A stretch of DNA of 64,000 nt from Escherichia phage TH09. The stretch lies in sequence record MT446387.1. One strand, 5' to 3'. Positions 1-64,000 of this stretch are shown here, one piece after another. The notes under the pieces were generated by a model, which worked only from the letters and a program-made list of their open reading frames with translations, had not been told where the DNA came from and ran no database searches. Both the position numbers and the translations under genes were made by a program. Positions within the stretch are counted from its first letter, which is position 1. Each line of letters starts with the position of its first letter.

Positions 1-55
1 CCATTTTTAATTAAAGAACAATCTTGGATAAATTTATTTTCTAATTGAGGTTTAT

Positions 56-418
56 ATGAAAGCATATCAAATTCTTGAAGGCACACATAAAGGTACTATT
101 TATTTTGAAGATGGTATTCAAGCACGAATTATTGTCTCTAAAACCTTTAAAGAGGACTCTTTTGTAGACCCAGAAATTTTCTACGGTTTGCATGCCCGTG
201 AAATTGAAATTGAGCCACAGCCTACAGTTAAAATTGAAGGTGGTCAACACCTGAACGTTAACGTTCTGCGTCGTGAAACTCTGGAAGATGCAGTTAAGCA
301 TCCGGAAAAATATCCGCAGCTGACCATCCGTGTATCAGGTTATGCAGTTCGCTTTAATTCTCTGACTCCGGAACAGCAGCGCGACGTTATTGCTCGTACC
401 TTTACTGAGAGCTTATAA
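56..418 (+). CDS. GrcA/YfiD-like autonomous glycyl-radical protein (pyruvate formate-lyase C-terminal domain homolog)
   Basis: 120-aa ORF; glycyl-radical signature [25 protein letters not shown] near C-terminus; SD gagg upstream. Confidence 0.7.
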
Positions 419-639
419 TGGCAAAGATAATTATTGAAGGTTCTAAAGATGTGCTAAATGCTTTCGCCGAGTGGTTTAGTAATTCAGGCGAACAGCAATT
501 TAACGAAGCGTGGAATATGGGTGATATTGATGGAATTTATCCTACGACAGAAATTTCTGTTCAGGGATATGGCATTCATGAACCTATTCGTTTAGTTGAA
601 TATGATTTATGTACTGGTGAGGAAGTCAAATATGATTGA
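418..639 (+). CDS. hypothetical protein
   Basis: 73-aa ORF, start overlaps upstream stop (TAATG). Confidence 0.45.
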   Translation: MAKIIIEGSKDVLNAFAEWFSNSGEQQFNEAWNMGDIDGIYPTTEISVQGYGIHEPIRLVEYDLCTGEEVKYD

Positions 640-898
640 AGATATTAAAGGTTATAAGCCGCATACCGACGAAAAAATCGGTAAAGTAAATGCTATTAAA
701 GACGCTGAAGTTCGTTTAGGACTTATCTTTGATGCTTTATACGATGAATTTTGGGAAGCATTTGATAGCTGTGAAGATGATGAACTCGCGAAGAATTACG
801 CTGAAAGCCTCGATCAGTTAACTATTGCTAAAACGAAACTCAAAGAAGCCAGTATGTGGGCTTGTCGTGCAGTGTTCCAACCAGAGGAAAAATACTAA
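632..898 (+). CDS. hypothetical protein
   Basis: ORF in track 596..898; start moved to ATG 632 preceded by ggtgaggaag SD. Confidence 0.4.
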
Positions 899-1176
899 TG
901 GCTCAATTAAGTGCAGGGTTTGGTTATGAGTATTATACTGCACCTCGTCGTGTATCTGCCGCTCCTAAGAAAATTCAAAGTCTTGATGACTTCCAGGAAG
1001 TAGTCCGTAAAGCTTTTCAGGACTATGCACGTTATCTTAAAGAAGATTCACAGGACTGTCTCGAAGAAGATGAAATTGCTTACTATGAACAGCGTCTTGA
1101 ACAGCTTAAAAACTTGCATGAGGTTCGTGCAGAAGTTTCAAAGTCTATGAATAAATTGATTAGATTTAAAGAATAA
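898..1176 (+). CDS. hypothetical protein
   Basis: track ORF 856..1176; ATG at 898 overlaps upstream stop (TAATG) with gaggaaaaa SD. Confidence 0.45.
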
Positions 1177-1178
1177 CT

Positions 1179-1208
1179 GTTTACTTTTCCTCTTGACTGT
1201 GGTATAAT
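1179..1208 (+). promoter_or_regulatory. sigma70-type early promoter (GTTTAC-N17-TATAAT)
   Basis: gtttacttttcctcttgactgtggtataat about 28 nt upstream of regB ATG; matches T4 early promoter consensus. Confidence 0.6.
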
Positions 1209-1235
1209 TTTTCTATCAGTTAAGAGGAGAATAAC

Positions 1236-1697
1236 ATGACTATCAATACAGAAGTTTTTATCCGTCGAAATAAGCTTCGTCGTCATTTTGAGTCGGAGTT
1301 TCGTCAAATTAACAATGAGATTCGTGAGGCATCAAAAGCAGCAGGGGTCTCATCGTTTCATCTAAAATATTCTCAGCATCTTCTTGATCGTGCAATTCAA
1401 CGGGAGATTGATGAGACATATGTTTTTGAATTATTCCATAAAATAAAAGACCATGTTTTAGAAGTTAATGAATTCCTGAGTATGCCTCCGCGTCCTGACA
1501 TTGACGAGGATTTTATTGATGGGGTTGAATATCGTCCTGGACGTTTAGAAATCACAGATGGAAATCTTTGGCTTGGATTTACGGTTTGTAAGCCTAATGA
1601 GAAGTTCAAAAACCCGTCACTTCAATGCAGGATGGCAATTATCAACAGTCGTCGTTTACCAGGAAAGGCTTCTAAAGCAGTAATTAAAACTCAATGA
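1236..1697 (+). CDS. regB: RegB site-specific endoribonuclease (cleaves GGAG in early mRNAs)
   Basis: 153 aa, N-terminus MTINTEVFIRRNKLRRHFESEF matches my recollection of T4 RegB; syntenic position upstream of tk. Confidence 0.65.
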   Translation: MTINTEVFIRRNKLRRHFESEFRQINNEIREASKAAGVSSFHLKYSQHLLDRAIQREIDETYVFELFHKIKDHVLEVNEFLSMPPRPDIDEDFIDGVEYRPGRLEITDGNLWLGFTVCKPNEKFKNPSLQCRMAIINSRRLPGKASKAVIKTQ

Positions 1698-1704
1698 GGT
1701 AAGC

Positions 1705-2250
1705 ATGAGAAAAGCACTACTCGCTGGTCTATTGGCCATTTCAATGATGGCACATAGCTCCGAGCATACTTTCAGTAATGTCCAACTCGATAACATGCGT
1801 TACGCGTATCAATTCGGGGAACAGTTTTCTAAGGATGGAAAATATAAAACACACAAAAATATCCACAAGAGCGGATTAGGTCATATAATGGCTGCTATTT
1901 TATGGCAAGAAAGCTCTGGCGGAGTTAATTTAAAATCTAAACCAAAGCATCACGCCTACGGAATGTTCCAAAATTATTTGCCTACTATGCGAGCAAGAGT
2001 TAAGGAACTTGGTTATAATATGACCGATGCTGAAATAAAAAGAATGTTGAATAAACGGTCCAATTCAGCTTCCTGGGCGTACATTGAACTTTCTTATTGG
2101 TTAAATATACATAAGGGCGATATAAGAAAAGCAATATCCTCTTATAATTCGGGATGGAATGTTAAAGCAGGTTCTAAATATGCTTCTGAAGTCCTAGAAA
2201 AGGCTAATTACCTTAAAAATAATAAACTTTTGGAAATAGTAAATGACTAA
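1705..2250 (+). CDS. secreted lytic transglycosylase-like protein (SLT domain)
   Basis: N-terminal signal peptide; SLT-like motifs WQESSG, GMFQ, YNSGWN. Confidence 0.55.
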   Translation: MRKALLAGLLAISMMAHSSEHTFSNVQLDNMRYAYQFGEQFSKDGKYKTHKNIHKSGLGHIMAAILWQESSGGVNLKSKPKHHAYGMFQNYLPTMRARVKELGYNMTDAEIKRMLNKRSNSASWAYIELSYWLNIHKGDIRKAISSYNSGWNVKAGSKYASEVLEKANYLKNNKLLEIVND

Positions 2251-2584
2251 AATTTTGGTTTTATGTATAGGATTAATTTCATTTTCTGCGTTAGCAGATA
2301 CATCATATACTGAAATTAGAGAGTATGTAAACCGTACTGCAGCGGATTATTGCGGGAAAAATAAAGCATGCCAAGCTGAATTTGCGCAGAAATTAATATA
2401 TGCATATAAAGACGGAGAAAGAGATAAATCAAGCAGATACAAAAATGATACACTGTTAAAACGATATGCTAAAAAGTGGAATACCTTAGAATGTTCAGTT
2501 GCGGAGGAGAAAGATAAAGCCGCTTGTCATTCAATGGTTGACCGTTTGGTAGATTCTTATAATCGAGGATTGAGTACTAGATGA
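2243..2584 (+). CDS. secreted hypothetical protein
   Basis: 113 aa with signal peptide MTKILVLCIGLISFSALA; Cys-containing. Confidence 0.45.
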   Translation: MTKILVLCIGLISFSALADTSYTEIREYVNRTAADYCGKNKACQAEFAQKLIYAYKDGERDKSSRYKNDTLLKRYAKKWNTLECSVAEEKDKAACHSMVDRLVDSYNRGLSTR

Positions 2585-3060
2585 TTGTAAAATATATCAA
2601 GGGCGATATTGTCGCCCTATTTCTTCAAGGTAATATTATTGCGCACGGGTGCAATTGTTTTCATACTATGGGTTCAGGTGTAGCGGGTCAATTAGCAAGA
2701 GCCTATCCCAAAATTTTAGAAATAGATAAAACCACTACTGAGTACGGTTCTCGTGATAAATTAGGCGATATGTCTATTGTTTTTAAACATAAACCTAATG
2801 GTTTTGGCATATGTTATAACTTGTATACGCAATACGAACCAGGTCCTAATCTTGATTATGGTGCTTTAGTAAACTGCATGATAGAATTAAATCTACAGGC
2901 AGAAACCCTTTTGTTTAAACCGGTAATTTACATTCCACGCATAGGTTGTGGTATTGCTGGCGGCGATTGGGATAAGGTTTCTAAATTAATCGACATGTTT
3001 ACTCCTGATATTGATTTAATAGTGGTGGATTATGAAAGTACATTACCCGCATCCGTTTGA
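2581..3060 (+). CDS. macro-domain protein (ADP-ribose binding/processing fold)
   Basis: motif IKGDIV...NIIAHGCNCFHTMGSGVAGQL and CGIAGG typical of macro domains. Confidence 0.6.
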   Translation: MIVKYIKGDIVALFLQGNIIAHGCNCFHTMGSGVAGQLARAYPKILEIDKTTTEYGSRDKLGDMSIVFKHKPNGFGICYNLYTQYEPGPNLDYGALVNCMIELNLQAETLLFKPVIYIPRIGCGIAGGDWDKVSKLIDMFTPDIDLIVVDYESTLPASV

Positions 3061-3244
3061 TCCTAAAAACAAAGCAGTAATTATTCGTCAATGGGAACGC
3101 ATTTGCCGTACTAAATGTCCAATTAATAGTCCACATGATGTAGATAAAGACTACATTGGAACATTCGTTGAATATACTTTTATTGATAAGAAAGGTCGTA
3201 AACAACATGTAGAAGAATATTGCTTAAAGGTTACATGGTTATGA
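3032..3244 (+). CDS. hypothetical protein
   Basis: 70-aa ORF overlapping upstream gene end. Confidence 0.35.
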   Translation: MKVHYPHPFDPKNKAVIIRQWERICRTKCPINSPHDVDKDYIGTFVEYTFIDKKGRKQHVEEYCLKVTWL

Positions 3245-3447
3245 GCCAAACTAGTATTCTTAAAAATGCCCACTGTGAAAAGTGTAAGTGGCCTGTTGTT
3301 TTTGCTTTATGCAACGATGAAATGGCTTGTGATTTCGATTATTGGTGCTATTGTTCTAATAAAGGATGCATCAATCATAAAGGTGAAGGATTTTATTCAG
3401 GATTTTATCCTTATCCTGATTTCGTTAAAGAAGGTAAACCAAAATGA
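3241..3447 (+). CDS. Cys-rich putative zinc-binding small protein
   Basis: ATGA stop/start overlap; CEKC...C..C...CYC...C pattern. Confidence 0.4.
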   Translation: MSQTSILKNAHCEKCKWPVVFALCNDEMACDFDYWCYCSNKGCINHKGEGFYSGFYPYPDFVKEGKPK

Positions 3448-3629
3448 ATAATTTTGAGTTACAATACGAAGTGTTACGTGAGCTTGATAATTTAATTGAA
3501 CTCGCTGTTAATAAAGGTTTTGCCATTGGAATCGGTCAAAAAGATACTGGTCATTTAACTATGGAAATATTTAAGCAAAAGCGAATTATTTTAAAACTCC
3601 TGGAAATTAATATATATGAGTCTGAGTAA
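3444..3629 (+). CDS. hypothetical protein
   Basis: 61-aa ORF, ATGA overlap with upstream. Confidence 0.4.
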   Translation: MNNFELQYEVLRELDNLIELAVNKGFAIGIGQKDTGHLTMEIFKQKRIILKLLEINIYESE

Positions 3630-3801
3630 AGAACAAAAAGATAAATTGTTTGAGCTTATCCATGAACTTCTAGATGAGCATATAGAAGCAAACACTTTTT
3701 ATGATGAATACGGCCCGCTATCTCCAGAACAGCAGGAAGAATTTGCTGATCGGTTTGATAAGAAAGAAAACGAATTAATAGCTTATGTGAATACGCTTTA
3801 A
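3616..3801 (+). CDS. hypothetical protein
   Basis: 61-aa acidic ORF. Confidence 0.4.
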   Translation: MSLSKEQKDKLFELIHELLDEHIEANTFYDEYGPLSPEQQEEFADRFDKKENELIAYVNTL

Positions 3802-3810
3802 GAAGGTGAT

Positions 3811-4392
3811 ATGGCGAGTTTAATTTTTACTTATGCAGCAATGAATGCTGGAAAATCTGCTTCTCTTTTGACTGCTGCACATAATTATAAAGAACGTGGA
3901 ATGAGTGTATTAGTTCTTAAGCCTGCTATTGATACTCGCGATTCTGTCTGTGAAGTTGTTTCTCGCATTGGAATTAAACAGGAAGCGAATATTATTACAG
4001 ATGATATGGATATTTTCGAGTTCTATAAATGGGCTGAAGCACAAAAAGATATTCATTGCGTATTTGTAGATGAAGCTCAGTTTTTAAAAACTGAACAGGT
4101 GCATCAATTAAGTCGAATTGTTGATACATATAATGTTCCTGTTATGGCTTATGGATTAAGGACTGATTTCGCTGGAAAATTGTTTGAAGGTTCTAAAGAA
4201 CTTTTAGCGATTGCAGATAAACTTATTGAACTAAAGGCAGTTTGTCATTGCGGCAAAAAAGCGATTATGACAGCTCGATTAATGGAAGATGGAACACCAG
4301 TTAAAGAAGGTAATCAAATCTGTATTGGTGATGAAATTTATGTTTCTTTGTGCAGAAAACATTGGAATGAATTAACTAAAAAGCTCGGTTAG
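3811..4392 (+). CDS. tk: thymidine kinase
   Basis: 193 aa; P-loop AMNAGKSASLL; C-terminal CxxC...C zinc motif; matches T4 Tk. Confidence 0.9.
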   Translation: MASLIFTYAAMNAGKSASLLTAAHNYKERGMSVLVLKPAIDTRDSVCEVVSRIGIKQEANIITDDMDIFEFYKWAEAQKDIHCVFVDEAQFLKTEQVHQLSRIVDTYNVPVMAYGLRTDFAGKLFEGSKELLAIADKLIELKAVCHCGKKAIMTARLMEDGTPVKEGNQICIGDEIYVSLCRKHWNELTKKLG

Positions 4393-4401
4393 TGTAAAAG
4401 T

Positions 4402-4409
4402 TATAAATA
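4402..4409 (+). promoter_or_regulatory. candidate late promoter TATAAATA
   Basis: exact TATAAATA about 26 nt upstream of the 4435 ORF, in the rI region. Confidence 0.4.
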
Positions 4410-4434
4410 GGTTTATCTAACTAAAGGGGTATAT

Positions 4435-4647
4435 ATGCTACAATTAACTGAAAAGCAACTTCGCAATCTTACTGTGCTTCAATTAGATGAAATTCGTAGG
4501 GAAGTTGGAAATATCATTTCAGCTTTGCGTCGAGAAGTATCACTCAACCAATCTCCGGCAGACTATACTAGATTGCGAAATTTTGAAAAATACCTTGATA
4601 AAGTTAAGGCCGTGCATCGGCATAAAGTAAATACAGGACAAAAATGA
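4435..4647 (+). CDS. hypothetical protein (rI.1-like position)
   Basis: 70-aa ORF, SD aaagggg upstream. Confidence 0.45.
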
Positions 4648-4659
4648 TAGGAGGCCTTT

Positions 4660-4953
4660 ATGGCCTTAAAAGCAACGGCACTATTTGCCATGCTAGGATT
4701 GTCATTTGTTTTATCTCCATCGATTGAAGCGAATGTCGATCCTCATTTTGATAAATTTATGGAATCTGGTATTAGGCACGTTTATATGCTTTTTGAAAAT
4801 AAAAGCGTAGAATCGTCTGAACAATTCTATAGTTTTATGAGAACGACCTATAAAAATGACCCGTGCTCTTCTGATTTTGAATGTATAGAGCGAGGCGCGG
4901 AGATGGCACAATCATACGCTAGAATTATGAACATTAAATTGGAGACTGAATGA
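4660..4953 (+). CDS. rI: lysis-inhibition regulator RI (periplasmic antiholin)
   Basis: 97 aa with N-terminal signal/SAR segment; size and position match T4 rI. Confidence 0.6.
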   Translation: MALKATALFAMLGLSFVLSPSIEANVDPHFDKFMESGIRHVYMLFENKSVESSEQFYSFMRTTYKNDPCSSDFECIERGAEMAQSYARIMNIKLETE

Positions 4954-5336
4954 AATTCAGCGACTTTTCACAAAGTGGAAAACCTTCAAAGGCAGATGAA
5001 TACTTAGGTTTATTAATGGCTGCACAAGCTTATTTTCATTCTGCACATTTTGAAACTAAAAGTTATGCTAGACACAAAGCATACGATTTTATTTTCTCCG
5101 AGTTGCCAGATTTGATTGATAAATTTGGTGAGCAATATTTGGGGTATTCTGGTAGAAAATACACACCTTCAATTCCAGATGCCAGTAAACTTCCTACCGA
5201 CACAATTAAAATGATTGATCGCATACTAGACCAATCTAACAGCATTTATAAAGAAATGCCTCCAGCCATTCAAAGCACGATAGATGATATTACTGGAATG
5301 TTTTACCAGAGTAAGTATCTTCTTTCCCTCGAATAA
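4950..5336 (+). CDS. hypothetical protein (rI.-1-like position)
   Basis: 128-aa ORF, ATGA overlap with rI. Confidence 0.45.
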
Positions 5337-5340
5337 CATT

Positions 5341-5364
5341 AGTCTCCTTCGGGAGACTTTTTTC
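5341..5364 (+). terminator. intrinsic terminator hairpin (UUCG tetraloop) + U-run
   Basis: agtctcc-ttcg-ggagact followed by tttttt. Confidence 0.6.
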
Positions 5365-5373
5365 ATTTTACCG

Positions 5374-5403
5374 GTTTACTTTCCGTTTGAGTTGTGGTAC
5401 TAT
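5374..5403 (+). promoter_or_regulatory. early promoter (GTTTAC-N17-TACTAT)
   Basis: ccggtttactttccgtttgagttgtggtactat; cassette nearly identical to 45708..45737. Confidence 0.55.
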
Positions 5404-5431
5404 ACAACTATCGAATAAAGAGGAGAACATC

Positions 5432-5620
5432 ATGAAAATTGAAGCACTCAATCAAGAAGGAAATATCTACGTCATCATTAATGGTGATTTTTTCGTCGAC
5501 ATGGATGAAGTTACTAGTGAAGAACTTGTTGAAGTTTTGAAGAAACGTTATAATATGTGTGATGAAGCTGCAACGCATATGGCGTGTGCAATATTCTCTC
5601 TGTCATATGTGGTGGAATAA
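5432..5620 (+). CDS. hypothetical small protein
   Basis: track ORF 5387..5620; start moved to ATG 5432 after SD gaggagaa; the upstream in-frame part is promoter sequence. Confidence 0.45.
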
Positions 5621-5823
5621 TGATTAGTATAGAGCAAGCAGATAAAATCAAGGAATTAGTGGCTTCAATTCGTAAAGCAGATGAAGAGCTGATTGACTTT
5701 GCTTGGTATTCATCGGGTATTTCGAATAAAGGCATTAAAGACTTTGAAACTAAAGTTGATAATGCTTTAGAAGCGTTAGATATGTTTCTTGATGAAATTA
5801 TCGATCATAATACGAGAGTTTAA
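5620..5823 (+). CDS. hypothetical small protein
   Basis: TAATG stop/start overlap at 5618-5622. Confidence 0.4.
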   Translation: MISIEQADKIKELVASIRKADEELIDFAWYSSGISNKGIKDFETKVDNALEALDMFLDEIIDHNTRV

Positions 5824-5825
5824 TT

Positions 5826-6020
5826 ATGCTAACACGTGAACAGTTTGAAAAAATCATTAAATTAGCACGTGATATTGAAATAGATTCATACCAATTGGCA
5901 GTTGAACATTGTGAAGGATATTCATATGATGGTATAGAAGCAGCTAAAAAGGATTTGGACAAATCTAAAGCTAAATTAGTTCAATATCTTGAAATGATTA
6001 GGTGGAATAATGAAAACTGA
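5826..6020 (+). CDS. hypothetical small protein
   Basis: 64-aa ORF. Confidence 0.4.
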   Translation: MLTREQFEKIIKLARDIEIDSYQLAVEHCEGYSYDGIEAAKKDLDKSKAKLVQYLEMIRWNNEN

Positions 6021-6183
6021 AAAGCAGATGTTTTTAATGAAGCTAATTGAAGAATATGCTAATGCAGTTTCTGACTATGAGTATTCTGCTCGGGAAAGAG
6101 GTACGGCTTTCGCAAAGGAAGAAATGAAAATCATGGTTGATGCTCACACAAAGCTTCAGAATTTTATTGAAAACGTCATTTAA
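6010..6183 (+). CDS. hypothetical small protein
   Basis: 57-aa ORF not in track; ATG preceded by aggtgg SD. Confidence 0.3.
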   Translation: MKTEKQMFLMKLIEEYANAVSDYEYSARERGTAFAKEEMKIMVDAHTKLQNFIENVI

Positions 6184-6185
6184 TG

Positions 6186-6215
6186 GTTTACAAGTTGGCA
6201 AGGTTATGGTATAGT
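6186..6215 (+). promoter_or_regulatory. early promoter (GTTTACA-N17-TATAGT)
   Basis: ggtttacaagttggcaaggttatggtatagt with imperfect inverted repeat around the -10. Confidence 0.5.
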
Positions 6216-6243
6216 AATCTTGTCAACTGTCAAGGAGAAGAGA

Positions 6244-6351
6244 ATGAAAATTTTGTTTGTTGTGTATGTGATGATTCAATATAATTACCCAATGTTTACT
6301 TATAATCTGGTGAACAACATTATTGATATGATTCAGAGGAGTATACAATGA
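6244..6351 (+). CDS. small hydrophobic peptide (about 35 aa)
   Basis: strong SD caaggagaag; MKILFVVYVMIQ...; ATGA overlap with next gene. Confidence 0.3.
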   Translation: MKILFVVYVMIQYNYPMFTYNLVNNIIDMIQRSIQ

Positions 6352-6893
6352 TGAGTGAGGCGAAACGATTAGTATTAGAAGTTAGTTCACTTTTTGGTGA
6401 ATTGGCTATAGAAAAAGTAAATAATATGTATCGTTTGACACAAGAAGACGATATGCTATATTTTACGCCTAACGAAATTGTTCGTTTAACCCAAATTGAA
6501 AATTCTTATACTGATAAAATTGTAAGCATTAATGATGAGCATAAAATTCATTTCTATTCTTTATGCCCAGGATTTAATATTGAAAGCGAGTCAATATGCT
6601 TATCAATTAATAATTGGGATAATTTTATAACTAAGATTAAATATTTTTATTATTCTAATGAAAGAAAACATAGTTTAAAATGGTTTAAAAATTGCAATGC
6701 TATTATTACTAACGCTTGCAATCAGAATGATGAAACTGTTTTAAACGTATCAAAATGTTATGAAGATGGAGATGTCTTAACTATTCGTCAAATTGATGAT
6801 TCTCGAGCACATATTGTCACATTTACCAAAGACGAAGCTATTGCACTAAAGACTTATCTTGATTCTGTTATTCCAACTATGATTTCAAAGTGA
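6348..6893 (+). CDS. hypothetical protein, paralog A of a tandem pair
   Basis: 181 aa; shares GFNIE and C-terminal ...EA.A.K.YL..V.P.M motif with the next ORF. Confidence 0.5.
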   Translation: MMSEAKRLVLEVSSLFGELAIEKVNNMYRLTQEDDMLYFTPNEIVRLTQIENSYTDKIVSINDEHKIHFYSLCPGFNIESESICLSINNWDNFITKIKYFYYSNERKHSLKWFKNCNAIITNACNQNDETVLNVSKCYEDGDVLTIRQIDDSRAHIVTFTKDEAIALKTYLDSVIPTMISK

Positions 6894-6899
6894 GGAAAT

Positions 6900-7421
6900 A
6901 TGTTTATTTCAAGTGGAAGCGGTTTAATTCGTGTTGAATTTAAAAATGACATCTTCCTTAGTCAAGGAGATGATATTATTAAAATGAGTTATGACGAAAT
7001 CAAGAAAATTTGTCATACTCTTGAAAGCCGTGGAAAAGTAAATGCTGTTATTGACATCGGTGATTTATGGGTAACTCTTTATGAAGTATCCGAAGGATTT
7101 AATATTGAAGATGAAAATAACATCTTAGCTATTGATAAAAGAACTGATTTGCTTGATGTATTAAAAGCCTATGAACAGTCAAATGGTGGAAGAAAAGCTG
7201 TATTGATTTATCAAAAACCGCATTCATGTGGAACTGCTTCAATCATTTCAAATATTGAAGGCGAAGCTGATACTTATATGTGTGTTTTAAAAGCTGGTGG
7301 TGACCGTCATCCGGATTTTATTTCTATTCGTCAAAACAATGAAGAAATTTCATTATCAAAATCAGAAGCTGAAGCGATGATTAAGTATTTAACAACCGTT
7401 ACGCCTTCAATGAAAGGATAA
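6900..7421 (+). CDS. hypothetical protein, paralog B of a tandem pair
   Basis: 173 aa; similar to 6348..6893 (EGFNIEDEN; SEAEAMIKYLTTVTPSM). Confidence 0.5.
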   Translation: MFISSGSGLIRVEFKNDIFLSQGDDIIKMSYDEIKKICHTLESRGKVNAVIDIGDLWVTLYEVSEGFNIEDENNILAIDKRTDLLDVLKAYEQSNGGRKAVLIYQKPHSCGTASIISNIEGEADTYMCVLKAGGDRHPDFISIRQNNEEISLSKSEAEAMIKYLTTVTPSMKG

Positions 7422-7423
7422 TT

Positions 7424-7885
7424 ATGATTATTAATGAAAACTCTTGGCACTATAAATTATTCAAATTGTTTAACGATGAATGGCAACGACCTAAGACACT
7501 ATGCGTATATTTTTGGTCTATTGCCATTCCTATATTTTTCGTTTCTATTTTTGGGTGTGCTATACTCGTAGGGCTAACAATTATTTGTGCAGAAAGCCTA
7601 CAACGTTGGCTTATTTTCGGTAGTTTATGGACTCTTCTTCCATCAGCATTTATACTTGCGCTTTTGGTTGTTTTACTTATTATCGGTTCATTTGTTATTC
7701 CTGCACATTTGCATGAAAAATATAAAGATTATAAATGGAAAAAGGATTATGCTTTACACGTAGAAAATATTGATAGGGCGTATAAAGGTTTACCTCCTAT
7801 TCAACCCAAGAAATCGGTTATCGTTGAATTTTTAAAAGCTCGTAAAGCTAAAGTATGTCCTGTTATTGAATATAAGGCTGAATGA
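7424..7885 (+). CDS. integral membrane protein
   Basis: 153 aa with several hydrophobic helices. Confidence 0.45.
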   Translation: MIINENSWHYKLFKLFNDEWQRPKTLCVYFWSIAIPIFFVSIFGCAILVGLTIICAESLQRWLIFGSLWTLLPSAFILALLVVLLIIGSFVIPAHLHEKYKDYKWKKDYALHVENIDRAYKGLPPIQPKKSVIVEFLKARKAKVCPVIEYKAE

Positions 7886-8895
7886 TGAAAACAGTAATGA
7901 AAAGCTATTTTGGTAGTCATCTTTATGGAACTTCTACCCCAGAATCTGATGTAGATTTTAAAGAAATCTTTGTTCCTCCTGCTCGCGATATTCTTATCGG
8001 AAATGTCAAAGAGCACATGAGTAAAAACACTAACAACACATCATCTAAAAACACTAAAGATGATATTGACCATGAACTATACAGTCTTAAATATTTCTTT
8101 AAATTAGCAGCAGATGGTGAAACTGTAGCGTTGGATATGCTTCACACTCCACCTGAACTAGTGGTTAAATCTGATTTGCCTGATGTGTGGAAGTTTATTC
8201 AAGACAACCGTTCTCGTTTTTATACGACTAACATGAAATCCTATTTAGGATATGTCCGCAAGCAAGCTTCTAAATACGGTGTCAAGGGTTCTCGTTTGGC
8301 TGCATTACGTGATGTATTGAAAGTAGTTAATCAAATCCCCGAGCAATGGGTTGATTACCAAGAAGACGGTTCCATTAAGCAGCGTCGCACTAAAGTTGAA
8401 GATATTAAGCATCGTCTTCCAGAAAACGAATTCTGTGAATGGGTGTTCCATAATCATGAGAAAACAGGTCCACAAACGTTCTACACTGTATTGGGTCGTA
8501 AATATCAGACAACGCTTTCTCTTATTGAGCTTAAGCAGTCTTTGAATAAACTTGATGCTGAATACGGTGAACGTGCTCGTAAGGCCGAAGCCAATGAAGG
8601 CATTGATTGGAAAGCACTAAGTCATGCTTGTCGTGGTGGACTCCAACTATTGGAAATTTACAAAACTGGTGACTTGGTTTATCCACTCAAAGATGCTCCA
8701 TTTATTCTCGACGTGAAGTTGGGTAAACATCCATTTAAAACGGTTCAAGAGTTTTTGGAAGATGTGGTCGATCAAGTAGAAGCAGCATCTACTGAAGCTT
8801 CTAAGAACGGTATGCCTAAAACAGTAGACATGAGTTTCTGGGATGACTTCCTTGAGAAGGTCTATCTTGAAAACCACCGAAGTTATTATAAATGA
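7882..8895 (+). CDS. predicted nucleotidyltransferase-fold protein (nrdC.11-like position)
   Basis: 337 aa; N-terminal GSHLYGTSTPESDVDF resembles Pol-beta-type NTase G[SG]-x(n)-DxD motif. Confidence 0.45.
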   Translation: MMKTVMKSYFGSHLYGTSTPESDVDFKEIFVPPARDILIGNVKEHMSKNTNNTSSKNTKDDIDHELYSLKYFFKLAADGETVALDMLHTPPELVVKSDLPDVWKFIQDNRSRFYTTNMKSYLGYVRKQASKYGVKGSRLAALRDVLKVVNQIPEQWVDYQEDGSIKQRRTKVEDIKHRLPENEFCEWVFHNHEKTGPQTFYTVLGRKYQTTLSLIELKQSLNKLDAEYGERARKAEANEGIDWKALSHACRGGLQLLEIYKTGDLVYPLKDAPFILDVKLGKHPFKTVQEFLEDVVDQVEAASTEASKNGMPKTVDMSFWDDFLEKVYLENHRSYYK

Positions 8896-8897
8896 TA

Positions 8898-8922
8898 GGG
8901 AGCCTTCGGGCTCCCTTTTTTA
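8898..8922 (+). terminator. intrinsic terminator hairpin + U-run
   Basis: gggagcc-ttcg-ggctccc followed by ttttttt. Confidence 0.65.
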
Positions 8923-8945
8923 TTTCAAAAATTTTTCACAAAACT

Positions 8946-8975
8946 GTTTACAAGCATAAAGCTTTATGGTACTAT
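8946..8975 (+). promoter_or_regulatory. early promoter (GTTTACA-N17-TACTAT), cassette type
   Basis: aaaatttttcacaaaactgtttacaagcataaagctttatggtactatacaactatc. Confidence 0.6.
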
Positions 8976-9013
8976 ACAACTATCAAAACAAATGAGTAAA
9001 TTGGAGATACAAA

Positions 9014-9214
9014 ATGACTACTTTGAATAAACGTTTCGGTAAAGCTAAATCTGGGTGTGCAGCTGAACGTCGTTATGTTTTCGCTCAGTTAGAAGATGTA
9101 GAGTATCAGATTAATCAAGTTCACATTACTGGTATCGAGCCTATGTGTGGCCTTGAAGCTCTTCGTGAAGTTCGTGACGGGTATCGTCGTGCCATCGAAG
9201 AAATGTCAAAATAA
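9014..9214 (+). CDS. hypothetical small protein
   Basis: 66 aa; SD ttggag. Confidence 0.45.
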   Translation: MTTLNKRFGKAKSGCAAERRYVFAQLEDVEYQINQVHITGIEPMCGLEALREVRDGYRRAIEEMSK

Positions 9215-9253
9215 GTATACAAACTGATAGGACTATGTTATAGTAGTCCTATC
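9215..9253 (+). promoter_or_regulatory. early promoter embedded in a perfect 10-bp inverted repeat
   Basis: gataggacta-tgttatag-tagtcctatc; TATAGT -10 in the loop; SD and ATG at 9272 follow. Confidence 0.45.
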
Positions 9254-9271
9254 AAATCAAAGGAGAATAAA

Positions 9272-10240
9272 ATGAAAACTGTAACTATCAATAAGGGTAT
9301 CTACTTCGGTAAAGAAATCTCTGGAACTTTTGAGCTCTTAGGTGAATGGTTCCCAGATAATGCTCCGGTGGATGCACAAGGAGATGGTAAAGTTTTTGTT
9401 GAAATTGACGGTAAGCGTCGCGGTGTTTGGGTTTACAAATCAGACATTTCATATGATGGTGTAAAAGTTGAAGAAGTTAAAGAATCATATGAAGATATGA
9501 AAACCCGCATTAATAAAAGATTTAATGTTATGGGAATGATGACGAATGGTATTATTAACGGAAACATTCGTTCATTAATTATCTCTGGTGCGGCAGGCAT
9601 TGGTAAAACGTATTCTTTAGATAAAGCTTTAAATAAAGCAAATGATATTGGATACATTGAATATAAAAGCATTAACGGTAAAATCTCTGGTATCGGTCTT
9701 TATGAACAGCTCTGGAATAATCGTGAAGAGAATTCTGTCCTTTTGATTGATGATGTGGATGTTTTCTCTGATATGGACATTCTTAATCTTTTGAAAGCTG
9801 CTCTGGACACTGGAGAGACCCGTAAAGTCTGCTGGAGCACTGCATCTTCTTACTTAGAAGAAAAAGGCATTGAGCGTGAGTTTGAATTTAAAGGAACGAT
9901 TGTTTTTATCACAAACGTTGACATTGACCGCGAATTAGACCGTGGTACTAAACTTGCTCCACATTTACAAGCATTAGTTTCCCGCTCGGTTTATTTAGAT
10001 TTGGGTGTTCACACTAATGAAGAAATTATGGTCAGGGTTGAAGATGTTATTCTTTCAACCGACATGATGCAAAAGCGTGGTCTTTCTGATGAAGAAACTT
10101 ATAAAGCATTATCATGGATGAAAGTCAATGTTAATCGTTTACGCAATGTTTCACTGCGTACTGCTCTTTATCTTGCTGACTTTATTATGACCGACAAAAA
10201 TGGTTGGGAAGAAATTGCTGAGGTTACTCTTCTGAAATAA
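9272..10240 (+). CDS. P-loop ATPase (AAA-like; nrdC.10-like position)
   Basis: 322 aa; Walker A GAAGIGKT, Walker B LLIDDVD. Confidence 0.55.
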   Translation: MKTVTINKGIYFGKEISGTFELLGEWFPDNAPVDAQGDGKVFVEIDGKRRGVWVYKSDISYDGVKVEEVKESYEDMKTRINKRFNVMGMMTNGIINGNIRSLIISGAAGIGKTYSLDKALNKANDIGYIEYKSINGKISGIGLYEQLWNNREENSVLLIDDVDVFSDMDILNLLKAALDTGETRKVCWSTASSYLEEKGIEREFEFKGTIVFITNVDIDRELDRGTKLAPHLQALVSRSVYLDLGVHTNEEIMVRVEDVILSTDMMQKRGLSDEETYKALSWMKVNVNRLRNVSLRTALYLADFIMTDKNGWEEIAEVTLLK

Positions 10241-10341
10241 TTCATAAGAGGCCTTCTATGACAAAAAGGCAGTTCAGAAATAGATTATATGGACTGCCAT
10301 TAAAAAGATGACTAGAATTAAACTGGTAAATGGAGGTAGTG

Positions 10342-10644
10342 ATGTTATACTCAAAGGCTCGTGAAATTTACGAAACTAAAATTAAAGAAGCAGTATTTCA
10401 GTTCGCAACAACGATGCGATGGACAAATGATTGGGAATACTCCAAGAATCATAAGAAGCCCTTGGTGACAAGAAAGGCTCATATGTTAGTGTTAATAGAC
10501 CGTGAGCAGATTAAAGCCCGAGAAGCCCTCCAGAATCATAAAAAGGCTGCCTTTGAATGGTTTATGGATAACACTGCTCCTGAGACTAAGAAAGCAGTGA
10601 GTGCGTGGTTCAGTGGAAAAAATTGTGAAAGAAGTTTCTTTTAG
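10342..10644 (+). CDS. hypothetical protein
   Basis: track ORF 10330..10644; ATG 10342 follows tggaggtagtg SD. Confidence 0.4.
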   Translation: MLYSKAREIYETKIKEAVFQFATTMRWTNDWEYSKNHKKPLVTRKAHMLVLIDREQIKAREALQNHKKAAFEWFMDNTAPETKKAVSAWFSGKNCERSFF

Positions 10645-10646
10645 TT

Positions 10647-10699
10647 GTTTACAATACCGTTCCTCTGTGGTACTATACAACTATCAACTACGGAGGAAC
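10647..10699 (+). promoter_or_regulatory. early promoter + stem-loop cassette (PeSL-like); 3' arm carries the SD
   Basis: gtttacaataccGTTCCTCtgtggtactatacaactatcaactacgGAGGAACa; 7-bp arms gttcctc/gaggaac flank the -10. Confidence 0.55.
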
Positions 10700-10704
10700 A
10701 CAAA

Positions 10705-11232
10705 ATGAACGCTAAAGATATTTTCAACCTGGTAAATTACAACGATGGTAAATTTAAATCAGAAGCACAAAGCAAGTTCTTTAATGACATCTCAATTGGA
10801 GGTGAAATCACTGTTGATGGAGGACAAATTTACAAATCCCGTTGGAATTGGATCGTTATTATTGACGAGATCGGTATTGTAGAAATTTACAAGAATACGA
10901 ATAAAAATCGTACATTACACTGGTCTCGTGATACTAACGAACAGTACAAAAAGGATAAAGCATCTAAATTATCTCGTGTAACTCAAGAAGATATTGAGTT
11001 CATCAAGAAAGATATTTTGATGTATGATAACTTAATTGCTGAAGAGCAAGCTGTTATTGATAAATTTGACGAGATTAAAGCTTCTCGTGAAATTCCTGAT
11101 TTTATGAAAGAATCAGTAAATGAACGATACAATCTCATTTCAGAGCGTATTGAAACTTACAAAAAGCAAAGAGCTGAACGCCAGAACACTCTTCGGAAGT
11201 TTGAAGAACGGTTAAAGACGGTACTCGCATAA
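10705..11232 (+). CDS. hypothetical protein with C-terminal coiled coil
   Basis: track ORF 10645..11232; start moved to ATG 10705 after cassette SD ggagg; C-terminal heptad-like ...ETYKKQRAERQNTLRKFEERLKTVLA. Confidence 0.45.
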   Translation: MNAKDIFNLVNYNDGKFKSEAQSKFFNDISIGGEITVDGGQIYKSRWNWIVIIDEIGIVEIYKNTNKNRTLHWSRDTNEQYKKDKASKLSRVTQEDIEFIKKDILMYDNLIAEEQAVIDKFDEIKASREIPDFMKESVNERYNLISERIETYKKQRAERQNTLRKFEERLKTVLA

Positions 11233-11287
11233 CCGCTTTATACCAAGGATGGTATAATGGTTCTAAGCCCTTTTAATTGAGATTATT

Positions 11288-11695
11288 ATGAAACAGTTGA
11301 TAATTAAAAGATTGAATTTATTGATATGTTGTTTATGTATAGCAATTGCATATGGTTATTATGCTATTAATGATTATATGCATTATAAAGATTATGATGT
11401 TACTGTAGTTAATACCTTTACAGGAACTCAAGGAAAGGGGTCTAGTTTATCGTTTATTGCCGTATATGAACTAAATGACGGTTATAGATTTAGCGAATAT
11501 ATTTCACCGGAGATGTATTCTTCAATAGAAAAAGGTGATAATATTACTGTAAGTTTACGTCCTTTCGACGTAAAACAGACATTGTTTGATAATATTGTTT
11601 GGTTCTTTGGAATGGTATTAGTTCAATCTGTGTGTGGTGCTTATATAGTCTGTTCCATCTTATTCTGTATATTTAGTAAAATTGAAATTGAGTGA
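11288..11695 (+). CDS. membrane protein (N- and C-terminal TM segments)
   Basis: 135 aa; hydrophobic N-terminus LLICCLCIAIAYGYY and C-terminus. Confidence 0.45.
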   Translation: MKQLIIKRLNLLICCLCIAIAYGYYAINDYMHYKDYDVTVVNTFTGTQGKGSSLSFIAVYELNDGYRFSEYISPEMYSSIEKGDNITVSLRPFDVKQTLFDNIVWFFGMVLVQSVCGAYIVCSILFCIFSKIEIE

Positions 11696-11702
11696 GGAAA
11701 AT

Positions 11703-12590
11703 ATGTCAGTAGTAATTAATAATGTCAATGCAGTAATTAAATCTTTAGTTAATAAAAAATTGAATGAATGGACTGTACTTCGTCGTGGAGAGCCAGATAA
11801 ATTTTTTCATAGATTTAACCCAACTTTGGATTTGAATGTTATTGACAGAGATGTTCATGCAGAAATTTTAGATAAGTTTAAAGTTGATATTGGATTTGGA
11901 TTAGAAAAACATTTACAGCGAACAAACGGATCTGGAATGAGTTTATCTAATCGCATTATGAAAGCACTTAATAAAATTGGAGCATTGTCTCGTATTAACG
12001 CGAGTGAAATCCTTCGCAATTATAATAAAGGATACGACCTTTATGGTCGACTAATGCCGAAATTATCATTTGACCAAATGATTGCGGATTTGTGGGAAAA
12101 TCAACGACGATTATTAGCATTAGGCGCTCGATTAGCTAAAGGTCTAGATAAACAAATGATTTTTAAGACCAATAATACAGAAGACCTTAAATGCTTTAAA
12201 TTTAGTATTCGCGGAGATGATTATTACATCAGAGCTCGCTCTACAGATTATGTTAATATGGGGCATCATCTCTGTTTAGCTTTTGAAGTTTTAAAAGAAG
12301 TCGGAACATTAGAATATTCATCTGGTGCAAAATGTCCAATTGGTTCAAGTTGTATTTTAATTTATCGCCCGGATGAATCCAGTTCAACTAAATTGCCTAC
12401 AAAACCTGTACCAGTTCGTAGTAACGAAAAACATTCTGAACAAATTGATTATTTTAATAAGCAAATTGAAGAGCTGAATATTTCTATTCAACAGTATGAC
12501 GATGAAATTTTCAGACTATCTGGATTGAGTAGTAAAGCTAAATCTGAGCGTGAAAAATTAATTAAAATTGTTGATTTACTTAAATCTTAA
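11703..12590 (+). CDS. hypothetical protein with C-terminal coiled-coil tail
   Basis: track ORF 11682..12590; ATG 11703 after gaggaaa SD; C-terminus ...IEELNISIQQYDDEIFRLSGLSSKAKSEREKLIKIVDLLKS. Confidence 0.45.
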   Translation: MSVVINNVNAVIKSLVNKKLNEWTVLRRGEPDKFFHRFNPTLDLNVIDRDVHAEILDKFKVDIGFGLEKHLQRTNGSGMSLSNRIMKALNKIGALSRINASEILRNYNKGYDLYGRLMPKLSFDQMIADLWENQRRLLALGARLAKGLDKQMIFKTNNTEDLKCFKFSIRGDDYYIRARSTDYVNMGHHLCLAFEVLKEVGTLEYSSGAKCPIGSSCILIYRPDESSSTKLPTKPVPVRSNEKHSEQIDYFNKQIEELNISIQQYDDEIFRLSGLSSKAKSEREKLIKIVDLLKS

Positions 12591-12598
12591 GGAACACT

Positions 12599-13624
12599 AT
12601 GAAAACTCGTTCTCAAATTGAAGATATGGTTCGTAATGCCAGCTATACTCGTGATGTTATGACATTTTTGTGCCAAAATAATTTAGACCCTGATAAAGTT
12701 AATCGTGATATTCACTTTAAGTATATGAATAGCAGTGAATGGTTACGTCATTTTGATAAAGCTGGATATATTACACAAATGACTGCTCGTGAGCAGCTCA
12801 CCGATTTCTGTAAAACTATTGATTATAAAAATCCTCTATTTGTTCAAGGCGTCGGTCAGAGTAAGGTTGATTTATCAACAGGATTTTTTAATCCAAATCA
12901 TTATCGTCTTGAATGGAGATTTATTGCTCTATTCCGTAAACAATTAAAGCAAATTTTGTCTACTGCTAGTCGATTAAAAGGCTCTGATATTAACTTAAAG
13001 AATTTGAAATTTGATGGTTATACTCTTCAGATGGAAGTAAGACCGTTAAAAGAAAATAATAGAACTGCACGAATTAGCTTTAAACCTAATACAAAAAATT
13101 CTCTTTCAATTTGTGAATGTCTTAAATCACAGTTGACAGAAGCATTTAAGTATATGGATGTTGTTGCTGCTGTTCAATCTAAGATTTTACCTCGTTTTGA
13201 ACGATTTAAATTAGACACAACAACATATGAACTTGATATGGTTGTTTCATTTAAATATGATTTTTTGAGAAAGGACGAAGTCCCGCAAGAGAAAAAGCAG
13301 GAAGTACAAGATAACTTAAATTTAAATTTATCCAATTACTTATCAAACGATCCTAAATTTTGGATGTATAGTTCAGGTAATAAAGATGCATGGAAATTTA
13401 ATAAAGTGAATTTTCTTCCTATTGAAAATCCGAGTCTTAAACCTGTTGAAAAATGGCATGCAGATGCGATTGAGAAGTCTATCAAGGCAGTAGATGATGA
13501 ACTCGTTAAAGCAACTAATGAAGTGCTAGAAGCTGAAAAGATGTTGGAAAAAGCTCAAGAAAAAGTCAAAAATCTTACGAAGCAACGTTCTAAACTGAAC
13601 AATGCACTAAATGCACTGAACTAG
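12599..13624 (+). CDS. hypothetical protein with C-terminal coiled-coil tail
   Basis: 341 aa; C-terminus ...VLEAEKMLEKAQEKVKNLTKQRSKLNNALNALN. Confidence 0.45.
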   Translation: MKTRSQIEDMVRNASYTRDVMTFLCQNNLDPDKVNRDIHFKYMNSSEWLRHFDKAGYITQMTAREQLTDFCKTIDYKNPLFVQGVGQSKVDLSTGFFNPNHYRLEWRFIALFRKQLKQILSTASRLKGSDINLKNLKFDGYTLQMEVRPLKENNRTARISFKPNTKNSLSICECLKSQLTEAFKYMDVVAAVQSKILPRFERFKLDTTTYELDMVVSFKYDFLRKDEVPQEKKQEVQDNLNLNLSNYLSNDPKFWMYSSGNKDAWKFNKVNFLPIENPSLKPVEKWHADAIEKSIKAVDDELVKATNEVLEAEKMLEKAQEKVKNLTKQRSKLNNALNALN

Positions 13625-13653
13625 TTTACTTTGCCACAAGGATGTGGTATAAT
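13624..13653 (+). promoter_or_regulatory. early promoter (GTTTACT-N17-TATAAT)
   Basis: agtttactttgccacaaggatgtggtataat; 31/32 identical to promoter at 58748..58777; lies within the 3' end of the upstream gene. Confidence 0.55.
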
Positions 13654-13681
13654 GTTCTTACTTTCTACTGAGGAGATTAAT

Positions 13682-14683
13682 ATGACTCGTAACGAATATA
13701 TCAAATCATTCAATAGCGTTATTGATGATAAAGCTATACCGATGTTTGGTCAAAATATCGTTCTTTCTATTATCAATCAATGGCTCAATAGTGTTGATGC
13801 AAGTATTGTTTCTTCTACTAAATTTATTCATGAAATTCGTAAAATTTCTAGCCGTGTAGATAAAGATGTTATCAAGAAAACTTTTAAAGAGTCTCGTCTT
13901 CTTTCATATTTGGTTAATCGGGATATTCTTGGTAATTTTGGGAAAGAAATTAAACGAACCAAAGATGTAGTAGGATATAATTGGTTCGGTGATGTTAATT
14001 CTTATCATCTTAATAATAAAGAAGACCCTGAGAATATTTTTACTCGTCGTTGGATTAGTAATTTCAGACTTTTCAAAGGACAAATTCTAAAATCAGCTTC
14101 TAAATTATGTTATGGCGATTATCGTCAAATTCATCCTTTGGCTTCTGATATGATTATCGTAAAAGAATATGAGCTTGATGAAAATAAAGTAGCTATTTTT
14201 GTGAATTATGGATTTTTTACACCAAACGCTAACCAAAAGAATATTAATAAATTTTTCTCAATTGCTAGCACTATAACTCGTCAGTTAGAGACTGCATTAC
14301 TTTGTATGGAAACAGTAGAAAATATTCATACATATCCTTTTAAGAATATATGCGGATGGGAAGGATATAAAATTGTAATTAGTCTTCGTGAAGTGAAATG
14401 TGCTTATTCACTGACTGATAAAGAAATTTACCAACAAAAATGTGATGAAATTGTGAATACTCCTAAAGAAGAAACTACCCTTGAGGAATTAATGGAATGT
14501 CTTGACGATTCACCTGAATCGGTAGAAATTCGTCCAGAAGTTATTGCACTAGAAAAAGCTTATAAAGAAGTTCTAGAAATTTCTAATAAAGCGCAGAAAG
14601 AATATGAGCAGGCTAAAAAGATTTGGGAAGAATCTGTCAATCGCTTGGATCGTCTTGAACAAGCTTTACAGTTAATTAAGTAA
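13682..14683 (+). CDS. hypothetical protein with C-terminal coiled-coil tail
   Basis: track ORF 13631..14683; ATG 13682 after gaggag SD; C-terminus ...KAQKEYEQAKKIWEESVNRLDRLEQALQLIK. Confidence 0.45.
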   Translation: MTRNEYIKSFNSVIDDKAIPMFGQNIVLSIINQWLNSVDASIVSSTKFIHEIRKISSRVDKDVIKKTFKESRLLSYLVNRDILGNFGKEIKRTKDVVGYNWFGDVNSYHLNNKEDPENIFTRRWISNFRLFKGQILKSASKLCYGDYRQIHPLASDMIIVKEYELDENKVAIFVNYGFFTPNANQKNINKFFSIASTITRQLETALLCMETVENIHTYPFKNICGWEGYKIVISLREVKCAYSLTDKEIYQQKCDEIVNTPKEETTLEELMECLDDSPESVEIRPEVIALEKAYKEVLEISNKAQKEYEQAKKIWEESVNRLDRLEQALQLIK

Positions 14684-14735
14684 TTTAAAGCCAAGGATGG
14701 CTCGGAGCATAAATCATTAACCAAGTGAGAAGAAC

Positions 14736-15665
14736 ATGAAAACTCGTAAACATTACATTGATTATTTTGACAGTCTTATTACTAAACATCGTAATTATCA
14801 GATCGGACACAGAGCAGTAATCAATAATATTCTTCGTGATTTCCTTCAATATGTTGGCCAGGAAAATCATATCTGTAAAGATACTCAAAACGCTTATTCT
14901 CATTCGTTAGGTAATTTGCTTGAATGGTTTAAACGTTCTCGTATGTTATCTTCTACTGTAGCTCACGATAACATTAAAAACTTTATGAAGCCGAGCTTTA
15001 TTAAATCTGAGACATCTATAACCGATTTGGTTGAATTTACTATTGTTAACGATGTTAAAAAGACTCATTTGGCTGATTGGTTATCTACCATTCCTGAAAC
15101 TAAATTTGCTGATAAATTTGCTTGTCAATTCAATGACCAAGTGAATATGCTTTTTAAGCATGCTCGCAAACTGTTTACCGCGGGTGATGACCGTACAAAT
15201 ACAGTTCATGTTAAGGACTGGGTTATTGCTGATGAAGTAACACACAAGCCAGGTGGTTCATCAGTATTAATTAATATCCAGGTTCCTTATTATTACTCAC
15301 GTAATCTCGGCACCATGACAGCTAAAGAAATTAATAAGCACAACAAAACTATTCGTTCGTTGTCTTATAAACTCCGCATGATGTTAAAAATTATGGACGT
15401 AGTGGAAATGTATGACGAAACCGAAGATAATGGTTCAATGTTATACAGTTCACGCATTCTAATTAAACTGAAGAACCCTAATACATATAAGACAGTTGTA
15501 AAAGAGCCTAAAGTAGAAAAGGTTGATAATCTGAGTGAAGAACGTGAATATCTCAATGCCCGTTTGATTGAAGTTGAAGCCCAAATTGCAGAACACACCA
15601 AATTGTTAAAAGCTCTTAATGCAAAAGCAAATGGTTTACGTAATGCTATTGAGGTATTGAAATGA
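14736..15665 (+). CDS. hypothetical protein with C-terminal coiled-coil tail
   Basis: 309 aa; C-terminus ...[41 protein letters not shown]. Confidence 0.45.
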   Translation: MKTRKHYIDYFDSLITKHRNYQIGHRAVINNILRDFLQYVGQENHICKDTQNAYSHSLGNLLEWFKRSRMLSSTVAHDNIKNFMKPSFIKSETSITDLVEFTIVNDVKKTHLADWLSTIPETKFADKFACQFNDQVNMLFKHARKLFTAGDDRTNTVHVKDWVIADEVTHKPGGSSVLINIQVPYYYSRNLGTMTAKEINKHNKTIRSLSYKLRMMLKIMDVVEMYDETEDNGSMLYSSRILIKLKNPNTYKTVVKEPKVEKVDNLSEEREYLNARLIEVEAQIAEHTKLLKALNAKANGLRNAIEVLK

Positions 15666-16051
15666 AAAAGCGTTTATTAGAAGACATTGCAGCTTCAAGT
15701 AATTCCAGTTTAATTAAAATTATTATGGCTGGTGAGGAAGATGATATGGAAATGCGTGGAAAGATTCACGGCTGCGACGATTTAGATTTTAAACCTCCAG
15801 CATGGGATGCTATTATGGTTATGGTTGAACGACGTGAAAGAGCTTCTAAAAACGTTCCTAATTGCCCTGAATGCGGTACTGAACAAGTTCAATTGATTAA
15901 CTGGCGTAAACCAGAGCTTGAATATAAATGCCGTCAATGTAAACATAAATTCAGTAAGCATGCTCCGGAAATGGTTAAATTGCCTGACTCTACTGAGTTC
16001 TTTAAAGAACTTGTGAGTGTTCAACCAATGCCTAATAATATTTTGGATTAA
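15662..16051 (+). CDS. zinc-ribbon-containing hypothetical protein
   Basis: 129 aa; CPECG...CRQCKH. Confidence 0.4.
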
Positions 16052-16053
16052 AA

Positions 16054-16296
16054 ATGACCAAGCGTAAAGAATATATGGAGACTGCTGAAAAGGCAGTCCG
16101 TGAATTAGCAATAGCTTATTATAATGAACACGGTAAATTTCCTGATAGATGCAGCGTGCTTAAATCTGCTTTAACTCGTTCATACAAAAATATGCTATCA
16201 GAAGTAAGTGATATTATATACAAACATAAAGAACAAACAGGCCAAAGTCTTGATTACGATGAGACTTTTAAACAAGTACTAGGAATTAAGGAATAA
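16054..16296 (+). CDS. hypothetical protein
   Basis: 80-aa ORF directly upstream of nrdC. Confidence 0.4.
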
Positions 16297-16297
16297 T

Positions 16298-16561
16298 ATG
16301 TTTAAAGTATATGGTTATGATAGCAACATCCATAAATGTGTGTATTGTGATAATGCAAAGCGTCTTTTGACCGTGAAGAAACAGCCGTTTGAATTTATCA
16401 ACATTATGCCGGAAAAAGGTGTTTTTGATGATGAGAAAATCGCTGAGCTTCTGACTAAACTAGGTCGTGATACTCAAATCGGCTTGACAATGCCCCAGGT
16501 ATTTGCTCCTGATGGAAGTCATATTGGTGGATTTGACCAACTGCGAGAATATTTTAAATGA
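16298..16561 (+). CDS. nrdC: phage thioredoxin/glutaredoxin NrdC
   Basis: 87 aa; active-site CVYC; MFKVYGYDSNIHKCVYCDNAKRL matches T4 NrdC. Confidence 0.85.
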   Translation: MFKVYGYDSNIHKCVYCDNAKRLLTVKKQPFEFINIMPEKGVFDDEKIAELLTKLGRDTQIGLTMPQVFAPDGSHIGGFDQLREYFK

Positions 16562-16773
16562 TGCTCGAAGGAACTGACTATATTCATGATTACCGCGGAA
16601 GCGCGGTATATGTAGGTGATGAAGTTGCAGTTTATTATGGGTATGGAACTTTGATGACAGCCAAGGTTATTCAAATTAAAAATAACCGTGCTAAACTTGA
16701 AGTTTATTATTCTAATGGCGAAAAGTCTATTTCTAAGTGGAAATATGGCGATTGTATGGTTAAACTGGGGTAA
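16558..16773 (+). CDS. hypothetical small protein
   Basis: 71 aa, ATGA overlap with nrdC. Confidence 0.4.
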   Translation: MMLEGTDYIHDYRGSAVYVGDEVAVYYGYGTLMTAKVIQIKNNRAKLEVYYSNGEKSISKWKYGDCMVKLG

Positions 16774-16775
16774 AT

Positions 16776-16946
16776 ATGATTTACGATATTAGTGTATCAA
16801 GAACTCCGTCAATGGTTACTATTCCAGCCGAAGAACTAGATCGTCTTCAGAAAATTGAAGAACTTCTTTGGGAAATTGAATGTGACCTGCCATCGGGGCT
16901 AGAATCCTGGATTGATGATGAAGAACTTAATAAATTGCGAAATTAA
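16776..16946 (+). CDS. hypothetical small acidic protein
   Basis: about 56-aa ORF not in track; ATG 2 nt after upstream stop. Confidence 0.3.
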   Translation: MIYDISVSRTPSMVTIPAEELDRLQKIEELLWEIECDLPSGLESWIDDEELNKLRN

Positions 16947-16956
16947 TTGGTGAAAA

Positions 16957-17277
16957 ATGACTATTGAAAATAAATTAGATGTTGATGCAGTTCTGAGCGA
17001 AATCATTGAAGACCATGATGCATTTTCGGAAAACTATGATTTCGATTTTTCCGATTATCTTAAACCTGTCGAAATAGAAGACTGGGTGCAAGATGGTAAA
17101 TGTCAATATCGTCAGTGTGTTTACTTTAGTCCAAAACATAATGTACATGTGGCTGTAAATGAATCTCGGTCAGGTTCTTATCATTCTGACTGGTATTATG
17201 CAGTTCCGACTGTTGAACTAGTCGAGCCCCATGAACGTGTAGTAACTCAGACAGTACGAGAATGGATTACGCTATAA
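16957..17277 (+). CDS. hypothetical protein
   Basis: 106-aa acidic ORF. Confidence 0.4.
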   Translation: MTIENKLDVDAVLSEIIEDHDAFSENYDFDFSDYLKPVEIEDWVQDGKCQYRQCVYFSPKHNVHVAVNESRSGSYHSDWYYAVPTVELVEPHERVVTQTVREWITL

Positions 17278-17400
17278 AACCTTGGTGGGCGGCTAGATGG
17301 GAAACTGTAGAGCCAGAGCCGGAAGAACCGGTTTACACTGATGAAGAAACAGTATATAATGAACCAACGATAAATGACTTAATTGATATGGAGATGGGAC

Positions 17401-17886
17401 ATGATTACAGTAGATAAGTGGTTTAGAATTAATCGTGCTGATACAGGGCTGTGTAATTACTGGCCGGAACTTAGTGCAGGTACTGTCTTTAAAGTTCGTG
17501 AACTTGCAAAAGAATGTGAAGATGATATAGAGCCTGATACTGGAATTATTGAAATTGAACTTTCTGATGGAAAGATTATTAACATCTACGATAAGCCAAT
17601 TACGTATTGGTGCTTGTGGAATACTGAATCAGTAGAAAATGGCGAAATTGAAGAAGTTGTAGATAGAACTAATCAAGTTGTTCAGAAGCCTAAAGCTGAT
17701 TTTCAAGGTGAACGTATTTCATACGCATTAGCTAAATTAGCTGCACAAGAAAATAACGATGGCTATGAAGGAAATTTAATGCAAGCTGCCGCAGAGTACA
17801 TTGAATGGCTTGAAACTCAAATTTCTTTTTCTGACCAAAAGATTCGGCAATATAAGCGATTGAATCAAATGTTTTACAATACTTGA
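17401..17886 (+). CDS. pin: hypothetical protein (Pin protease-inhibitor-like position and size)
   Basis: 161 aa from ATG 17401 (track ORF begins at an upstream TTG); lies immediately upstream of gene 49 as pin does in T4; identity not verified. Confidence 0.35.
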   Translation: MITVDKWFRINRADTGLCNYWPELSAGTVFKVRELAKECEDDIEPDTGIIEIELSDGKIINIYDKPITYWCLWNTESVENGEIEEVVDRTNQVVQKPKADFQGERISYALAKLAAQENNDGYEGNLMQAAAEYIEWLETQISFSDQKIRQYKRLNQMFYNT

Positions 17887-17927
17887 AAATAATAAATACC
17901 CTTATCTATTTAAGGTAAGGGTTTATT

Positions 17928-18401
17928 ATGTTATTGACTGGCAAATTATATAAAGAAGAAAAACAGAAATTTTATGATGCACAAAATGGTAAATGTTTAA
18001 TTTGCCAACGAGAACTAAATCCTGATGTTCAAGCTAATCACCTCGACCATGACCATGAATTAAATGGACCAAAAGCAGGAAAGGTACGTGGATTGCTTTG
18101 TAATCTCTGCAATGCCGCAGAAGGTCAAATGAAACATAAATTTAATCGTTCTGGCTTAAAGGGGCAAGGTGTTGATTATCTTGAATGGTTAGAAAATTTA
18201 CTTACTTATTTAAAATCCGATTACACCCAAAATAATATTCACCCTAACTTTGTTGGAGATAAATCAAAGGAATTTTCTCGTTTAGGAAAAGAGGAAATGA
18301 TGGCTGAGATGCTTCAAAGAGGATTTGAATATAATGAATCTGACACTAAAACACAATTAATAGCTTCATTTAAGAAGCAGCTTAGAAAGAGTTTAAAATG
18401 A
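17928..18401 (+). CDS. 49: endonuclease VII (Holliday junction resolvase)
   Basis: 157 aa; CLIC...HLDHDHELNG zinc/H-N-H-like motif; matches T4 gp49 N-terminus MLLTGKLYKEEKQKFYDAQNGKC. Confidence 0.85.
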   Translation: MLLTGKLYKEEKQKFYDAQNGKCLICQRELNPDVQANHLDHDHELNGPKAGKVRGLLCNLCNAAEGQMKHKFNRSGLKGQGVDYLEWLENLLTYLKSDYTQNNIHPNFVGDKSKEFSRLGKEEMMAEMLQRGFEYNESDTKTQLIASFKKQLRKSLK

Positions 18402-20215
18402 CAATTGAAAAAGAAATTGAAGGATTGATTCATAAAACTAATAAAGACCTTTTAAACGAGAATGCTAATAAAGATTCTCGTGTTTTTCCAACTCAACGGG
18501 ACCTTATGGCTGGTATTGTGTCTAAACACATTGCCAAAAATATGGTCCCGTCTTTTATTATGAAAGCGCATGAAAGCGGAATTATTCATTTCCATGATAT
18601 TGATTATTCCCCTGCTCTTCCATTTACTAATTGTTGTTTAGTAGATTTAAAAGGAATGCTTGAGAACGGATTTAAGCTTGGCAATGCGCAGATTGAAACT
18701 CCTAAATCAATTGGCGTTGCTACTGCAATTATGGCACAAATTACTGCGCAAGTTGCTTCCCATCAATATGGCGGAACGACTTTTGCGAATGTAGATAAAG
18801 TACTTTCTCCTTATGTTAAACGCACCTATGCAAAACATATTGAGGATGCAGAAAAATGGCAAATCGCTGATGCGTTGAATTATGCTCAATCTAAAACAGA
18901 AAAAGACGTATACGATGCATTCCAAGCTTATGAATATGAAGTAAATACTCTCTTTAGTTCAAACGGACAAACACCTTTTGTAACAATTACATTTGGTACA
19001 GGAACTGACTGGACTGAACGAATGATTCAGAAAGCAATTCTGAAAAATCGTATTAAAGGTCTCGGTCGTGATGGGATAACTCCTATTTTCCCTAAGCTTG
19101 TTATGTTCGTTGAAGAAGGTGTTAATCTTTACAAAGACGATCCGAACTATGATATTAAACAGCTTGCTCTAGAGTGCGCAAGCAAAAGGATGTATCCTGA
19201 TATTATTTCAGCTAAGAACAATAAAGCTATCACCGGCTCATCTATTCCTGTTTCTCCAATGGGTTGTCGTAGTTTCTTGAGCGTATGGAAAGATTCGACT
19301 GGCAATGAAATTCTTGATGGACGTAATAATCTCGGTGTTGTAACACTGAATCTTCCTCGTATCGCGTTAGATTCTTATATTGGAACACAATTCAATGAAC
19401 AGAAATTTGTTGAATTGTTCAATGAACGAATGGATTTATGTTTTGAAGCATTGATGTGTAGAATTAGTTCCTTAAAAGGAGTTAAAGCGACTGTTGCTCC
19501 TATTCTTTACCAAGAAGGTGCATTCGGGGTTCGTCTTAAACCTGATGACGATATAATTGAGTTATTTAAAAATGGCAGAAGTTCAGTGTCTCTAGGATAC
19601 ATTGGTATTCACGAATTGAATATTCTTGTCGGTCGTGATATTGGACAAGAAATTTTAACTAAAATGAATGCTCATCTTAAGCAGTGGACTGAAAGAACTG
19701 GGTTTGCTTTTAGTTTATATTCGACTCCTGCTGAAAACCTTTGTTATCGCTTCTGTAAACTTGATACAGAAAAATATGGAAGCGTAAAAGATGTTACTGA
19801 TAAAGGCTGGTACACTAATAGTTTCCATGTTTCAGTAGAAGAAAATATTACTCCGTTTGAAAAGATTTCTCGTGAAGCGCCATATCATTTCATTGCGACA
19901 GGTGGTCACATTTCTTATGTTGAACTTCCTGATATGAAAAATAATCTAAAAGGTCTTGAGGCCGTATGGGATTATGCTGCACAGCATTTAGATTATTTTG
20001 GTGTTAACATGCCAGTAGATAAGTGTTTTACATGCGGAAGTACTCATGAAATGACTCCTACTGAAAACGGATTTGTTTGTTCTATCTGTGGAGAAACTGA
20101 TCCTAAAAAGATGAACACAATAAGAAGAACATGTGGTTATTTGGGAAATCCGAACGAACGCGGATTTAATCTTGGCAAAAATAAAGAAATCATGCATAGG
20201 GTTAAACACCAATGA
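18398..20215 (+). CDS. nrdD: anaerobic ribonucleoside-triphosphate reductase
   Basis: 605 aa continuous ORF; C-terminal Zn ribbon CFTCG...CSICG and glycyl-radical motif RRTCGYLG; no intron interruption. Confidence 0.9.
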   Translation: MTIEKEIEGLIHKTNKDLLNENANKDSRVFPTQRDLMAGIVSKHIAKNMVPSFIMKAHESGIIHFHDIDYSPALPFTNCCLVDLKGMLENGFKLGNAQIETPKSIGVATAIMAQITAQVASHQYGGTTFANVDKVLSPYVKRTYAKHIEDAEKWQIADALNYAQSKTEKDVYDAFQAYEYEVNTLFSSNGQTPFVTITFGTGTDWTERMIQKAILKNRIKGLGRDGITPIFPKLVMFVEEGVNLYKDDPNYDIKQLALECASKRMYPDIISAKNNKAITGSSIPVSPMGCRSFLSVWKDSTGNEILDGRNNLGVVTLNLPRIALDSYIGTQFNEQKFVELFNERMDLCFEALMCRISSLKGVKATVAPILYQEGAFGVRLKPDDDIIELFKNGRSSVSLGYIGIHELNILVGRDIGQEILTKMNAHLKQWTERTGFAFSLYSTPAENLCYRFCKLDTEKYGSVKDVTDKGWYTNSFHVSVEENITPFEKISREAPYHFIATGGHISYVELPDMKNNLKGLEAVWDYAAQHLDYFGVNMPVDKCFTCGSTHEMTPTENGFVCSICGETDPKKMNTIRRTCGYLGNPNERGFNLGKNKEIMHRVKHQ

Positions 20216-20682
20216 ATTATGATAGATTTTATCCTTGCGATTTTGTTAATGGCCCTGGTTGCAGGGTCGTTCTTTTCGTTACAGGTTGTTTGCATAAATG
20301 CGAAGGGTGTTATAATAAATCAACATGGAATGCTAGAAATGGTATTCCATTCACTGGAGAGACACTAGAGCAATTAATTGAATGTTTGAATAATGATTAT
20401 ATAGAAGGATTAACTATAACTGGGGGTGACCCTCTTTATCCTGATAACAGAGATGTGATTCATTGCATTGTTCAAACAGTAAAAAATCTTTATCCCAATA
20501 AAAGCATTTGGTTGTGGACAGGATATAAATTTGAAGATATTAAACAACTAGAAATGCTTAAATATGTTGATGTTATTATTGATGGGAAGTATGAGAAAAA
20601 TCTTCCGACCAAAAAGCTGTGGCGAGGATCAGATAATCAGCGACTTTGGTCAAATACCGATGGGGTGTGGAAACATGATTAA
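20212..20682 (+). CDS. nrdG: anaerobic RNR activating enzyme (radical SAM)
   Basis: 156 aa; cysteine cluster CLHKCEGC; ATGA overlap with nrdD. Confidence 0.85.
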   Translation: MNYDRFYPCDFVNGPGCRVVLFVTGCLHKCEGCYNKSTWNARNGIPFTGETLEQLIECLNNDYIEGLTITGGDPLYPDNRDVIHCIVQTVKNLYPNKSIWLWTGYKFEDIKQLEMLKYVDVIIDGKYEKNLPTKKLWRGSDNQRLWSNTDGVWKHD

Positions 20683-20796
20683 ATTGAATTATATTATGGA
20701 CACTATAAATGATATGATTTTTCATTTTGGTCCAGAATTTTATTCGCAATATAGTTTAGTGCTTATCAATGCTTGGTTAATCAATTAAGGGTAAAT

Positions 20797-21009
20797 ATGT
20801 ATAAATTTCGTAAAGGTTTAGCTGATTTTCTTACAACCGTAACATTCTTTTTGTTTATGGCAGTTGGAGCTATTTTCCTTATTCCTTTTATTGCTATATT
20901 TTTCGTGATTAGTTTGATTTCTCCAGAAAAAGGACTATCTTCTAGTGAGTTCAATGAGCGTCTGGATAAAATTACTAATAAGCTGAATTCTGCTCTTAGT
21001 AAGGAATAG
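20797..21009 (+). CDS. small membrane protein
   Basis: track ORF 20773..21009; ATG 20797 after aagggtaaat SD; hydrophobic core TVTFFLFMAVGAIFLIPFIAIFFVISLI. Confidence 0.4.
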   Translation: MYKFRKGLADFLTTVTFFLFMAVGAIFLIPFIAIFFVISLISPEKGLSSSEFNERLDKITNKLNSALSKE

Positions 21010-21011
21010 TT

Positions 21012-21320
21012 GTGAAACAAAACAAGATTGAAGTCTATGGAATTCCAGATGAAGTAGGTCGTTGTCCTGGATGTCAATCAGTTACAAAACTTCTAAAGGA
21101 GCTCAATGCTCCTTTTACTTTCTATAAAGTTCTTACAAATAATGGTAAGATTGAGTATGATCGTCCACTGATTGTATCTCTTGCTAAACGCGCTGGATTC
21201 ACATCTCTTAACATTCGTTATCCAGTCATTTTCATCAATGATTCTAGACAAAAGAACATTAAACACTTCAAAGAAACTCTCATTTCACTTGGATATGATA
21301 GAGATATCATAGAAGACTAA
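21012..21320 (+). CDS. nrdH: glutaredoxin-like protein NrdH
   Basis: 102 aa; CPGC redox motif; apparent GTG start. Confidence 0.6.
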   Translation: MKQNKIEVYGIPDEVGRCPGCQSVTKLLKELNAPFTFYKVLTNNGKIEYDRPLIVSLAKRAGFTSLNIRYPVIFINDSRQKNIKHFKETLISLGYDRDIIED

Positions 21321-21323
21321 GAC

Positions 21324-21346
21324 GGGCCCTCTGGGCCTTTCTTTCT
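21324..21346 (+). terminator. terminator-like GC hairpin
   Basis: ggccc-tct-gggcc followed by T-rich tract. Confidence 0.45.
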
Positions 21347-21418
21347 TACATTCTGTATATTACCATTCTAAGCTATCGTTCCCTTCTTATCATTCCCTAA
21401 AATAATTTTCACAAAGTT

Positions 21419-21448
21419 GTTTACAACAAGTTCAAACCGTGGTATTAT
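21419..21448 (+). promoter_or_regulatory. early promoter (GTTTACA-N17-TATTAT)
   Basis: aaaataattttcacaaagttgtttacaacaagttcaaaccgtggtattat. Confidence 0.55.
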
Positions 21449-21478
21449 TAACATATGAATTGCCTTTGAGGATTTGAT

Positions 21479-21661
21479 ATGGTTGTGGTTGATAAAGAAA
21501 TTAAAAAGGGACAATATTATTTTATTAATGGTAATGTTGTTCGTGTTACTTACGTAAATGGTTATGATGTTTATTATCTTATACTTAAGTTACATAAACA
21601 CATGATTTGTGATCGTGCTGTATTTAGTTCAGTTGCTAAGGAAATTAAACTCCATGGGTAA
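21479..21661 (+). CDS. hypothetical small protein
   Basis: 60-aa ORF. Confidence 0.4.
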   Translation: MVVVDKEIKKGQYYFINGNVVRVTYVNGYDVYYLILKLHKHMICDRAVFSSVAKEIKLHG

Positions 21662-21947
21662 AACGTATCGTCGTAAAGACTTGAAAGTTCGTGATTATGA
21701 CTATTTCGGAAAGCGTAAAGCCCCTGATGGGGTAAGTCATAAAGATATGGTTGAAAACATTTTTCGCTCAGATAAATGGCGTAGAATGAAAGGCATTGAT
21801 TCAGAAGTTAAAGATGAGCTAAATCGCCAATTACGTGGTGAAGTAAGAAAGTTGAAAAAATCAGTTTACATTGACGATGATTTTGATTACAATACATCTC
21901 AACGAGTTGCTAAGCGCAAATCAAACGAGTGTTATCGTTACAGCTGA
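21654..21947 (+). CDS. hypothetical basic protein
   Basis: track ORF 21609..21947; internal ATG 21654 overlaps upstream stop. Confidence 0.35.
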   Translation: MGKTYRRKDLKVRDYDYFGKRKAPDGVSHKDMVENIFRSDKWRRMKGIDSEVKDELNRQLRGEVRKLKKSVYIDDDFDYNTSQRVAKRKSNECYRYS

Positions 21948-22086
21948 GGAAAATATGAATATCAAACGAATGCTTTTTAAGCAGGGGTTATACACTTTAA
22001 ATGTTACTCCAAAAGGCGATACAACTAAGTGGTCAGTAAATGACTGGATTAAATTTATTGATGAAAATGGTAACTGGAAAATTTAA

Positions 22087-22287
22087 ATGAATCCTGAATC
22101 TAAATTATCGCAACGAATTGCTGAAGCTCGTCGTCAGTTCTTTGAAAATATGATAGCCCAAGGTATTGATGACGAAGTTTTTCTAAACTGGTTTTGGAAT
22201 CACAAATATTCAAAATGCTCAGGAGCAATATTAATATCAGCCGCAATGATGTACGAAGGCTGGAAGGGTGCCAAACAGTTTAGCTAA
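22087..22287 (+). CDS. hypothetical small protein
   Basis: 66-aa ORF followed by terminator. Confidence 0.4.
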   Translation: MNPESKLSQRIAEARRQFFENMIAQGIDDEVFLNWFWNHKYSKCSGAILISAAMMYEGWKGAKQFS

Positions 22288-22305
22288 GGGCTTCGGCCCT
22301 TTTTG
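22288..22305 (+). terminator. intrinsic terminator hairpin + U-run
   Basis: gggc-ttcg-gccc followed by ttttt. Confidence 0.65.
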
Positions 22306-22339
22306 GATAATAAAATTTTAACGCAATTGAGGATAATGT

Positions 22340-22666
22340 ATGACTATTCAAATTAAAAACGCCATCAATTCTTATGCATATGATAAAGTAGTTTCTTTGC
22401 TAGAAAAAGGCGATATTGTAACTCCTCAAAGTTTGGATAAATGGGAAAAAGAGCTTCATCAGACGATGAAACAGAATGATCAGAAGATTGGACGCAACAC
22501 TATCCGCGAATTGTTGGTTCAATATATCTTGTCAGAATTTGATGTTAAAGCTTTTGGCGTAGAATCTAAAGCTTATCAAAAACATGAAATTTCCGATAAA
22601 ACTATTCGTCGTATGAAAAATCAACGCAAGAAAAAATTTGCTGACCTGAAAATTACTAAGGTATAA
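22340..22666 (+). CDS. hypothetical protein
   Basis: 108-aa ORF. Confidence 0.4.
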   Translation: MTIQIKNAINSYAYDKVVSLLEKGDIVTPQSLDKWEKELHQTMKQNDQKIGRNTIRELLVQYILSEFDVKAFGVESKAYQKHEISDKTIRRMKNQRKKKFADLKITKV

Positions 22667-22668
22667 TT

Positions 22669-22884
22669 ATGAACGAAGCTCTTATTAACGATTTGCGTCT
22701 TGCCGGATATGAAGTAAATACAAATGGCATTGGTTTAACTCAAATTGAAGGAAATGGATTCATCCTTGAGTATGAATTTAGCCAATGGTGGTTATACGCT
22801 AATTACGGCGAATTGATTGAATACGTCGACCAATTTGATTCACTAGATGCAGCTCTCGAAGCGGCTAAGTTGATGAATGTATGA
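22669..22884 (+). CDS. hypothetical small acidic protein
   Basis: 71-aa ORF. Confidence 0.4.
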   Translation: MNEALINDLRLAGYEVNTNGIGLTQIEGNGFILEYEFSQWWLYANYGELIEYVDQFDSLDAALEAAKLMNV

Positions 22885-23150
22885 AATTTATTAATATTTC
22901 TATTACTATTGAAAATTATGGAATTTTCTATGTTGACCAATACATGAAAATTTCATTTTTCCCAAATAAGACTGGTGTTGGATATTGGGAAAGCCATGTT
23001 TCTGAATTAAATGAAAGCGAATATGCTAGCACACATGAAAAGTTTTTAGACTTTTTATATCATGCTGATTTAACTAGTCATTATATAGATATTCATGAAT
23101 TTAAAAAGATGATGGAAAAAGTGTTCCAAGCATACTGCTTACTTAGATAA
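22881..23150 (+). CDS. hypothetical protein
   Basis: 89-aa ORF, ATGA overlap. Confidence 0.4.
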   Translation: MKFINISITIENYGIFYVDQYMKISFFPNKTGVGYWESHVSELNESEYASTHEKFLDFLYHADLTSHYIDIHEFKKMMEKVFQAYCLLR

Positions 23151-23160
23151 CTGATATCCT

Positions 23161-23199
23161 CTATGCTTTAAGATAGATCTTCAAATATTATGATATAAT
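23161..23199 (+). promoter_or_regulatory. candidate middle promoter (MotA box TGCTTTA + -10) within 7-bp inverted repeat
   Basis: ctatgctttaagatagatcttcaaatattatgatataat upstream of gene 55; -10 assignment ambiguous (TATTAT or TATAAT). Confidence 0.4.
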
Positions 23200-23228
23200 A
23201 GATCTATGAATTGAGCTAAGAGGTGAAA

Positions 23229-23786
23229 ATGTCAGAAACTAAGCCTAAATATAATTACGTAAACAATAAAGAGCTTTTACAAGCTATTATTGATTGGAAA
23301 ACAGAATTAGCAAATAATAAAGACCCAAATAAAGTAGTTCGTCAGAATGATACTATCGGATTAGCCATTATGCTTATTGCAGAAGGCTTATCTAAACGTT
23401 TCAACTTTTCAGGATACACCCAGTCTTGGAAACAAGAAATGATTGCAGATGGTATAGAAGCTTCTATTAAGGGGCTTCACAATTTTGATGAAACGAAATA
23501 TAAAAACCCACATGCGTATATAACTCAAGCTTGTTTTAATGCATTCGTCCAGCGTATTAAAAAAGAACGTAAGGAAGTTGCAAAGAAATATAGTTACTTC
23601 GTTCACAATGTCTATGACAGTCGTGACGACGATATGGTTGCGTTAGTAGATGAAACTTTTATTCAAGACATCTACGATAAAATGACGCATTACGAAGAAT
23701 CAACCTATAGAACACCCGGGGCTGAAAAGAAAAGTGTTGTAAACGATTCTCCTAGTTTGGATTTTTTATATGAGGCTAACGATTAA
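23229..23786 (+). CDS. 55: late-transcription sigma factor gp55
   Basis: 185 aa from ATG 23229; [23 protein letters not shown] matches T4 gp55. Confidence 0.85.
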
Positions 23787-23988
23787 CCTCTCCGGATTCT
23801 TGGAAGAAATACCTGAAGTTGAAGCTATTCCCTATTTGCTTAAAATGTATCTCAGGGAAGTTTTAGCTCTTGACATTGATATTGATCCAGAAAATCCGTA
23901 TGATACCGCTTTTAAATCTAATGGTGTAGAATTAAATTACAGGTATCATTTAACAGATGATGATTTTTATTTTATATTAGAGAAATAA
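23770..23988 (+). CDS. hypothetical small protein
   Basis: 72-aa ORF. Confidence 0.35.
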
Positions 23989-23989
23989 T

Positions 23990-24307
23990 ATGACTGATAA
24001 ACCCGAAATTAATGATGAAGTGGAAAAGCTTATTTCTTCTATTGAAGAAAAGAACCGTCTTGAAGCAGAAAGAAAAGCAAATAAGTTATTGTCTAAAAAC
24101 AAACGCGAACTGAATCGTCTTTATAAGCACGCTCAGATCGCAGCTGAAAACAATAATTTTGCTCAATACGAATATGCTATCAAGAAAAGTCGGGATATTC
24201 TAAAACAGCCATATAACGATGAACTCATCAGTATTCTTTGGAAGACTACTAGATCGCAAATTGAGGATATGATTGATGCTTACACACGTAAAATTCAAGC
24301 GTCTTAA
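23990..24307 (+). CDS. hypothetical protein
   Basis: 105-aa ORF. Confidence 0.4.
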   Translation: MTDKPEINDEVEKLISSIEEKNRLEAERKANKLLSKNKRELNRLYKHAQIAAENNNFAQYEYAIKKSRDILKQPYNDELISILWKTTRSQIEDMIDAYTRKIQAS

Positions 24308-24479
24308 AATTAATGCAGGATTTACTGAATCTTTGAATGGTCATCTTTGTGTGAAAATTTCTGAAAAAGAATACCATGATAGTTCAATTAAAGAAGTTAA
24401 TCCTCCTATTGTAAGAGCAGACCCTAATATGAAAGTGTGGGTTGATTCTTATCAAGTCAAAAAATGGTGGCAGTTATGA
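24273..24479 (+). CDS. hypothetical small protein
   Basis: 68-aa ORF overlapping upstream gene end. Confidence 0.3.
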   Translation: MMLTHVKFKRLKINAGFTESLNGHLCVKISEKEYHDSSIKEVNPPIVRADPNMKVWVDSYQVKKWWQL

Positions 24480-24672
24480 AAGATGAACATCCAGACTTCT
24501 GAAATAGATTATAATAAAATTCGTTCCTCTAAAGAGGAAATGATGAGACGCTTTAAAGAGTCTCATGATAAAGCTAAAGCAGAAGGAACTATAAAATATA
24601 AGCGCATAAAATTTAAAAGTTCTAACGAGCCTCTGTATGGCGTATTATGCGGATAGGAGCTTCGGCTCCTAT

Positions 24673-24698
24673 ATTGCTTTATAAATTTTTGGTAAAAT
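24673..24698 (+). promoter_or_regulatory. candidate middle promoter (MotA box ATTGCTTTA, -10 TAAAAT)
   Basis: attgctttataaatttttggtaaaat about 25 nt upstream of a-gt. Confidence 0.4.
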
Positions 24699-24722
24699 AA
24701 ACCAAAACAAAGAGGATATTAA

Positions 24723-25925
24723 ATGAAAGTATGTATTTTTATGGCTCGAGGTCTTGAAGGTTGTGGTGTAACAAAATTCTCACTCGAGCAACGTGATTGG
24801 TTTATTAAAAATGGTCATGAAGTAACTTTGGTTTATGCTAAAGATAAATCATTTACTCGTAATTGCGCGCATGATTATAAATCATTTTCAATTCCGGTTT
24901 TATTGGCAAAAGAATATGATAAAACACTTAAGCTGGTAAATGATTGTGATATTCTAATTATCAATTCGGTTCCTGCTACTTCGGTTGAAGAAGACACGAT
25001 TAATAACTATAAAAAAATTATTGATAACATTAAACCTTCTGTTCGTGTTGTAGTTTATCAACATGACCATTCTTCTCTTTCTTTGCGTCGAAATTTGGGA
25101 TTAGAAGAAACTGTTCGTCGAGCTGATGTTATTTTTAGCCATTCTGATAATGGTGATTTTAATAAAGTTCTGATGAAAGAGTGGTATCCTGAAACAGTTT
25201 CTCTGTTTGATGATATTGAAGAAGCGCCGACAGTATATAACTTTCAGCCTCCGATGGATATTGCGAAGGTTCGATCAACCTACTGGAAAGATGTTTCTGA
25301 AATTAACATGAATATCAACCGTTGGATTGGTCGTACTACTACATGGAAAGGTTTTTATCAGATGTTTGATTTTCATGAAAAACATCTTAAACCTGCAGGA
25401 CTAAGTACTATTATGGAAGGTCTGGAACGTTCTCCAGCGTTTATTCCTATTAAAGAAAAAGGAATTCCATACGAGTATTATCGTCTTCATCAAGTAGACC
25501 AAATTAAAATTGCTCCTAATTTGCCAACGCAAATTCTTGACCGTTATGTAAATAGCGAAATGCTTGAACGCATGAGTAAATCCGGTTTTGGTTATCAGTT
25601 GAGTAAGTTGGATAAAAAATATCTACAACGTTCTTTAGAATATACTCATCTCGAGCTTGGTGCATGTGGAACAATTCCGGTATTTTGGAAATCTACTGGC
25701 GAAAATTTAAAATTCCGTGTTGATAATAATCCTTTGACCTCGCATGATAGCGGTATCATTTGGTTTGATGAAAATGACATGGAATCAACATTTGAACATA
25801 TTAAAGAACTGTCATCTGACCGAGCTCTTTATGACCGTGAGCGAGAAAAAGCATATGAATTTTTGTATCAGCATCAAGATTCAAGCTTCTGCTTTAAAGA
25901 ACAGTTTGACATTATTACAAAATAA
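24723..25925 (+). CDS. a-gt: DNA alpha-glucosyltransferase
   Basis: 400 aa; N-terminus ...CIFMARGLEGCGVTKFSLEQRDWFIKNGHEVTLVYAKDKSF matches T4 alpha-gt. Confidence 0.85.
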   Translation: MKVCIFMARGLEGCGVTKFSLEQRDWFIKNGHEVTLVYAKDKSFTRNCAHDYKSFSIPVLLAKEYDKTLKLVNDCDILIINSVPATSVEEDTINNYKKIIDNIKPSVRVVVYQHDHSSLSLRRNLGLEETVRRADVIFSHSDNGDFNKVLMKEWYPETVSLFDDIEEAPTVYNFQPPMDIAKVRSTYWKDVSEINMNINRWIGRTTTWKGFYQMFDFHEKHLKPAGLSTIMEGLERSPAFIPIKEKGIPYEYYRLHQVDQIKIAPNLPTQILDRYVNSEMLERMSKSGFGYQLSKLDKKYLQRSLEYTHLELGACGTIPVFWKSTGENLKFRVDNNPLTSHDSGIIWFDENDMESTFEHIKELSSDRALYDREREKAYEFLYQHQDSSFCFKEQFDIITK

Positions 25926-25926
25926 A

Positions 25927-25941
25927 GGGCTTCGGCCCTTT
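25927..25941 (+). terminator. terminator hairpin GGGC-UUCG-GCCC
   Basis: gggcttcggccc followed by ttt. Confidence 0.5.
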
Positions 25942-25966
25942 AGCTTTATACGGAGTTTGATATAAT
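25940..25966 (+). promoter_or_regulatory. candidate middle promoter (AGCTTTA box variant + TATAAT)
   Basis: tttagctttatacggagtttgatataat; same hairpin+box arrangement as upstream of gene 39. Confidence 0.35.
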
Positions 25967-26105
25967 GATATTTCTTGGATATGTGATACTTTTTCTTGCA
26001 TTTTATCTATTCACTAGAGCATGCTGGATTGGTTTCTTTAGCACTCCAGATGGATTTATTTCAATAATTTTATTTTGCATTTCAATGACGGTTCTTGATA
26101 TATGA
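25965..26105 (+). CDS. small membrane peptide (about 46 aa)
   Basis: MIFLGYVILFLAFYLF...; ATGA overlap with gene 47 start. Confidence 0.3.
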   Translation: MIFLGYVILFLAFYLFTRACWIGFFSTPDGFISIILFCISMTVLDI

Positions 26106-27121
26106 AAATTTTAAATTTAGGTGATTGGCATTTAGGCGTTAAAGCCGATGATGAGTGGGTTCAATCTATTCAGTTGGATGGAATTAAACAAGCAATAGAA
26201 TATTCTAAGAAAAATGGAATTACTACATGGATTCAATACGGCGATATTTTTGATGTGCGAAAAGCAATCACACATAAAACTATGGAGTTCGCTCGTGAAA
26301 TAGTTCAAATGCTTGATGATGCTGGTATTACCCTACATACTGTTGTAGGAAACCATGATATGCACTTTAAAAATACTTTAACTCCAAATGCCTCTACTGA
26401 GCTTTTGGCTAAATATCCTAATGTTAAAGTATATGATAAGCCTACTACAGTAGATTTTGACGGGTGTTTGATTGATTTGATTCCTTGGATGTGCGAAGAA
26501 AATACTGGTGAAATTCTTGAACACATCAAAACTTCATCTGCTTCTTTTTGTGTTGGTCACTGGGAGCTGAATGGATTTTATTTTTATAAAGGAATGAAAT
26601 CTCACGGTCTTGAACCTGATTTCCTTAAGACTTATAAAGAGGTGTGGTCTGGTCACTTCCATACTATCTCTGAGGCTGCTAACGTCAGATATATTGGGAC
26701 ACCATGGACACTAACTGCAGGTGACGAGAATGACCCTCGTGGGTTCTGGATGTTTGATACAGAAACAGAACGAATGGAATTTATTCCAAACAATACTACC
26801 TGGCACCGTAGAATTCATTATCCATTTAAAGGAAAAATTGACTATAAAGATTTTACAAATCTATCAGTACGTGTTATAGTAACTGAAGTAGACAAAAATC
26901 TGACGAAGTTCGAATCTGAACTAGAAAAAGTTGTGCATTCATTACGAGTTGTGTCAAAGATTGATAACTCTGTCGAGTCAGATGACAGTGAAGAAGTTGA
27001 AGTTCAATCTCTTCAGACGTTGATGGAAGAATACATTAATGCAATTCCAGACATCACTGATTCTGATCGTGAAGCACTTATTCAATATGCAAATCAGTTA
27101 TATGTAGAGGCAACACAATGA
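26102..27121 (+). CDS. 47: recombination endonuclease subunit gp47 (Mre11/SbcD-like)
   Basis: 339 aa; phosphoesterase motifs GDWHLG, GNHD. Confidence 0.85.
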   Translation: MKILNLGDWHLGVKADDEWVQSIQLDGIKQAIEYSKKNGITTWIQYGDIFDVRKAITHKTMEFAREIVQMLDDAGITLHTVVGNHDMHFKNTLTPNASTELLAKYPNVKVYDKPTTVDFDGCLIDLIPWMCEENTGEILEHIKTSSASFCVGHWELNGFYFYKGMKSHGLEPDFLKTYKEVWSGHFHTISEAANVRYIGTPWTLTAGDENDPRGFWMFDTETERMEFIPNNTTWHRRIHYPFKGKIDYKDFTNLSVRVIVTEVDKNLTKFESELEKVVHSLRVVSKIDNSVESDDSEEVEVQSLQTLMEEYINAIPDITDSDREALIQYANQLYVEATQ

Positions 27122-27381
27122 CTTTTGATGAATTTAAAAATGTTATGATGAGTCAGCATTTTGAATGCGAAGTAAAAGATGATATTGGTCATAAAGAAAT
27201 TATTGAATATTGGTTTGAACCGCTAGAGGTTGAAGATAATTGTATTAAAAAGGTTACAGTCTGCACTGACTGGGCTGTATCTTTTAACTTCAACATTTTA
27301 GATAATGACACACCTAAATCATTGCGAGATATGGCTGTATCTTGTATTAAGGATGCATACTGTGAAGTTTTCGACATTTGA
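27118..27381 (+). CDS. hypothetical protein
   Basis: 87-aa ORF, ATGA overlap with 47. Confidence 0.4.
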   Translation: MTFDEFKNVMMSQHFECEVKDDIGHKEIIEYWFEPLEVEDNCIKKVTVCTDWAVSFNFNILDNDTPKSLRDMAVSCIKDAYCEVFDI

Positions 27382-27568
27382 CATTAATGATGAATTCATA
27401 GCAAATATTGATTATACCGAAGAAGATTCTAGATATGTTGGAATAATTTATATTACATCAAAAACAACACAAGGTGTTGTTTGCGTGGCTGAATTTGATG
27501 AATACTTTTTAGATTATGATGATATGATAGAATGGTCTAAAAGATACATTAAAAGGAATCTTTTGTGA
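27362..27568 (+). CDS. hypothetical small protein (start uncertain)
   Basis: track ORF 27305..27568 overlaps upstream gene; GTG 27362 with taagga SD is a plausible start. Confidence 0.3.
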   Translation: MKFSTFDINDEFIANIDYTEEDSRYVGIIYITSKTTQGVVCVAEFDEYFLDYDDMIEWSKRYIKRNLL

Positions 27569-29247
27569 AGAATTTTAAACTAAACCGAGTTAGGTATCAA
27601 AATATAATGTCAGTAGGTGGAAATCCTATTGACATTCAATTAGATAAGGTTCAAAAAACTCTTATTACTGGACGAAATGGCGGTGGTAAGTCTACTATGT
27701 TAGAAGCCATCACGTTTGGGCTTTTTGGCAAGCCATTTCGTGATGTAAAGAAAGGTCAATTAATAAACAGCACAAATAAGAAAGAACTTTTAGTTGAACT
27801 GTGGATGGAATATGATGAGAAAAAGTACTATATCAAAAGAGGACAAAAACCAAACGTTTTCGAAATCACCGTTAACGGTACACGTCTTAATGAATCTGCC
27901 AGCAGTAAAGATTTCCAAGCAGAATTTGAACAGCTTATCGGAATGTCATATGCCAGTTTCAAGCAGATTGTTGTCCTTGGTACAGCAGGGTATACCCCTT
28001 TCATGGGTTTGTCGACCCCTGCGCGAAGAAAGCTTGTGGAAGACCTGCTTGAGGTAGGAACATTAGCTGAAATGGATAAGCTTAATAAAGCACTAATACG
28101 TGAATTAAATTCACAAAACCAAGTGCTTGATGTTAAAAAAGATAGTATTATCCAGCAAATTAAAATATATAATGATAATGTTGAACGCCAGAAAAAATTG
28201 TCTGGTGACAACCTTACTCGTCTACAAAATATGTATGATGATTTGGCAAAAGAAGCTAGAACGCTAAAATCGGAAATAGAAGAAGCTAATGAAAGATTAG
28301 TTAATATTGTTTTGGATGAAGACCCGACTGATGCATTTAATAAAATCGGTCAAGAAGCAGTTTTAATTAAATCAAAAATTGACTCGTATAATAAAGTCAT
28401 TAATATGTATCACGAAGGTGGATTATGTCCAACCTGTTTGTCACAATTAAGTTCCGGCGATAAAGTTGTTTCTAAAATTAAAGATAAAGTTTCTGAATGT
28501 ACGCATTCGTTTGAACAGCTTTCAACGCACCGTGATAATTTAAAAGTTCTTGTTGATGAATACCGAGATAATATTAAAACCCAACAGTCGTTGGCAAATG
28601 ATATTCGCAATAAAAAGCAATCTCTAATCACGACGGTAGATAAAGCTAAAAAGGTTAAAGCGGCTATAGAAAAAGCATCTTCTGAGTTTATTGACCATGC
28701 TGATGAAATAGCACTGCTTCAAGAAGAACTTGATAAAATTGTTAAGACAAAAACTAATTTAGTAATGGAAAAATACCACCGAGGAATTTTGACTGATATG
28801 CTCAAAGATTCTGGTATTAAAGGTGCTATTATTAAAAAGTACATTCCATTATTCAATAAGCAGATTAACCATTATCTTAAAATAATGGAAGCGGATTATG
28901 TGTTTACATTAGATGAAGAATTTAATGAGACAATTAAATCCCGTGGTCGTGAAGATTTTAGTTATGCTTCATTTAGTGAAGGTGAAAAGGCACGAATCGA
29001 TATTGCTCTTTTATTTACTTGGCGTGATATTGCTTCTATTGTATCTGGTGTTAGTATTAGTACATTAATACTCGATGAAGTGTTTGATGGGTCATTTGAT
29101 GCCGAAGGTATTAAAGGTGTAGCTAATATTATAAATTCAATGAAAAACACTAATGTTTTTATAATTTCACATAAAGACCATGACCCGCAAGAATATGGTC
29201 AGCATCTTCAAATGAAGAAAGTTGGTCGATTTACTGTAATGGTTTAA
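27565..29247 (+). CDS. 46: recombination endonuclease subunit gp46 (Rad50/SbcC-like ATPase)
   Basis: 560 aa; Walker A GRNGGGKST; zinc-hook CPTC; coiled-coil middle. Confidence 0.9.
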   Translation: MKNFKLNRVRYQNIMSVGGNPIDIQLDKVQKTLITGRNGGGKSTMLEAITFGLFGKPFRDVKKGQLINSTNKKELLVELWMEYDEKKYYIKRGQKPNVFEITVNGTRLNESASSKDFQAEFEQLIGMSYASFKQIVVLGTAGYTPFMGLSTPARRKLVEDLLEVGTLAEMDKLNKALIRELNSQNQVLDVKKDSIIQQIKIYNDNVERQKKLSGDNLTRLQNMYDDLAKEARTLKSEIEEANERLVNIVLDEDPTDAFNKIGQEAVLIKSKIDSYNKVINMYHEGGLCPTCLSQLSSGDKVVSKIKDKVSECTHSFEQLSTHRDNLKVLVDEYRDNIKTQQSLANDIRNKKQSLITTVDKAKKVKAAIEKASSEFIDHADEIALLQEELDKIVKTKTNLVMEKYHRGILTDMLKDSGIKGAIIKKYIPLFNKQINHYLKIMEADYVFTLDEEFNETIKSRGREDFSYASFSEGEKARIDIALLFTWRDIASIVSGVSISTLILDEVFDGSFDAEGIKGVANIINSMKNTNVFIISHKDHDPQEYGQHLQMKKVGRFTVMV

Positions 29248-29258
29248 ATTTATAAGAG

Positions 29259-29286
29259 ATTATGCTTTAATTTATTAGAGTATAAT
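29259..29286 (+). promoter_or_regulatory. candidate middle promoter (MotA box TATGCTTTA + TATAAT) inside inverted repeat
   Basis: agagattatgctttaatttattagagtataatctct. Confidence 0.45.
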
Positions 29287-29302
29287 CTCTATGGAGGAAA
29301 AC

Positions 29303-29491
29303 ATGGAATATTCAACTGGACAGCATCTATTAACTATTCCTGAAATAAAACGATATATTCTGAGAAATAATTTTTCTAATGAAGAGCATATAGTTACTGA
29401 ATCTATGCTTAGGAATGCATTTAAAGCAGAATATACAAAAATAATGTCCAATAGAAATGAAGCTTGGACTGTTACTGATTATTATGACTAA
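29303..29491 (+). CDS. hypothetical small protein
   Basis: track ORF 29291..29491; ATG 29303 follows ggaggaaaac SD. Confidence 0.4.
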   Translation: MEYSTGQHLLTIPEIKRYILRNNFSNEEHIVTESMLRNAFKAEYTKIMSNRNEAWTVTDYYD

Positions 29492-29500
29492 AGGTGTATT

Positions 29501-29890
29501 ATGACTAAAATTACTGTGAATTATACTGTTGACGTAAAAGATATTCAGCCAAAACACGTGCGTTCTGAATCAAATCCACAAAATCAAAATAAAATTCGTC
29601 GAGCATGGGTTTTGTCTCTTTCTGATAACGCAATGGAAGTTATTCAGAACAAAATTAAATCTGCACCTGCTCGTCATGCGTATTATGAAGCTATCGATCG
29701 TGAAGTAAGTAATAAATGGATTGAACTAATGCGCAAACATACTGCAGAATCCCTAAACGCCGGTGCTAAATTTATTATGACTTCATGCGGTGAACGTTTA
29801 GAAGATGATTATTGCGGTAATGCAGATGAACGTCTAATTGTTGCTGCTCAAATTGTTGCGGAAACAATTGCGGCTGATTTTAATCGTTAA
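29501..29890 (+). CDS. rpbA: RNA polymerase-binding protein RpbA
   Basis: 129 aa, positioned between 46 and 45 as in T4. Confidence 0.65.
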
Positions 29891-29945
29891 TTGCTTTATT
29901 AAATTAGTTATAAAATTAAATCTCATTTGAATTGAAGGAAATTAC

Positions 29946-30632
29946 ATGAAACTGTCTAAAGATACACTGAATATTTTGAAAAATTTCGCTACTATTAACT
30001 CTGGCATTATGCTTAAATCCGGTCAATTTATTATGACTCGCGCAGTTAATGGTACAACTTATGCAGAAGCAAATATTTCTGACGTTATTGATTTTGATGT
30101 AGCAATTTACGATTTGAACGGTTTTCTCGGTATTCTGTCTCTAGTTAATGATGATGCAGAAATTTCCCAGTCAGAAGATGGAAATATTAAAATTGCTGAT
30201 GCCCGCTCAACAATTTTTTGGCCAGCAGCCGATCCGAGTACAGTAGTTGCTCCTAATAAACCAATTCCATTCCCGGTAGCATCTGTTGTTACTGAAATTA
30301 AAGCTGAAGACCTTCAACAACTGTTGCGTGTATCTCGTGGTCTGCAAATTGATACAATTGCTATCACGGTAAAAGAAGGTAAAATCGTAATTAACGGTTT
30401 TAATAAAGTAGAAGATTCTGCTCTGACCCGTGTTAAATATTCTTTGACTCTTGGTGATTATGATGGTGAAAATACATTTAATTTCATTATCAATATGGCA
30501 AATATGAAAATGCAACCAGGAAATTATAAACTTCTGCTCTGGGCAAAAGGTAAACAAGGTGCTGCTAAATTTGAAGGTGAACATGCGAATTATGTAGTAG
30601 CTCTTGAAGCTGATTCTACCCACGATTTTTAA
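29946..30632 (+). CDS. 45: sliding clamp gp45
   Basis: 228 aa; MKLSKDTLNILKNFATINSGIMLKSGQFIMTRAVNGTTYAEANISD matches T4 gp45. Confidence 0.9.
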   Translation: MKLSKDTLNILKNFATINSGIMLKSGQFIMTRAVNGTTYAEANISDVIDFDVAIYDLNGFLGILSLVNDDAEISQSEDGNIKIADARSTIFWPAADPSTVVAPNKPIPFPVASVVTEIKAEDLQQLLRVSRGLQIDTIAITVKEGKIVINGFNKVEDSALTRVKYSLTLGDYDGENTFNFIINMANMKMQPGNYKLLLWAKGKQGAAKFEGEHANYVVALEADSTHDF

Positions 30633-30636
30633 TAAA

Positions 30637-30651
30637 GGGCTTCGGCCCTTT
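30637..30651 (+). terminator. terminator hairpin GGGC-UUCG-GCCC
   Basis: gggcttcggccc then ttt. Confidence 0.5.
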
Positions 30652-30683
30652 ATAATTTACACTAAAACTTGAATGAGGAAATT

Positions 30684-31643
30684 ATGATTACCGTAAATGA
30701 AAAAGAACACATTCTTGAACAGAAATATCGTCCATCTACTATCGATGAATGTATTCTTCCCGCCTTTGATAAAGAAACCTTTAAATCTATTACAAGTAAA
30801 GGTAAGATTCCACATATTATTCTTCATTCTCCTTCTCCAGGAACAGGTAAAACAACTGTAGCAAAAGCATTGTGTCATGATGTAAATGCTGATATGATGT
30901 TTGTGAATGGATCAGATTGTAAAATTGATTTCGTTCGTGGTCCTTTGACTAATTTTGCCAGCGCCGCTTCATTTGATGGTCGTCAAAAAGTAATCGTTAT
31001 TGATGAATTTGACCGCTCAGGATTAGCAGAGTCTCAGCGACATCTTCGTTCCTTTATGGAAGCTTATAGTTCAAACTGTAGTATTATTATTACTGCTAAC
31101 AATATTGATGGTATTATTAAACCGCTTCAGTCACGCTGTCGAGTTATTACATTCGGTCAACCAACTGATGAAGATAAAATTGAAATGATGAAGCAGATGA
31201 TTCGTCGATTGACTGAAATCTGCAAGCATGAAGGAATTGCTATAGCTGATATGAAAGTTGTAGCAGCTTTGGTTAAAAAGAATTTTCCTGATTTTCGTAA
31301 AACTATTGGCGAGCTCGATAGTTATTCATCTAAAGGTGTTTTGGATGCTGGTATTTTATCACTGGTTACTAACGATCGTGGTGCTATTGATGATGTTCTT
31401 GAGTCTCTCAAAAATAAAGGTGTTAAACAACTCAGAGCTTTAGCACCAAAATATGCAGCTGATTATTCGTGGTTCGTGGGTAAACTTGCCGAAGAAATCT
31501 ATTCACGTGTAACTCCGCAAAGTATTATTCGTATGTACGAAATTGTTGGCGAAAATAATCAGTATCATGGTATTGCAGCTAATACTGAGTTACATTTAGC
31601 ATATCTTTTCATTCAATTGGCATGCGAAATGCAGTGGAAGTGA
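30684..31643 (+). CDS. 44: clamp loader large subunit gp44 (AAA+)
   Basis: 319 aa from ATG 30684 (SD gaggaaatt); Walker [11 protein letters not shown]. Confidence 0.9.
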
Positions 31644-31644
31644 T

Positions 31645-32208
31645 ATGAGCTTATTTGAAGATGATATTCAATTAAACGAGCATCAAGTTGCTTGGTATTC
31701 AAAAGATTGGACAGCTGTCCAATCCGCTGCTGATTCTTTTAAAGAAAAAGCTGAAAATGAATTTTTTGAAATAATTGGAGCTATTAATAATAAAACTAAA
31801 TGCTCTATTGCTCAAAAAGATTATTCAAAATACATGGTTGAGAATGCATTATCACAATTTCCTGAATGCATGCCAGCTGTATATGCTATGAATTTAATTG
31901 GATCAGGTTTAAGTGATGAAGCCCATTTTAATTATCTGATGGCTGCTGTTCCTCGGGGTAAAAGATATGGTAAATGGGCAAAACTGGTTGAAGATTCTAC
32001 CGAAGTATTGATTATTAAGTTACTTGCTAAGCGGTATCAAGTTAATACAAATGATGCAATTAACTATAAATCAATTCTTACTAAAAATGGAAAACTTCCT
32101 TTAGTATTAAAAGAACTAAAAGGTTTAGTCACGGATGATTTTTTGAAAGAAGTGACTAAGAACGTAAAAGAACAGAAACAACTCAAAAAACTAGCATTGG
32201 AATGGTAA
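31645..32208 (+). CDS. 62: clamp loader small subunit gp62
   Basis: 187 aa immediately after gene 44. Confidence 0.8.
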
Positions 32209-32209
32209 A

Positions 32210-32578
32210 ATGATTGAAATTACTCTTAAAAAACCTGAAGATTTTCTGAAAGTAAAAGAAACTTTGACTCGTATGGGAATTGCTAATAATAAAGATAAAG
32301 TTCTGTATCAGTCCTGTCATATTCTTCAGAAAAAAGGACTATACTATATCGTTCATTTTAAAGAAATGCTTCGTATGGATGGTCGCCAAGTTGAAATGAC
32401 AGAAGAAGATGAAGTTCGTCGTGATTCGATTGCATGGCTATTAGAAGATTGGGGACTAATTGAAATCGCTCCCGGTCAAAGAACTTTTATGAAAGACTTA
32501 ACTAATAACTTCCGAGTTATTTCTTTTAAGCAAAAACATGAATGGAAACTCGTTCCTAAATATACGATTGGTAATTAA
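32210..32578 (+). CDS. regA: translational repressor RegA
   Basis: 122 aa; position between 62 and 43. Confidence 0.8.
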   Translation: MIEITLKKPEDFLKVKETLTRMGIANNKDKVLYQSCHILQKKGLYYIVHFKEMLRMDGRQVEMTEEDEVRRDSIAWLLEDWGLIEIAPGQRTFMKDLTNNFRVISFKQKHEWKLVPKYTIGN

Positions 32579-32582
32579 GCAA

Positions 32583-32600
32583 GGGGCTTCGGCCCCTTAT
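32583..32600 (+). terminator. terminator hairpin GGGGC-UUCG-GCCCC
   Basis: ggggcttcggcccc then ttatttgg. Confidence 0.5.
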
Positions 32601-32620
32601 TTGGAGTATAATATATCAAG

Positions 32621-32638
32621 AGCCTAATAACTCGGGCT
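32621..32638 (+). promoter_or_regulatory. gp43 autogenous translational operator hairpin (5-bp stem, 8-nt loop)
   Basis: agcct-aataactc-gggct about 18 nt upstream of gene 43 ATG; matches the operator architecture described for T4 gene 43. Confidence 0.45.
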
Positions 32639-32656
32639 ATAAACTAAGGAATATCT

Positions 32657-35353
32657 ATGAAAGAATTTTATATCTCTATTGAAACAGTCGGAAATAACAT
32701 TGTTGAGCGTTATATTGATGAAAATGGAAATGAACGTACTCGTGAAGTAGAATATCTTCCAACTATGTTTAGGCATTGTAAGGAAGAGTCAAAGTACAAA
32801 GACATCTATGGTAAAAACTGCGCTCCTCAAAAATTTCCATCAATGAAAGATGCACGAGACTGGATGAAGCGAATGGAAGACATCGGTCTCGAAGCTCTTG
32901 GTATGAACGATTTTAAACTTGCTTATATCAGTGATACATATGGTTCAGAAATTGTTTATGACCGAAAATTTGTTCGTGTAGCTAACTGTGACATTGAGGT
33001 TACTGGTGATAAATTTCCTGACCCAATGAAAGCAGAATATGAAATTGATGCTATCACTCATTATGATTCAATTGACGATCGTTTTTACGTCTTTGATTTG
33101 TTGAATTCAATGTACGGTTCAGTATCAAAATGGGATGCAAAGTTAGCTGCTAAGCTTGACTGTGAAGGTGGTGATGAAGTTCCTCAAGAAATTCTTGACC
33201 GAGTAATTTATATGCCATTTGATAATGAGCGTGATATGCTCATGGAATATATCAATCTTTGGGAACAGAAACGACCTGCTATTTTTACTGGTTGGAATAT
33301 TGAGGGATTTGACGTTCCGTATATCATGAACCGTGTTAAAATGGTTCTCGGTGAACGCAGTATGAAACGTTTCTCTCCAATCGGTCGAGTAAAATCTAAA
33401 CTTATCCAAAATATGTACGGTAGCAAAGAAATTTATTCTATTGATGGCGTATCTATTCTTGATTATTTAGATTTGTACAAGAAATTCGCTTTTACTAATT
33501 TGCCGTCATTCTCTTTGGAATCAGTTGCTCAGCATGAAACCAAAAAAGGTAAATTACCATACGACGGTCCTATTAATAAACTTCGTGAGACTAATCATCA
33601 ACGATACATTAGTTATAACATCATTGACGTAGAATCAGTTCAAGCAATTGATAAAATTCGCGGGTTTATCGATCTAGTTTTAAGTATGTCTTATTACGCT
33701 AAAATGCCTTTTTCCGGTGTAATGAGTCCTATTAAAACTTGGGATGCTATTATTTTTAACTCATTGAAAGGTGAACATAAGGTTATTCCTCAACAAGGTT
33801 CGCACGTTAAACAAAGTTTTCCGGGTGCATTTGTATTTGAACCTAAACCAATTGCTCGTCGATATATTATGAGTTTTGACTTGACGTCTCTGTATCCGAG
33901 CATTATTCGTCAGGTTAACATTAGTCCTGAGACTATTCGTGGTCAGTTTAAAGTTCATCCAATTCATGAATATATCGCAGGAACAGCTCCTAAACCGAGT
34001 GATGAATATTCTTGTTCTCCGAATGGATGGATGTATGATAAGCATCAAGAAGGTATCATTCCAAAGGAAATCGCTAAAGTATTTTTCCAGCGTAAAGATT
34101 GGAAAAAGAAAATGTTCGCTGAAGAAATGAATGCCGAAGCTATTAAAAAGATTATTATGAAAGGCGCAGGGTCCTGTTCAACTAAACCTGAAGTTGAACG
34201 ATATGTTAAGTTCAGTGATGATTTCTTAAATGAATTATCGAATTACACCGAATCTGTTCTTAATAATTTGATCGAAGAGTGTGAAAAAGCAGCTACACTT
34301 GCTAACACAAATCAGCTGAACCGTAAAATTCTTATTAACAGTCTTTATGGTGCTCTTGGTAATATTCATTTCCGTTACTATGATTTGCGAAATGCTACTG
34401 CTATCACAATTTTCGGCCAAGTTGGTATTCAGTGGATTGCTCGTAAAATTAATGAATATCTGAATAAAGTATGCGGAACTAATGATGAAGATTTCATTGC
34501 AGCAGGTGATACTGATTCGGTATATGTTTGTGTAGATAAAGTTATTGAAAAAGTTGGTCTTGACCGATTCAAAGAGCAGAACGATTTAGTTGAATTCATG
34601 AATCAGTTCGGTAAGAAAAAGATGGAACCTATGATTGATGTTGCATATCGTGAGTTATGTGATTATATGAATAACCGCGAGCATCTGATGCATATGGACC
34701 GTGAAGCTATTTCTTGCCCTCCACTTGGTTCAAAGGGCGTTGGTGGATTTTGGAAAGCGAAAAAGCGCTATGCTCTGAACGTATATGATATGGAAGATAA
34801 GCGATTTGCTGAACCGCATCTAAAAATCATGGGTATGGAAACTCAGCAGAGTTCAACGCCTAAAGCGGTCCAAGAAGCTCTTGAAGAAAGTATTCGTCGT
34901 ATTCTTCAAGAAGGCGAAGAGTCTGTTCAAGAATATTATAAGAACTTTGAGAAAGAATATCGTCAACTTGACTATAAAGTTATTGCTGAAGTAAAAACTG
35001 CAAACGATATAGCGAAATATGATGATAAAGGTTGGCCAGGATTTAAATGCCCGTTCCATATTCGTGGTGTGCTAACTTATCGTCGAGCTGTTAACGGTTT
35101 AGGTGTAGCTCCAATTTTGGATGGAAATAAAGTAATGGTTCTTCCATTGCGTGAAGGAAATCCATTTGGTGACAAGTGCATTGCTTGGCCGTCGGGCACA
35201 GAACTTCCAAAAGAAATTCGTTCTGACGTATTGTCTTGGATTGACTACTCAACTTTGTTCCAAAAATCGTTTGTTAAACCGCTTGCAGGCATGTGTGAAT
35301 CGGCTGGTATGGACTATGAAGAAAAAGCTTCGTTAGACTTCCTGTTTGGCTGA
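32657..35353 (+). CDS. 43: DNA polymerase gp43 (family B)
   Basis: 898 aa; exonuclease motif NCDIEVTG; polymerase motif C AAGDTDSVYV. Confidence 0.95.
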   Translation: MKEFYISIETVGNNIVERYIDENGNERTREVEYLPTMFRHCKEESKYKDIYGKNCAPQKFPSMKDARDWMKRMEDIGLEALGMNDFKLAYISDTYGSEIVYDRKFVRVANCDIEVTGDKFPDPMKAEYEIDAITHYDSIDDRFYVFDLLNSMYGSVSKWDAKLAAKLDCEGGDEVPQEILDRVIYMPFDNERDMLMEYINLWEQKRPAIFTGWNIEGFDVPYIMNRVKMVLGERSMKRFSPIGRVKSKLIQNMYGSKEIYSIDGVSILDYLDLYKKFAFTNLPSFSLESVAQHETKKGKLPYDGPINKLRETNHQRYISYNIIDVESVQAIDKIRGFIDLVLSMSYYAKMPFSGVMSPIKTWDAIIFNSLKGEHKVIPQQGSHVKQSFPGAFVFEPKPIARRYIMSFDLTSLYPSIIRQVNISPETIRGQFKVHPIHEYIAGTAPKPSDEYSCSPNGWMYDKHQEGIIPKEIAKVFFQRKDWKKKMFAEEMNAEAIKKIIMKGAGSCSTKPEVERYVKFSDDFLNELSNYTESVLNNLIEECEKAATLANTNQLNRKILINSLYGALGNIHFRYYDLRNATAITIFGQVGIQWIARKINEYLNKVCGTNDEDFIAAGDTDSVYVCVDKVIEKVGLDRFKEQNDLVEFMNQFGKKKMEPMIDVAYRELCDYMNNREHLMHMDREAISCPPLGSKGVGGFWKAKKRYALNVYDMEDKRFAEPHLKIMGMETQQSSTPKAVQEALEESIRRILQEGEESVQEYYKNFEKEYRQLDYKVIAEVKTANDIAKYDDKGWPGFKCPFHIRGVLTYRRAVNGLGVAPILDGNKVMVLPLREGNPFGDKCIAWPSGTELPKEIRSDVLSWIDYSTLFQKSFVKPLAGMCESAGMDYEEKASLDFLFG

Positions 35354-35366
35354 TAGAATAAATCTA

Positions 35367-35388
35367 GGGACCTCCGGGTCCCTTTTTC
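35367..35388 (+). terminator. intrinsic terminator hairpin + U-run
   Basis: gggacc-tccg-ggtccc followed by ttttt. Confidence 0.6.
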
Positions 35389-35469
35389 ATACAAGTAATA
35401 TAAATCTATACTTATGAAAAACAGATGATTCTGGACCTTTAGAATTCCCTAAAAAATTTTCACAAAACT

Positions 35470-35499
35470 GTTTACAAGACTGTTCTTCCATGGTACTAT
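35470..35499 (+). promoter_or_regulatory. early promoter cassette (GTTTACA-N17-TACTAT)
   Basis: aaaattttcacaaaactgtttacaagactgttcttccatggtactatacaactatcaact. Confidence 0.6.
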
Positions 35500-35536
35500 A
35501 CAACTATCAACTATTGATACAGATTTGGAGAATAAA

Positions 35537-35773
35537 ATGAAAATTGTTATGGGATGCTTAGCAGTTTGTTTAGTTGCATTAGCAGCAGTTCCATTTGTTA
35601 GTGTTGAAAATGATACTCAACCTGTGATTGAATCTAGCACCGTTATTCACACTAATGGTAAAATATCAGTTAAAATTGATGATAATCTTCATGTGAATAC
35701 AAATGGATCTTTAGGTGTGCAAATGGGTAATACCTGCATAAGCACTACTGGAGTAATTACTACTTGCATTTGA
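35537..35773 (+). CDS. secreted small protein
   Basis: track ORF 35525..35773; ATG 35537 after ttggagaataaa SD; signal peptide MKIVMGCLAVCLVALAAVPF. Confidence 0.45.
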   Translation: MKIVMGCLAVCLVALAAVPFVSVENDTQPVIESSTVIHTNGKISVKIDDNLHVNTNGSLGVQMGNTCISTTGVITTCI

Positions 35774-35783
35774 GGAAATTATT

Positions 35784-36164
35784 ATGAAAATCGCTATTTT
35801 GGTTATTGCATTAGGTCTTACTGGTTGTGTAGCTCAAGGACCGGTAGTAAATCAGTCTGATGTAGGAAAAATTGTAAACTGTTCAAGCAAATTTTATAAT
35901 CCTAATGTCAAGTGTTATAAAGAAGCTCCAAAACAGACAGTAGAACAAATGCAGGCGAATTTTGACGAAGCTATTCGTCCAGATGAATCTGCTCAAGCAT
36001 ATCGTAATTCGGATGTAATTACACGCGAAGAAAAAATTGAAAACTACTGCGCCGAGCTTTGGGCTAATTGGGCTAATAATTACCAATGGCGTACTGGTAA
36101 AAATGCTCCGATGGAGTATGTAGTGAATTCTTATAATTCATGTGTAAAAAATTTGACTAAGTGA
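35784..36164 (+). CDS. lipoprotein
   Basis: 126 aa; signal peptide with lipobox LTGC. Confidence 0.5.
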   Translation: MKIAILVIALGLTGCVAQGPVVNQSDVGKIVNCSSKFYNPNVKCYKEAPKQTVEQMQANFDEAIRPDESAQAYRNSDVITREEKIENYCAELWANWANNYQWRTGKNAPMEYVVNSYNSCVKNLTK

Positions 36165-36171
36165 GGAAAAC

Positions 36172-36423
36172 ATGGAAACTTTAGTAGCAGGTTCAATTTT
36201 TATGGTTTTAGTTTCAGGTGTGTTGGCTATTATTATATACATGCTTCCATGGTTTATCGCCTTGATGCGTGGGTCAAAATCGACAGTAGGAATCTTTTTC
36301 ACATCTTTACTGTTTAACTGGTCAATTATTGGTTGGTTTATTACATTTATTTGGTCAATTGCGGGTGAAACTAAAAAGTCTGCACAGCCAAATCAGGTAA
36401 TTATCATCAGAGAGAAGGAATGA
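36172..36423 (+). CDS. imm: superinfection immunity membrane protein Imm
   Basis: 83 aa, two TM helices; size and position next to gene 42 as in T4. Confidence 0.55.
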   Translation: METLVAGSIFMVLVSGVLAIIIYMLPWFIALMRGSKSTVGIFFTSLLFNWSIIGWFITFIWSIAGETKKSAQPNQVIIIREKE

Positions 36424-36569
36424 AAAGCAAAATTATAACAGTGTTGCTTTTAATCTTGATGATTATAATAAGTATATACTATAGTGTAACGGTTCCTCTT
36501 ATGATTCCAACTATTATTTTAGGTTGGAGCTTATTACTGTTACAAGTTAAATATGAATGTATCAATTGA
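36420..36569 (+). CDS. small membrane peptide (about 49 aa)
   Basis: ATGA overlap with imm; MKSKIITVLLLILMIIISIYY... Confidence 0.3.
   Translation: MKSKIITVLLLILMIIISIYYSVTVPLMIPTIILGWSLLLLQVKYECIN
36443..36469 (+). promoter_or_regulatory. candidate middle promoter (MotA box TTGCTTTTA + TATAAT)
   Basis: gttgcttttaatcttgatgattataat upstream of gene 42, inside the small ORF. Confidence 0.35.
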
Positions 36570-36576
36570 GGTTTAA

Positions 36577-37317
36577 ATGATTAGTGACTCTATGACAGTT
36601 GAAGAAATCCGTCTTCATTTGGGGCTTGCATTAAAAGAAAAAGATTTCGTAGTTGATAAAACTGGTGTTAAAACTATTGAAATTATTGGCGCATCATTTA
36701 TAGCAGATGAACCGTTTATTTTTGGCGCTCTTAATGATGAATACATTCAGCGTGAACTTGAATGGTATAAATCTAAGAGCTTGTTTGTTAAAGATATTCC
36801 AGGTGAAACACCAAAGATTTGGCAGCAGGTAGCATCTTCTAAAGGCGAAATTAACTCGAATTACGGTTGGGCTATTTGGTCAGAAGATAACTATGCCCAG
36901 TATGATATGTGTTTAGCTGAACTTGGTCAAAATCCTGATTCTCGACGTGGTATCATGATTTATACTCGTCCATCTATGCAGTTTGACTATAATAAAGATG
37001 GTATGTCAGATTTCATGTGTACGAATACAGTACAGTACCTGATTCGTGATAAGAAAGTCAATGCAGTAGTAAGCATGCGCTCAAATGATGTGGTCTTCGG
37101 ATTCCGTAATGATTATGCATGGCAAAAATACGTATTAGATAAATTAGTATCTGATTTGAATGCCGGCGATTCAACTCGTCAGTATAAAGCAGGTTCTATT
37201 ATATGGAATGTTGGAAGTCTTCATGTATATTCTCGTCATTTTTACTTGGTTGATCATTGGTGGAATACTGGCGAAACTCATATTGTGAAAAAAGACTATA
37301 AAGGTGAGTGGAAATGA
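36577..37317 (+). CDS. 42: dCMP hydroxymethylase gp42
   Basis: 246 aa; thymidylate-synthase-like fold; matches T4 gp42. Confidence 0.85.
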   Translation: MISDSMTVEEIRLHLGLALKEKDFVVDKTGVKTIEIIGASFIADEPFIFGALNDEYIQRELEWYKSKSLFVKDIPGETPKIWQQVASSKGEINSNYGWAIWSEDNYAQYDMCLAELGQNPDSRRGIMIYTRPSMQFDYNKDGMSDFMCTNTVQYLIRDKKVNAVVSMRSNDVVFGFRNDYAWQKYVLDKLVSDLNAGDSTRQYKAGSIIWNVGSLHVYSRHFYLVDHWWNTGETHIVKKDYKGEWK

Positions 37318-38156
37318 TTCAATTCGTAATTCCGAGCTATCAGCGTGTTGGGGCAGTTTCTGCCCTTGATATGTTTCCGACTGATTATGAACCACATATT
37401 GTAGTGCGTGAACATGAAGAAAAAGCTTATCATGACGCTTATGGGTCTAGAGCTAAAATTATAGCTATTCCTGATGATGTAAACGGAATTGCCGGTACTC
37501 GTAAAGCAATTACTGATATGTATGCAGGTCAACGAATTTGGATGATTGACGATGATACTACTATTCGTATGAGTTCAATGCGAAAAAGAGATGATCGTCG
37601 TTGTGTGGATAAAGTCAATCAATTAACCCGTGAACAGTTCTATGAATTGATTCAATACGTTGAAGATGCTATGGATTGCGGGTATTATCACGGTCATGCT
37701 CGTCTACCTATTTTTAAAATTACTTCATCTTGGGGTAATTATCGTGAAAATTCATATGGATTCACGAATACATGGTATGACCTCGGAAAACTTACGACAG
37801 AACAAATTGGGTATGGAAAAATTGATTTGTGCGAAGATATGTATGCATTTCTCAATTTAATTAATCAAGGTTATCCGCATTTGGCCTTGTTCAAATATCT
37901 GGTTGTATCTGGAAAAGCACAAGCTCCTGGCGGGTGCAGTTCAATTCGCAGTAATTCTAAACATAATAGAGCGCTTGAGCAGATCAATAGAGAGTTTCCA
38001 GAGCAAGCTCGTTGGAAAACTTCTAATATTGAAAAACGAAAATCGTTGGGTGAAGAAGACGAGCCATTAAAGGTTCTTCGTATGTGTGTTTCACGTAAAG
38101 AAAAATCAGAAGCATTTCATAAGTTTAATGCTATTCATCCAATAGCAGTTGATTAA
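37308..38156 (+). CDS. putative glycosyltransferase at the beta-gt locus
   Basis: 282 aa between 42 and uvsX; DxD-like MIDDDTT; not similar to T4 beta-gt as I recall it; possibly the T2/T6-type beta-glucosyl-HMC alpha-glucosyltransferase. Confidence 0.35.
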   Translation: MEMIQFVIPSYQRVGAVSALDMFPTDYEPHIVVREHEEKAYHDAYGSRAKIIAIPDDVNGIAGTRKAITDMYAGQRIWMIDDDTTIRMSSMRKRDDRRCVDKVNQLTREQFYELIQYVEDAMDCGYYHGHARLPIFKITSSWGNYRENSYGFTNTWYDLGKLTTEQIGYGKIDLCEDMYAFLNLINQGYPHLALFKYLVVSGKAQAPGGCSSIRSNSKHNRALEQINREFPEQARWKTSNIEKRKSLGEEDEPLKVLRMCVSRKEKSEAFHKFNAIHPIAVD

Positions 38157-38233
38157 TGCCTAAATTTATTGTGTTATAATTACTCTATCTTTAACCAGTG
38201 AGGAAAATATAATGATGCCTATGGAAAAAATGA

Positions 38234-39415
38234 ATGTCTATTGCAGATTTAAAATCCCGTTTGATTAAAGCTTCCACTTCTAAAATGACTGCTGAACTGA
38301 CTACATCTAAATTCTTTAATGAAAAGGATGTAATCCGTACAAAAATCCCAATGCTTAATATTGCTATTTCTGGCGCGATTGATGGCGGTATGCAGTCTGG
38401 TTTAACTATTTTCGCAGGGCCTTCTAAACACTTTAAATCAAATATGTCTTTAACTATGGTTGCGGCATATTTGAACAAATATCCTGACGCAGTTTGTCTA
38501 TTCTATGATAGCGAATTTGGTATTACTCCAGCTTATTTGCGATCCATGGGAGTTGACCCGGAACGAGTAATTCATACGCCAATTCAGTCAGTTGAACAGC
38601 TGAAAATTGATATGGTGAACCAACTTGAAGCTATTGAGCGTGGTGAAAAGGTTATTGTATTCATCGACTCAATTGGTAATATGGCTTCTAAGAAAGAAAC
38701 TGAAGATGCCTTGAATGAAAAATCTGTGGCAGATATGACTCGTGCTAAATCACTGAAGTCATTATTCCGTATTGTTACTCCTTACTTTAGCATTAAAAAT
38801 ATTCCATGTGTTGCGGTTAACCATACAATTGAAACAATTGAAATGTTTAGTAAAACCGTGATGACAGGTGGTACAGGCGTAATGTATTCGGCTGATACCG
38901 TATTCATTATCGGTAAACGTCAGATTAAAGATGGTTCTGATCTTCAGGGGTATCAATTTGTTCTAAATGTAGAAAAATCTCGTACCGTTAAAGAAAAAAG
39001 TAAATTCTTTATTGATGTTAAATTTGACGGTGGTATCGATCCTTATTCTGGATTGTTAGATATGGCTCTAGAATTAGGATTTGTTGTAAAACCTAAAAAT
39101 GGCTGGTATGCTCGTGAATTTCTTGACGAAGAAACTGGCGAGATGATTCGCGAAGAAAAATCTTGGCGTGCAAAAGATACCAACTGCACTACATTCTGGG
39201 GTCCTTTATTTAAGCATCAACCGTTCCGAGATGCTATTAAACGTGCTTATCAGTTAGGTGCTATTGATAGTAATGAAATTGTTGAAGCTGAAGTTGATGA
39301 ATTAATTAACTCAAAAGTTGAAAAATTTAAATCTCCAGAAAGTAAAAGTAAATCAGCTGCTGATTTAGAAACTGACTTAGAACAGTTAAGTGATATGGAA
39401 GAATTTAATGAATAA
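38234..39415 (+). CDS. uvsX: recombinase UvsX (RecA-like)
   Basis: 393 aa; Walker A GPSKHFKS; N-terminus DLKSRLIKASTSK matches T4 UvsX. Confidence 0.9.
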   Translation: MSIADLKSRLIKASTSKMTAELTTSKFFNEKDVIRTKIPMLNIAISGAIDGGMQSGLTIFAGPSKHFKSNMSLTMVAAYLNKYPDAVCLFYDSEFGITPAYLRSMGVDPERVIHTPIQSVEQLKIDMVNQLEAIERGEKVIVFIDSIGNMASKKETEDALNEKSVADMTRAKSLKSLFRIVTPYFSIKNIPCVAVNHTIETIEMFSKTVMTGGTGVMYSADTVFIIGKRQIKDGSDLQGYQFVLNVEKSRTVKEKSKFFIDVKFDGGIDPYSGLLDMALELGFVVKPKNGWYAREFLDEETGEMIREEKSWRAKDTNCTTFWGPLFKHQPFRDAIKRAYQLGAIDSNEIVEAEVDELINSKVEKFKSPESKSKSAADLETDLEQLSDMEEFNE

Positions 39416-39752
39416 AGATGATTTGGATTTAGATCTAGAAATTATCGACGAATCCCCCTCTTCGGAGGGGGAAGAAGAAAGAAAAGAACGTCTTTTTAAT
39501 GAATCTCTTAAGATAATTAAATCTGCCATGGAAAATGTTATCCAGGAGATTGTCATTAAACTAGAAGACGGTTCTACACACATTGTGTATGTGACAAAAT
39601 TAGATTGGGTTGATGGAAAAGTCGTAATGGACTTTGCTGTTCTTGACCAAGAAAGAAAAGCTGAGTTAGCTCCTCATGTAGAAAAATGTATTACAATGCA
39701 ACTGCAAGATGCATTTAATAAAAGGTCAAAGAAAAAATTTAAATTCTTTTAA
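39408..39752 (+). CDS. 40: head vertex assembly protein gp40 (by position)
   Basis: track ORF 39390..39752; ATG 39408 overlaps uvsX stop; acidic N-terminus. Confidence 0.45.
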   Translation: MNKDDLDLDLEIIDESPSSEGEEERKERLFNESLKIIKSAMENVIQEIVIKLEDGSTHIVYVTKLDWVDGKVVMDFAVLDQERKAELAPHVEKCITMQLQDAFNKRSKKKFKFF

Positions 39753-39761
39753 GGAGTAAGT

Positions 39762-41189
39762 GTGGTAGAAATTATTCTTTCTCATCTCATATTTGATCAA
39801 GCTTATTTTTCAAAAGTTTGGCCATATATGGATTCAGAATATTTTGAAAGTGGTCCAGCTAAAAATACATTCAAATTAATTAAATCTCATGTTAACGAGT
39901 ATCATAGCGTTCCATCTATTAATGCGTTAAATGTTGCGTTAGAAAATAGTTCATTTACTGAAACAGAATATTCTGGTGTAAAAACACTTATTTCAAAACT
40001 GGCCGATTCTCCGGAAGACCATAGCTGGTTAGTAAAAGAAACAGAAAAATATGTTCAGCAAAGGGCGATGTTTAATGCTACGTCTAAAATAATCGAAATT
40101 CAAACTAATGCTGAGCTTCCTCCGGAAAAACGAAATAAGAAAATGCCGGATGTTGGTGCTATTCCTGACATCATGCGACAAGCATTATCAATTTCATTTG
40201 ATAGTTATGTTGGTCATGATTGGATGGATGACTACGAAGCACGCTGGCTATCTTATATGAATAAAGCTCGTAAGGTTCCATTTAAACTCAAAATTCTAAA
40301 TAAAATTACTAAAGGCGGAGCTGAAACTGGAACACTGAACGTTTTAATGGCTGGTGTTAACGTTGGTAAGTCATTAGGTCTGTGTTCATTGGCAGCAGAT
40401 TATTTGCAGCTCGGACATAATGTTCTTTACATTTCCATGGAAATGGCAGAAGAAGTCTGTGCTAAACGTATTGATGCTAATATGCTTGACGTTTCTCTTG
40501 ATGACATTGACGATGGGCATATTTCTTACGCTGAATATAAAGGAAAAATGGAAAAATGGCGTGAGAAATCTACTCTCGGCCGTTTAATCGTTAAACAGTA
40601 TCCTACTGGTGGAGCAGACGCTAATACATTTCGATCGCTTTTAAACGAATTAAAGCTCAAGAAGAATTTTGTTCCAACAATCATTATTGTTGACTATCTA
40701 GGTATTTGTAAATCTTGCCGCATCAGAGTTTATTCAGAAAATAGTTACACAACTGTTAAAGCCATCGCAGAAGAATTGCGTGCTCTTGCTGTTGAAACCG
40801 AAACTGTTCTTTGGACCGCAGCACAGGTTGGTAAACAAGCTTGGGATTCTTCTGATGTTAACATGAGCGATATTGCAGAATCTGCCGGTCTTCCAGCAAC
40901 AGCCGATTTTATGCTTGCGGTCATTGAAACTGAGGAGTTAGCAGCTGCTGAACAACAACTCATTAAGCAAATCAAATCACGATATGGCGATAAGAATAAG
41001 TGGAATAAGTTTTTGATGGGTGTTCAAAAGGGAAATCAGAAATGGGTAGAAATTGAACAAGATTCTACTCCAACTGAAGTGAGTGAAGTAGCAGGTTCAC
41101 AACAGATTCAGGCTGAACAGAATCGCTATCAAAGAAATGAATCCACTCGAGCACAGTTAGATGCTTTGGCAAATGAATTAAAATTTTAG
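39762..41189 (+). CDS. 41: replicative DNA helicase gp41 (DnaB-like)
   Basis: 475 aa, GTG start; Walker A GVNVGKS. Confidence 0.9.
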   Translation: MVEIILSHLIFDQAYFSKVWPYMDSEYFESGPAKNTFKLIKSHVNEYHSVPSINALNVALENSSFTETEYSGVKTLISKLADSPEDHSWLVKETEKYVQQRAMFNATSKIIEIQTNAELPPEKRNKKMPDVGAIPDIMRQALSISFDSYVGHDWMDDYEARWLSYMNKARKVPFKLKILNKITKGGAETGTLNVLMAGVNVGKSLGLCSLAADYLQLGHNVLYISMEMAEEVCAKRIDANMLDVSLDDIDDGHISYAEYKGKMEKWREKSTLGRLIVKQYPTGGADANTFRSLLNELKLKKNFVPTIIIVDYLGICKSCRIRVYSENSYTTVKAIAEELRALAVETETVLWTAAQVGKQAWDSSDVNMSDIAESAGLPATADFMLAVIETEELAAAEQQLIKQIKSRYGDKNKWNKFLMGVQKGNQKWVEIEQDSTPTEVSEVAGSQQIQAEQNRYQRNESTRAQLDALANELKF

Positions 41190-41226
41190 TTTACAAGCTG
41201 ACAAGACTATGGTATAGTAGTCTTGT
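41189..41226 (+). promoter_or_regulatory. early promoter with inverted repeat around -10
   Basis: gtttacaagctgaCAAGACTAtggtatagTAGTCTTGt. Confidence 0.55.
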
Positions 41227-41247
41227 TGGTTAAATGAGGAGATTGTT

Positions 41248-41430
41248 ATGGAATTGGTAAAGGTAGTTTTTATGGGGTGGTTTAAGAATGAAAGCATGTT
41301 TATTAAAGAAACCACAATGATGAAAGATGACGTTCAATGGGCTACTACTCAATATGCTGAAGTTAATAAAGCATTAGTTAAAGCTTTCATTGATGACAAG
41401 AAAGTATGTGAAGTAGATTGCCGAGGATAA
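41248..41430 (+). CDS. hypothetical small protein
   Basis: 60 aa; SD gaggag. Confidence 0.4.
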   Translation: MELVKVVFMGWFKNESMFIKETTMMKDDVQWATTQYAEVNKALVKAFIDDKKVCEVDCRG

Positions 41431-41431
41431 T

Positions 41432-41689
41432 ATGCATATTGTTTTATTTAAACCTACTCCGTATAACGTCAGGAAAAATACGCAATTCAAAGCGCTTATT
41501 GCGGATACATGGGAATTGGTGTTAGATATTCCAGCAGAAGAAAGTCCTCCATTTGGTCGAGTGGAATTTATTAAGTTTGTTGTACGTCCTACGAAGAGGC
41601 AGATTCGTCAGTGTAAAAGGCATTTTCGTAAGATCGTTAAGCTAGAGAAACAGTTTGTAACATGTGATTATGCAGAAGTTTTAAAATAA
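41432..41689 (+). CDS. hypothetical basic protein
   Basis: 85 aa. Confidence 0.4.
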   Translation: MHIVLFKPTPYNVRKNTQFKALIADTWELVLDIPAEESPPFGRVEFIKFVVRPTKRQIRQCKRHFRKIVKLEKQFVTCDYAEVLK

Positions 41690-41691
41690 CT

Positions 41692-41721
41692 ATTTACTTT
41701 TGTTGGAAATTGAGATACTAT
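41692..41721 (+). promoter_or_regulatory. early promoter (ATTTACT-N17-TACTAT)
   Basis: ctatttacttttgttggaaattgagatactat. Confidence 0.45.
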
Positions 41722-41749
41722 ATAAACATAAACTACTGAGGAGATTATC

Positions 41750-42043
41750 ATGAAAAAATTTATTTTTGCTACAATTTTTACTTTGGCTTCTTGTGCTGCT
41801 CAGCCTGCTATGGCAGGATATGATAAAGATTTGTGTGAATGGTCTATGACTGCAGATCAGACTGAAGTTGAAACTCAAATTGAAGCGGATATTATGAATA
41901 TCGTTGAGCGCGATCGTCCTGAAATGAAAGCTGAAGTACAAAAACAGCTTAAGTCTGGTGGTGTAATGCAGTATAATTACGTTCTGTATTGTGATAAAAA
42001 CTTCAATAATAAAAATATCGTAACCGAAATCACAGGCGAATAA
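41750..42043 (+). CDS. sp: periplasmic Spackle-like protein
   Basis: 97 aa with signal peptide; position between 41 and 61; length equals T4 Sp. Confidence 0.5.
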   Translation: MKKFIFATIFTLASCAAQPAMAGYDKDLCEWSMTADQTEVETQIEADIMNIVERDRPEMKAEVQKQLKSGGVMQYNYVLYCDKNFNNKNIVTEITGE

Positions 42044-42044
42044 T

Positions 42045-42677
42045 ATGATTTATTATATGCACAAAAATCCACCGTTTAAATACGGTAAATTTCCTGATGC
42101 ACAATGTTATAATATAACGCCTGATGAAAATAACCGTGGATATCTTATTGGCACAATTTTTGTAATTGTTAAAGATAACGAAATCGTTGCCTGGGCAGAT
42201 TTTAAAGGTACAACATATGATGTTAATCCGGTGCCTTTCACATATTACAATTTAATGGATTTGGCATACGATTATAATTGGTTTAATCATGACACTTTGG
42301 CTCATATTGAAGGTGTAGGATTTGATATTTCATATTCGGAATACACTTTAAGCCCTATGAGTCGAGCCCATAAAGAACCTGAATATTTTTCATTTAGGAA
42401 ACGTGTAAACTTTAAACGCAGCACAGAGTATGTCGGTGGAATATTTGTTAAAGATAATCGAATTACTCGCATTATTTATCCTTTGGGCTGTGGTCAAAAA
42501 GATATTGATGTTAATTTAGACTTTACTGAAAACATCATTAATCATATTGCTTCTGTGTATTTTGGTATCGATCACAAAATTGTAATATGTGGATATGAAT
42601 TACCGTTTGAAGAACAGCCTAAAGTAAAAGTTTCTATTGACGATCAAATTTTTAATGCTTTTATGAATAAAGGTTAA
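42045..42677 (+). CDS. hypothetical protein (61.2-like position)
   Basis: 210 aa; C-terminus SIDDQIFNAFMNKG shared with next ORF. Confidence 0.45.
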   Translation: MIYYMHKNPPFKYGKFPDAQCYNITPDENNRGYLIGTIFVIVKDNEIVAWADFKGTTYDVNPVPFTYYNLMDLAYDYNWFNHDTLAHIEGVGFDISYSEYTLSPMSRAHKEPEYFSFRKRVNFKRSTEYVGGIFVKDNRITRIIYPLGCGQKDIDVNLDFTENIINHIASVYFGIDHKIVICGYELPFEEQPKVKVSIDDQIFNAFMNKG

Positions 42678-42683
42678 TATGTA
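42631..42683 (+). repeat. direct repeat copy 1 (about 50 bp) at gene junction
   Basis: tctattgacgatcaaatttttaatgcttttatgaataaaggttaatatg; near-identical copy at 42989..43041. Confidence 0.7.
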
Positions 42684-43035
42684 TAGTTCTGAATTTTCAT
42701 ATTTAAAAATGGAAAAAATTTCATACGATTTTATAGATGAAAAGGTTTATTACAGTTTCCATGAACCGCGTTTTAATAGTGAGGTTGGGTTTATTGTAGT
42801 AAAAGACAATTTCATTTTAAAGATATATTCGGCATTAAAGGATTTTCACTATGAAAATATTAACCTAAAATTTGATAAAGAAAACGTTCGTAATTGTGCA
42901 GTAACAATTACAGGAAATAAAGGTACGTGTGTTATGCTATCTGATGAAATTAATGATTTGCTAAATGATGCAGAAAATATTACTGCGCCATCTATTGATG
43001 ACCAAATTTTTAATGCTTTTATGAATAGAGGTTAA
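42679..43035 (+). CDS. hypothetical protein bracketed by direct repeats
   Basis: 118 aa; C-terminal 14 aa nearly identical to upstream gene. Confidence 0.45.
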   Translation: MYSSEFSYLKMEKISYDFIDEKVYYSFHEPRFNSEVGFIVVKDNFILKIYSALKDFHYENINLKFDKENVRNCAVTITGNKGTCVMLSDEINDLLNDAENITAPSIDDQIFNAFMNRG

Positions 43036-43041
43036 TATGAA
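42989..43041 (+). repeat. direct repeat copy 2
   Basis: tctattgatgaccaaatttttaatgcttttatgaatagaggttaatatg. Confidence 0.7.
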
Positions 43042-43201
43042 AACATATAAAGAATTTATCAAAGAAGATATGGTCGCTGGAGATTCAGGTGGTAGTCCTG
43101 AAAATATCTCTACTGGAACAACGTCAGGCGCTGTAGTAAATAAAGGTCCTGAACAGATTCCTAAAAAGAAAAAAGAGGAATCTAAAGAAAAAGAAGAGTA
43201 A
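43037..43201 (+). CDS. small Lys/Glu-rich protein
   Basis: about 54 aa; ends PKKKKEESKEKEE. Confidence 0.3.
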   Translation: MKTYKEFIKEDMVAGDSGGSPENISTGTTSGAVVNKGPEQIPKKKKEESKEKEE

Positions 43202-43203
43202 AA

Positions 43204-44232
43204 ATGTCATCAATACCTTGGATTGATAATGAGTTTGCATACCGTGCATTAGCTCATTTACCTAAATTCACACAAGTAAATAATAGTTCAACTTTTAAAT
43301 TACGGTTTAGATGTCCTGTTTGTGGAGATTCAAAAACCGACCAGAATAAAGCTCGTGGATGGTATTATGGTGATAATAATGAAGGAAATATTCATTGTTA
43401 TAACTGTAACTATCATGCACCAATCGGAATATATTTAAAGGAGTTTGAACCTGATTTATATCGTGAGTATATCTTTGAAATAAGAAAAGAAAAAGGTAAA
43501 AGTCGTCCAGTAGAAAAACCTAAAGAACTTCCTAAACAACCCGAAAAGAAAATAATTAAATCTCTTCCGTCATGTGTTAGATTAGATAAACTGGCGGAAG
43601 ACCATCCAATTATAAAATATGTAAAAGCTCGTTGTATTCCAAAGGATAAATGGAAATATCTTTGGTTTACAACTGAATGGCCTAAATTAGTTAATAGCAT
43701 AGCACCAGGAACATACAAAAAGGAAATTTCTGAGCCTCGTCTTGTTATTCCAATTTATAATGCTAATGGAAAAGCTGAGTCTTTTCAAGGACGTGCATTA
43801 AAGAAAGATGCTCCTCAAAAATATATCACCATTAAAGCTTATCCTGAGGCAACAAAAATTTACGGTGTTGAACGAGTTAAAGATGGTGATGTATATGTTC
43901 TAGAAGGACCTATAGATTCACTTTTTATTGAAAATGGTATAGCTATTACGGGTGGTCAATTAGACCTAGAAGTTGTTCCATTTAAAGATAGACGAGTGTG
44001 GGTTTTAGATAATGAACCTCGTCACCCTGACACTATCAAACGAATGACTAAATTAGTTGATGCAGGAGAAAGGGTTATGTTTTGGGATAAATCTCCCTGG
44101 AAATCAAAAGATGTCAATGATATGATTAGAAAGGAAGGTGCAACCCCTGAACAAATTATGAAATATATGAAAAATAATATTGCCCAGGGGTTGATGGCTA
44201 AAATGCGGCTATCTAAATATGCTAAGATTTAA
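43204..44232 (+). CDS. 61: DNA primase gp61
   Basis: 342 aa; N-terminal zinc ribbon CPVCGDSK...CYNCNYH; TOPRIM-like C-terminal region. Confidence 0.9.
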   Translation: MSSIPWIDNEFAYRALAHLPKFTQVNNSSTFKLRFRCPVCGDSKTDQNKARGWYYGDNNEGNIHCYNCNYHAPIGIYLKEFEPDLYREYIFEIRKEKGKSRPVEKPKELPKQPEKKIIKSLPSCVRLDKLAEDHPIIKYVKARCIPKDKWKYLWFTTEWPKLVNSIAPGTYKKEISEPRLVIPIYNANGKAESFQGRALKKDAPQKYITIKAYPEATKIYGVERVKDGDVYVLEGPIDSLFIENGIAITGGQLDLEVVPFKDRRVWVLDNEPRHPDTIKRMTKLVDAGERVMFWDKSPWKSKDVNDMIRKEGATPEQIMKYMKNNIAQGLMAKMRLSKYAKI

Positions 44233-44429
44233 ATTAACCCAACTAAAGCAAATGCTAAATCTACGAATGTATCAAGAGTAACTACTGGAATATTAATACC
44301 ATGTGCAATTGCAACAGGTGATAAAATAAAGTTCCAGAGTAAAATTCCTACCATAGCAGAAATAGTAAAAGCTATACGTTTTTTATTACCTTTTATGGCA
44401 TTAACAAGTGCCATTAATTTTTGTACCAT
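44229..44429 (-). CDS. antisense-oriented small membrane protein
   Basis: 66 aa on minus strand; strong SD AAGGAGG 4 nt before ATG; two hydrophobic segments; only convincing minus-strand gene in window. Confidence 0.45.
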   Translation of the reverse strand: MVQKLMALVNAIKGNKKRIAFTISAMVGILLWNFILSPVAIAHGINIPVVTLDTFVDLAFALVGLI

Positions 44430-44440
44430 GTGTCCTCCTT

Positions 44441-44466
44441 ATTGCTTTATATATTTATTGTATAAT
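44441..44466 (+). promoter_or_regulatory. candidate middle promoter (MotA box ATTGCTTTA + TATAAT)
   Basis: attgctttatatatttattgtataat upstream of gene 56. Confidence 0.45.
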
Positions 44467-44500
44467 TAATCTACTAACCCATGAATTGAAAGGAAAAATA

Positions 44501-45019
44501 ATGGCTTACTTTAATGAATGTTCACAACTGATCGAAGGCGCTGATAAAGCTCAAAATGAATACTGGGATATTCTCGGTGATGAAAAAGACCCGCTGCAGG
44601 TTATGCTTGATATGCAGAAATCTCTGCAGGTTCGTTTAGCTAAAGATAAACCTGAATATAACCGTCATCCTGATGATTTGGCTACTGCAGGTGAAGTTGT
44701 TGATTGGCTGCGCAATCAGAAAGATTATATTGATGATGAATTCCGCGAACTTCTGACTTCTCTTGGTGGTATGAGCAATGGTGAAAAAGATGCATCTGCT
44801 GTATGGAAGCCATGGAAAGCTCAACATGGTGAACGTCGTGAAACTCTGATTACTGATTTGTCTCCACAAGACCAGTTGGAAATTAAATTCGAAATGATTG
44901 ATATTCTTCATTTCGTTCTGAACATGTTCCAAGGTCTCGGTCTTACGGCTGAAGAAATCTTTAAACTTTATTATCTGAAAAATGCTGAAAACTTCGCTCG
45001 CCAAGACCGAGGTTACTAA
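44501..45019 (+). CDS. 56: dCTPase/dUTPase gp56
   Basis: 172 aa from ATG 44501 (track ORF begins upstream); MazG-like; matches T4 gp56. Confidence 0.8.
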   Translation: MAYFNECSQLIEGADKAQNEYWDILGDEKDPLQVMLDMQKSLQVRLAKDKPEYNRHPDDLATAGEVVDWLRNQKDYIDDEFRELLTSLGGMSNGEKDASAVWKPWKAQHGERRETLITDLSPQDQLEIKFEMIDILHFVLNMFQGLGLTAEEIFKLYYLKNAENFARQDRGY

Positions 45020-45219
45020 TGGCTCGTTTAAATAAACGACAGCTTAAGAAAGCCCACAAGAAACATATTGACCAGCTATTTAAAAATTATGACAAGGAGC
45101 TCGTATGTGAGCTCTTATCTAATCAGCTTCGTGTGGTTGATTGGGTTGTAGAAGAAGGTCCTGATGAAATTTTTGTCAGTGAAGAAGCTTTAAAATTAAT
45201 TATAGAGCATTCAAAATGA
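45019..45219 (+). CDS. hypothetical small protein
   Basis: 66 aa; TAATG overlap. Confidence 0.4.
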   Translation: MARLNKRQLKKAHKKHIDQLFKNYDKELVCELLSNQLRVVDWVVEEGPDEIFVSEEALKLIIEHSK

Positions 45220-45389
45220 AAATATCCAAAGAAGAATTTATTAGACGACAAAAAGCTTTAATTAATTTACACGAGTGGTATGCTTATCAGCTTAAAGTAG
45301 ATAGCTCTAATATAAATGCTGTAATGGCTTTATATAAACAAATTCATGATGAACACGAATTCCTAGCACAAGTTTTCATTGAAGACTGA
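45216..45389 (+). CDS. hypothetical small protein
   Basis: about 57 aa, ATGA overlap. Confidence 0.3.
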   Translation: MKISKEEFIRRQKALINLHEWYAYQLKVDSSNINAVMALYKQIHDEHEFLAQVFIED

Positions 45390-45397
45390 TATAAATA
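45390..45397 (+). promoter_or_regulatory. late promoter TATAAATA for soc
   Basis: exact TATAAATA about 32 nt upstream of soc ATG; soc is a late capsid gene. Confidence 0.55.
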
Positions 45398-45428
45398 CAC
45401 CTGTAATTAAACAATAAAGGAGTTTATT

Positions 45429-45665
45429 ATGGGTGGTTTCGTTAACATCAAGACCTTTACTCATCCAGCGGGTGAAGGCAAAGAAGTTAAAGGTATGGAA
45501 GTTTCTGTAGCATTTGATGTATATTCAAATGAACACCGTATCGCAGATTCTCATTATCAAATCTTTCCGTCAGAAAAAGCAGCTTATTCTGATGTAGTTT
45601 CCGATGCAGCAACTTGGAAAACTAAGAATGCTGCAATGTTTACGCCTACAGAAATAGGTGGTTAA
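45429..45665 (+). CDS. soc: small outer capsid protein Soc
   Basis: 78 aa; VNIKTF...EGKE..VSVAF..YS..H.I...HYQ.FPSEKAAYS pattern matches T4 Soc. Confidence 0.75.
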   Translation: MGGFVNIKTFTHPAGEGKEVKGMEVSVAFDVYSNEHRIADSHYQIFPSEKAAYSDVVSDAATWKTKNAAMFTPTEIGG

Positions 45666-45673
45666 TAATTCAA

Positions 45674-45697
45674 GGACTCCCGAAGGAGTCCTTTTTT
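45674..45697 (+). terminator. intrinsic terminator hairpin + U-run
   Basis: ggactcc-cgaa-ggagtcc followed by tttttt. Confidence 0.65.
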
Positions 45698-45707
45698 CAT
45701 TTTACCG

Positions 45708-45737
45708 GTTTACTTTCCAAAATGAGTATGGTATAAT
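45708..45737 (+). promoter_or_regulatory. early promoter (GTTTACT-N17-TATAAT)
   Basis: ttttaccggtttactttccaaaatgagtatggtataat; cassette nearly identical to 5374..5403. Confidence 0.55.
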
Positions 45738-45763
45738 AGAATTATCTTATAGAGGAGAGCACT

Positions 45764-45970
45764 ATGTTAAATCGCTGGATTAAACCAAATGAAGATTTAG
45801 ATATTATCATTTCACGGCATGTAATGAAAAAATATGAACTGCAGCCATGGTCTACAGAAGTTGTTGTGCATTCATTTATGATGTACGCAGATGGTTCTGT
45901 CGAATTTAATGCAGAGATTCGATATGATTATGGCGAGAAGCAAGTCGAATTCAAAAGAGGCTTTTTGTAA
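45764..45970 (+). CDS. hypothetical small protein
   Basis: 68 aa; SD gaggagag. Confidence 0.45.
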   Translation: MLNRWIKPNEDLDIIISRHVMKKYELQPWSTEVVVHSFMMYADGSVEFNAEIRYDYGEKQVEFKRGFL

Positions 45971-46311
45971 TGTTTATCTTTAATTGGTTTAAAAATTTCT
46001 TTACAGATTTTTTCTCTACAACTCCCGGAGAAGGTGTAGTTCCTATTTCAAATGACTACCTTCCTTTAACTGTAGTTGAATATGTTTATATGGGAGATGG
46101 AACAGTAGAAGCAGTTACTATGACTTATGAAGAAGCCCAAGAATATTATAAAAATCCTTGGCGTTGGTCAACACCTACTACATCATCTAATGCACAGAAT
46201 ACACAGTCTAGTTCTGATTCATATGACACCAATGTTCCTGTTCATGTATGGGCAGGTGATTCATGTGGAAGTTCTTGTGATTCTAGTTGTTCATCTACAT
46301 CTTGTGATTGA
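45970..46311 (+). CDS. hypothetical protein with Ser/Cys-rich C-terminus
   Basis: 113 aa; ends ...[18 protein letters not shown]. Confidence 0.4.
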
Positions 46312-46319
46312 GGAAAATT

Positions 46320-46805
46320 ATGGAAGCGATTTTGTTTGAAATGTATATTAGCAGTAATAGCATGTCGTTTGCTAAAGATGTTCCAATTACTGTAGCCGTA
46401 GTGATTGATAAGGGTTATTGTAACCCTATGTATCTCGTAGAAAATTTCGTTTCAATGCCAGTTCCAGAAGATGTTGAAATAAAACTTAAAAAGATCGGAA
46501 TTATTGAAACTGTGCCAAATAGTCCGTTTAGAGCAATTGAAGCATTTACTAAATCCGAATACATTAATGTTAGCGCAGAACAATATAATGGTAATCCTTT
46601 ATCTTTTTATTCGTACGATTCAGTATATGACTGGAAAATAAATGAAGGAAATAAATTTATAATTGCGAGTGAAGATGCTTTATCATACTTTATTTATTAT
46701 GTATGGAATAATTTAAATCCAAAATTGCTAAAAATTCATGAATTTGACGATGCTCCTACTATTGTTTTAGGTAAAACAAATGAAAGTTCTGAAGAAAATG
46801 CTTGA
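46320..46805 (+). CDS. hypothetical protein
   Basis: track ORF 46308..46805; ATG 46320 after gaggaaaatt SD. Confidence 0.4.
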
Positions 46806-46983
46806 ATGGTTCAATAGACCAAACTCAATGTATATTGATGATGGTTGGGTTGAACAGGCAAATAAAGAAATGCAGAACGAATCGGAAGAATGGATGAAAT
46901 CAATGATTAGTGCTGAGAAAGAAAAGAAATTAGAGCGCTCAGCTCTTAAATTAATGAGAGATATTTACGGTGATAAATCATGA
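46798..46983 (+). CDS. hypothetical small protein (start uncertain)
   Basis: track ORF 46780..46983 overlaps upstream gene. Confidence 0.3.
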
Positions 46984-47144
46984 GCAAAGATATGACGTTA
47001 GAAGAGGCCAAAGCAAAAGCAAATGAAGCAATGGATTTGCTTCTTAAAATTGGTAGTAAAATGATGGAAGAAAATGAGAAATATATCCAGGAAAACAAAA
47101 TTCCTGATGGTCCATTAGTAGGCAAGAGGAAATCACATGATTGA
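46980..47144 (+). CDS. hypothetical small protein
   Basis: about 54 aa; ATGA overlap. Confidence 0.3.
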
Positions 47145-47607
47145 AGTAGCAAAACTGTATTCAATAGGATTTATGTCTAAAGAAGGTAAATCAGTAAATA
47201 CACTTGATAAAAAATGCTCGTTAATTATTCCTTTAGCAGAAAATCCGGATATTTTAATTAAAGATATAAAAGAAAGAAAATATCCAGAAAATGTTATTCT
47301 AATTATAAAGCATACTGAAGATATTTTGCAGAATACTGATTCACCGTTTTCTTCTTCCGAAGCTTTAACTATTAAAGGCTATAAAAGAGCTCATGAATAT
47401 GGTCTTTTTGACATGTTTGAAGACGATAAAGTTAAATTAGCGAGTCAACCTTCTAAAAGTAAAACATTCATTATTGAAGATATTAAAGATATAAATGCAT
47501 TTGTTAGGATGGTCTGGGCTCATTTTGATGTTGGACTACGCTGGAGAATGTCCGAAGAAGAAAGAAAGATTATTGAAGCTAATCGTCAATTTGGTTTTTA
47601 TCGCTAG
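47137..47607 (+). CDS. hypothetical protein
   Basis: 156 aa. Confidence 0.4.
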
Positions 47608-47615
47608 GAATTAAT

Positions 47616-47798
47616 ATGGATTTATTTGAGATGTTAGAAGATAATCATTCTACGAATATCCAGAATGATTCTAGTGATTATAAGAAAGAGTACCGTATAG
47701 TATTACAGAATTATGGAATTGAAGCCCCAGATGCTCTTCTAGAAGAACTAGCTTCATACCATCTTGACCCTCCGCCTTGGGCTCCCTGGGCAAAATAA
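47616..47798 (+). CDS. hypothetical small acidic protein
   Basis: 60 aa. Confidence 0.35.
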   Translation: MDLFEMLEDNHSTNIQNDSSDYKKEYRIVLQNYGIEAPDALLEELASYHLDPPPWAPWAK

Positions 47799-47809
47799 TT
47801 CAAAAAGTT

Positions 47810-47839
47810 GTTTACTTTCCTTTCTAACGATGATATGAT
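47810..47839 (+). promoter_or_regulatory. early promoter (GTTTACT-N17-TATGAT)
   Basis: caaaaagttgtttactttcctttctaacgatgatatgat; downstream 7-bp inverted repeat tgatagc/gctatca spans the SD. Confidence 0.5.
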
Positions 47840-47865
47840 AGCTTCTGAAGTATACGGAGGCTATC

Positions 47866-48489
47866 ATGATTATTAATCCTGCAGATGTTGAACAGTTATC
47901 TATAAAAGCTGAAAGCGTTGATTTTCAATATGATATGTATAAAAAGGTCTGTGAAAAATTTACTGATTTTGAGCAGTCTGTTCTTTGGCAATGTATGGAA
48001 GCAAAAAAGAATGAAGCTCTTCACAGACAGTTGAATAAAATCATTAAAAAGCATTTAACTAAATCGCCTTATCAATTATATCGTGGTATATCAAAATCGA
48101 CAAAAGAACTTATTAAAGATTTGCAAGTTGGAGAAGTGTTTTCAACGAACAGGGTAGATTCATTTACTACTAGTTTGCATACAGCGTGTTCTTTTTCTTA
48201 TGCTGAATATTTCACTGAAATAGTACTTCGCTTAAAAACTGATAAAGCTTTTAATTATTCTGACCATATCAGCGATATTATACTTTCTTCTCCTAATACT
48301 GAGTTTAAGTACACGTATGAAGATACTGATGGGTTAGATTCAGAAAGAACTGATAACTTAATGATGATTGTACATGAACAAGAATGGATGATTCCAATTG
48401 GAAAGTATAGAATAACTTCTATTTCAAAAGAAAAATTACACGATTCATTTGGAACATTTAAAGTTTATGATATTGAGGTAGTTGAATGA
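47866..48489 (+). CDS. modB: ADP-ribosyltransferase (ModB-like)
   Basis: 207 aa; ART R-S-E motifs YRG, STN/STS, EQEWMIP; size and position as T4 modB. Confidence 0.6.
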   Translation: MIINPADVEQLSIKAESVDFQYDMYKKVCEKFTDFEQSVLWQCMEAKKNEALHRQLNKIIKKHLTKSPYQLYRGISKSTKELIKDLQVGEVFSTNRVDSFTTSLHTACSFSYAEYFTEIVLRLKTDKAFNYSDHISDIILSSPNTEFKYTYEDTDGLDSERTDNLMMIVHEQEWMIPIGKYRITSISKEKLHDSFGTFKVYDIEVVE

Positions 48490-49088
48490 AATACTCAGTA
48501 ATGCAACTAAAAGATTTTAAAATAAAATCAATGGATGCATCGGTGCGTGCTTCTATTCGTGAAGAATTACTTTCTGAAGGGTTTAATTTATCTGAAATTG
48601 AACTTTTAATTCATTGTATTACTAATAAGCCAGATGACCATACTTGGTTAAATGAAATAATCAAATCTCGTTTGGTTCCAAACGATAAACCTCTTTGGAG
48701 AGGTGTTCCAGTCGAGACTAAGCAGGTGTTAAATCAAGGAATTGATATTATTACATTTGATAAAGTCGTATCAGCTTCATATGATAAAAATATAGCTCTA
48801 CATTTTGCTTCCGGTTTAGAGTATAACACACAGGTTATTTTTGAATTCAAAGCTCCTATGGTATTCAATTTCCAGGAGTATGCTATAAAAGCTCTACGCT
48901 GTAAAGAATACAATCCAAACTTTAAGTTTCCGGATAGCCATCGTTATCGTAATATGGAATTAGTTTCAGATGAACAAGAAGTAATGATACCAGCTGGAAG
49001 TGTATTTAAAATTGCAGATAGATATGAGTACAAAAAGTATTCAACATACACTATCTATACTCTTGATTTTGAAGGATTTAATCTATAA
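48486..49088 (+). CDS. modA: ADP-ribosyltransferase (ModA-like)
   Basis: 200 aa; motifs LWRG, SAS, EQEVMIP; paralog of upstream ORF. Confidence 0.6.
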   Translation: MKYSVMQLKDFKIKSMDASVRASIREELLSEGFNLSEIELLIHCITNKPDDHTWLNEIIKSRLVPNDKPLWRGVPVETKQVLNQGIDIITFDKVVSASYDKNIALHFASGLEYNTQVIFEFKAPMVFNFQEYAIKALRCKEYNPNFKFPDSHRYRNMELVSDEQEVMIPAGSVFKIADRYEYKKYSTYTIYTLDFEGFNL

Positions 49089-49145
49089 TGGAAGGACTTA
49101 GATTCATTATACCATGAAATTTTTAAAGCATTTTTACATAAAGTT

Positions 49146-49175
49146 GTTTACAAGTTAAAGTAAAAATGTTATAGT
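49146..49175 (+). promoter_or_regulatory. early promoter (GTTTACA-N17-TATAGT)
   Basis: aaagttgtttacaagttaaagtaaaaatgttatagt. Confidence 0.5.
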
Positions 49176-49211
49176 ATAAGTAGTTAACCGTCCGTAAGAT
49201 GTGAGAAAAAT

Positions 49212-49967
49212 ATGAAACTGCATAATATGTCTAATAATCAAATTCGTAAAATTAAACGTCGTTTAGAGCATACTCAGGCATCTGCAAAAAGACGTTCTAA
49301 AGATTTTAACTTAGACTTCAATTACATTAAGAACATTTTAGATCAAAAAGTTTGTGCTTACTCGGGAGAACCTTTTGATAATCGTATTGAAGGAGAGAAA
49401 TTATCATTAGAACGTTTTGATAATAACATTGGATACATTAAAGGGAATGTTATTGCAGTAAAGAAAAAGTATAATACATTTCGTTCTGATTATACTTTAG
49501 AAGAGTTGATTGAAAAACGGGATTTATTTGCTTTGCGAATTGGTCGTTCATCTGCGAAAAAAGTTCATAAACTAAATTTAGATGAAAAGAAATGGGCTAA
49601 AATCAAAAAGACTTATAATCAAATTAAAGCTATACAGAAAAAGCGTGAAAATCGAATTGAACACATTTCTCAGCTTTCTAAATCAAAACAGACCTCTGAC
49701 ATTAAGCTAAGGATTATAGCACTTAAAGCTCGTATTGATGGTTCTCGCATAGCAGAAGGCGCTGAAGTTGTTAAACTGAACGTTCTTCTTAAAGGCTCGG
49801 ATTGGAAAATTGTGAAAAAGTTGTCAGAAGCAGAAATGCAATATGATATGTGTGATAAAATTATTCAAGGTGTAGAGCGGTATCAAAACTTGTCTTTTAT
49901 TGATAAACTTAAACTGAAAAGAGGATACCCGCTAAATTGTTCAATTTTTAAACTTATCCGAGGATAA
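49212..49967 (+). CDS. srd: Srd-like protein (by position between modA and dda)
   Basis: 251 aa basic protein; assignment by synteny only. Confidence 0.4.
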   Translation: MKLHNMSNNQIRKIKRRLEHTQASAKRRSKDFNLDFNYIKNILDQKVCAYSGEPFDNRIEGEKLSLERFDNNIGYIKGNVIAVKKKYNTFRSDYTLEELIEKRDLFALRIGRSSAKKVHKLNLDEKKWAKIKKTYNQIKAIQKKRENRIEHISQLSKSKQTSDIKLRIIALKARIDGSRIAEGAEVVKLNVLLKGSDWKIVKKLSEAEMQYDMCDKIIQGVERYQNLSFIDKLKLKRGYPLNCSIFKLIRG

Positions 49968-49968
49968 T

Positions 49969-50280
49969 ATGGTTTATGTATATGCGATAGTTTACCGAGA
50001 CAAAGACGGATTTACGGCGCCAGTTCCACTTGATGAACATCGTCCTGCTGTGTTTTTTGAAAGAGAGATTGCTGATAGAGTTTTTACTACTCTCAAAGAC
50101 CAATATAAACTAGCTTTAGATATGGGAATTCCAAGACTAGTTGAGACTCCACGCAAGTTTTGGTTTAATAAAATAGAAGTTAAACATGTTAAGCCTGATG
50201 TAGATACACAAAGATTATATCAACGAATTCTAGATACTGGGCGTATTGTTAGTATTCCAATTGCAGGGACTTTCCGATGA
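49969..50280 (+). CDS. hypothetical protein (dda.1-like position)
   Basis: 103 aa. Confidence 0.4.
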   Translation: MVYVYAIVYRDKDGFTAPVPLDEHRPAVFFEREIADRVFTTLKDQYKLALDMGIPRLVETPRKFWFNKIEVKHVKPDVDTQRLYQRILDTGRIVSIPIAGTFR

Positions 50281-51596
50281 CATTTGATGATTTGACAGAA
50301 GGCCAGAAAAATGCCTTTAACATCGTTATGAGGGCTATTAAAGAAAAGAAACATCATGTAACTATTAATGGACCTGCTGGTACTGGTAAGACTACTCTTA
50401 CTAAGTTCATCATTGAAGCTTTAATATCAACAGGCGAAACTGGTATCATTTTGGTAGCTCCTACACATGCAGCTAAAAAGATTCTTTCAAAACTGTCGGG
50501 GAAAGAAGCGAGTACTATTCACAGTATTCTTAAAATTAACCCAGTTACGTATGAAGAAAACGTTCTTTTTGAACAGAAGGAAGTACCAGATTTAGCTAAA
50601 TGCAGGGTATTAATCTGCGACGAAGTGTCAATGTATGATAGAAAGCTATTTAAAATTCTGCTTTCAACTATTCCACCTTGGTGTACTATAATTGGAATAG
50701 GTGATAATAAGCAAATTAGACCTGTTGATCCAGGAGAAAATACTGCTTATATCAGTCCATTCTTTACACACAAAGATTTTTATCAGTGTGAACTTACTGA
50801 AGTTAAACGCAGTAATGCTCCTATTATTGATGTAGCTACTGACGTTCGTAACGGTAAGTGGATTTATGATAAAGTTGTTGACGGGCATGGAGTACGTGGA
50901 TTTACTGGTGATACCGCTTTACGCGATTTTATGGTAAATTATTTTTCAATCGTCAAATCTTTAGATGATTTGTTTGAAAATCGCGTAATGGCATTTACGA
51001 ATAAATCTGTTGACAAGTTAAATAGCATTATTCGTAAAAAGATTTTTGAAACTGATAAAGATTTTATTGTCGGTGAAATTATTGTAATGCAGGAACCATT
51101 AATTAAAACATATAAAATTGATGGAAAGCCTGTGTCAGAAATTATTTTTAATAATGGACAATTAGTTCGTATTATAGAAGCAGAGTATACATCAACCTTT
51201 GTTAAAGCTCGTGGTGTTCCTGGAGAATACTTAATTCGTCATTGGGATTTAACAGTAGAAACTTATGGCGATGATGAATATTATCGTGAAAAGATTAAAA
51301 TAATTTCATCTGATGAAGAGCTATATAAGTTTAACCTATTTTTAGGTAAAACGGCAGAAACTTATAAAAATTGGAACAAAGGCGGAAAAGCTCCGTGGAG
51401 TGATTTTTGGGATGCTAAATCACAGTTTAGTAAAGTGAAAGCACTTCCTGCATCAACATTCCATAAAGCTCAGGGTATGTCTGTAGACCGTGCTTTCATT
51501 TATACGCCTTGTATTCATTATGCAGATGCTGAATTGGCTCAACAACTTCTTTATGTTGGTGTTACCCGTGGTCGTTATGACGTATTTTATGTGTGA
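50277..51596 (+). CDS. dda: SF1 DNA helicase Dda
   Basis: 439 aa; Walker A GPAGTGKTT; matches T4 Dda N-terminus MTFDDLTEGQKNAFNIV. Confidence 0.9.
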   Translation: MTFDDLTEGQKNAFNIVMRAIKEKKHHVTINGPAGTGKTTLTKFIIEALISTGETGIILVAPTHAAKKILSKLSGKEASTIHSILKINPVTYEENVLFEQKEVPDLAKCRVLICDEVSMYDRKLFKILLSTIPPWCTIIGIGDNKQIRPVDPGENTAYISPFFTHKDFYQCELTEVKRSNAPIIDVATDVRNGKWIYDKVVDGHGVRGFTGDTALRDFMVNYFSIVKSLDDLFENRVMAFTNKSVDKLNSIIRKKIFETDKDFIVGEIIVMQEPLIKTYKIDGKPVSEIIFNNGQLVRIIEAEYTSTFVKARGVPGEYLIRHWDLTVETYGDDEYYREKIKIISSDEELYKFNLFLGKTAETYKNWNKGGKAPWSDFWDAKSQFSKVKALPASTFHKAQGMSVDRAFIYTPCIHYADAELAQQLLYVGVTRGRYDVFYV

Positions 51597-51602
51597 GGTT
51601 AT

Positions 51603-51863
51603 ATGATTAACATCAATTCAAAATATTTAAATCGTCTAATAGATGGTATAAGGAAGCATACTAATAAGCAAGATAATCTTAATGTTATGGTAACAGGAGC
51701 TGAGCTCCTTCATAAGCTTTATCTTATAAGTGATACTATATTAGCAATTAAACGAATTGAAAAACAATCATATCACAGTAATACAGATACGGTAATTACA
51801 CTAGATGAAAGTGTCTGTAAATTACTAATTAAATTTGAGGAAGCTATTCGTGGAAATAACTAA
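51603..51863 (+). CDS. hypothetical small protein, member 1 of tandem trio
   Basis: 86 aa. Confidence 0.4.
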   Translation: MININSKYLNRLIDGIRKHTNKQDNLNVMVTGAELLHKLYLISDTILAIKRIEKQSYHSNTDTVITLDESVCKLLIKFEEAIRGNN

Positions 51864-52095
51864 AGATCAGTTTTATCTTCTTCAGGATAAAGTTAGCGAA
51901 ATTTATGAAATTGCTCATGGTAAAAATCGTGAAACTGTAAAAATTGAATCTAGTAAGTTGATGCTTCAATTAGAAGAAATTGAACGAGATTTAATTGCGT
52001 TAGAATTCTTTTGTGGTGAAGTGAAAACTGTTACAATCAATGATTACGTTTTAGGCGAAATTAGCTATCTTTATGAGGCGATTATTAATGATTGA
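51850..52095 (+). CDS. hypothetical small protein, member 2 of tandem trio
   Basis: track ORF 51835..52095; GTG 51850 with gagg SD 9 nt upstream; ...LEEIERDLIALEFF...INDYVLGEISYLYEAI. Confidence 0.35.
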   Translation: MEITKDQFYLLQDKVSEIYEIAHGKNRETVKIESSKLMLQLEEIERDLIALEFFCGEVKTVTINDYVLGEISYLYEAIIND

Positions 52096-52330
52096 ATTAA
52101 GTTGGTACCAGTTTAAATCTCTTATGACAAATGTTAAAGCTGTCATTCAAGAAAATCCAGGACCTGATAATGTTACTATTCGCGAAAAAGCTTCAAAGAT
52201 AGTATACAGTCTTGAAGAGATACAAAAAGACATTGAATCTATGGCAAAATTTATTGATGAGCCTATTAATAAAGTTTATATTCAAGACTATACTGTAGGC
52301 CAAATTCGCGATTTAGCGAGGAAAGTTTAA
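52088..52330 (+). CDS. hypothetical small protein, member 3 of tandem trio
   Basis: track ORF 52073..52330; ATG 52088; ...LEEIQKDIESMAKF...IQDYTVGQIRDLARKV resembles member 2. Confidence 0.4.
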   Translation: MIELSWYQFKSLMTNVKAVIQENPGPDNVTIREKASKIVYSLEEIQKDIESMAKFIDEPINKVYIQDYTVGQIRDLARKV

Positions 52331-53013
52331 TGTTTGATTTTATTATAGATTTTGAAACAATGGGAAGTGGTGAAAAAGCAGCTGTTATTGATTTGGCTGT
52401 AATTGCTTTTGACCCTAATCCAGAAGTCGTTGAAACATTTGATGAATTAGTTTCACGTGGCATTAAAATCAAATTTGATTTAAAAAGCCAAAAAGGACAT
52501 CGTCTTTTTACTAAAAGCACTATCGAATGGTGGAAGAATCAATCCCCTGAAGCTCGAAAAAATATTGCACCATCAGATGAAGATGTAAGCACTATCGATG
52601 GTATTGTAAAATTTAATGATTACATCAATGCGCATAATATCGATCCTTGGAAATCTCAAGGCTGGTGCCGTGGAATGTCGTTTGATTTTCCAATTTTAGT
52701 CGATCTCATTCGTGATATTCAACGCCTTAATGGTGTATCTGAGAATGAGCTTGACACATTTAAGTTAGAACCGTGTAAATTCTGGAATCAGCGTGATATT
52801 CGTACCAGAATTGAAGCACTTCTACTTGTTCGTGATATGACCACATGTCCTCTTCCAAAGGGAACTTTAGATGGATTCGTTGCACATGATTCTATTCATG
52901 ACTGTGCGAAAGACATCCTGATGATGAAGTATGCTTTGCGATACGCTATGGGTCTTGAAGATGCTCCGTCAGAGGAAGAGTGCGATCCTCTGTCTCTTCC
53001 AACAAAACGATAA
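52330..53013 (+). CDS. dexA: exonuclease A DexA
   Basis: 227 aa; DEDD-type exonuclease motif FDFIIDFETMG; matches T4 DexA. Confidence 0.85.
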   Translation: MFDFIIDFETMGSGEKAAVIDLAVIAFDPNPEVVETFDELVSRGIKIKFDLKSQKGHRLFTKSTIEWWKNQSPEARKNIAPSDEDVSTIDGIVKFNDYINAHNIDPWKSQGWCRGMSFDFPILVDLIRDIQRLNGVSENELDTFKLEPCKFWNQRDIRTRIEALLLVRDMTTCPLPKGTLDGFVAHDSIHDCAKDILMMKYALRYAMGLEDAPSEEECDPLSLPTKR

Positions 53014-53019
53014 AAAGTT

Positions 53020-53049
53020 GTTTACTTCCTCGGTTAGTTGTGGTATTAT
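53020..53049 (+). promoter_or_regulatory. early promoter (GTTTACT-N17-TATTAT)
   Basis: aaaaagttgtttacttcctcggttagttgtggtattat. Confidence 0.55.
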
Positions 53050-53076
53050 AACACCATAGCTACTGAGGATAATAAA

Positions 53077-53589
53077 ATGAAAATTTATCGTGTTGAATCA
53101 TCGTTTAGCGCATTAAATGATGATAGTGGTATAGTCAAAATTAGGCAAGAGTTATGCGTTCAATCAACTCCTTATCGTGGATTTGATTCTATGAAAACTC
53201 GAACTTGGCTAAAATTTTGTGGTATTAATTCATCGTCATTTCATCATCATAGCGATAATTATGAAAGCCATGAAAGTATTCCTATTCCACACGATGATAA
53301 GTTATTAGTTGAAAATGCTAATGATGTTATTAAAACTAAATGGAATAAAGATTATTCACGAATTGAAAATTATATTCCATTGTGGTTTATTGCATTATAT
53401 CATTTTGCTTTCGCTAGTGAATATGATATGATGAGATGGTTCACTCGAGAAGAGCGTGAAGACTTAAAAGAACGTGGAATGTACATTGCGATTTATGAAG
53501 TGCCAGATGACCAAGTTATCATTGGCGGGCACCAAGTAATGTTCCGTAAATCCCATGCCGAATTAAAAGGCTTTATTACCTTAGATTAA
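53077..53589 (+). CDS. hypothetical protein (motB-like position)
   Basis: 170 aa from ATG 53077 after gaggataataaa SD. Confidence 0.35.
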   Translation: MKIYRVESSFSALNDDSGIVKIRQELCVQSTPYRGFDSMKTRTWLKFCGINSSSFHHHSDNYESHESIPIPHDDKLLVENANDVIKTKWNKDYSRIENYIPLWFIALYHFAFASEYDMMRWFTREEREDLKERGMYIAIYEVPDDQVIIGGHQVMFRKSHAELKGFITLD

Positions 53590-53599
53590 AGAGAAAATT

Positions 53600-54037
53600 A
53601 TGATTAAAAATAATGCTGTTTATCAATTGAAAAAATTTGATGAAATTAAGAATTTTTCGGTACTGTCTAATACAGCTCATAATAAGTTTTGTGAACTTCT
53701 TGGTTTAACTGGCGGATATCCTTTTACTGTTATTAGTGTTAATAGCGGAATTCTTATCGGTATGATGTATATTGAAATTAGAAACTATTATGGAATGGTA
53801 TCACCGCTTATTATTTATGAAAAAGATTTTAGTCTATTGACAGAAATTGAAAAACCTGAAGATCCAACTGATCTGCTGTGTAAGGCAGTTTATATTCGTC
53901 GTCCATTCGCGAATCCTGTGGGTGGATGGGTGACTGATCAGTGGATTGAAGATGGTGTTGAACTTCTGAACGTAGTTCATGCTGGAGAGTACTCTGTAGT
54001 TCCTCGCAGCGCAGTGATTAATGTTCGTGTAAGCTAG
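53600..54037 (+). CDS. hypothetical protein, paralog 1 of tandem trio
   Basis: 145 aa; C-terminal ...GGWVTDQWIEDGVELLNVVHAGEYSVVPRSAV. Confidence 0.45.
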   Translation: MIKNNAVYQLKKFDEIKNFSVLSNTAHNKFCELLGLTGGYPFTVISVNSGILIGMMYIEIRNYYGMVSPLIIYEKDFSLLTEIEKPEDPTDLLCKAVYIRRPFANPVGGWVTDQWIEDGVELLNVVHAGEYSVVPRSAVINVRVS

Positions 54038-54066
54038 TTTACAAACTCTTGGGACCAGAGTATAAT
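54037..54066 (+). promoter_or_regulatory. early promoter (GTTTACA-N17-TATAAT) inside inverted repeat
   Basis: gtttacaaactcttGGGACCagagtataatGGTCCtg. Confidence 0.5.
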
Positions 54067-54109
54067 GGTCCTGCGGAGTATAAATCTTAACAACAAAGAG
54101 AGAAAAATT

Positions 54110-54583
54110 ATGATTACTATCGGTGAAATTAAGCGTGTATCGTCTGCATCTCGTTCTAAAGCTGCAGGTCGTCTAGTTGAAGTGGTAGGACTTCGTACTA
54201 ATGGTACTGGTCGTGTTAAAGAAGTTAAAGTTCGAATCATTCCTAGTTCTGGAAAAACTGAAACTCAGTACGCTTACGTAAGTCCTAAATTTCTGGAAAC
54301 TCGTGTTAGCTCTCATTTTGCTTCTGTTGAAGAAGTTGAATCCACTGAGTCTAATACACAATTTAAATGGGCGTTGTGTAAAGGCGTTGAATTTGTAACT
54401 GATGAAGAATTCGATTATATTGATGATTTCGCTGGTCCAAGTAAAACTGATAGGATGTGTGGCTTCATCACAGACCAATGGGTTGAAGATGGTAAAAAGC
54501 TATACAATATTGTATTTTTAGGTGACTTCCGGGTTGTTGAAGAATCTGAAATCACTCGTTATGCTTCTCCTCGTAAAGCTTAA
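54110..54583 (+). CDS. hypothetical protein, paralog 2 of tandem trio
   Basis: track ORF 54065..54583; ATG 54110; SRSKAAGRLVEVVGL and CGFITDQWVEDGKKLYNIVFLGDFRVVEESEI. Confidence 0.45.
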   Translation: MITIGEIKRVSSASRSKAAGRLVEVVGLRTNGTGRVKEVKVRIIPSSGKTETQYAYVSPKFLETRVSSHFASVEEVESTESNTQFKWALCKGVEFVTDEEFDYIDDFAGPSKTDRMCGFITDQWVEDGKKLYNIVFLGDFRVVEESEITRYASPRKA

Positions 54584-54592
54584 GGAATTATT

Positions 54593-55012
54593 ATGAATAT
54601 TGTAAATCTCTCTACTGGTGATTACGTATATGTATCCGTTGCTTCTCGTTCTAAAGTTGCAGGAAAGCTGGTTGAAGTTCTTTCTGTAAGTGATCCAGTT
54701 TTTGGTCGTAACGAGGTTAAAGTTCGTGACGCTGATGGTAACATTGGTTATGTCTCAAGTCAGTTCATTGAGCCAGAAGAAAGCGCATTTAAATGGAAAC
54801 TTTGTTCTTCAGTTTTAGTTGTAAAAGACCATAAATTCACAATTGCGGCGGCAACAGATGGAACTCCATGGACAACGAATCAAGTCGCTGGTTTTATTTC
54901 GGACCGTTGGGTAGAAGATGGTGTCAAGCTCTACAATATTGTTTTTGCAGGCCAGTTCATGGTAGTTCCTGAATTCCAAATTAAAAAATGGTGCGAAGCA
55001 GCTTTAGCATAA
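54593..55012 (+). CDS. hypothetical protein, paralog 3 of tandem trio
   Basis: 139 aa; SRSKVAGKLVEVLSV and AGFISDRWVEDGVKLYNIVFAGQFMVVPEFQI. Confidence 0.45.
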   Translation: MNIVNLSTGDYVYVSVASRSKVAGKLVEVLSVSDPVFGRNEVKVRDADGNIGYVSSQFIEPEESAFKWKLCSSVLVVKDHKFTIAAATDGTPWTTNQVAGFISDRWVEDGVKLYNIVFAGQFMVVPEFQIKKWCEAALA

Positions 55013-55046
55013 ATTTGCATAAAGTTTAAAATTTTTTCATAAAACT

Positions 55047-55095
55047 ATATACATCAGTAGTTGATTATGGTACTATATCAATATCAACTACTGAT
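55047..55095 (+). promoter_or_regulatory. early promoter cassette with perfect 13-bp inverted repeat around -10
   Basis: ATCAGTAGTTGATtatggtactatatcaatATCAACTACTGAT then ttggagaataaaatg. Confidence 0.5.
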
Positions 55096-55119
55096 ACAGA
55101 AAATAACTTGGAGAATAAA

Positions 55120-55389
55120 ATGGAAAACTTAATTATCATCGAGCAATCTTTTAACGATTATGGTATGGCTTACGGTTATCGTGCGATAATGGAAGATTCT
55201 CGTGGATGTGTTATCGATATTGCTGAATGTAAAGATTTACTGCAGCTTTTGAAGATTGTTCGTAAAAATTGGGATTGTGAAAATATTAAAGTTCGAGTTG
55301 TTACAGAAGAAGAAACTGTTTTTCATGATGTAAAATTCGCTAAAGGTGCTGCTACTCTTCTGAAACGTATCGCTCCAATGTTTAATTAA
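55120..55389 (+). CDS. hypothetical small protein
   Basis: track ORF 55108..55389; ATG 55120 after ttggagaataaa SD. Confidence 0.4.
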   Translation: MENLIIIEQSFNDYGMAYGYRAIMEDSRGCVIDIAECKDLLQLLKIVRKNWDCENIKVRVVTEEETVFHDVKFAKGAATLLKRIAPMFN

Positions 55390-55402
55390 TGAGGAAATTG
55401 TA

Positions 55403-55618
55403 ATGAAACGTAAAATTGTTCAGAATTGCACTAATGACGAATTTGAAGATGTATTATTTGACCCAGATTTGGTAGTGGTTCAAAAGGAACACACCATCAA
55501 GTTTACTCACTTGACTTCGGTTTATGTGTATGAAAAGGTTGGTGATAAACAACCAATTTACGGTGTATTTCGTGAAATTACTGAAGATGGCACAACTTAC
55601 TGGAAGGAAATTTATTAA
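55403..55618 (+). CDS. hypothetical small protein
   Basis: 71 aa. Confidence 0.4.
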
Positions 55619-56043
55619 TGGCTATTAAATTTGAAGTTAATAAATGGTATCAATTTAAAAATAAACAAGCTCAAGAAGCTTTTATTAAAGACCATACTGA
55701 TAACGGAATTTATGCACGACGTTTAGGTATGCATCCTTTTAAAATTTTAGATGTTGACCATCTTGGTCGTCCTACTAAAATTATGTCATTTACTGGCACA
55801 ATTGGATATGCAACACATGGTGATATCCTTGACGAAAACTTTATCTGGCTCTCTACTAACGAAGCCGAGTTCTTTGATGAAGTGGAAAATCCATATCAGG
55901 CAGCTGAAGAGCAAGAGCAGGAAGAGCAAGAGCAAGAACAAATAGAAGATTTCACAGAATTCCCAGTCATGAAAGTTACTATTGAAAATAATGAACAGGC
56001 ATGGTCCTTGTATCAGATGCTGAAAGCTCATTTTAAGGAATAA
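55618..56043 (+). CDS. hypothetical protein with acidic EQ-repeat
   Basis: 141 aa; [12 protein letters not shown] tract. Confidence 0.4.
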
Positions 56044-56045
56044 TT

Positions 56046-56222
56046 ATGCCAATGTATGATTATAAATGCCAATCCGAAGATTGCGGGCATGAATATGAAA
56101 AAATTAAAAAGATTTCTGAACGAGAAAATGATGTTTGCCCTAAATGTCATCGTTTGTCTACTCGTCGGCCTTCTGCTCCTAAGCATGTGAATGGTGGTTT
56201 TTACGATTTACTTAAAGGGTGA
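56046..56222 (+). CDS. zinc-ribbon small protein (FmdB-like)
   Basis: about 58 aa; MPMYDYKCQSEDCGHEYE...CPKCH. Confidence 0.45.
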   Translation: MPMYDYKCQSEDCGHEYEKIKKISERENDVCPKCHRLSTRRPSAPKHVNGGFYDLLKG

Positions 56223-56224
56223 TT

Positions 56225-56596
56225 ATGTTTAAAATCGGTAAGAAATATCGTATTCGCGAAGGCGAAGAAAAGAAATATCTAATGTCTGCTATTTATAGGA
56301 ATGGTTCTATTAATGCTGTAATATCTACAAGCGAATTTATCGTTGAAGATATGAAAGGTCATAATGTTACAATGATTAGTACAGCATCTGGAAATGATGG
56401 AAAAATTCTTCACAGCTTTCAGAGTAATGTTCTAATTTATGATGAAGAATTTGACTTCTTCGAAGAAGTTACAGAAGATTTTGATTTTGGATGCACCATC
56501 ACTATGAAATCTGGTGACCCTCTTTCTTTTACAGTTAAAGATGAAAGAAGTCGCTTGAGAATTATTAGTCTTCTTCAAGCCATTAAATTTGAGTGA
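56225..56596 (+). CDS. hypothetical protein
   Basis: track ORF 56219..56596; ATG 56225. Confidence 0.4.
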   Translation: MFKIGKKYRIREGEEKKYLMSAIYRNGSINAVISTSEFIVEDMKGHNVTMISTASGNDGKILHSFQSNVLIYDEEFDFFEEVTEDFDFGCTITMKSGDPLSFTVKDERSRLRIISLLQAIKFE

Positions 56597-56600
56597 AATT

Positions 56601-56861
56601 ATGAAATATGTTAATCGTTCTATCGCAGCATTAGTATTAGCAGTATCTTTAGTAGGATGTACTGATGCTGATAATGCAACCAAAATTTTGTCTTCAAGCG
56701 GTTTTACTAATATTGAAATCACTGGATATAATTGGTTCGGTTGCTCTGAAAATGATTTCCAACATACTGGATTTCGTGCTATTGGACCTACCGGGCAGAA
56801 AGTAGAAGGAACAGTATGTTCTGGTCTATTCTTCAAGGATTCGACTATCCGTTTTAAATAA
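56601..56861 (+). CDS. lipoprotein
   Basis: track ORF 56589..56861; ATG 56601; signal peptide with lipobox LVGC. Confidence 0.4.
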   Translation: MKYVNRSIAALVLAVSLVGCTDADNATKILSSSGFTNIEITGYNWFGCSENDFQHTGFRAIGPTGQKVEGTVCSGLFFKDSTIRFK

Positions 56862-56862
56862 A

Positions 56863-56878
56863 AGGCCTTCGGGCCTTT
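56863..56878 (+). terminator. terminator hairpin GGCC-UUCG-GGCC
   Basis: aggccttcgggcct then tt. Confidence 0.5.
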
Positions 56879-56903
56879 AGCTTTATGATTACCGGAGTAT
56901 AAT
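56877..56903 (+). promoter_or_regulatory. candidate middle promoter (AGCTTTA box variant + TATAAT)
   Basis: tttagctttatgattaccggagtataat upstream of gene 39. Confidence 0.35.
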
Positions 56904-56927
56904 ATTCCCGAAACCAAACGAGGATAA

Positions 56928-58748
56928 GTGATGATTAAGAATGAAATTAAAATTCTGAGCGATATTGAACATATCAAAAAGCGTAGCGGCATGTACATTG
57001 GTTCTTCTGCTAATGAAATGCATGAGCGCTTTCTGTTTGGTAAATGGGAAAGTGTTCAGTATGTACCTGGTCTTGTTAAGCTTATTGATGAAATTATCGA
57101 TAACTCAGTAGATGAAGGTATTCGTACTAAGTTTAAATTCGCAAATAAAATTAATGTTACTATTAAAAACAATCAAGTAACAGTTGAAGATAACGGTCGC
57201 GGTATTCCACAAGCGATGGTTAAAACACCTACTGGTGAAGAAATTCCTGGTCCAGTTGCTGCTTGGACTATTCCAAAAGCGGGTGGTAACTTCGGTGATG
57301 ATAAAGAACGCGTCACCGGTGGTATGAATGGTGTTGGTTCTAGTTTGACAAACATTTTTTCTGTGATGTTTGTTGGTGAAACTGGCGATGGTCAAAATAA
57401 TATTGTAGTTCGTTGTTCAAATGGCATGGAAAATAAATCCTGGGAAACTATTCCTGGAAAATGGAAAGGAACTCGTGTTACTTTCATTCCAGATTTTATG
57501 TCATTTGAAACTAATGAGCTGTCCCAAGTTTATCTTGACATTACACTGGATCGTCTCCAGACACTTGCAGTAGTTTATCCTGATATTCAATTTACCTTTA
57601 ATGGTAAAAAGGTTCAGGGCAATTTTAAGAAATATGCACGACAGTATGATGAACATGCTATTGTTCAAGAACAAGAAAATTGTTCTATTGCGGTTGGTCG
57701 TTCACCGGATGGATTTCGCCAATTAACTTATGTGAATAACATTCACACTAAGAATGGTGGCCATCACATTGACTGTGTTATGGATGATATTTGTGAAGAC
57801 CTTATTCCACAAATCAAACGTAAGTTCAAAATTGATGTAACTAAAGCACGTGTCAAAGAATGTTTGACTATCGTTATGTTTGTCCGTGATATGAAAAACA
57901 TGCGATTTGATTCTCAAACTAAAGAGCGTTTGACTTCTCCATTTGGTGAAATCCGTAGTCATATTCAACTTGACGCTAAAAAGATTTCACGCGCTATTCT
58001 AAATAATGAAGCAATTCTGATGCCAATTATTGAAGCTGCACTAGCTCGTAAATTGGCAGCAGAAAAAGCAGCTGAAACTAAAGCAGCTAAAAAGGCTTCT
58101 AAGGCAAAGGTTCATAAACATATTAAAGCTAATCTGTGCGGTAAAGATGCTGATACTACTCTTTTCTTGACTGAGGGTGATTCTGCTATCGGATATCTTA
58201 TTGATGTTCGTGATAAAGAACTTCATGGTGGTTATCCATTGCGTGGTAAAGTTCTCAACAGTTGGGGTATGTCATATGCTGATATGCTTAAAAACAAAGA
58301 ACTATTTGATATTTGCGCAATCACTGGATTAGTTCTTGGTGAAAAAGCTGAAAACTTGAATTATCATAATATTGCTATTATGACTGATGCTGACCATGAT
58401 GGTCTAGGAAGCATTTATCCTTCTCTGCTCGGGTTTTTTAGTAATTGGCCAGAATTGTTTGAGCAAGGACGAATTCGCTTTGTCAAAACTCCTGTAATCA
58501 TCGCTCAGGTCGGTAAAAAACAAGAATGGTTTTATACAGTCGCTGAATATGAGAGTGCCAAAGATGCTCTACCTAAACATAGCATCCGTTATATTAAAGG
58601 ACTTGGCTCTTTGGAAAAATCTGAATATCGTGAAATGATTCAAAATCCAGTATATGATGTTGTTAAACTTCCTGAGAACTGGAAAGAGCTTTTTGAAATG
58701 CTCATGGGAGATAATGCTGACCTTCGTAAAGAATGGATGAGCCAGTAG
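56928..58748 (+). CDS. 39: DNA topoisomerase II large subunit, uninterrupted (gp39 including the part encoded by gene 60 in T4)
   Basis: 606 aa continuous ORF; GHKL ATPase motif EDNGRGIP; TOPRIM-like C-terminal region. Confidence 0.85.
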   Translation: MMIKNEIKILSDIEHIKKRSGMYIGSSANEMHERFLFGKWESVQYVPGLVKLIDEIIDNSVDEGIRTKFKFANKINVTIKNNQVTVEDNGRGIPQAMVKTPTGEEIPGPVAAWTIPKAGGNFGDDKERVTGGMNGVGSSLTNIFSVMFVGETGDGQNNIVVRCSNGMENKSWETIPGKWKGTRVTFIPDFMSFETNELSQVYLDITLDRLQTLAVVYPDIQFTFNGKKVQGNFKKYARQYDEHAIVQEQENCSIAVGRSPDGFRQLTYVNNIHTKNGGHHIDCVMDDICEDLIPQIKRKFKIDVTKARVKECLTIVMFVRDMKNMRFDSQTKERLTSPFGEIRSHIQLDAKKISRAILNNEAILMPIIEAALARKLAAEKAAETKAAKKASKAKVHKHIKANLCGKDADTTLFLTEGDSAIGYLIDVRDKELHGGYPLRGKVLNSWGMSYADMLKNKELFDICAITGLVLGEKAENLNYHNIAIMTDADHDGLGSIYPSLLGFFSNWPELFEQGRIRFVKTPVIIAQVGKKQEWFYTVAEYESAKDALPKHSIRYIKGLGSLEKSEYREMIQNPVYDVVKLPENWKELFEMLMGDNADLRKEWMSQ

Positions 58749-58777
58749 TTTACTTTACCACAAGGATGTGGTATAAT
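58748..58777 (+). promoter_or_regulatory. early promoter (GTTTACT-N17-TATAAT)
   Basis: agtttactttaccacaaggatgtggtataat; 31/32 identical to 13624..13653. Confidence 0.55.
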
Positions 58778-58802
58778 TAATTGGGCAAATGAGGATATTG
58801 AA

Positions 58803-59006
58803 ATGAAATCATATAGAGTAAATTTAGAACTTTTTGATAAAGCAGTTCATCGAGAATATAGAATCATTCAACGCTTTTTCGATATGGGAGAAGCCGAAGA
58901 ATTTAAAAACCGCTTTAAGGATATTAGAGATAAAATTCAATCCGACACTGCAACTAAAGATGAACTACTAGAAGTTGCTGAAGTTATTAAGCGTAATATG
59001 AATTAA
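58803..59006 (+). CDS. hypothetical small protein
   Basis: 67 aa. Confidence 0.4.
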
Positions 59007-59016
59007 TGAGGAAATT

Positions 59017-61194
59017 ATGATTATCACCACTGAAAAAGAAACAATTCTTGGCAATGGTTCTAAATCAAAAGCATTTAGCATCGCAGCAAATCCTAAAGTA
59101 TTTAAAATCTTATCATCTGATTTGTATACAAACAAGATTCGCGCAGTTGTTCGTGAATTGATTACCAACATGATTGATGCCCATGCTCTCAATGGAAATC
59201 CTGAAAAATTTATCATTCAAGTTCCTGGACGTTTAGATCCACGATTTGTTTGCCGAGATTTTGGTCCCGGTATGAGTGATTTTGATATTCAGGGTGATGA
59301 TAATTCTCCCGGTCTGTATAATTCATACTTCAGTTCATCTAAGGCTGAATCTAACGATTTCATTGGCGGATTTGGTTTAGGTTCTAAATCTCCGTTTAGT
59401 TATACTGATACATTTAGTATTACTTCGTATCATAAAGGTGAAATTCGTGGCTATGTAGCTTACATGGATGGTGATGGTCCACAGATTAAACCTACATTCG
59501 TAAAAGAAATGGGTCCAGATGATAAAACTGGTATTGAAATCGTAGTTCCAGTTGAAGAAAAAGACTTTAGAAACTTTGCTTATGAAGTTTCTTATATCAT
59601 GCGACCGTTCAAAGATTTGGCTATCATTAATGGTCTTGACCGCGAAATTGATTATTTTCCGGATTTTGATGACTATTACGGTGTAAATCCAGAAAGATAC
59701 TGGCCTGATCGTGGTGGATTATATGCTATCTATGGTGGTATTGTTTATCCTATCGATGGTGTTATTAGAGACCGTAACTGGTTAAGCATTCGTAATGAAG
59801 TGAATTACATTAAATTTCCAATGGGTTCACTTGATATTGCTCCATCACGTGAAGCTCTTTCATTGGATGATCGCACTCGTAAAAATATTATTGAACGAGT
59901 TAAAGAGCTTAGTGAGAAAGCATTTAATGAAGATGTAAAACGATTTAAAGAATCTACATCTCCTCGTCACACATACCGTGAATTGATGAAGATGGGGTAT
60001 TCTGCTCGAGATTATATGATTAGTAATTCAGTCAAATTCACGACTAAAAATCTGTCATATAAGAAAATGCAGAGCATGTTTGAACCTGACATTAAGTTAT
60101 GCAATGCAGGAGTTGTGTATGAAGTAAATCTTGACCCTCGACTGAAACGCATTAAGCAAAGCCATGAAACTTCAGCCGTTGCATCAAGTTATCGTCTGTT
60201 TGGTATTAATACAACAAAAATTAATATCGTTATTGATAATATTAAAAATCGTGTTAATATTGTTCGTGGATTAGCACGTGCGTTAGATGATAGTGAATTT
60301 AATAACACTTTGAATATTCATCATAACGAACGCCTTTTGTTTATTAACCCAGAAGTAGAATCGCAGATTGATTTACTCCCTGATATTATGGCAATGTTTG
60401 AAAGTGATGAAGTTAACATTCATTATTTGTCAGAAATTGAAGCTTTAGTTAAAAGCTATATTCCAAAGGTAGTTAAAAGTAAAGCTCCTCGTCCTAAAGC
60501 TGCTACAGCATTTAAATTTGAAATTAAAGATGGACGATGGGAAAAAGAGGAACTATTTACACTTACGTCAGAAGCAGATGAAATTACTGGTTATGTAGCG
60601 TATATGCATCGTTCTGATATTTTCTCTATGGATGGTACTACATCGCTTTGTCATCCATCTATGAATATTTTGATTCGTATGGCTAATCTTATTGGCATTA
60701 ATGAATTTTATGTTATTCGTCCGCTTTTGCAGAAAAAGGTAAAAGAGCTTGGTCAGTGCCAATGTATTTTTGAAGCTTTACGTGATTTATATGTAGATGC
60801 TTTTGATGATGTAGATTATGATAAGTATGTAGGTTATTCAAGTTCAGCTCAACGATATATTGATAAAATTATCAAGTATCCTGAACTAGATTTTATGATG
60901 AAGTACTTCAGTACAGATGAAGTTTCTGAAGAATATACACGACTTGGTAATATGGTTAGTTCATTACGCGGTGTGTATTTCAATGGTGGAAAAGATACCA
61001 TCGGTCATGATATCTGGACAGTAACTAATCTCTTTGATGAATTATCACGTAATGCTTCAAAAAATAGTGATAAAATGGTTGCTGAGTTTACCAAGAAATT
61101 CCGTATTGTTTCCGACTTCATCGGTTATCGCAACTCTTTAAGTGATGATGAAGTTTCCCAAATCGCTAAAACTATGAAGGCCCTTGCGGCCTAA
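59017..61194 (+). CDS. rIIA: membrane-associated rapid-lysis protein RIIA (GHKL ATPase-like)
   Basis: 725 aa; N-terminus [32 protein letters not shown] matches T4 rIIA. Confidence 0.9.
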
Positions 61195-61205
61195 TAAGGA
61201 AAATT

Positions 61206-62144
61206 ATGTACAATATTAAATGCCTGACCAAAAACGAACAAGCTGAAATTGTTAAATTGTATTCAAGCGGTAATTACACCCAACAGGAATTGGCTGATTG
61301 GCAAGGTGTATCGGTTGACACAATTCGTCGTGTTTTGAAAAATGCTGAAGAAGCTAAACGCTCTAAAGTTACTATTAGCGGTGACATTACGGTTAAAGTT
61401 AATAGCGATACAGCTATTGCTCCAGTTACTAAATCTGACATTATTTGGAATGCATCTAAAAAATTCATTTCAATTACTGTTGACGGTGTAACTTATAACG
61501 CAACTCCTAATACTCATTCAAACTTCCAGGAAATTCTTAATCTGCTTGTAGCTGATAAGCTGGAAGAAGCAGCACAAAAAATTAACGTTCGTCGCGCTGT
61601 TGAAAAATATATTTCCGGCGATGTTCGAATTGAAGGTGGAAGCTTGTTCTATCAAAATATTGAATTGCGGTCTGGTTTAGTTGATCGTATTCTCGATTCG
61701 ATGGAAAAAGGTGAAAACTTTGAATTTTATTTTCCGTTCTTGGAAAATCTGCTGGAAAACCCAAGCCAGAAAGCGGTATCTCGACTCTTTGATTTCTTGG
61801 TAGCAAACGATATTGAAATTACAGAAGATGGTTACTTCTATGCTTGGAAAGTAGTTCGTGACAACTACTTTGACTGTCACTCAAACACCTTTGATAACAG
61901 TCCTGGTAAAGTAGTTAAAATGCCGCGTACTCGTGTGAATGACGATGATACACAAACTTGTTCTCGTGGTCTGCATGTGTGTTCTAAATCTTATATTCGT
62001 CACTTTGGCAGTTCAACCAGCCGAGTTGTAAAAGTTAAAGTACATCCACGTGATGTAGTATCAATTCCGATTGATTACAACGATGCTAAAATGCGTACCT
62101 GCCAATACGAAGTAGTTGAAGACGTTACTGAACAATTTAAATAA
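61206..62144 (+). CDS. rIIB: rapid-lysis protein RIIB
   Basis: 312 aa immediately downstream of rIIA. Confidence 0.85.
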   Translation: MYNIKCLTKNEQAEIVKLYSSGNYTQQELADWQGVSVDTIRRVLKNAEEAKRSKVTISGDITVKVNSDTAIAPVTKSDIIWNASKKFISITVDGVTYNATPNTHSNFQEILNLLVADKLEEAAQKINVRRAVEKYISGDVRIEGGSLFYQNIELRSGLVDRILDSMEKGENFEFYFPFLENLLENPSQKAVSRLFDFLVANDIEITEDGYFYAWKVVRDNYFDCHSNTFDNSPGKVVKMPRTRVNDDDTQTCSRGLHVCSKSYIRHFGSSTSRVVKVKVHPRDVVSIPIDYNDAKMRTCQYEVVEDVTEQFK

Positions 62145-62158
62145 GGGCTTTGGCCCTT
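62145..62158 (+). terminator. hairpin GGGC-UUUG-GCCC
   Basis: gggctttggccc directly after rIIB stop. Confidence 0.4.
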
Positions 62159-62172
62159 AACTAAGGAAAATT

Positions 62173-62367
62173 ATGTTAGGTTATCAAGCACGAGTAAAAG
62201 AAGAATACGATCAATTAATGCTCAAAATTAATGCACTGAGCAAATTTTTAGAAAGCACAAAGTTTCTAACGATTAATGAAGTCGAGCAAGAATTACTGCT
62301 TTCGCAGTTTATTTCAATGAAATCTTACGCAGATTGTTTAGAGAAAAGAATTGCACAATTCAAATAA
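62173..62367 (+). CDS. hypothetical small protein
   Basis: 64 aa. Confidence 0.4.
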   Translation: MLGYQARVKEEYDQLMLKINALSKFLESTKFLTINEVEQELLLSQFISMKSYADCLEKRIAQFK

Positions 62368-62373
62368 AGTAAA

Positions 62374-62394
62374 GGGCTTCGGCCCTTTTGTTTT
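62374..62394 (+). terminator. intrinsic terminator hairpin + U-run
   Basis: gggc-ttcg-gccc followed by ttttgtttt. Confidence 0.6.
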
Positions 62395-62431
62395 AAGAGA
62401 AATTATGATTCCGACATAAAGGAAAGTTTAA

Positions 62432-62989
62432 ATGCAGAAAACGAATCCGGGTTTACAGAGACTATTTCAGATTCCGACATTTACCCTATCGAACAATGAC
62501 TTGACTAGTGAAATGAAGGTCAAAATTGCTGATACAGCAAGATACTCTTTAAAACAAAATCCTAATCAGGATAAAGCAGAAGTCATCGAAAGATGCCGTA
62601 TCGCTGTGTATGCAGAGTTTTTTGTAGCAGATTGGCTGAGCGGGTATGTTAACAAAGGCCAAGAGGATGTTAATGACCCGTATACATACGCATGGGATGT
62701 ATTGGCGCATCCAAGATATTGCGGGCTTCGTGTAGAAGTTAAGACACACCAAACTGACTCACGTTGGATTTCGGTAACAACTGGATGCAGCGGAGAATAT
62801 CCATACGGTTCTGGAATAAATCTAGGGCCCATTCTGAATCACCAAGTCGCTGACTGTATAATTATATTCAACACTAAAGAAATTCATCCAGGTGTCATCC
62901 AATACACTCCGAAGTTCATCGGTGATAGAGAAGACCTTCGTAAAGTTGTAAGAAAAAGCAACTACAACGGATGGTATCTTTCCATTTAA
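62432..62989 (+). CDS. denB: endonuclease IV DenB (by position and size)
   Basis: 185 aa downstream of rIIB. Confidence 0.55.
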   Translation: MQKTNPGLQRLFQIPTFTLSNNDLTSEMKVKIADTARYSLKQNPNQDKAEVIERCRIAVYAEFFVADWLSGYVNKGQEDVNDPYTYAWDVLAHPRYCGLRVEVKTHQTDSRWISVTTGCSGEYPYGSGINLGPILNHQVADCIIIFNTKEIHPGVIQYTPKFIGDREDLRKVVRKSNYNGWYLSI

Positions 62990-63015
62990 AAATTTTCACA
63001 AAACGGTTTACATAC

Positions 63016-63045
63016 CACAAGGACTGTGGTACTATACAACTATCA
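63016..63045 (+). promoter_or_regulatory. early promoter cassette (GTTTACA-N17-TACTAT)
   Basis: aaaaattttcacaaaacggtttacataccacaaggactgtggtactatacaactatcaact. Confidence 0.55.
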
Positions 63046-63069
63046 ACTGATACGGATTTGGAGAATAAA

Positions 63070-63276
63070 ATGTTTACTACAGCTGAATTAAAACGAGCAA
63101 AAGCTAAGAAAGGGCAAGGAAAATATAAAGCTGAATTAGTTAAAGAACTTCAGTTTGCTGAGGCTGAATTGAATTCAATGATTATTCAAAATGCTCCAGA
63201 AACTGAAATTGCTCTTAAGCGTATTGCGAATAAGTGTCTTCGTGATGCAATCGTCGATCTTTTAGCGGATTATTGA
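63070..63276 (+). CDS. hypothetical small protein
   Basis: track ORF 62971..63276; ATG 63070 after ttggagaataaa SD. Confidence 0.4.
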   Translation: MFTTAELKRAKAKKGQGKYKAELVKELQFAEAELNSMIIQNAPETEIALKRIANKCLRDAIVDLLADY

Positions 63277-63545
63277 GTAAAATGAAATTTAAATTTTATT
63301 ACGCTAAACATAAAATAACTGATGAGTTTGTGTCAGTTGAATATTCTAGCGATGATGAAGGTATGATTTATACTCGCTTGGGACTATCGCATTGGGAGTC
63401 TGATACGCCTTATTTTTCAACTCCTGAAGAAATTACACGTTTAGTTAATGGTCATATGAATGACCACTGGAATGTAATTCTTTCAGATAGTCTTAAAGCG
63501 GCTATTAATAGTAATGAAATGAAAATCGCTGAGATTGAACTATGA
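63273..63545 (+). CDS. hypothetical protein
   Basis: 90 aa, ATGA overlap. Confidence 0.4.
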   Translation: MSKMKFKFYYAKHKITDEFVSVEYSSDDEGMIYTRLGLSHWESDTPYFSTPEEITRLVNGHMNDHWNVILSDSLKAAINSNEMKIAEIEL

Positions 63546-63730
63546 GTTCATTGTGGTGGTGTTTTATTTGGTTAATTAGTATTCCATTAATTTGTTTAAC
63601 ATTTACTTTTGTGATGAGGTTATTATGAAAATTTTGAATTCTGTACTTATTGCTTGTGCATGGTGGGTTGCGCAAGTTTCAGCGGTAGTAGTTGGTATTC
63701 ACATTTATTACGAATATTTTTAAAAAAGTT

Positions 63731-63783
63731 GTTTACAAGACTGTTCCTCTGTGGTACTATTACCCTATCAACTACGGAGGAAC
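63731..63783 (+). promoter_or_regulatory. early promoter + stem-loop cassette (same type as 10647..10699)
   Basis: gtttacaagactGTTCCTCtgtggtactattaccctatcaactacgGAGGAACag. Confidence 0.55.
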
Positions 63784-63788
63784 AGAAA

Positions 63789-63902
63789 ATGAAAAAGATT
63801 ATTAAAGCTATATGGAATGTAGTTATAATACTAATAGTTTTGAGTATATTCCCAATCGTTTTAATGATTGATGTATTAAACGCTTACTTTGGATTTATGT
63901 GA
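63789..63902 (+). CDS. small membrane peptide (37 aa)
   Basis: track ORF 63654..63902; ATG 63789 after ggagg SD; MKKIIKAIWNVVIILIVLSIFPIVLMIDVL. Confidence 0.35.
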   Translation: MKKIIKAIWNVVIILIVLSIFPIVLMIDVLNAYFGFM

Positions 63903-63910
63903 GGAAAATA

Positions 63911-64000
63911 TGAAGCGTAAACGCAGTGCTTTTACATTTATTGAATGGTTTTTCGATAATATTTTTCCGGCTTTATTCATTTTCATGCTGATTTTCGCCT
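63911..64000 (+). CDS. hypothetical membrane protein, 3' end beyond window
   Basis: ATG 63911 after gaggaaaat SD; MKRKRSAFTFIEWFFDNIFPALFIFMLIFA... runs off the window. Confidence 0.3.

What the first reader, a model, noticed from the sequence alone, without database searches (positions are those of the whole stretch)
10705..15665. Five consecutive proteins with unrelated N-terminal regions and a similar C-terminal coiled-coil tail
ORFs 10705-11232, 11703-12590, 12599-13624, 13682-14683 and 14736-15665 each end in a 35-45 residue amphipathic, heptad-like helix rich in E, K, L, A and N (for example ...LEAEKMLEKAQEKVKNLTKQRSKLNNALNALN; ...[31 protein letters not shown]). Their N-terminal 250-300 residues show no obvious mutual similarity, and the tails are not similar at the DNA level, so this is not a recent duplication. 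A 135-aa membrane protein (11288-11695) sits inside the run. The locus corresponds by position to the uncharacterised nrdC.x genes of T4. A shared tail on diverse bodies suggests a common docking partner or oligomerisation scaffold, which is the kind of architecture seen in host-takeover or anti-defence effector sets.
Basis: inference. Interest (0 to 1): 0.6.

Follow-up and report, generated by a model that had tools for sequence, protein, structure and literature searches.

The report
Phage counter-defence cluster of diverged paralogs
Four of the five proteins are old, strongly diverged copies of one T4-type phage protein family (folded body, floppy linker, long end helix), and two genes in the run are already reported to switch off bacterial anti-phage defences, so this is a counter-defence gene cluster and not a set of unrelated proteins sharing a borrowed tail.

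Summary
The window is a T4-like Tequatrovirus. The five ORFs are nrdC.8 (A), nrdC.6 (B), nrdC.5 (C), nrdC.4 (D) and nrdC.3 (E), and the membrane ORF is nrdC.7. The tails are real: these are the only 5 of 67 ORFs of at least 100 aa in the window that end in a charged, heptad-phased helix. The claim of unrelated bodies is wrong for four of them. D-E (hhalign 98%) and C-D (93-94%) are homologous across their bodies with tails removed. B joins through a pooled profile (87%) and a fold match to an annotated nrdC.6. Tails alone give no significant similarity. A stays unlinked and has a different layout. The D model shows an alpha/beta body, a low-confidence linker and a 48-residue helix, with no convincing match to a solved structure. 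Members lie in tandem between nrdC and nrdC.10 even in Acinetobacter phage Acj61. Published work shows T4 nrdC.5 overcomes Dsr1, and a preprint shows the 98.9%-identical ortholog of A inhibits Druantia III while insertions in the B-E orthologs are neutral on that host. The anti-defence guess is therefore supported for A and C, and the idea of a shared docking tail on unrelated bodies is not. B, D and E are predicted, untested counter-defence proteins.

The parts
10648..10676 (+). T4-type early-promoter-like element upstream of A (TTTACA-N17-TACTAT, TG-extended)
   Evidence: Consensus scan and sequence. Fits the T4/PST PeSL promoter consensus TTTACW-N17-TAYWAT quoted in PMC4122927. Activity not tested.
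10705..11232 (+). A = nrdC.8 ortholog, 175 aa: low-confidence N-terminal beta-rich region plus two long helices (94-126, 132-174). Not demonstrably a member of the B-E family.
   Evidence: 98.3% identical to T4 NrdC.8 and 98.9% to bas37_0203, the reported Druantia III inhibitor. phrog_2274. Single-sequence AF2 pLDDT 65.5. No hhalign or Foldseek link to B-E.
11098..11226 (+). A terminal helix (residues 132-174), heptad-phased; follows helix 94-126 after a five-residue break
11233..11287 (+). Intergenic spacer with small hairpin ACCA-AGGA-TGGT running into TATAAT and preceded by CGCTTTA (MotA-box-like)
   Evidence: Sequence. Similar hairpins lie upstream of D and E.
11288..11695 (+). nrdC.7 ortholog, 135-aa predicted membrane protein with hydrophobic segments near residues 3-27 and 103-132. 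Not a family member; absent from the Dhakavirus and Gaprivervirus arrays examined.
   Evidence: (hydropathy); phrog_2547.
11703..12590 (+). B = nrdC.6 ortholog, 295 aa, the most divergent member of the body-linker-helix family
   Evidence: phrog_2257. hhalign vs pooled C+D+E 87.3%, E 3.8e-6, 204 columns; bodies only P 3.5e-4. Shared motifs LSRINAxxILxNYxKG and ARLAKG. The D model hits JS10 'nrdC.6' in BFVD at E 1.2e-5, prob 1.00.
12453..12587 (+). B C-terminal amphipathic segment (last about 45 residues, ends ...IKIVDLLKS)
12599..13624 (+). C = nrdC.5 ortholog, 341 aa, Pfam DUF7235. The T4 ortholog counteracts the Dsr1 (SIR2) defence.
   Evidence: PF23882 E 1.2e-122. 92.8% identical to T4 NrdC.5. 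PMC9391042. hhalign C-D 94.3% full length and 92.8% bodies only.
13487..13621 (+). C C-terminal heptad helix (ends ...LNNALNALN)
13625..13681 (+). Intergenic spacer: early-promoter-like TTTACT-N17-TATAAT overlapping the hairpin CCACA-AGGA-TGTGG (PeSL-like)
13682..14683 (+). D = nrdC.4 ortholog, 333 aa, PF26897/phrog_1435: alpha/beta body (1-240), low-confidence linker (about 250-284; pLDDT <50 for 261-284), terminal helix (285-332)
   Evidence: AF2 model me248e3e3d44f, pLDDT 83.5, pTM 0.68.
14534..14677 (+). D terminal helix, residues 285-332 (ends ...LEQALQLIK)
14684..14735 (+). Intergenic spacer with hairpin GCCA-AGGA-TGGC
14736..15665 (+). E = nrdC.3 ortholog, 309 aa, PF26897/phrog_1435, closest paralog of D. 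Occurs as anciently diverged allele classes among otherwise near-identical phages.
   Evidence: Only 60-61% identical to T4 NrdC.3 while neighbouring genes are 91-100%. dS about 1 between classes.
15528..15662 (+). E C-terminal heptad helix (ends ...LRNAIEVLK)
16054..16296 (+). Context: nrdC.1 ortholog. T4 nrdC.1 is reported as a Septu inhibitor.
   Evidence: 98.8% identical to T4 NrdC.1. Preprint 10.1101/2025.11.20.689424.
16957..17277 (+). Context: gp49.2 ortholog. T6 Gp49.2 is reported as an OLD inhibitor.
   Evidence: 96.2% identical to T4 gp49.2. PMC13096335.

Best explanation
The locus is part of the accessory, early-transcribed 'nrdC.x' region of a T4-like phage, which acts as a counter-defence gene cluster. 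Shown here: B, C, D and E (nrdC.6, .5, .4, .3) are ancient tandem paralogs of one Straboviridae-specific protein family. Its architecture is an alpha/beta body of about 240 residues, a low-confidence and probably flexible linker of about 35-40 residues, and a single amphipathic helix of about 45 residues that ends the protein with the motif A-[L/I]-x-x-L-K. A (nrdC.8) is a separate, smaller protein whose confident part is two long helices. Shown by others: the nrdC.5 ortholog neutralises the SIR2-type Dsr1 system, and the nrdC.8 ortholog neutralises Druantia III. Each acts without the other array members. Inferred: family members are non-enzymatic, stoichiometric inhibitors or decoys. The fast-diverging body determines which host immune protein is bound. 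The terminal helix self-associates into a coiled coil, making each inhibitor multivalent against oligomeric defence proteins. B, D and E target other, still unidentified defence systems. The shared tail in B-E is explained by common descent, not by a module grafted onto unrelated bodies.
For: One family: BLASTP D-E. Same PHROG and Pfam family for D and E. hhalign D-E 98.4%, C-D 94.3%, B vs C+D+E 87.3%, with reversed controls at 0.7% or below. Bodies-only D-E 98.5%, C-D 92.8%, B-CDE P 3.5e-4. The D model hits an annotated nrdC.6 and 300-370 aa proteins of T4-like phages of Acinetobacter, Klebsiella, Erwinia, Serratia, Pectobacterium and Enterobacter at E 1.5e-7 to 1.2e-5. All of B-E terminate just after the same motif. 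Architecture: AF2 pLDDT 83.5. Age and synteny: no DNA similarity. B, C-like and D orthologs are present in Dhakavirus and Gaprivervirus. Two tandem ORFs matching the fold hits in length, each with a helical tail, lie between nrdC and nrdC.10 in Acj61 of the Twarogvirinae. Accessory and fast-evolving: all nrdC.1-.11 are non-essential on K-12. Between genera, B 45-52%, D 43-51% and C 24-27% identity against 78-86% for nrdC, nrdC.1 and nrdC.11. Record counts differ by gene: A 745, B 741, E 653, C 581, D 553. Function: nrdC.5 in trans rescues a deletion phage on Dsr1. bas37_0203 = A ortholog by sequence, log2FC -5.80 on CFE303 with neighbours 0198-0202 neutral, and is called a bona fide Druantia III inhibitor. 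The neighbouring nrdC.1 and gp49.2 inhibit Septu and OLD. Non-enzymatic: across 58 family sequences the nearly invariant positions are mostly hydrophobic, and only R3, D146 and K239 are charged. No enzyme family or solved structure matches.
Against: No member other than nrdC.5 has a demonstrated function. The Bas37 orthologs of B, D and E were neutral on the two clinical-isolate sheets I read. Whole-gene dN/dS is below 0.4 for all genes, so there is no gene-wide signature of positive selection, and A and B are strongly conserved within Tequatrovirus. B's body-only profile signal is modest (37.5%). Oligomerisation of the tail, direct binding to Dsr1 and the decoy or inhibitor mode are untested here. 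The tail could instead pack on the body or bind something else. The Druantia III and Septu results come from a preprint. A's adjacency and heptad tail, with no detectable homology, are not explained.
Confidence: 0.68

Rival explanations
1. One reading: five unrelated effector bodies each acquired a similar coiled-coil tail that docks them onto one common partner or onto each other, so they act as a joint scaffolded complex.
For: All five, and only these five, ORFs in the window end in a heptad helix. A, which is not detectably homologous to B-E, also has such a tail and sits in the run. Tails are as conserved as the bodies or slightly more so within each orthologous group.
Against: B-E bodies are homologous, so four of the five tails need no separate explanation. 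Tails alone show no significant sequence similarity, even between D and E. On the Druantia III host only A is required, and insertions in the B, C, D, E and nrdC.7 orthologs are neutral. nrdC.5 alone in trans suffices against Dsr1. Copy number varies: there is no E or nrdC.7 in VR5 and UPEC07, and Acj61 has two members.
Confidence: 0.08
2. B, D and E, and perhaps the whole family, are not counter-defence proteins. They serve another accessory role in early infection, such as host takeover, nucleic-acid transactions or nucleotide metabolism. The anti-Dsr1 effect of nrdC.5 would then be indirect or a lineage-specific side function.
For: No phenotype for the B, D, E orthologs on the hosts examined. 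Purifying selection overall. The family is retained at one syntenic position across distant Straboviridae, which fits a general role. E's N-terminal helices give weak hits to the integrase SAM-like / XerD N-terminal DNA-binding domain (E 0.002-0.08).
Against: All are dispensable on K-12. Divergence between genera is much higher than for neighbouring genes, and presence or absence varies. The neighbourhood is dense with validated anti-defence genes. No enzymatic or DNA-binding family passes any threshold.
Confidence: 0.2
3. The terminal helix is not a coiled-coil oligomerisation element. It is an amphipathic helix that folds back on the body, acts as a regulatory lid or binds the target directly. 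The heptad pattern would simply reflect one hydrophobic face.
For: Only monomer predictions were possible. A 3.5-residue periodicity is expected for any amphipathic helix, and the 3.5-period power is only marginal for A and E (p 0.058 and 0.076). Tail pLDDT of 71-86 in a monomer model does not require a partner.
Against: The helix is 43-48 residues long, follows a low-confidence linker and is almost free of Pro/Gly. a/d positions are dominated by L/I/V/A over six heptads. The large rmsd with decent TM-scores among family models suggests the helix has no fixed position relative to the body.
Confidence: 0.25

Closest known systems
T4 NrdC.5, anti-Dsr1 counter-defence gene (Srikant, Guegler and Laub 2022, eLife; PMC9391042)
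   Same: C is its ortholog (92.8% identity). B, D and E are its paralogs with the same body-linker-helix plan. It is an early, non-essential gene that is lost in compensatory deletions.
   Different: That paper treats nrdC.5 as a single uncharacterised gene. It reports no family relationship to nrdC.3, .4 or .6, no architecture and no mechanism. The functions of B, D and E remain unknown.
Bas37_0203 / NrdC.8, Druantia type III inhibitor (HIDEN-SEQ preprint, 10.1101/2025.11.20.689424)
   Same: A is 98.9% identical to it. It is a small accessory protein with no known domains and is required only on the Druantia III host.
   Different: It is not detectably homologous to B-E. Its confident part is two long helices, not a body plus linker plus single tail. 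Its mechanism is unknown.
DSAD1, the SPbeta-type phage inhibitor of DSR2 (PMC10973363, PMC10981675, PMC11087589)
   Same: A functional analogy only: a phage protein that counteracts a defence-associated sirtuin (per those abstracts). That it does so by binding, without catalysis, is from my memory. This is the model I infer for NrdC.5 against Dsr1.
   Different: No sequence or fold relationship was found or tested. DSAD1 acts on DSR2, not Dsr1. Binding of NrdC.5 to Dsr1 has not been shown.
Other T4 counter-defence gene sets: the dmd-tifA-adfA 'anti-TA island' and the internal proteins IPI/IPII/IPIII (PMC9391042)
   Same: These are clusters of small or medium accessory genes, variable between relatives, each aimed at a different host defence. 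This window likewise carries nrdC.8, nrdC.5, nrdC.1 and gp49.2 within about 6.6 kb.
   Different: Here four neighbours are demonstrable paralogs with a conserved three-part architecture. They are cytoplasmic early proteins and carry no capsid-targeting signal.
Pfam DUF7235 (PF23882) and PF26897; PHROGs 2351, 1435 and 2257
   Same: C matches DUF7235 full length. D and E match PF26897 and phrog_1435. B matches phrog_2257.
   Different: The databases keep these as separate families of unknown function. The profile-profile and fold evidence here joins them into one superfamily.

Membership tests
PF26897 / phrog_1435 (NrdC.3-NrdC.4 family) | Full-length match to the family profile | tested here: met
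   D 6.4e-168 and E 2.1e-116 against phrog_1435, both end to end. All D and E homologs carry precomputed PF26897. This Pfam model is absent from the local Pfam copy, so it was not rescored here.
Pfam DUF7235 (PF23882) | Score above the gathering threshold (30 bits) | tested here: met
   C scores 409.7 bits, E 1.2e-122, residues 1-341. A, B, D and E do not reach this model, so they are not DUF7235 members in Pfam's sense.
Proposed NrdC.3-.6 superfamily (body-linker-helix) | Collinear profile-profile match across the body, independent of the tail | tested here: met
   Bodies only: D-E 98.5% (211 columns), C-D 92.8% (176 columns). B vs C+D+E is weaker at 37.5%, P 3.5e-4 (72 columns), against reversed controls with P of 0.08 or more. 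For A: not met (P 0.04-0.46).
Proposed NrdC.3-.6 superfamily (body-linker-helix) | Same predicted fold | tested here: inconclusive
   Only D was modelled with an alignment. Its model hits JS10 nrdC.6 (B type) and distant Straboviridae members at prob 1.00 with TM 0.37-0.50. C and E were not modelled, and no pairwise superposition was possible. A's single-sequence model gave no hit to the family.
Proposed NrdC.3-.6 superfamily (body-linker-helix) | Protein ends immediately after a helix closing with h-x-x-A-[L/I]-x-x-L-K | tested here: met
   B ...IKIVDLLKS, C ...LNNALNALN (LKNALxALK in variants), D ...LEQALQLIK, E ...LRNAIEVLK. Acj61 p120 has ...LNKALEIMML. A ends ...RLKTVLA, which is not the motif.
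Coiled coil | Heptad (a/d) hydrophobic phasing over at least 4-5 heptads, beyond composition | tested here: met
   The best-register score beats 5000 shuffles at p of 0.003 or less for all five tails. This is a home-made score, because no standard predictor (COILS, Marcoil, DeepCoil) was available.
Coiled coil | Long uninterrupted helix | tested here: met
   D 285-332 and A 132-174 in the AF2 models. B, C and E were not modelled, but each has at most 1 Pro/Gly in the last 45 residues.
Coiled coil | Two or more helices actually associate (oligomeric state) | not testable with these tools
   Only monomer prediction was available. This needs AlphaFold-Multimer, SEC-MALS or crosslinking.
Phage counter-defence (anti-defence) proteins | Loss sensitises the phage to a named defence system and/or expression in trans restores infection | not testable with these tools
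   From the literature, for orthologs: C/nrdC.5 vs Dsr1 and A/bas37_0203 vs Druantia III. For B, D and E no such result exists, and they were neutral on the two isolate sheets read.
Phage counter-defence (anti-defence) proteins | Accessory: non-essential on a defence-poor laboratory host, and variable among relatives | tested here: met
   Non-essential in the T4 and Bas37 transposon libraries. Presence or absence and divergence vary among phages.

The most novel reading that the evidence does not exclude
Probability: 0.1. Interest if true: 0.75.

Novelty: new member of a known kind. Interest (0 to 1): 0.45.

Why it matters
Anti-defence genes of T4-like phages are being found one at a time by deletion or transposon screens, and most have no recognisable relatives. 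This analysis shows that the anti-Dsr1 gene nrdC.5 belongs to a four-member tandem paralog family. The family shares one architecture, keeps a conserved genomic slot across Straboviridae and diverges quickly between genera. That turns three unannotated T4 genes (nrdC.3, nrdC.4, nrdC.6) and their many relatives into concrete counter-defence candidates. It also suggests a testable division of labour, with the body setting target specificity and the end helix driving oligomerisation. It places them in a roughly 6.6 kb stretch that already holds inhibitors of Druantia III, Dsr1, Septu and OLD. Finally, it corrects widespread 'thioredoxin' mislabels on these genes in public records.

Tried and rejected
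- **Recent duplication:** rejected, because there is no DNA similarity among the genes.
- **Tail as a shared sequence module:** rejected, because tails-only profile comparisons are non-significant even for the clear homologs D-E.
- **Coiled-coil bias driving the homology signal:** checked by cutting off the tails. C-D and D-E hold fully, and B weakens but stays above the controls.
- **A as a truncated family member:** hhalign against each family and against pooled profiles, single-sequence AF2 and a Foldseek viral search gave no significant link. This is left unresolved.
- **Enzyme function:** no Pfam, NCBIfam, PDB-sequence or convincing PDB-fold match, and few conserved polar residues.
- **Gene-wide positive selection:** not found (omega below 0.4).
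- **Searches that led nowhere:**
  - The search for related loci with D returned only close relatives.
  - The search for related loci with the family alignment failed for lack of a conserved stretch.
  - The exhaustive representative search with B gave only 11 hits.
- **Papers with nothing relevant:**
  - The EVADES preprint does not mention NrdC proteins.
  - The Druantia-Zorya preprint does not mention bas37_0203 or nrdC.
  - No paper mentions DUF7235 or PF26897.
  - The DRT1 paper lists nrdC.8 only as a down-regulated transcript and calls it a nucleotide reductase, which the sequence does not support.
- **Extent of the Srikant deletion:** it is not given in the text I could read. Whether other array members were missing when nrdC.5 rescued the phage is therefore unknown.

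Full report
IDENTITY OF THE LOCUS. The 5.1 kb region is 97-99% identical to many Tequatrovirus (T4-like) genomes. Against the T4 reference annotation and by direct comparison, the ORFs are nrdC.8 (A, 10705-11232), nrdC.7 (11288-11695), nrdC.6 (B, 11703-12590), nrdC.5 (C, 12599-13624), nrdC.4 (D, 13682-14683) and nrdC.3 (E, 14736-15665). Upstream lie nrdC.11 (RlaP-like nucleotidyltransferase), nrdC.10 (AAA-type ATPase) and nrdC.9. Downstream lie nrdC.2 (zinc ribbon), nrdC.1, nrdC, gp49.2, gp49.1, pin, gp49 and nrdD. All are on the + strand. T4-type early-promoter-like elements precede A and D.

THE OBSERVATION. The tails are real and specific. I applied one fixed criterion to the last 35 residues of every non-overlapping + strand ORF of at least 100 aa. 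Exactly 5 of 67 passed, and they are the five named proteins. The a/d phasing beats composition-preserving shuffles at p of 0.003 or less for each tail. AlphaFold2 models give a single unbroken helix for residues 285-332 of D and 132-174 of A. No pair of the five genes shares DNA similarity, so the duplications are not recent. nrdC.7 has two strongly hydrophobic segments.

THE BODIES ARE NOT UNRELATED. D and E align by BLASTP (27.5% over 160 residues), match one PHROG end to end and carry one Pfam family, PF26897. C is Pfam DUF7235. I built alignments of 63 D-type, 55 C-type, 30 E-type, 9 B-type and 5 A-type sequences from database hits and syntenic loci. With these, hhalign gives D-E 98.4% (1e-14, 211 columns) and C-D 94.3% (9.6e-8, 247 columns). 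B against the pooled C+D+E profile gives 87.3% (3.8e-6, 204 columns, B 82-294 on D 61-333), while reversed-sequence controls never exceed 0.7%. The B alignment rests on recognisable shared motifs: LSRINAxxILxNYxKG against SRLLSxxVARDxLxxFGK, and ARLAKG against ILKSAxKxxxGD.

Coiled-coil segments can inflate such scores, so I repeated the comparisons with the tails removed. D-E (98.5%) and C-D (92.8%, 176 columns) are unchanged. B falls to 37.5% (P 3.5e-4, 72 columns), still well above the controls. The tails are nonetheless homologous by position. B, C, D and E all stop right after the same closing motif, A-[L/I]-x-x-L-K. A could not be connected to the family by any profile.

STRUCTURE. An AF2 model of D, built with a 58-sequence superfamily alignment, has mean pLDDT 83.5 and pTM 0.68. 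It shows a helical N-terminal part (3-84), a mixed alpha/beta part (88-235), a low-confidence linker (about 250-284) and the 48-residue terminal helix.

A's single-sequence model is poor in its N-terminal half but confident for two long helices, 94-126 and 132-174. It found no family member in the viral library. A thus has a different layout from B-E.

DISTRIBUTION AND EVOLUTION. In Dhakavirus VR5 and Gaprivervirus UPEC07 the slot holds A, B, a 71-aa ORF, a C-like protein and a D ortholog, but no E and no nrdC.7. In Acinetobacter phage Acj61 (Twarogvirinae), two tandem ORFs, p120 (330 aa) and p121 (304 aa), lie between nrdC and nrdC.10. Their lengths match the two consecutive UniProt entries hit by the D model. 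Both end in long amphipathic helices, one closing with LNKALEIMML. The family, its tandem arrangement and its position are therefore old.

Between genera the family diverges far more than its neighbours. B is 45-52% identical, D 43-51% and C 24-27%, against 78-86% for nrdC, nrdC.1 and nrdC.11. Within Tequatrovirus, E exists as allele classes about 60% identical (dS about 1) carried by genomes whose flanking genes are 91-100% identical. tblastn finds A in 745 phage records, B in 741, E in 653, C in 581 and D in 553. Whole-gene dN/dS is below 0.4 throughout. C and D (0.08-0.26) are higher than nrdC.6 and nrdC.8-.11 (0.00-0.14), but there is no gene-wide positive selection. Within each orthologous group the tail is as conserved as the body or slightly more so.

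FUNCTION FROM THE LITERATURE. Srikant et al. showed that a T4 clone with compensatory deletions cannot plate on cells carrying Dsr1 from ECOR17, and that nrdC.5 expressed from a plasmid restores plating (PMC9391042).

The HIDEN-SEQ preprint (10.1101/2025.11.20.689424) reports nrdC.1 as a Septu inhibitor and bas37_0203 as a bona fide Druantia III inhibitor. Its annotation table places bas37_0203 between the nrdC.7-sized and nrdC.9-sized genes. I identified Bas37 as phage KarlGJung, MZ501089. Its bas37_0203 is 98.9% identical to A over all 175 residues.

In their K-12 versus CFE303 comparison, bas37_0203 has log2FC -5.80 (adjusted p printed as 0.00000). The orthologs of E, D, C, B and nrdC.7 (0198-0202) lie between -0.21 and +0.68 and are not significant. 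On another isolate sheet only the nrdC.1 ortholog in this stretch is depleted. All nrdC.1-.11 genes are non-essential on K-12. T6 Gp49.2 inhibits OLD (PMC13096335), and its ortholog lies at 16957-17277. So within about 6.6 kb the window carries orthologs of four reported inhibitors of four different defence systems.

MECHANISM (INFERENCE). Several points are shown. There is one family (B-E) with a body, a low-confidence linker and a terminal helix. A and C orthologs have independent counter-defence roles. A does not depend on B-E.

The rest is inferred. Family members are probably binding inhibitors or decoys, not enzymes, because conserved positions are mostly hydrophobic and no enzyme fold or family matches. 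The fast-diverging body would set the target. The terminal helix would form a homo-oligomeric coiled coil that gives avidity against oligomeric immune proteins. B, D and E would then be inhibitors of systems not yet paired with them. I put about 0.9 on the family claim for C-D-E, about 0.85 on B's membership, about 0.5 on B/D/E being counter-defence proteins and about 0.5 on tail-mediated homo-oligomerisation.

RIVALS. The helix might not be a coiled coil at all, since only monomer models were possible.

COMPARISON AND NOVELTY. The genes are long-annotated T4 ORFs, and two have recently acquired functions, so the cluster as such is not new. What I did not find in the papers searched is the unification of nrdC.3.4.5 and .6 (Pfam PF26897, DUF7235 and phrog_2257) into one superfamily with a defined three-part architecture and a conserved syntenic slot across Straboviridae. 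The resulting prediction for three genes was also absent. I therefore file it as new members of a known kind, phage counter-defence proteins related to NrdC.5. It is moderately interesting: useful and directly testable, but not surprising to a specialist.

CAVEATS.
- hhalign E-values are for single pairwise runs.
- The B and A alignments are shallow (9 and 5 sequences).
- The heptad score is home-made.
- A's model used no alignment.
- The Druantia III and Septu results are from a preprint.
- I read only two of the Bas37 isolate sheets.

Noticed in passing
window 11233-11287, 13625-13681, 14684-14735 (also 10645-10704): The intergenic spacers before nrdC.7, D and E share a small hairpin with an AGGA loop (ACCA-AGGA-TGGT, CCACA-AGGA-TGTGG, GCCA-AGGA-TGGC). 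In the first two it runs straight into a TATAAT box. The elements before A and D fit the T4/PST 'PeSL' promoter consensus TTTACW-N17-TAYWAT (PMC4122927, PMC2839356). PeSLs are proposed to mediate gene shuffling in hyperplastic regions, which could explain the variable content of this array.
   Followed up: partly
window 14736-15665 and 15662-16051: nrdC.3 (E) and the overlapping nrdC.2 are mosaic hot spots. E is 96-99% identical in some close relatives but only about 61% in T4 and others whose flanking genes are 91-100% identical (dS about 1 between classes). tblastn shows at least three identity classes (at least 93%, about 75-78%, about 60%). nrdC.2 here is 129 aa against 104 aa in T4, at 60-99% identity.
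   Followed up: partly
protein P0131, from a 167 kb contig: A natural fusion ORF joins C residues 145-273 to E from about residue 136 onward at a KVN/QVN microhomology, out of homologous register. This deletion removes C's tail, all of D and E's N-terminus, and illustrates how easily the array loses members.
   Followed up: partly
L006 5971-7003 (IMG/VR UViG_2974742932); phage vB_EcoM_G8, ESh18 and T2 records: nrdC.4 (D) is split into two ORFs or matched in two pieces in several phages. This suggests frameshifted or pseudogenised copies, consistent with the gene being dispensable.
   Followed up: no
window 6348-7421; 42045-43035; 47866-49088; 53600-55012: Other tandem paralog sets occur in the same window. 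BLASTP gives 6348-6893 / 6900-7421 (27%, 6e-11), 42045-42677 / 42679-43035 (33%, 3e-7), 47866-48489 / 48486-49088 (26%, 1e-13) and three copies at 53600-55012 (32-53%, down to 1e-27). By position and size the third pair looks like modA/modB, which is my recollection and was not tested. Tandem duplication of accessory genes is common in this genome.
   Followed up: no
public records under window 10600-15700: Many GenBank phage records label nrdC.3-nrdC.8 orthologs 'thioredoxin', apparently propagated from the gene-name prefix. None of the proteins has a thioredoxin match. One 2026 paper likewise treats nrdC.8 as a nucleotide reductase.
   Followed up: yes
[not shown]
   Followed up: partly
E residues 30-86 (window about 14823-14993): There are weak sub-threshold hits to the phage-integrase N-terminal SAM-like domain (Pfam E 0.076) and to tyrosine recombinase / XerD N-terminal regions (NCBIfam E 0.002-0.015). 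This hints that the N-terminal helical bundle might resemble a DNA-binding core-binding domain.
   Followed up: no
L009 (Acinetobacter phage Acj61) 1229-3938: Acj61 encodes adjacent nicotinamide phosphoribosyltransferase and ribose-phosphate pyrophosphokinase genes. This is the gene pair associated with phage NAD+ reconstitution against NAD-depleting defences, in the same genome that carries two members of the NrdC.5-like family.
   Followed up: no
window 8897-8916: A strong GC-rich hairpin (AGGGAGCC-TTCG-GGCTCCCT) followed by a T-run lies right after nrdC.11. It is terminator-like, and the scan reports the same hairpin on both strands. It probably marks a transcription unit boundary upstream of the nrdC.10-nrdC.3 block.
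   Followed up: no
window 16558-16946: T4 gene 49.3 has no match in the window. Its position between nrdC and 49.2 is occupied by two small ORFs (71 and 56 aa). Bas37 and Bas40 have two small ORFs of the same lengths (216 and 171 bp) in the same position. This is another replacement in the same plastic region.
   Followed up: no

Follow-up and report, generated by a model that had tools for sequence, protein, structure and literature searches.

An ortholog of the T2/T6 beta-glucosyl-HMC-alpha-glucosyltransferase lies between gene 42 and uvsX in Escherichia phage TH09

The gene flanked by gene 42 and uvsX in Escherichia phage TH09 was identified as an ortholog of the T2/T6 beta-glucosyl-HMC-alpha-glucosyltransferase (ba-gt, ggt or g-gt) and as a member of the TET-associated glycosyltransferase (TAGT) family PF20691. 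It was studied within a stretch of 64,000 nucleotides of phage DNA, referred to here as the window. What the analysis itself establishes is the orthology of the gene, its synteny, the fold class and conserved residues of its product, and the presence of the partner genes; the explanation as a whole, in which an intact ba-gt acts in the glycosylation pathway set out below, is very probably correct. The expected product, alpha-gentiobiosyl-hmC, is supported by the literature on near-identical enzymes (99.3% identical; PMC13390438, PMC11078745). An earlier note on this DNA had guessed at a second glucosyltransferase of the T2/T6 type in this position, and the guess is borne out by the identity to the T2 and T6 proteins (98.5-98.6%), by the PHROG 842 and PF20691 assignments and by the GT-A model of the protein.

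Gene call and coding status

The plus-strand open reading frame covering positions 37308-38156 has 282 aa if begun at GTG, the length that the earlier note had given. This start (GTG 37308) was rejected in favour of ATG 37314, because no ribosome-binding-site spacing was found before the GTG and because ATG 37314 is the annotated start also in JLBYU31, T2 and the Durham phages. The true start is thus almost certainly ATG 37314, so that the ba-gt coding sequence (37314..38156, + strand), called from the reading frame, the PHROG 842 and PF20691 matches and the identity to T2 and T6, comprises 280 codons plus stop and its product is corrected from 282 to 280 aa. The translation start region (37303..37317, + strand), recognized from the sequence and the annotation of relatives, contains a Shine-Dalgarno-like GGTGA (37303-37307), with the ATG beginning 6 nt past it, and an ATGA (37314-37317) in which the start codon overlaps the stop codon of gene 42 (37315-37317). 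This overlap suggests translational coupling of ba-gt to gene 42.

Comparison of the window gene with eight further alleles, taken from T2, T6 and Durham phages, revealed 21-32 synonymous and 2-9 non-synonymous codon differences. Since synonymous differences far exceed non-synonymous ones, the reading frame is not a chance one, and the comparison indicates that ba-gt is a real and intact gene under purifying selection.

Family identity

The protein matched PHROG 842 ('beta-glucosyl-HMC-alpha-glucosyltransferase') over residues 1-275 with an E value of 1.9e-88. Its match to Pfam PF20691 reached 41.8 bits (gathering cut-off 27.5; E 1.5e-10) and spanned profile positions 2-205 of 205, corresponding to residues 3-207; the same domain is carried by homologs in the protein database. 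The TAGT family was reportedly defined by Iyer, Aravind and colleagues in 2013. Identity to the window protein was 98.6% over 280 aa for the T2 protein and 98.5% over 261 aa for T6 ba-gt. The classical biochemistry of this T2/T6 second-glucose enzyme is that of Lehman and Pratt in 1960 and of Kuno and Lehman in 1962 (both in the reference list of PMC13216743). Its gene was reportedly cloned by Winkler and Rueger in 1993. The ba-gt copies of Escherichia phages JLBYU31 and JLBYU22 (Tequatrovirus gizh) are 100% identical in nucleotide sequence to the window gene, and the 8.8 kb around ba-gt align without gaps to JLBYU31 at 99.2% identity; among the matches listed, the nearest nucleotide relative after the JLBYU phages was JK1 (98.1%). 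An exhaustive HMMER search returned 340 homologous representatives at E <= 0.001.

Two peculiarities of public records were encountered at this gene. Both T6 genome records carry altered copies: MH550421 has a TAG at ba-gt codon 10, with the coding sequence annotated from Met20, and AP018814 has lost one GAT, which turns DDD into DD. In addition, database labels of ba-gt and beta-gt, which are unrelated enzymes, are often swapped.

Fold and conserved residues

The AlphaFold model of the window protein belongs to the GT-A class, consisting of a single Rossmann-like alpha/beta/alpha nucleotide-sugar-binding domain as expected of that class, and a fold search with it returned GT-A neighbours. The earlier note had proposed a comparison with the T6 enzyme and with glycosyltransferase families; this gave the 98.5% match to T6 and the GT-A fold, and neither of the contrary outcomes it had named, absence of a glycosyltransferase fold or homology to an unrelated family, was found. 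Searches of PDB sequences with the protein and with a nine-sequence profile gave noise only and no solved relative; a MazF match (E 0.3) was rejected as chance, and a match to a PNPOx-like protein (E 1.6) was likewise considered noise.

Residue conservation was assessed in two alignments, one of close homologs and one of 74 full-length family members that are diverse in sequence (19-64% identity). Only R11, D80, D175 and G207 are invariant in the 74-member alignment, and I6, P7, R63, D79, D81, G186, G206, R212 and P229 are conserved in at least 90% of its sequences; the window protein has every one of these residues. The codon of the family-invariant Arg11 (37344..37346, + strand) is conserved in both alignments and is replaced by a His codon in T2. 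The MIDDDTT sequence, which had been described in the earlier note as DxD-like, corresponds to residues 77-83 (nt 37542-37562), and the 74-member alignment together with the position in the model identifies its DDD as the conserved DxD of the family: Asp79-Asp80-Asp81 (37548..37556, + strand) lie where strand 74-79 ends on its C-terminal side, which is where GT-A enzymes usually have their DxD. By analogy with such enzymes, this would be the site binding the metal and the UDP-glucose diphosphate. Further downstream, Glu174-Asp175 (37833..37838, + strand) are both invariant among close homologs. Asp175, the acidic residue of the C-terminal half that is invariant in all 74 members, is, on grounds of its conservation, a candidate for the catalytic base expected in an inverting GT-A enzyme. 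Conservation also marks Gly206-Gly207 of a GGCS loop (37929..37934, + strand), followed by Arg212, in a part that is poorly resolved in the model (pLDDT about 50).

Locus and partner genes

Upstream of ba-gt, and overlapping it by 4 nt, lies gene 42 (36577..37317, + strand), encoding the dCMP hydroxymethylase that provides the hmC precursor, as indicated by its match to the thymidylate-synthase-family PHROG 160 (E 6.6e-67) and by the annotation of relatives. Downstream lies uvsX (38234-39415; PHROG 97, E 7.4e-110). The gene that would make the ba-gt acceptor, alpha-glucosyl-hmC, is the DNA alpha-glucosyltransferase gene alpha-gt (24723..25925, + strand), already placed there by the earlier note and upheld by a full-length match to PHROG 2888 (E 8.6e-222, residues 1-400); its product shares 99.5% identity with that of phage Some and 91.5% with that of phage EL. 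A homolog of the gp56 dCTPase, which keeps unmodified C out of DNA in the same modification pathway, was detected at 44501..45016 (+ strand) by tblastn with the EL dCTPase (70.9% over 172 aa, E 2.5e-82).

The gene 42-uvsX region aligns collinearly with its counterparts in T2 and T6. In blastn comparisons of window positions 34000-42000 with the T4, T6 and T2 loci, homology to T4 ended at 37299, 18 nt before the stop of gene 42, and returned at 38246, 12 nt into uvsX. This leaves a non-T4 segment of 946 bp (37300..38245, + strand), whose T4 counterpart is a 1,941-bp segment holding beta-gt plus segA. BLASTP with the window protein detected no similarity to T4 beta-gt (best E = 2.2), tblastn of the 64-kb window with T4 beta-gt found no T4-type beta-gt (best E = 1.4), no match to PF09198 was obtained for the window protein at E <= 1, and segA was not found in the 64-kb window. 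A divergent beta-gt was rejected as both the BLASTP and the whole-window tblastn searches were empty. These searches and the PHROG assignments of the neighbouring genes confirm the earlier statement that an ORF unlike T4 beta-gt occupies the beta-gt locus between gene 42 and uvsX.

As to how common this arrangement is, ba-gt was found at >=90% nucleotide identity in 474 phage records, and T4-type beta-gt in 29, mostly T4 itself and its derivatives. Among 753 GT-encoding phages, a 2026 survey found alpha-GT together with beta-GT in just 6, the usual combination being alpha-GT + TAGT (PMC13216743). These figures show that ba-gt is what normally fills this locus in T4-like coliphages, T4 being the exception; the finding is therefore ordinary. 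It is the known T2/T6 enzyme at its known position. The description of a 'different gene' at this locus, made in the earlier note, holds relative to T4 but not in general, reflecting a T4-centred view.

Junction with uvsX

The intergenic region between ba-gt and uvsX (38157..38233, + strand), identical in 8 phages, carries a MotA-box-like TAATGCCTAA (38154-38163) followed, after 11 nt, by TATAAT (38175-38180) and by a Shine-Dalgarno sequence GAGG (38200-38203). MotA box and TATAAT were read as a promoter on the assumption that the T4 middle-promoter consensus applies. Judged from its sequence, this region is likely a putative uvsX promoter and leader, and it belongs to the cassette in which the window departs from T4. 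A scan of positions 35400-39600 gave no excess of promoters or terminators over shuffled sequence (17 promoter-like signals vs 17.9 and 2 terminator-like signals vs 1.9). A hairpin at 37350-37366, inside ba-gt, is not claimed as a terminator, the scan being at shuffled level.

The longest invariant run of the gene 42-uvsX locus among 8 phages, in which 7.1% of the sites vary overall, was a segment of 199 nt (38097-38295) that reaches from the end of ba-gt across the entire intergenic region into the start of uvsX. This run also contains a strong Shine-Dalgarno sequence with an ATGATG opening an 18-codon ORF that overlaps the uvsX start out of frame. RNA folding of positions 38140-38300 gave no structure signal (z = -0.04), so RNA structure does not explain the conservation of the junction.

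Proposed pathway

In the proposed pathway, gene 42 would make hydroxymethyl-dCMP, and replication would then build hmC into the DNA. The alpha-gt product would add an alpha-linked glucose to about three quarters of the hmC, and ba-gt would transfer a second glucose from UDP-glucose, beta-1,6 onto the first, giving alpha-gentiobiosyl-hmC. As bare hmC would not be glucosylated by ba-gt, a quarter to a third of the hmC should stay bare and no beta-glucosyl-hmC should be formed. The enzyme itself is viewed as a GT-A-fold, presumably metal-dependent, inverting transferase. By analogy with inverting GT-A enzymes, UDP-alpha-glucose may be held through a divalent metal at D79/D81 of the DxD (Asp79-Asp81), and Asp175 would be the likely base activating the first glucose at its 6-OH. 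The basic C-terminal stretch of 70 residues beyond the Pfam model may help to bind DNA.

Published work on close relatives is consistent with this scheme. A T6 delta-ba-gt mutant contains alpha-glucosyl-hmC only and shows increased sensitivity to the glycosylase Brig1 (PMC11078745), and its DNA becomes a substrate of the deglucosylase BapA (bioRxiv 10.64898/2026.02.25.707755). In addition, HPLC/MS of Durham Collection tequatroviruses with alpha-GT and a TAGT syntenic to T4 beta-GT showed 5-hmdC, alpha-glucosyl-hmdC and alpha-gentiobiosyl-hmdC, and no beta-glucosyl-hmdC (PMC13390438).

Alleles and predicted modification pattern

The ratio of the three forms differs among phages carrying this gene. 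In EL, BGP and Geo, hmC, alpha-glucosyl-hmC and gentiobiosyl-hmC occur at about 1:2:2, a partial pattern; the near-complete pattern of Solly, TB37, CP and others consists of about one third hmC, two thirds gentiobiosyl-hmC and little alpha-glucosyl-hmC (PMC13390438); gentiobiosyl-hmC amounts to about 5% in T2 and 72% in T6 (PMC13390438; bioRxiv 2026.02.25.707755). We compared nine ba-gt alleles, including those of the window, T2, T6 and Durham phages; QOTSP, EH2, NR1 and Some were left out of this table, the last, a phage of the near-complete class, being represented in the comparison by its alpha-gt alone. EL, BGP and Geo share one protein, characterized by I50V, M89I, R95K, C97R, V101I, A202S and Q203H. 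The Solly and TB37 proteins are identical to the consensus, from which CP differs by V30A, and the window protein is the Solly/TB37 protein with Y40H and T51A. His40 and Ala51 are private to the window among the nine alleles, although the JLBYU31 and JLBYU22 copies necessarily share both.

On the basis of these alleles, we predict with moderate confidence that TH09 has a T6-like pattern, with about two thirds gentiobiosyl-hmC, about one third bare hmC, little mono-alpha-glucosyl-hmC and no beta-glucosyl-hmC, since the ba-gt allele, the alpha-gt allele and the absence of dam and the adjacent REase-like genes, markers of EL, BGP and Geo that were not found in the window, all match the near-complete class; this prediction rests on six phylogenetically clustered phages.

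Both public T2 records have R11H at the family-invariant arginine. Speculatively, this change could make the T2 enzyme a natural hypomorph and explain its 5% gentiobiosylation. More broadly, natural ba-gt alleles may set the level of di-glucosylation in T-even phages, with the window allele 'high', the EL/BGP/Geo haplotype 'medium' and T2 a hypomorph through R11H. We hold this allele-level reading to be quite doubtful; its evidence is correlative, comparing three phages with three, plus T2, with alpha-gt alleles that co-vary. The gap between T2 and T6 has been known since around 1960, and no explanation of it was found in the literature consulted; if true, the allele reading would explain why nearly identical enzymes give about 5% gentiobiosyl-hmC in T2 and about 72% in T6.

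Alternative explanations

An alternative that keeps the same enzyme is that lower activity or expression gives TH09 a T2-like or intermediate pattern, with about 5-40% gentiobiosyl-hmC and mostly mono-alpha-glucosyl-hmC. We consider this unlikely, though a serious possibility. Few residues separate the T2 enzyme from that of T6, yet the two phages carry 5% and 72% gentiobiosyl-hmC, which indicates that small differences or trans factors can matter (PMC13390438; bioRxiv 2026.02.25.707755), and JK1, the nearest listed nucleotide relative after the JLBYU phages, is also the nearest relative of EL, which has the partial pattern (PMC13390438). The two private substitutions of the window allele could point the same way, but residues 40 and 51 are freely varying columns among homologs. 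Moreover, the window protein is 99.3% identical to the near-complete-pattern allele against 96.8% to the partial-pattern allele; it has none of the seven partial-group substitutions and neither of the T2-private changes R11H and P251S, and the alpha-gt allele and the missing dam and REase-like markers likewise fit the near-complete group.

The other alternatives concern the nature of the gene. A functional analog of T4 beta-gt would glucosylate directly the bare hmC left by alpha-gt, leaving the DNA fully mono-glucosylated. This is highly improbable: the ORF sits exactly in the beta-gt position and many database records of such genes say 'b-gt' or 'beta-glucosyltransferase', but the protein is unrelated in sequence to T4 beta-gt, its fold is GT-A and not GT-B (PMC13216743), T6 lacking ba-gt loses the second glucose and not a first one (PMC11078745), and T2, T6 and the Durham phages carry the gene yet have about 25-33% bare hmC and no beta-glucosyl-hmC (PMC13390438; bioRxiv 2026.02.25.707755). 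Even less credible is that the locus is merely filled by a gene that has decayed or has no catalytic product, or by one encoding a protein from an unrelated family. The damaged copies in both public T6 genome records show that lesions are possible in laboratory stocks, whereas the window copy is full length, keeps all family-invariant residues and shows the strong synonymous excess described above; its fold and its matches to Pfam and PHROG all fit an active GT-A enzyme. An intact ba-gt ortholog is the reading retained here.

Implications for annotation and host defence

With ba-gt correctly annotated, TH09 should carry hmC and alpha-gentiobiosyl-hmC, not the combination of alpha- and beta-glucosyl-hmC found in T4. 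At this locus T4 is not a typical reference, and 'b-gt' labels on ba-gt are misleading. Bare hmC exposes a phage to McrBC-type enzymes. It also exposes the phage to Brig3 (bioRxiv 10.64898/2026.02.25.707755), and gentiobiosyl-hmC is resistant to both Brig1, a glycosylase of alpha-glucosyl-hmC, and the deglucosylase BapA (PMC11078745; bioRxiv 10.64898/2026.02.25.707755). Enzymes of the GmrSD/BrxU type cut every one of these forms (PMC13390438; PMC13216743). The pattern thus helps to predict the host range and defence sensitivity of therapeutic and model tequatroviruses.

Comparison with known systems

The window protein resembles other TAGT proteins of PF20691 in its GT-A fold, its conserved DxD, its invariant Asp175 and the location of its gene beside one for an enzyme generating a hydroxymethyl-pyrimidine. 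It differs from them in that its acceptor would be a sugar already on DNA instead of a hydroxymethyl base, and in having a basic-rich C-terminal extension of about 70 aa beyond the Pfam model. No association with a TET/JBP-family dioxygenase was found at the locus, the partner being the thymidylate-synthase-family dCMP hydroxymethylase, which acts in hmC synthesis at the nucleotide level. The lack of a TET/JBP neighbour is the known situation of T-even TAGT members and leaves membership by sequence unaffected (PMC13216743).

Mosigviruses (RB69, NP, Bas46/47) are similar in that a second glycosyltransferase makes a disaccharide on a mono-glycosylated cytosine derivative and shifts susceptibility to host defences (PMC13390438; PMC13216743). 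Their product is di-arabinosylated 5-hydroxycytosine, made with arabinose, a 5-hydroxy-dC precursor and other enzymes.

T4 beta-gt occupies the same slot downstream of gene 42 and, as proposed for ba-gt, uses UDP-glucose, forms a beta linkage by inversion and diversifies the glycosylation of hmC-DNA. We take it to be CAZy family GT63. The wording of PMC13216743, read in order, disagrees, giving GT63 to alpha-GT and GT72 to beta-GT. T4 beta-gt (PF09198) has a two-domain GT-B fold (PMC13216743) in contrast to the GT-A fold of the window protein, and the sequences are dissimilar. T4 beta-gt acts on bare hmC and brings glucosylation to 100%, whereas ba-gt would extend alpha-glucosyl-hmC and leave about 25-33% of hmC bare; the T4 slot also holds the homing endonuclease gene segA, absent from that of the window.

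The closest counterparts are the ba-gt genes of T2 and T6, with which the window gene shares the length of 280 aa, the position between gene 42 and uvsX, the ATGA overlap and the alpha-gt partner. The window protein is four substitutions away from each reference. Unlike T2, it keeps Arg11 and Pro251, and in contrast to the two public T6 records its copy is undamaged, lacking the amber at codon 10 and keeping the whole DDD.

Residue 11 of ba-gt in T2 and T6

Comparison of alleles of ba-gt, the gene for the T2/T6-type beta-glucosyl-HMC-alpha-glucosyltransferase, revealed that residue 11 is a histidine in both independent T2 genomes (PV648363.1, codon at 3031-3033, and AP018813.1). The counterpart codon in the window (37344-37346, + strand) encodes an arginine, which is kept in T6 and in all the Durham phages (tequatroviruses of the Durham Collection), and which showed no variation in 74 family members with identities of 19-64%. 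The levels of gentiobiosyl-hmC, the product of this enzyme, are about 5% in T2 vs about 72% in T6 (PMC13390438; bioRxiv 2026.02.25.707755). The substitution suggests that T2 ba-gt may be a natural hypomorph by virtue of His11, and R11H may explain the low level in T2 as compared with the high level in T6. No explanation of this type for the T2/T6 gap was found in the literature covered.

The ba-gt gene was found to have a lesion in each of the two public T6 genomes, and the two lesions differ. In MH550421.1 (3138-3980), codon 10 is an amber codon (TAG), and the annotated coding sequence begins at Met20 (261 aa). In AP018814.1 (3135-3974), one GAT is missing in frame, reducing the invariant DDD to DD. 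Outside the amber codon and the GAT loss, the two proteins are identical. The lesions either arose by mutation in laboratory stocks or reflect errors in sequencing; whichever their origin, neither genome provides a clean ba-gt reference.

The labels of two unrelated enzymes, the T4-type beta-gt and the T2/T6-type ba-gt, are interchanged in many public records (examples of records with label problems are RB55 KM607002.1, RB59 KM607003.1, RB27 NC_025448.1, and Sf22 MF158045.1). The T4-type beta-gt of RB55 and RB59 is labelled 'beta-glucosyl-HMC-alpha-glucosyl-transferase', and the T2/T6-type gene frequently appears as 'b-gt', 'beta-glucosyltransferase' or 'hypothetical protein'. The label 'thymidylate synthase' is likewise widespread on gene 42.

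Conserved elements in ba-gt and at the uvsX junction

Alignment of the locus from eight phages (the window, T2, T6, EL, Geo, Solly, TB37, and CP) revealed a run of 199 nt (38097-38295) without any difference, in a locus where variable sites amount to 7.1% overall and 9.5% within ba-gt. The run takes in the final 60 nt of ba-gt, crosses the intergenic region (77 nt), and ends 62 nt into uvsX; at the corresponding place T4 has an unrelated sequence. RNA folding of this region gave no structure signal (z = -0.04), indicating that structure is not the reason for its conservation. Within the run, TAATGCCTAA followed by an 11-nt gap and TATAAT (38154-38180) resembles a MotA-type middle promoter.

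An 18-codon ORF, MMPMEKMNVYCRFKIPFD followed by a stop codon, lies at 38200-38268 including its Shine-Dalgarno sequence (GAGG, 38200-38203, then ATGATG at 38212-38217), and runs over the annotated uvsX start (ATG 38234) in a different reading frame. Its Shine-Dalgarno sequence is strong, whereas that of the uvsX start is weak. This ORF is kept in every T2/T6-type locus examined and is absent in T4; it could be an upstream ORF coupling or regulating uvsX translation.

A GC-rich 7-bp hairpin (GGGGCAG TTT CTGCCCT, 37350-37366), which follows the first 36 nt of the ba-gt reading frame, was the same in 10/10 alleles examined, and the codon immediately 5' of it differs among alleles at the wobble base (GTT/GTA/GTC). 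The hairpin may be due to chance, since a terminator-like scan of the region gave a count no higher than that of shuffled sequence.

Variable segments and a mosaic boundary

The gp56 dCTPase homolog (44501-45016) shares just 70.9% identity with that of phage EL, vs 99.4% for the neighbouring primase gp61 (43204-44229). This contrast marks a sharp mosaic boundary, and gene 56, like ba-gt, belongs to the hmC pathway. Phage EL carries dam and adjacent REase-like genes beside gene 56, whereas the window lacks both.

In the gap that separates imm from gene 42, a hydrophobic 49-aa ORF (36420-36569) overlaps the imm stop. The T2 record PV648363.1 and those of the Durham phages annotate this ORF, but it is unannotated in JLBYU31 (a close relative of the window phage), T6 MH550421.1, and T2 AP018813.1; in T4 NC_000866 this gap carries no annotated gene, a comparison at the annotation level only.

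The DNA polymerase gene (43) and imm.1 are separated by a small variable segment (35514-35783). It contains an ORF (35525-35773) of ~79-82 aa whose N-terminus is hydrophobic and which is listed as hypothetical in the JLBYU31 annotation. About 230 bp of this segment does not align to T4 or T2: T4 has nothing between gene 43 and imm.1 where the window has this extra sequence, and T2 carries other small ORFs in its place.

Follow-up and report, generated by a model that had tools for sequence, protein, structure and literature searches.

A 49-nt direct repeat at the ends of adfA and ORF118 marks an apparent site of accessory-gene gain and loss in T-even phages

The window, the whole stretch of 64,000 nucleotides of Escherichia phage TH09 that was analysed (MT446387.1), is assigned to Tequatrovirus and has the gene order gene 41, dmd, tifA/61.4, sp, adfA/61.2, ORF118, 61.1 and the primase gene 61. 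In T-even phages these genes include a proposed anti-toxin island, in which dmd acts as the inhibitor of RnlA, tifA/61.4 of ToxN and adfA/61.2 of DarT. The 41-61 region was reportedly compared across T4, T2 and T6 by Selick et al. in J Virol in 1993. The features of the locus are as follows.

41750..42043, + strand: sp (spackle), the left conserved flank of the variable slot; Pfam T4_Spackle, 152 bits; named sp in T4, T2 and others.
42045..42677, + strand: adfA (T4 gene 61.2), anti-DarT factor A, 210 aa; Pfam PF23813 AdfA, 455.6 bits, full length.
42633..42681, + strand: repeat copy 1, comprising the final 14 codons of adfA (SIDDQIFNAFMNKG), TAA, T and the ATG of ORF118.
42653..42680, + strand: MotA-box-like motif of copy 1 (TAATGCTTTT, 12 nt, TAATAT), a predicted middle promoter; pattern match.
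42679..43035, + strand: ORF118 (RB32ORF033c family, phrog_4122), 118 aa, the polymorphic gene; phrog_4122, 242 bits.
42991..43039, + strand: repeat copy 2, comprising the final 14 codons of ORF118 (SIDDQIFNAFMNRG), TAA, T and the ATG of 61.1.
43011..43038, + strand: MotA-box-like motif of copy 2, 5' of 61.1 and the primase gene; predicted, pattern match.
43037..43201, + strand: 61.1, the right conserved flank of the variable slot; phrog_1823, 115 bits; named 61.1 in T4.
43204..44232, + strand: gene 61, DNA primase (context); an ORF annotated in T4 and relatives.

The ORF list confirmed both reading frames of the original prediction, adfA and ORF118, with these lengths and ends. AdfA is the anti-DarT factor A, T4 gp61.2 (PMC11257639, citing LeRoux et al. 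2022), and the protein encoded in the window carries His167 (H167, ENIINHIAS motif) at the position equivalent to R164 of RB69, the specificity position. No transposase, homing endonuclease or other mobility gene was found within the ORF118 unit among its ORFs, Pfam matches and PHROGs matches.

The repeat search returned one direct repeat, whose two copies (42633-42681 and 42991-43039) are 49 nt long, identical at 46 of the 49 positions and 358 nt apart from start to start. A match of this quality is expected by chance ~3e-13 times per window at the window's base composition. Thus, the predicted repeat is real, with a length of 49 nt instead of the proposed 50 bp. In each copy, 42 of the 49 nt are coding and form the last 14 codons of a gene, followed by TAA, one intergenic base and the next ATG (TAATATG), which confirms the proposed duplication of the final 14 codons, stop and next start at both gene ends. 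The 3' end of each copy, composed of A(A/G)AGG, TAA, T and ATG, provides the SD and the start of the downstream gene, and the stop/SD/start junction A[AG]AGGTTAATATG is common to both genes. Both proteins end in S-I-D-D-Q-I-F-N-A-F-M-N-K/R-G, a predicted helix. The copies differ at three positions, two of them synonymous (GAC/GAT and GAT/GAC) and one exchanging K for R (AAA/AGA), and the perfect runs inside the ~49-nt repeat extend over 25 to 37 nt. The two synonymous differences compare with 5.4 expected from identical amino acids and codon bias (P = 0.035). Within Tequatrovirus, the tails of the two genes share ~94-98% DNA identity over 49 nt.

Junction-spanning megablast queries showed that all four layouts of the slot are present in public phage genomes. 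The layout of the window, sp-adfA-ORF118-61.1, which RB68, RB51 and Lutter also have, was found in ~157 records (query adfA to ORF118) and the T2 layout, sp-ORF118-61.1, in ~141 (query sp to ORF118); their sum equals the 298 phage records in which ORF118 itself was found. The T4 layout, sp-adfA-61.1, was found in ~170-230 records (227 with the query adfA to 61.1) and sp-61.1 in ~30-76 (76 with the query sp to 61.1), the latter two counts being possibly inflated because the search tool joins nearby pieces. Global alignments of the window with PE37 and of Ge15 with T4 showed a single 358-bp gap placed exactly at the repeat, and the alignment of T2 with G3F10 showed a single 358-bp gap with the flanks TAGAGGTTA(G/A)TATG. 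The length of the indel is that of the repeat spacing, the copies are in direct orientation, and the position of the indel agrees with the repeat to the base in two adfA allele backgrounds that are independent of each other. The original prediction had regarded ORF118 as a gene cassette gained or lost at the junction and had proposed a search for relatives carrying one gene with a single junction. The presence and absence of the gene are real, and in T4, PE37 and sutha adfA is directly followed by 61.1 with one junction copy. Judging from these alignments, the repeat appears to be the site at which related phages gained or lost the 358 bases of ORF118, either direction of change being compatible with the data.

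The gaps that correspond to adfA are 623 and 615 bp long, and the last ~14 nt of the tail remain as a spacer after sp. A simple deletion at the microhomology GAATAA was considered for the loss of adfA, but it would remove 627 bp compared with the observed 623 bp; thus, the T2-type junction is not the product of such a deletion. A four-copy array in the Yersinia phage phiD1 was likewise considered as a product of unequal crossover and was set aside as a possible artefact because the record shows runs of N at this very place. The DCP80 record, in which gp44 adjoins the locus, is apparently misassembled.

The haplotypes of the repeat were scored at its positions 9, 12 and 38 in only ~20 genomes, compared with ~555 records that bear the tail. 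The window carries CTA in copy 1 and TCG in copy 2, and the single copies of T4 (TCG) and T2 are identical to copy 2 of the window. The single copy of sutha, CTG, is chimeric, combining the 5' variants of copy 1 with the 3' variant of copy 2. In Pinarejo (TTA and CTG) the 5' haplotypes are exchanged between the copies, and Ge15 carries TCA. Thus, all four combinations of 5' and 3' variants exist among these phages, and the 3' variant goes with the identity of the downstream gene. The mixed haplotypes could also have arisen by recurrent mutation because the variable sites are transitions in synonymous GAY codons and the K/R codon. Pattern scans of IMG/VR and metagenome contigs for extra copies of the tail yielded 11 more stretches (5 of them IMG/VR contigs known from another search) and no new haplotype.

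The tail is conserved far beyond the two genes of the window. Across four genera of Tevenvirinae, no fewer than three gene families encode proteins that end in the peptide ...[IV]DDQIFNAFM..., and their codons for it differ synonymously. Genes of 145 and 119 aa in Gaprivervirus, a gene of 146 aa in Dhakavirus and AdfA of Mosigvirus all end in [IV]DDQIFNAFM[NK]R[GD], and more distant phages have the variants DDDIFNAWMKR, DSQIFNYWMKK and DDQIFNFWIGHV. The unrelated C-termini that, according to the original prediction, would point to a local chance duplication were not seen, the same tail being present in every relative examined. However, this distribution contradicts the view of the identical tails as the footprint of an insertion. 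The best reading is that the tail motif is old and has been maintained by selection in a small-protein family occupying this Tevenvirinae slot, that it was not made by insertion, and that the peptide may have a function.

The two proteins had been described as otherwise different, which is probably incorrect. ORF118 matches the Pfam AdfA profile (PF23813) with 31.9 bits (cut-off 27) over positions 113-211 of the profile, with most of the score coming from the tail, and the precomputed Pfam label of the ORF118 cluster is also PF23813. After removal of the tail, ORF118 still scores 13.1 bits by HMM, a value reached by 0 of 500 shuffles, and the Smith-Waterman comparison with AdfA gives z = 4.1 (P ~0.003). 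The spacing from VKDN to EN..N is 27 residues in both proteins, and the predicted secondary structures have the same order of elements, closing in the tail helix. The identity of the bodies is only ~20-25%. Comparison of shallow, tail-less family alignments by hhalign gave E = 0.001-0.004 with probabilities of 9-18%; tail-less ORF118 matched no AdfA profile in PHROGs and no adfA by tblastn. In a Foldseek search of BFVD, ORF118 matched only its own family and, weakly, the 145-aa family, not AdfA; the AlphaFold models of the two proteins are themselves of low confidence (pLDDT 60 and 68), and a search for solved structures of AdfA or ORF118 found none. Wider protein searches returned close relatives only, in 5 clusters for ORF118 and 16 for AdfA. 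The orthologues of ORF118 in Gaprivervirus, which also carry the tail, are 41-46% identical to it, and ORF118 is therefore old rather than a recent insert. These comparisons suggest that ORF118 is probably an old, distant relative of the C-terminal half of AdfA, the N-terminal half having no counterpart in ORF118, and that the bodies of the two genes may be paralogous.

We consider it probable that the conserved C-terminal motif and the stop/SD/start junction, possibly together with a MotA-type promoter, also serve as a recombination site. According to this explanation, adfA and ORF118 are accessory genes standing in tandem in the island, which lies between genes 41 and 61, and the junction couples each of them to its downstream neighbour. 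Because T4-type phages recombine readily at short homologies, the repeat could act in Tequatrovirus as an in-frame crossover site, with the crossovers taking place inside the repeat itself. Recombination between the copies would delete exactly the 358 bp of ORF118 and join the intact adfA tail to 61.1, and unequal exchange between co-infecting genomes would restore the gene. For adfA, one end point of gain or loss would fall within the final ~14 nt of this junction, and the four natural layouts would represent the free reassortment of the two units. Against this explanation, ordinary recombination within the flanking genes sp and 61.1/61 is enough to spread an indel that already exists, with no event at the repeat, and identical amino acids and codon bias predict a DNA identity of the tails that is only modestly lower than the observed one.

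The conservation of the tail at the DNA level could also be regulatory, owing to an embedded MotA/AsiA-dependent middle promoter that would start transcription just inside the next gene and feed the primase gene. Each cassette would therefore carry its own promoter. The published MotA consensus is (a/t)3TGCTTtA-N11-13-TAtaAT (PMC1524935). The motif in the tail agrees with the MotA box, (a/t)(a/t)(a/t)TGCTTtA, which in such promoters is centred near -30, at 9 of 10 positions, and a TAnnnT -10 element, TAATAT, follows 12 bp past the box in both copies, within the required 11-13 bp. A scan of the window for TGCTT-N13-15-TANNNT gave 31 matches, mostly on the + strand and including both copies, compared with 14.8 expected, and the record of phage Lutter (MT682714) has an annotated 27-bp 'promoter' at the position of the motif in each copy. 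However, the box is imperfect, with T in place of the final A (TGCTTTT, not TGCTTTA), and chance would account for about half of the pattern matches. Gaprivervirus, Dhakavirus and Mosigvirus use GCC or GCA for the alanine encoded within the box; thus, they have kept the peptide but not the box. No mapped middle promoter or start site upstream of 61.1/61 was found in PMC2988021 or PMC6024815, and the former, the review of Hinton, does not mention gene 61 or 61.1. The motif may be an active promoter, a reading that we regard as possible but doubtful; it is compatible with a role of the repeat in recombination, and both may hold.

A less likely explanation gives the repeat no special role in recombination: it would be no more than the most conserved portion of old paralogues, kept by selection for the peptide and for the SD, stop and start. 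The layouts would then have arisen from rare microhomology deletions and spread via the flanking conserved genes. T4 readily exploits microhomologies of 6-10 bp (PMC9391042). Identical amino acids and codon bias account for most of the nucleotide identity, and the adfA indel touches only the last ~14 nt of the tail, with ends unlike those of the simple GAATAA product. However, a repeat of ~49 nt with perfect runs of this length should, following what Singer et al. reportedly found in 1982, recombine far more often than microhomologies of 6-10 bp. The exact coincidence of the ORF118 indel with the repeat in two adfA allele backgrounds, the chimeric copy of sutha and the exchanged haplotypes of Pinarejo also argue against such a passive role.

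A recent insertion of an unrelated 118-codon gene between adfA and 61.1, with a duplication or copying of the 49-bp tail that left two unrelated proteins with a shared ending, is very unlikely. It would fit the bracketing of exactly one gene by the repeat, the identity of the one junction copy of T4 with the second copy of the window and the synonymous identity of the tails, which is somewhat above expectation. However, tailed ORF118 occurs without adfA in the ~141 records that include T2, the tail-independent similarity and the score above the Pfam threshold tie ORF118 to AdfA, and the unit lacks a mobility gene. What largely refutes insertion is that the tail also occurs in the Gaprivervirus orthologues and in other families, namely the third family of 145-146 aa and the variants in distant genera. 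Chance similarity or an assembly artefact, for which nothing speaks in the window and only the phiD1 array might be an example, can be dismissed given the expectation above and the occurrence of the two-copy layout in ~157 independent phage records and in metagenome contigs.

The analysis shows independent assortment of adfA and ORF118, two units of the island, across hundreds of natural phages. Because they contain the most conserved motif of AdfA, ORF118 and the 145-aa family are cheap candidates for new counter-defence factors. Short-homology shuffling in the variable regions of T4-type phages is already well documented, and the locus is a clean but ordinary case of T-even accessory-gene shuffling with no new kind of mechanism. 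In T2, which has ORF118 and no adfA, the resistance to DarTG1 is due to AdfN (PMC11257639). As a speculation that we rate as rather improbable, the DDQIFNAFM helix might be a functional module common to these proteins, such as a peptide for docking or stabilisation. It would define a larger family of small proteins, anti-toxin or anti-defence, that are encoded between sp and 61.1 and whose specificity bodies can be swapped. ORF118 and the 145-aa genes would inhibit other defences, either DarT-like or of the toxin-antitoxin type. The DNA of the helix would also carry the middle promoter, SD and start codon as a coding counterpart of PeSL, and each gene would therefore be self-contained and movable in frame.

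The closest known system is the shuffling mediated by PeSL, described in 2010 (PMC2839356) and by Comeau et al. in 2014 (PMC4122927). PeSL and the repeat are alike in being short conserved sequences that recur at gene boundaries in a variable region, in ending with the SD and start codon of the next gene, in coinciding with the boundaries of the insertions, deletions and replacements that distinguish close relatives and in being thought to work through homologous recombination. However, PeSL are intergenic, whereas 42 of the 49 nt of the repeat are coding and a single base is intergenic, and the conserved core of the repeat, unlike that of PeSL, is a protein motif common to related genes. PeSL have a strong sigma-70-like early promoter (-35, -10 and an AT-rich upstream region), whereas a sigma-70 scan found no + strand site in either copy, and any promoter there would be of the MotA middle type. 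PeSL also have a stable stem-loop acting as a terminator or attenuator, in contrast to the weak RNA folds of the copies (-4.3 and -11.1 kcal/mol, z = +1.3 and -1.5), and the region has no terminator-like site. With neither a sigma-70 promoter nor a significant stem-loop, the repeat itself is not a PeSL. T4 amplifies and deletes segments within the dmd-tifA-adfA 'anti-TA island' at microhomologies of 6-10 bp (Srikant, Guegler and Laub 2022, PMC9391042). These events resemble the indels at the repeat in affecting the same region, in the precise gain and loss of accessory anti-defence genes between direct repeats and in leaving one hybrid repeat at the junction. However, they are laboratory products of chance microhomologies, whereas the locus described here has a conserved, functional repeat of 49 nt, and its alleles are natural and widespread.

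The locus belongs to a T4-like phage of the genus Tequatrovirus. Its 41750-43300 interval, which has matches in 664 phage records, shows 99.9% identity to Escherichia phage JLBYU22. The genes are arranged as follows.

Genes of the locus
39762-41189, plus strand, gene 41 helicase
41248-41430, plus strand, dmd, 60 aa, RnlA inhibitor
41432-41689, plus strand, 61.4/tifA, 85 aa, ToxN inhibitor
41750-42043, plus strand, sp
42045-42677, plus strand, 61.2 (adfA), 210 aa, full-length match to Pfam PF23813, anti-DarT factor A (455.6 bits)
42679-43035, plus strand, ORF118, 118 aa, family annotated RB32ORF033c (phrog_4122, 242 bits)
43037-43201, plus strand, 61.1
43204-44232, plus strand, gene 61 primase

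The region has been proposed as an anti-toxin island made up of dmd, 61.4/tifA and adfA (PMC9391042); ORF118 and 61.1 lie within it. In the ENIINHIAS motif, the AdfA of the window has His at the residue that corresponds to R164 of RB69 AdfA, in which R164H confers DarT1 neutralisation (PMC11257639). T2 lacks adfA and carries ORF118, and owes its DarTG1 resistance to AdfN (PMC11257639). Downstream, a 66-aa ORF on the minus strand (44229-44429; counterparts in T2, G3F10 and Pinarejo annotated as hypothetical protein) shares 4 nt with the end of gene 61 and is directly followed by a homologue of the dCTPase gene 56 (44498-45019), whereas dam follows gene 61 in T4. In Mosigvirus and several genera further away, 61.1 is not a free-standing 54-aa gene; its homologue there makes up the C-terminal third of a protein of 154-155 aa (phrog_2086, 61.1 part at profile positions 109-154; Mosigvirus SF locus L010, 2906-3373; ORFs of 154-155 aa at ~2283-2765 in L032-L043).

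A direct-repeat search returned one strong repeat, at 42633-42681 and 42991-43039 (49 nt, 46/49 identical, spacing 358). Only ~3e-13 such matches are expected by chance at the window composition, confirming the predicted direct repeat at the two gene ends; the repeat is real. Each copy covers the 14 terminal codons (SIDDQIFNAFMN-K/R-G), the TAA stop, a single base and the start codon ATG of the gene that follows. The three differences between the copies are two synonymous Asp-codon changes and AAA/AGA. Two of the 12 comparable tail codons differ in the window, compared with 5.4 predicted under independent codon choice from the codon usage of the window (P = 0.035). Thus, the DNA identity of the tails results mostly from identical residues and codon bias, with only a modest excess. 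Unbroken identity within the repeat extends over 25 nt in the window, and over as many as 37 nt in Ge15.

Four layouts of the locus were found in the phage collection, counted as records with at least 80% coverage of a ~147-nt query centred on the junction.

Layouts and records
sp-adfA-ORF118-61.1 (window, RB68, RB51, Lutter), 157
sp-adfA-61.1 (T4), 227, estimated range ~170-230
sp-ORF118-61.1 (T2), 141
sp-61.1 (G3F10), 76, estimated range ~30-76

The counts of sp-adfA-61.1 and sp-61.1 are perhaps inflated because nearby pieces were joined in the search, and their ranges were derived from coverage classes and tail counts. ORF118 DNA is present in 298 records (157 + 141). Global alignment of Ge15 and T4 showed a single 358-bp gap exactly on the repeat, with 96.4% identity elsewhere. 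The window and PE37 likewise differ by a single 358-bp gap on the repeat and an unrelated 3-bp indel, and T2 and G3F10 by a single 358-bp gap with flanks TAGAGGTTA(G/A)TATG. For adfA, the gap is 623 bp between the window and T2, and 615 bp between T4 and G3F10; in both cases the last ~14 nt of the tail remain as the 12-nt spacer, TTAGAGG(T/C)TA(G/A)T, from sp to the next ATG. Relatives with one gene and the single junction sequence therefore do occur (e.g. T4 and PE37); relatives with unrelated C-termini were looked for and not found among those examined. The original prediction read the repeat around the 118-aa gene as the footprint of a gene cassette insertion or deletion. The presence/absence polymorphism of ORF118, seen as the 358-bp gap on the repeat, supports this idea; as an account of how the tail came to be shared, it is not supported. 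The adfA gene is itself mosaic: its first ~57 codons (42045-42220) exist in two very different allelic forms, T4-type and window/RB69-type, with the same downstream sequence, and many records match only from window position ~42217 onward (query 468-1551). Both forms are found with and without ORF118.

The tail is an old protein motif rather than an insertion footprint: the same ending is carried by other genes of this slot. The Gaprivervirus phages VR7 and SP18 have, after sp, a 145/146-aa gene (phrog_8539, JS98 ORF030c-like) ending SVDDQIFNAFMKRD and then a 119-aa ORF118 orthologue with 41-46% identity to the tail-less query, ending [IA]IDDQIFNAFMKRG. A 146-aa gene of Dhakavirus Bp7 ends SIDDQIFNAFMNRG, and the 216-aa AdfA of Mosigvirus SF ends SVDDQIFNAFMNRG. 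The tail codons vary synonymously among genera (GAT/GAC, CAA/CAG, GCT/GCC/GCA, TTT/TTC, AGA/CGA), indicating that selection acts on the peptide. Lineage-specific states common to both copies (GCT with N-K/R in Tequatrovirus, GCC with K-R in Gaprivervirus) hint at concerted evolution. In more distant Tevenvirinae from IMG/VR, other small ORFs occupy the interval ahead of the 61.1 homologue, with the endings DDDIFNAWMKR, DSQIFNYWMKK or DDQIFNFWIGHV. These unrelated-looking ORFs of 111-138 aa (L029 1929-2309; L034, L036 and L042 1747-2082; L043 1319-1735) suggest a wider family defined by the C-terminal helix; at least the DDDIFNAWMKR ORFs have a different stop/start junction, in which the next start overlaps the stop.

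Comparisons of the protein bodies point both ways, and on balance ORF118 and AdfA are probably distant paralogues. Pfam, which already places ORF118 in the family of the known gene adfA, aligns residues 22-118 with AdfA profile positions 113-211 (31.9 bits, cut-off 27). In BLASTP with the full-length proteins, ORF118 aligns over its whole length at 33% identity (E = 2e-9), a result mostly owed to the tail, and the VR7 orthologue matches Pfam AdfA in the tail only (22.4 bits). Without the last 14 residues, Smith-Waterman alignment gives z = 4.1 (P ~0.003), and a tail-less HMM of the AdfA C-terminal half scores 13.1 bits against Tequatrovirus ORF118, reached by 0 of 500 shuffles. The distance from VGxIxVKDN to EN..N is 27 residues in both proteins, and the predicted secondary structures follow the same order, with the tail as the final helix. 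Tail-less ORF118 matched no AdfA profile in PHROGs and recovered no adfA by tblastn; hhalign of the two families gave low probabilities, and Foldseek with a low-confidence ORF118 model did not find AdfA.

Haplotypes were read at repeat positions 9, 12 and 38 in ~20 genomes.

Haplotypes of the repeat (positions 9, 12, 38)
Window and Lutter, copy 1: C,T,A
Window and Lutter, copy 2: T,C,G
T4, PE37 and T2, single copy: T,C,G
sutha, single copy (adfA then 61.1): C,T,G
Pinarejo, copy 1: T,T,A
Pinarejo, copy 2: C,T,G
Ge15, copy 1: T,C,A

The sutha copy combines the 5' variants of copy 1 with the 3' variant of copy 2, and all four combinations of 5' and 3' variants are present in the ~20 genomes. The 3' variant goes with the downstream gene, with A at position 38 before ORF118 and G before 61.1; phiD1 has A at position 41 instead before ORF118. 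In this small sample, such a mixture is what crossovers within the repeat would yield. Recurrent mutation may also be its source, since each variable site shows a transition that is synonymous or conservative. In the record of Yersinia phage phiD1 (NC_027353, L005 3009-3967), the tail is present four times and ORF118 twice, at a period of 552 bp, a pattern as from unequal crossover; the array is maybe an assembly artefact because runs of N lie exactly there.

In each copy of the repeat, only one base parts TAA from the next ATG (TAA-N-ATG), as is typical for coupled genes of T4, and an SD-like A(A/G)AGG stands 6-7 nt ahead of that ATG. The SD-like sequence before ORF118 is AAAGG in the window layout (42670 vs. 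43028, repeat position 38) and AGAGA in phiD1, whereas AGAGG precedes 61.1 and also ORF118 in T2-type phages. ORF118 is thus perhaps translated less well when placed after adfA. Both copies further fit a MotA-type middle promoter (TAATGCTTTT, 12 bp, TAATAT; consensus (a/t)3TGCTTtA-N11-13-TAtaAT, PMC1524935), which we regard as a prediction. The MotA box is imperfect and not conserved in other genera, and no mapped start site for this promoter was found in PMC2988021 or PMC6024815. In the GenBank entry for phage Lutter, each copy carries an annotated 27-bp promoter. Across the window there are 31 matches to the loose pattern TGCTT-N13-15-TANNNT (14.8 expected; 24/31 on the plus strand), an excess that fits many real middle promoters in its early/middle gene block. 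A start ~7 nt after TAATAT would fall inside the next gene, so that gene 61, and not 61.1, would be expressed from the promoter.

The most fitting view of the repeat is that of a 3' module conserved within an accessory gene family; the module would join a C-terminal helix motif to signals for translational coupling and possibly to a middle promoter. Near-identity of the module in the DNA of both tandem genes provides 49 nt of direct-orientation homology. Much shorter homologies suffice for T4 recombination: in laboratory evolution, microhomologies of 6-10 bp were repeatedly the site of dmd-tifA amplifications and of multi-kb deletions (PMC9391042). Crossover between the copies would delete ORF118 in frame and restore adfA-61.1, and unequal exchange between co-infecting genomes would do the reverse, regaining ORF118. 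Ordinary recombination in sp and 61.1/61 could then spread each state. Single events may have been either gains or losses. For the empty sp-61.1 layout, loss is the most likely origin, given that sp is followed by tail-bearing genes in four genera.

Among described systems, the nearest is the PeSL modular shuffling of T4-type phages (PMC2839356, PMC4122927). Like PeSLs, the repeat is a short conserved junction at indel boundaries with an SD and a start at its end. Unlike PeSLs, it is not intergenic, has no sigma-70 early promoter (none in a sigma-70 promoter scan of the repeat) and forms no significant stem-loop on RNA folding. Lacking these three defining features, the repeat is PeSL-like in behaviour only. 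It is also an instance of the short-repeat recombination documented for T4 (PMC9391042), not a new kind of system, and offers a neat natural example, with many members, of a known process, in a region now of interest for counter-defence.
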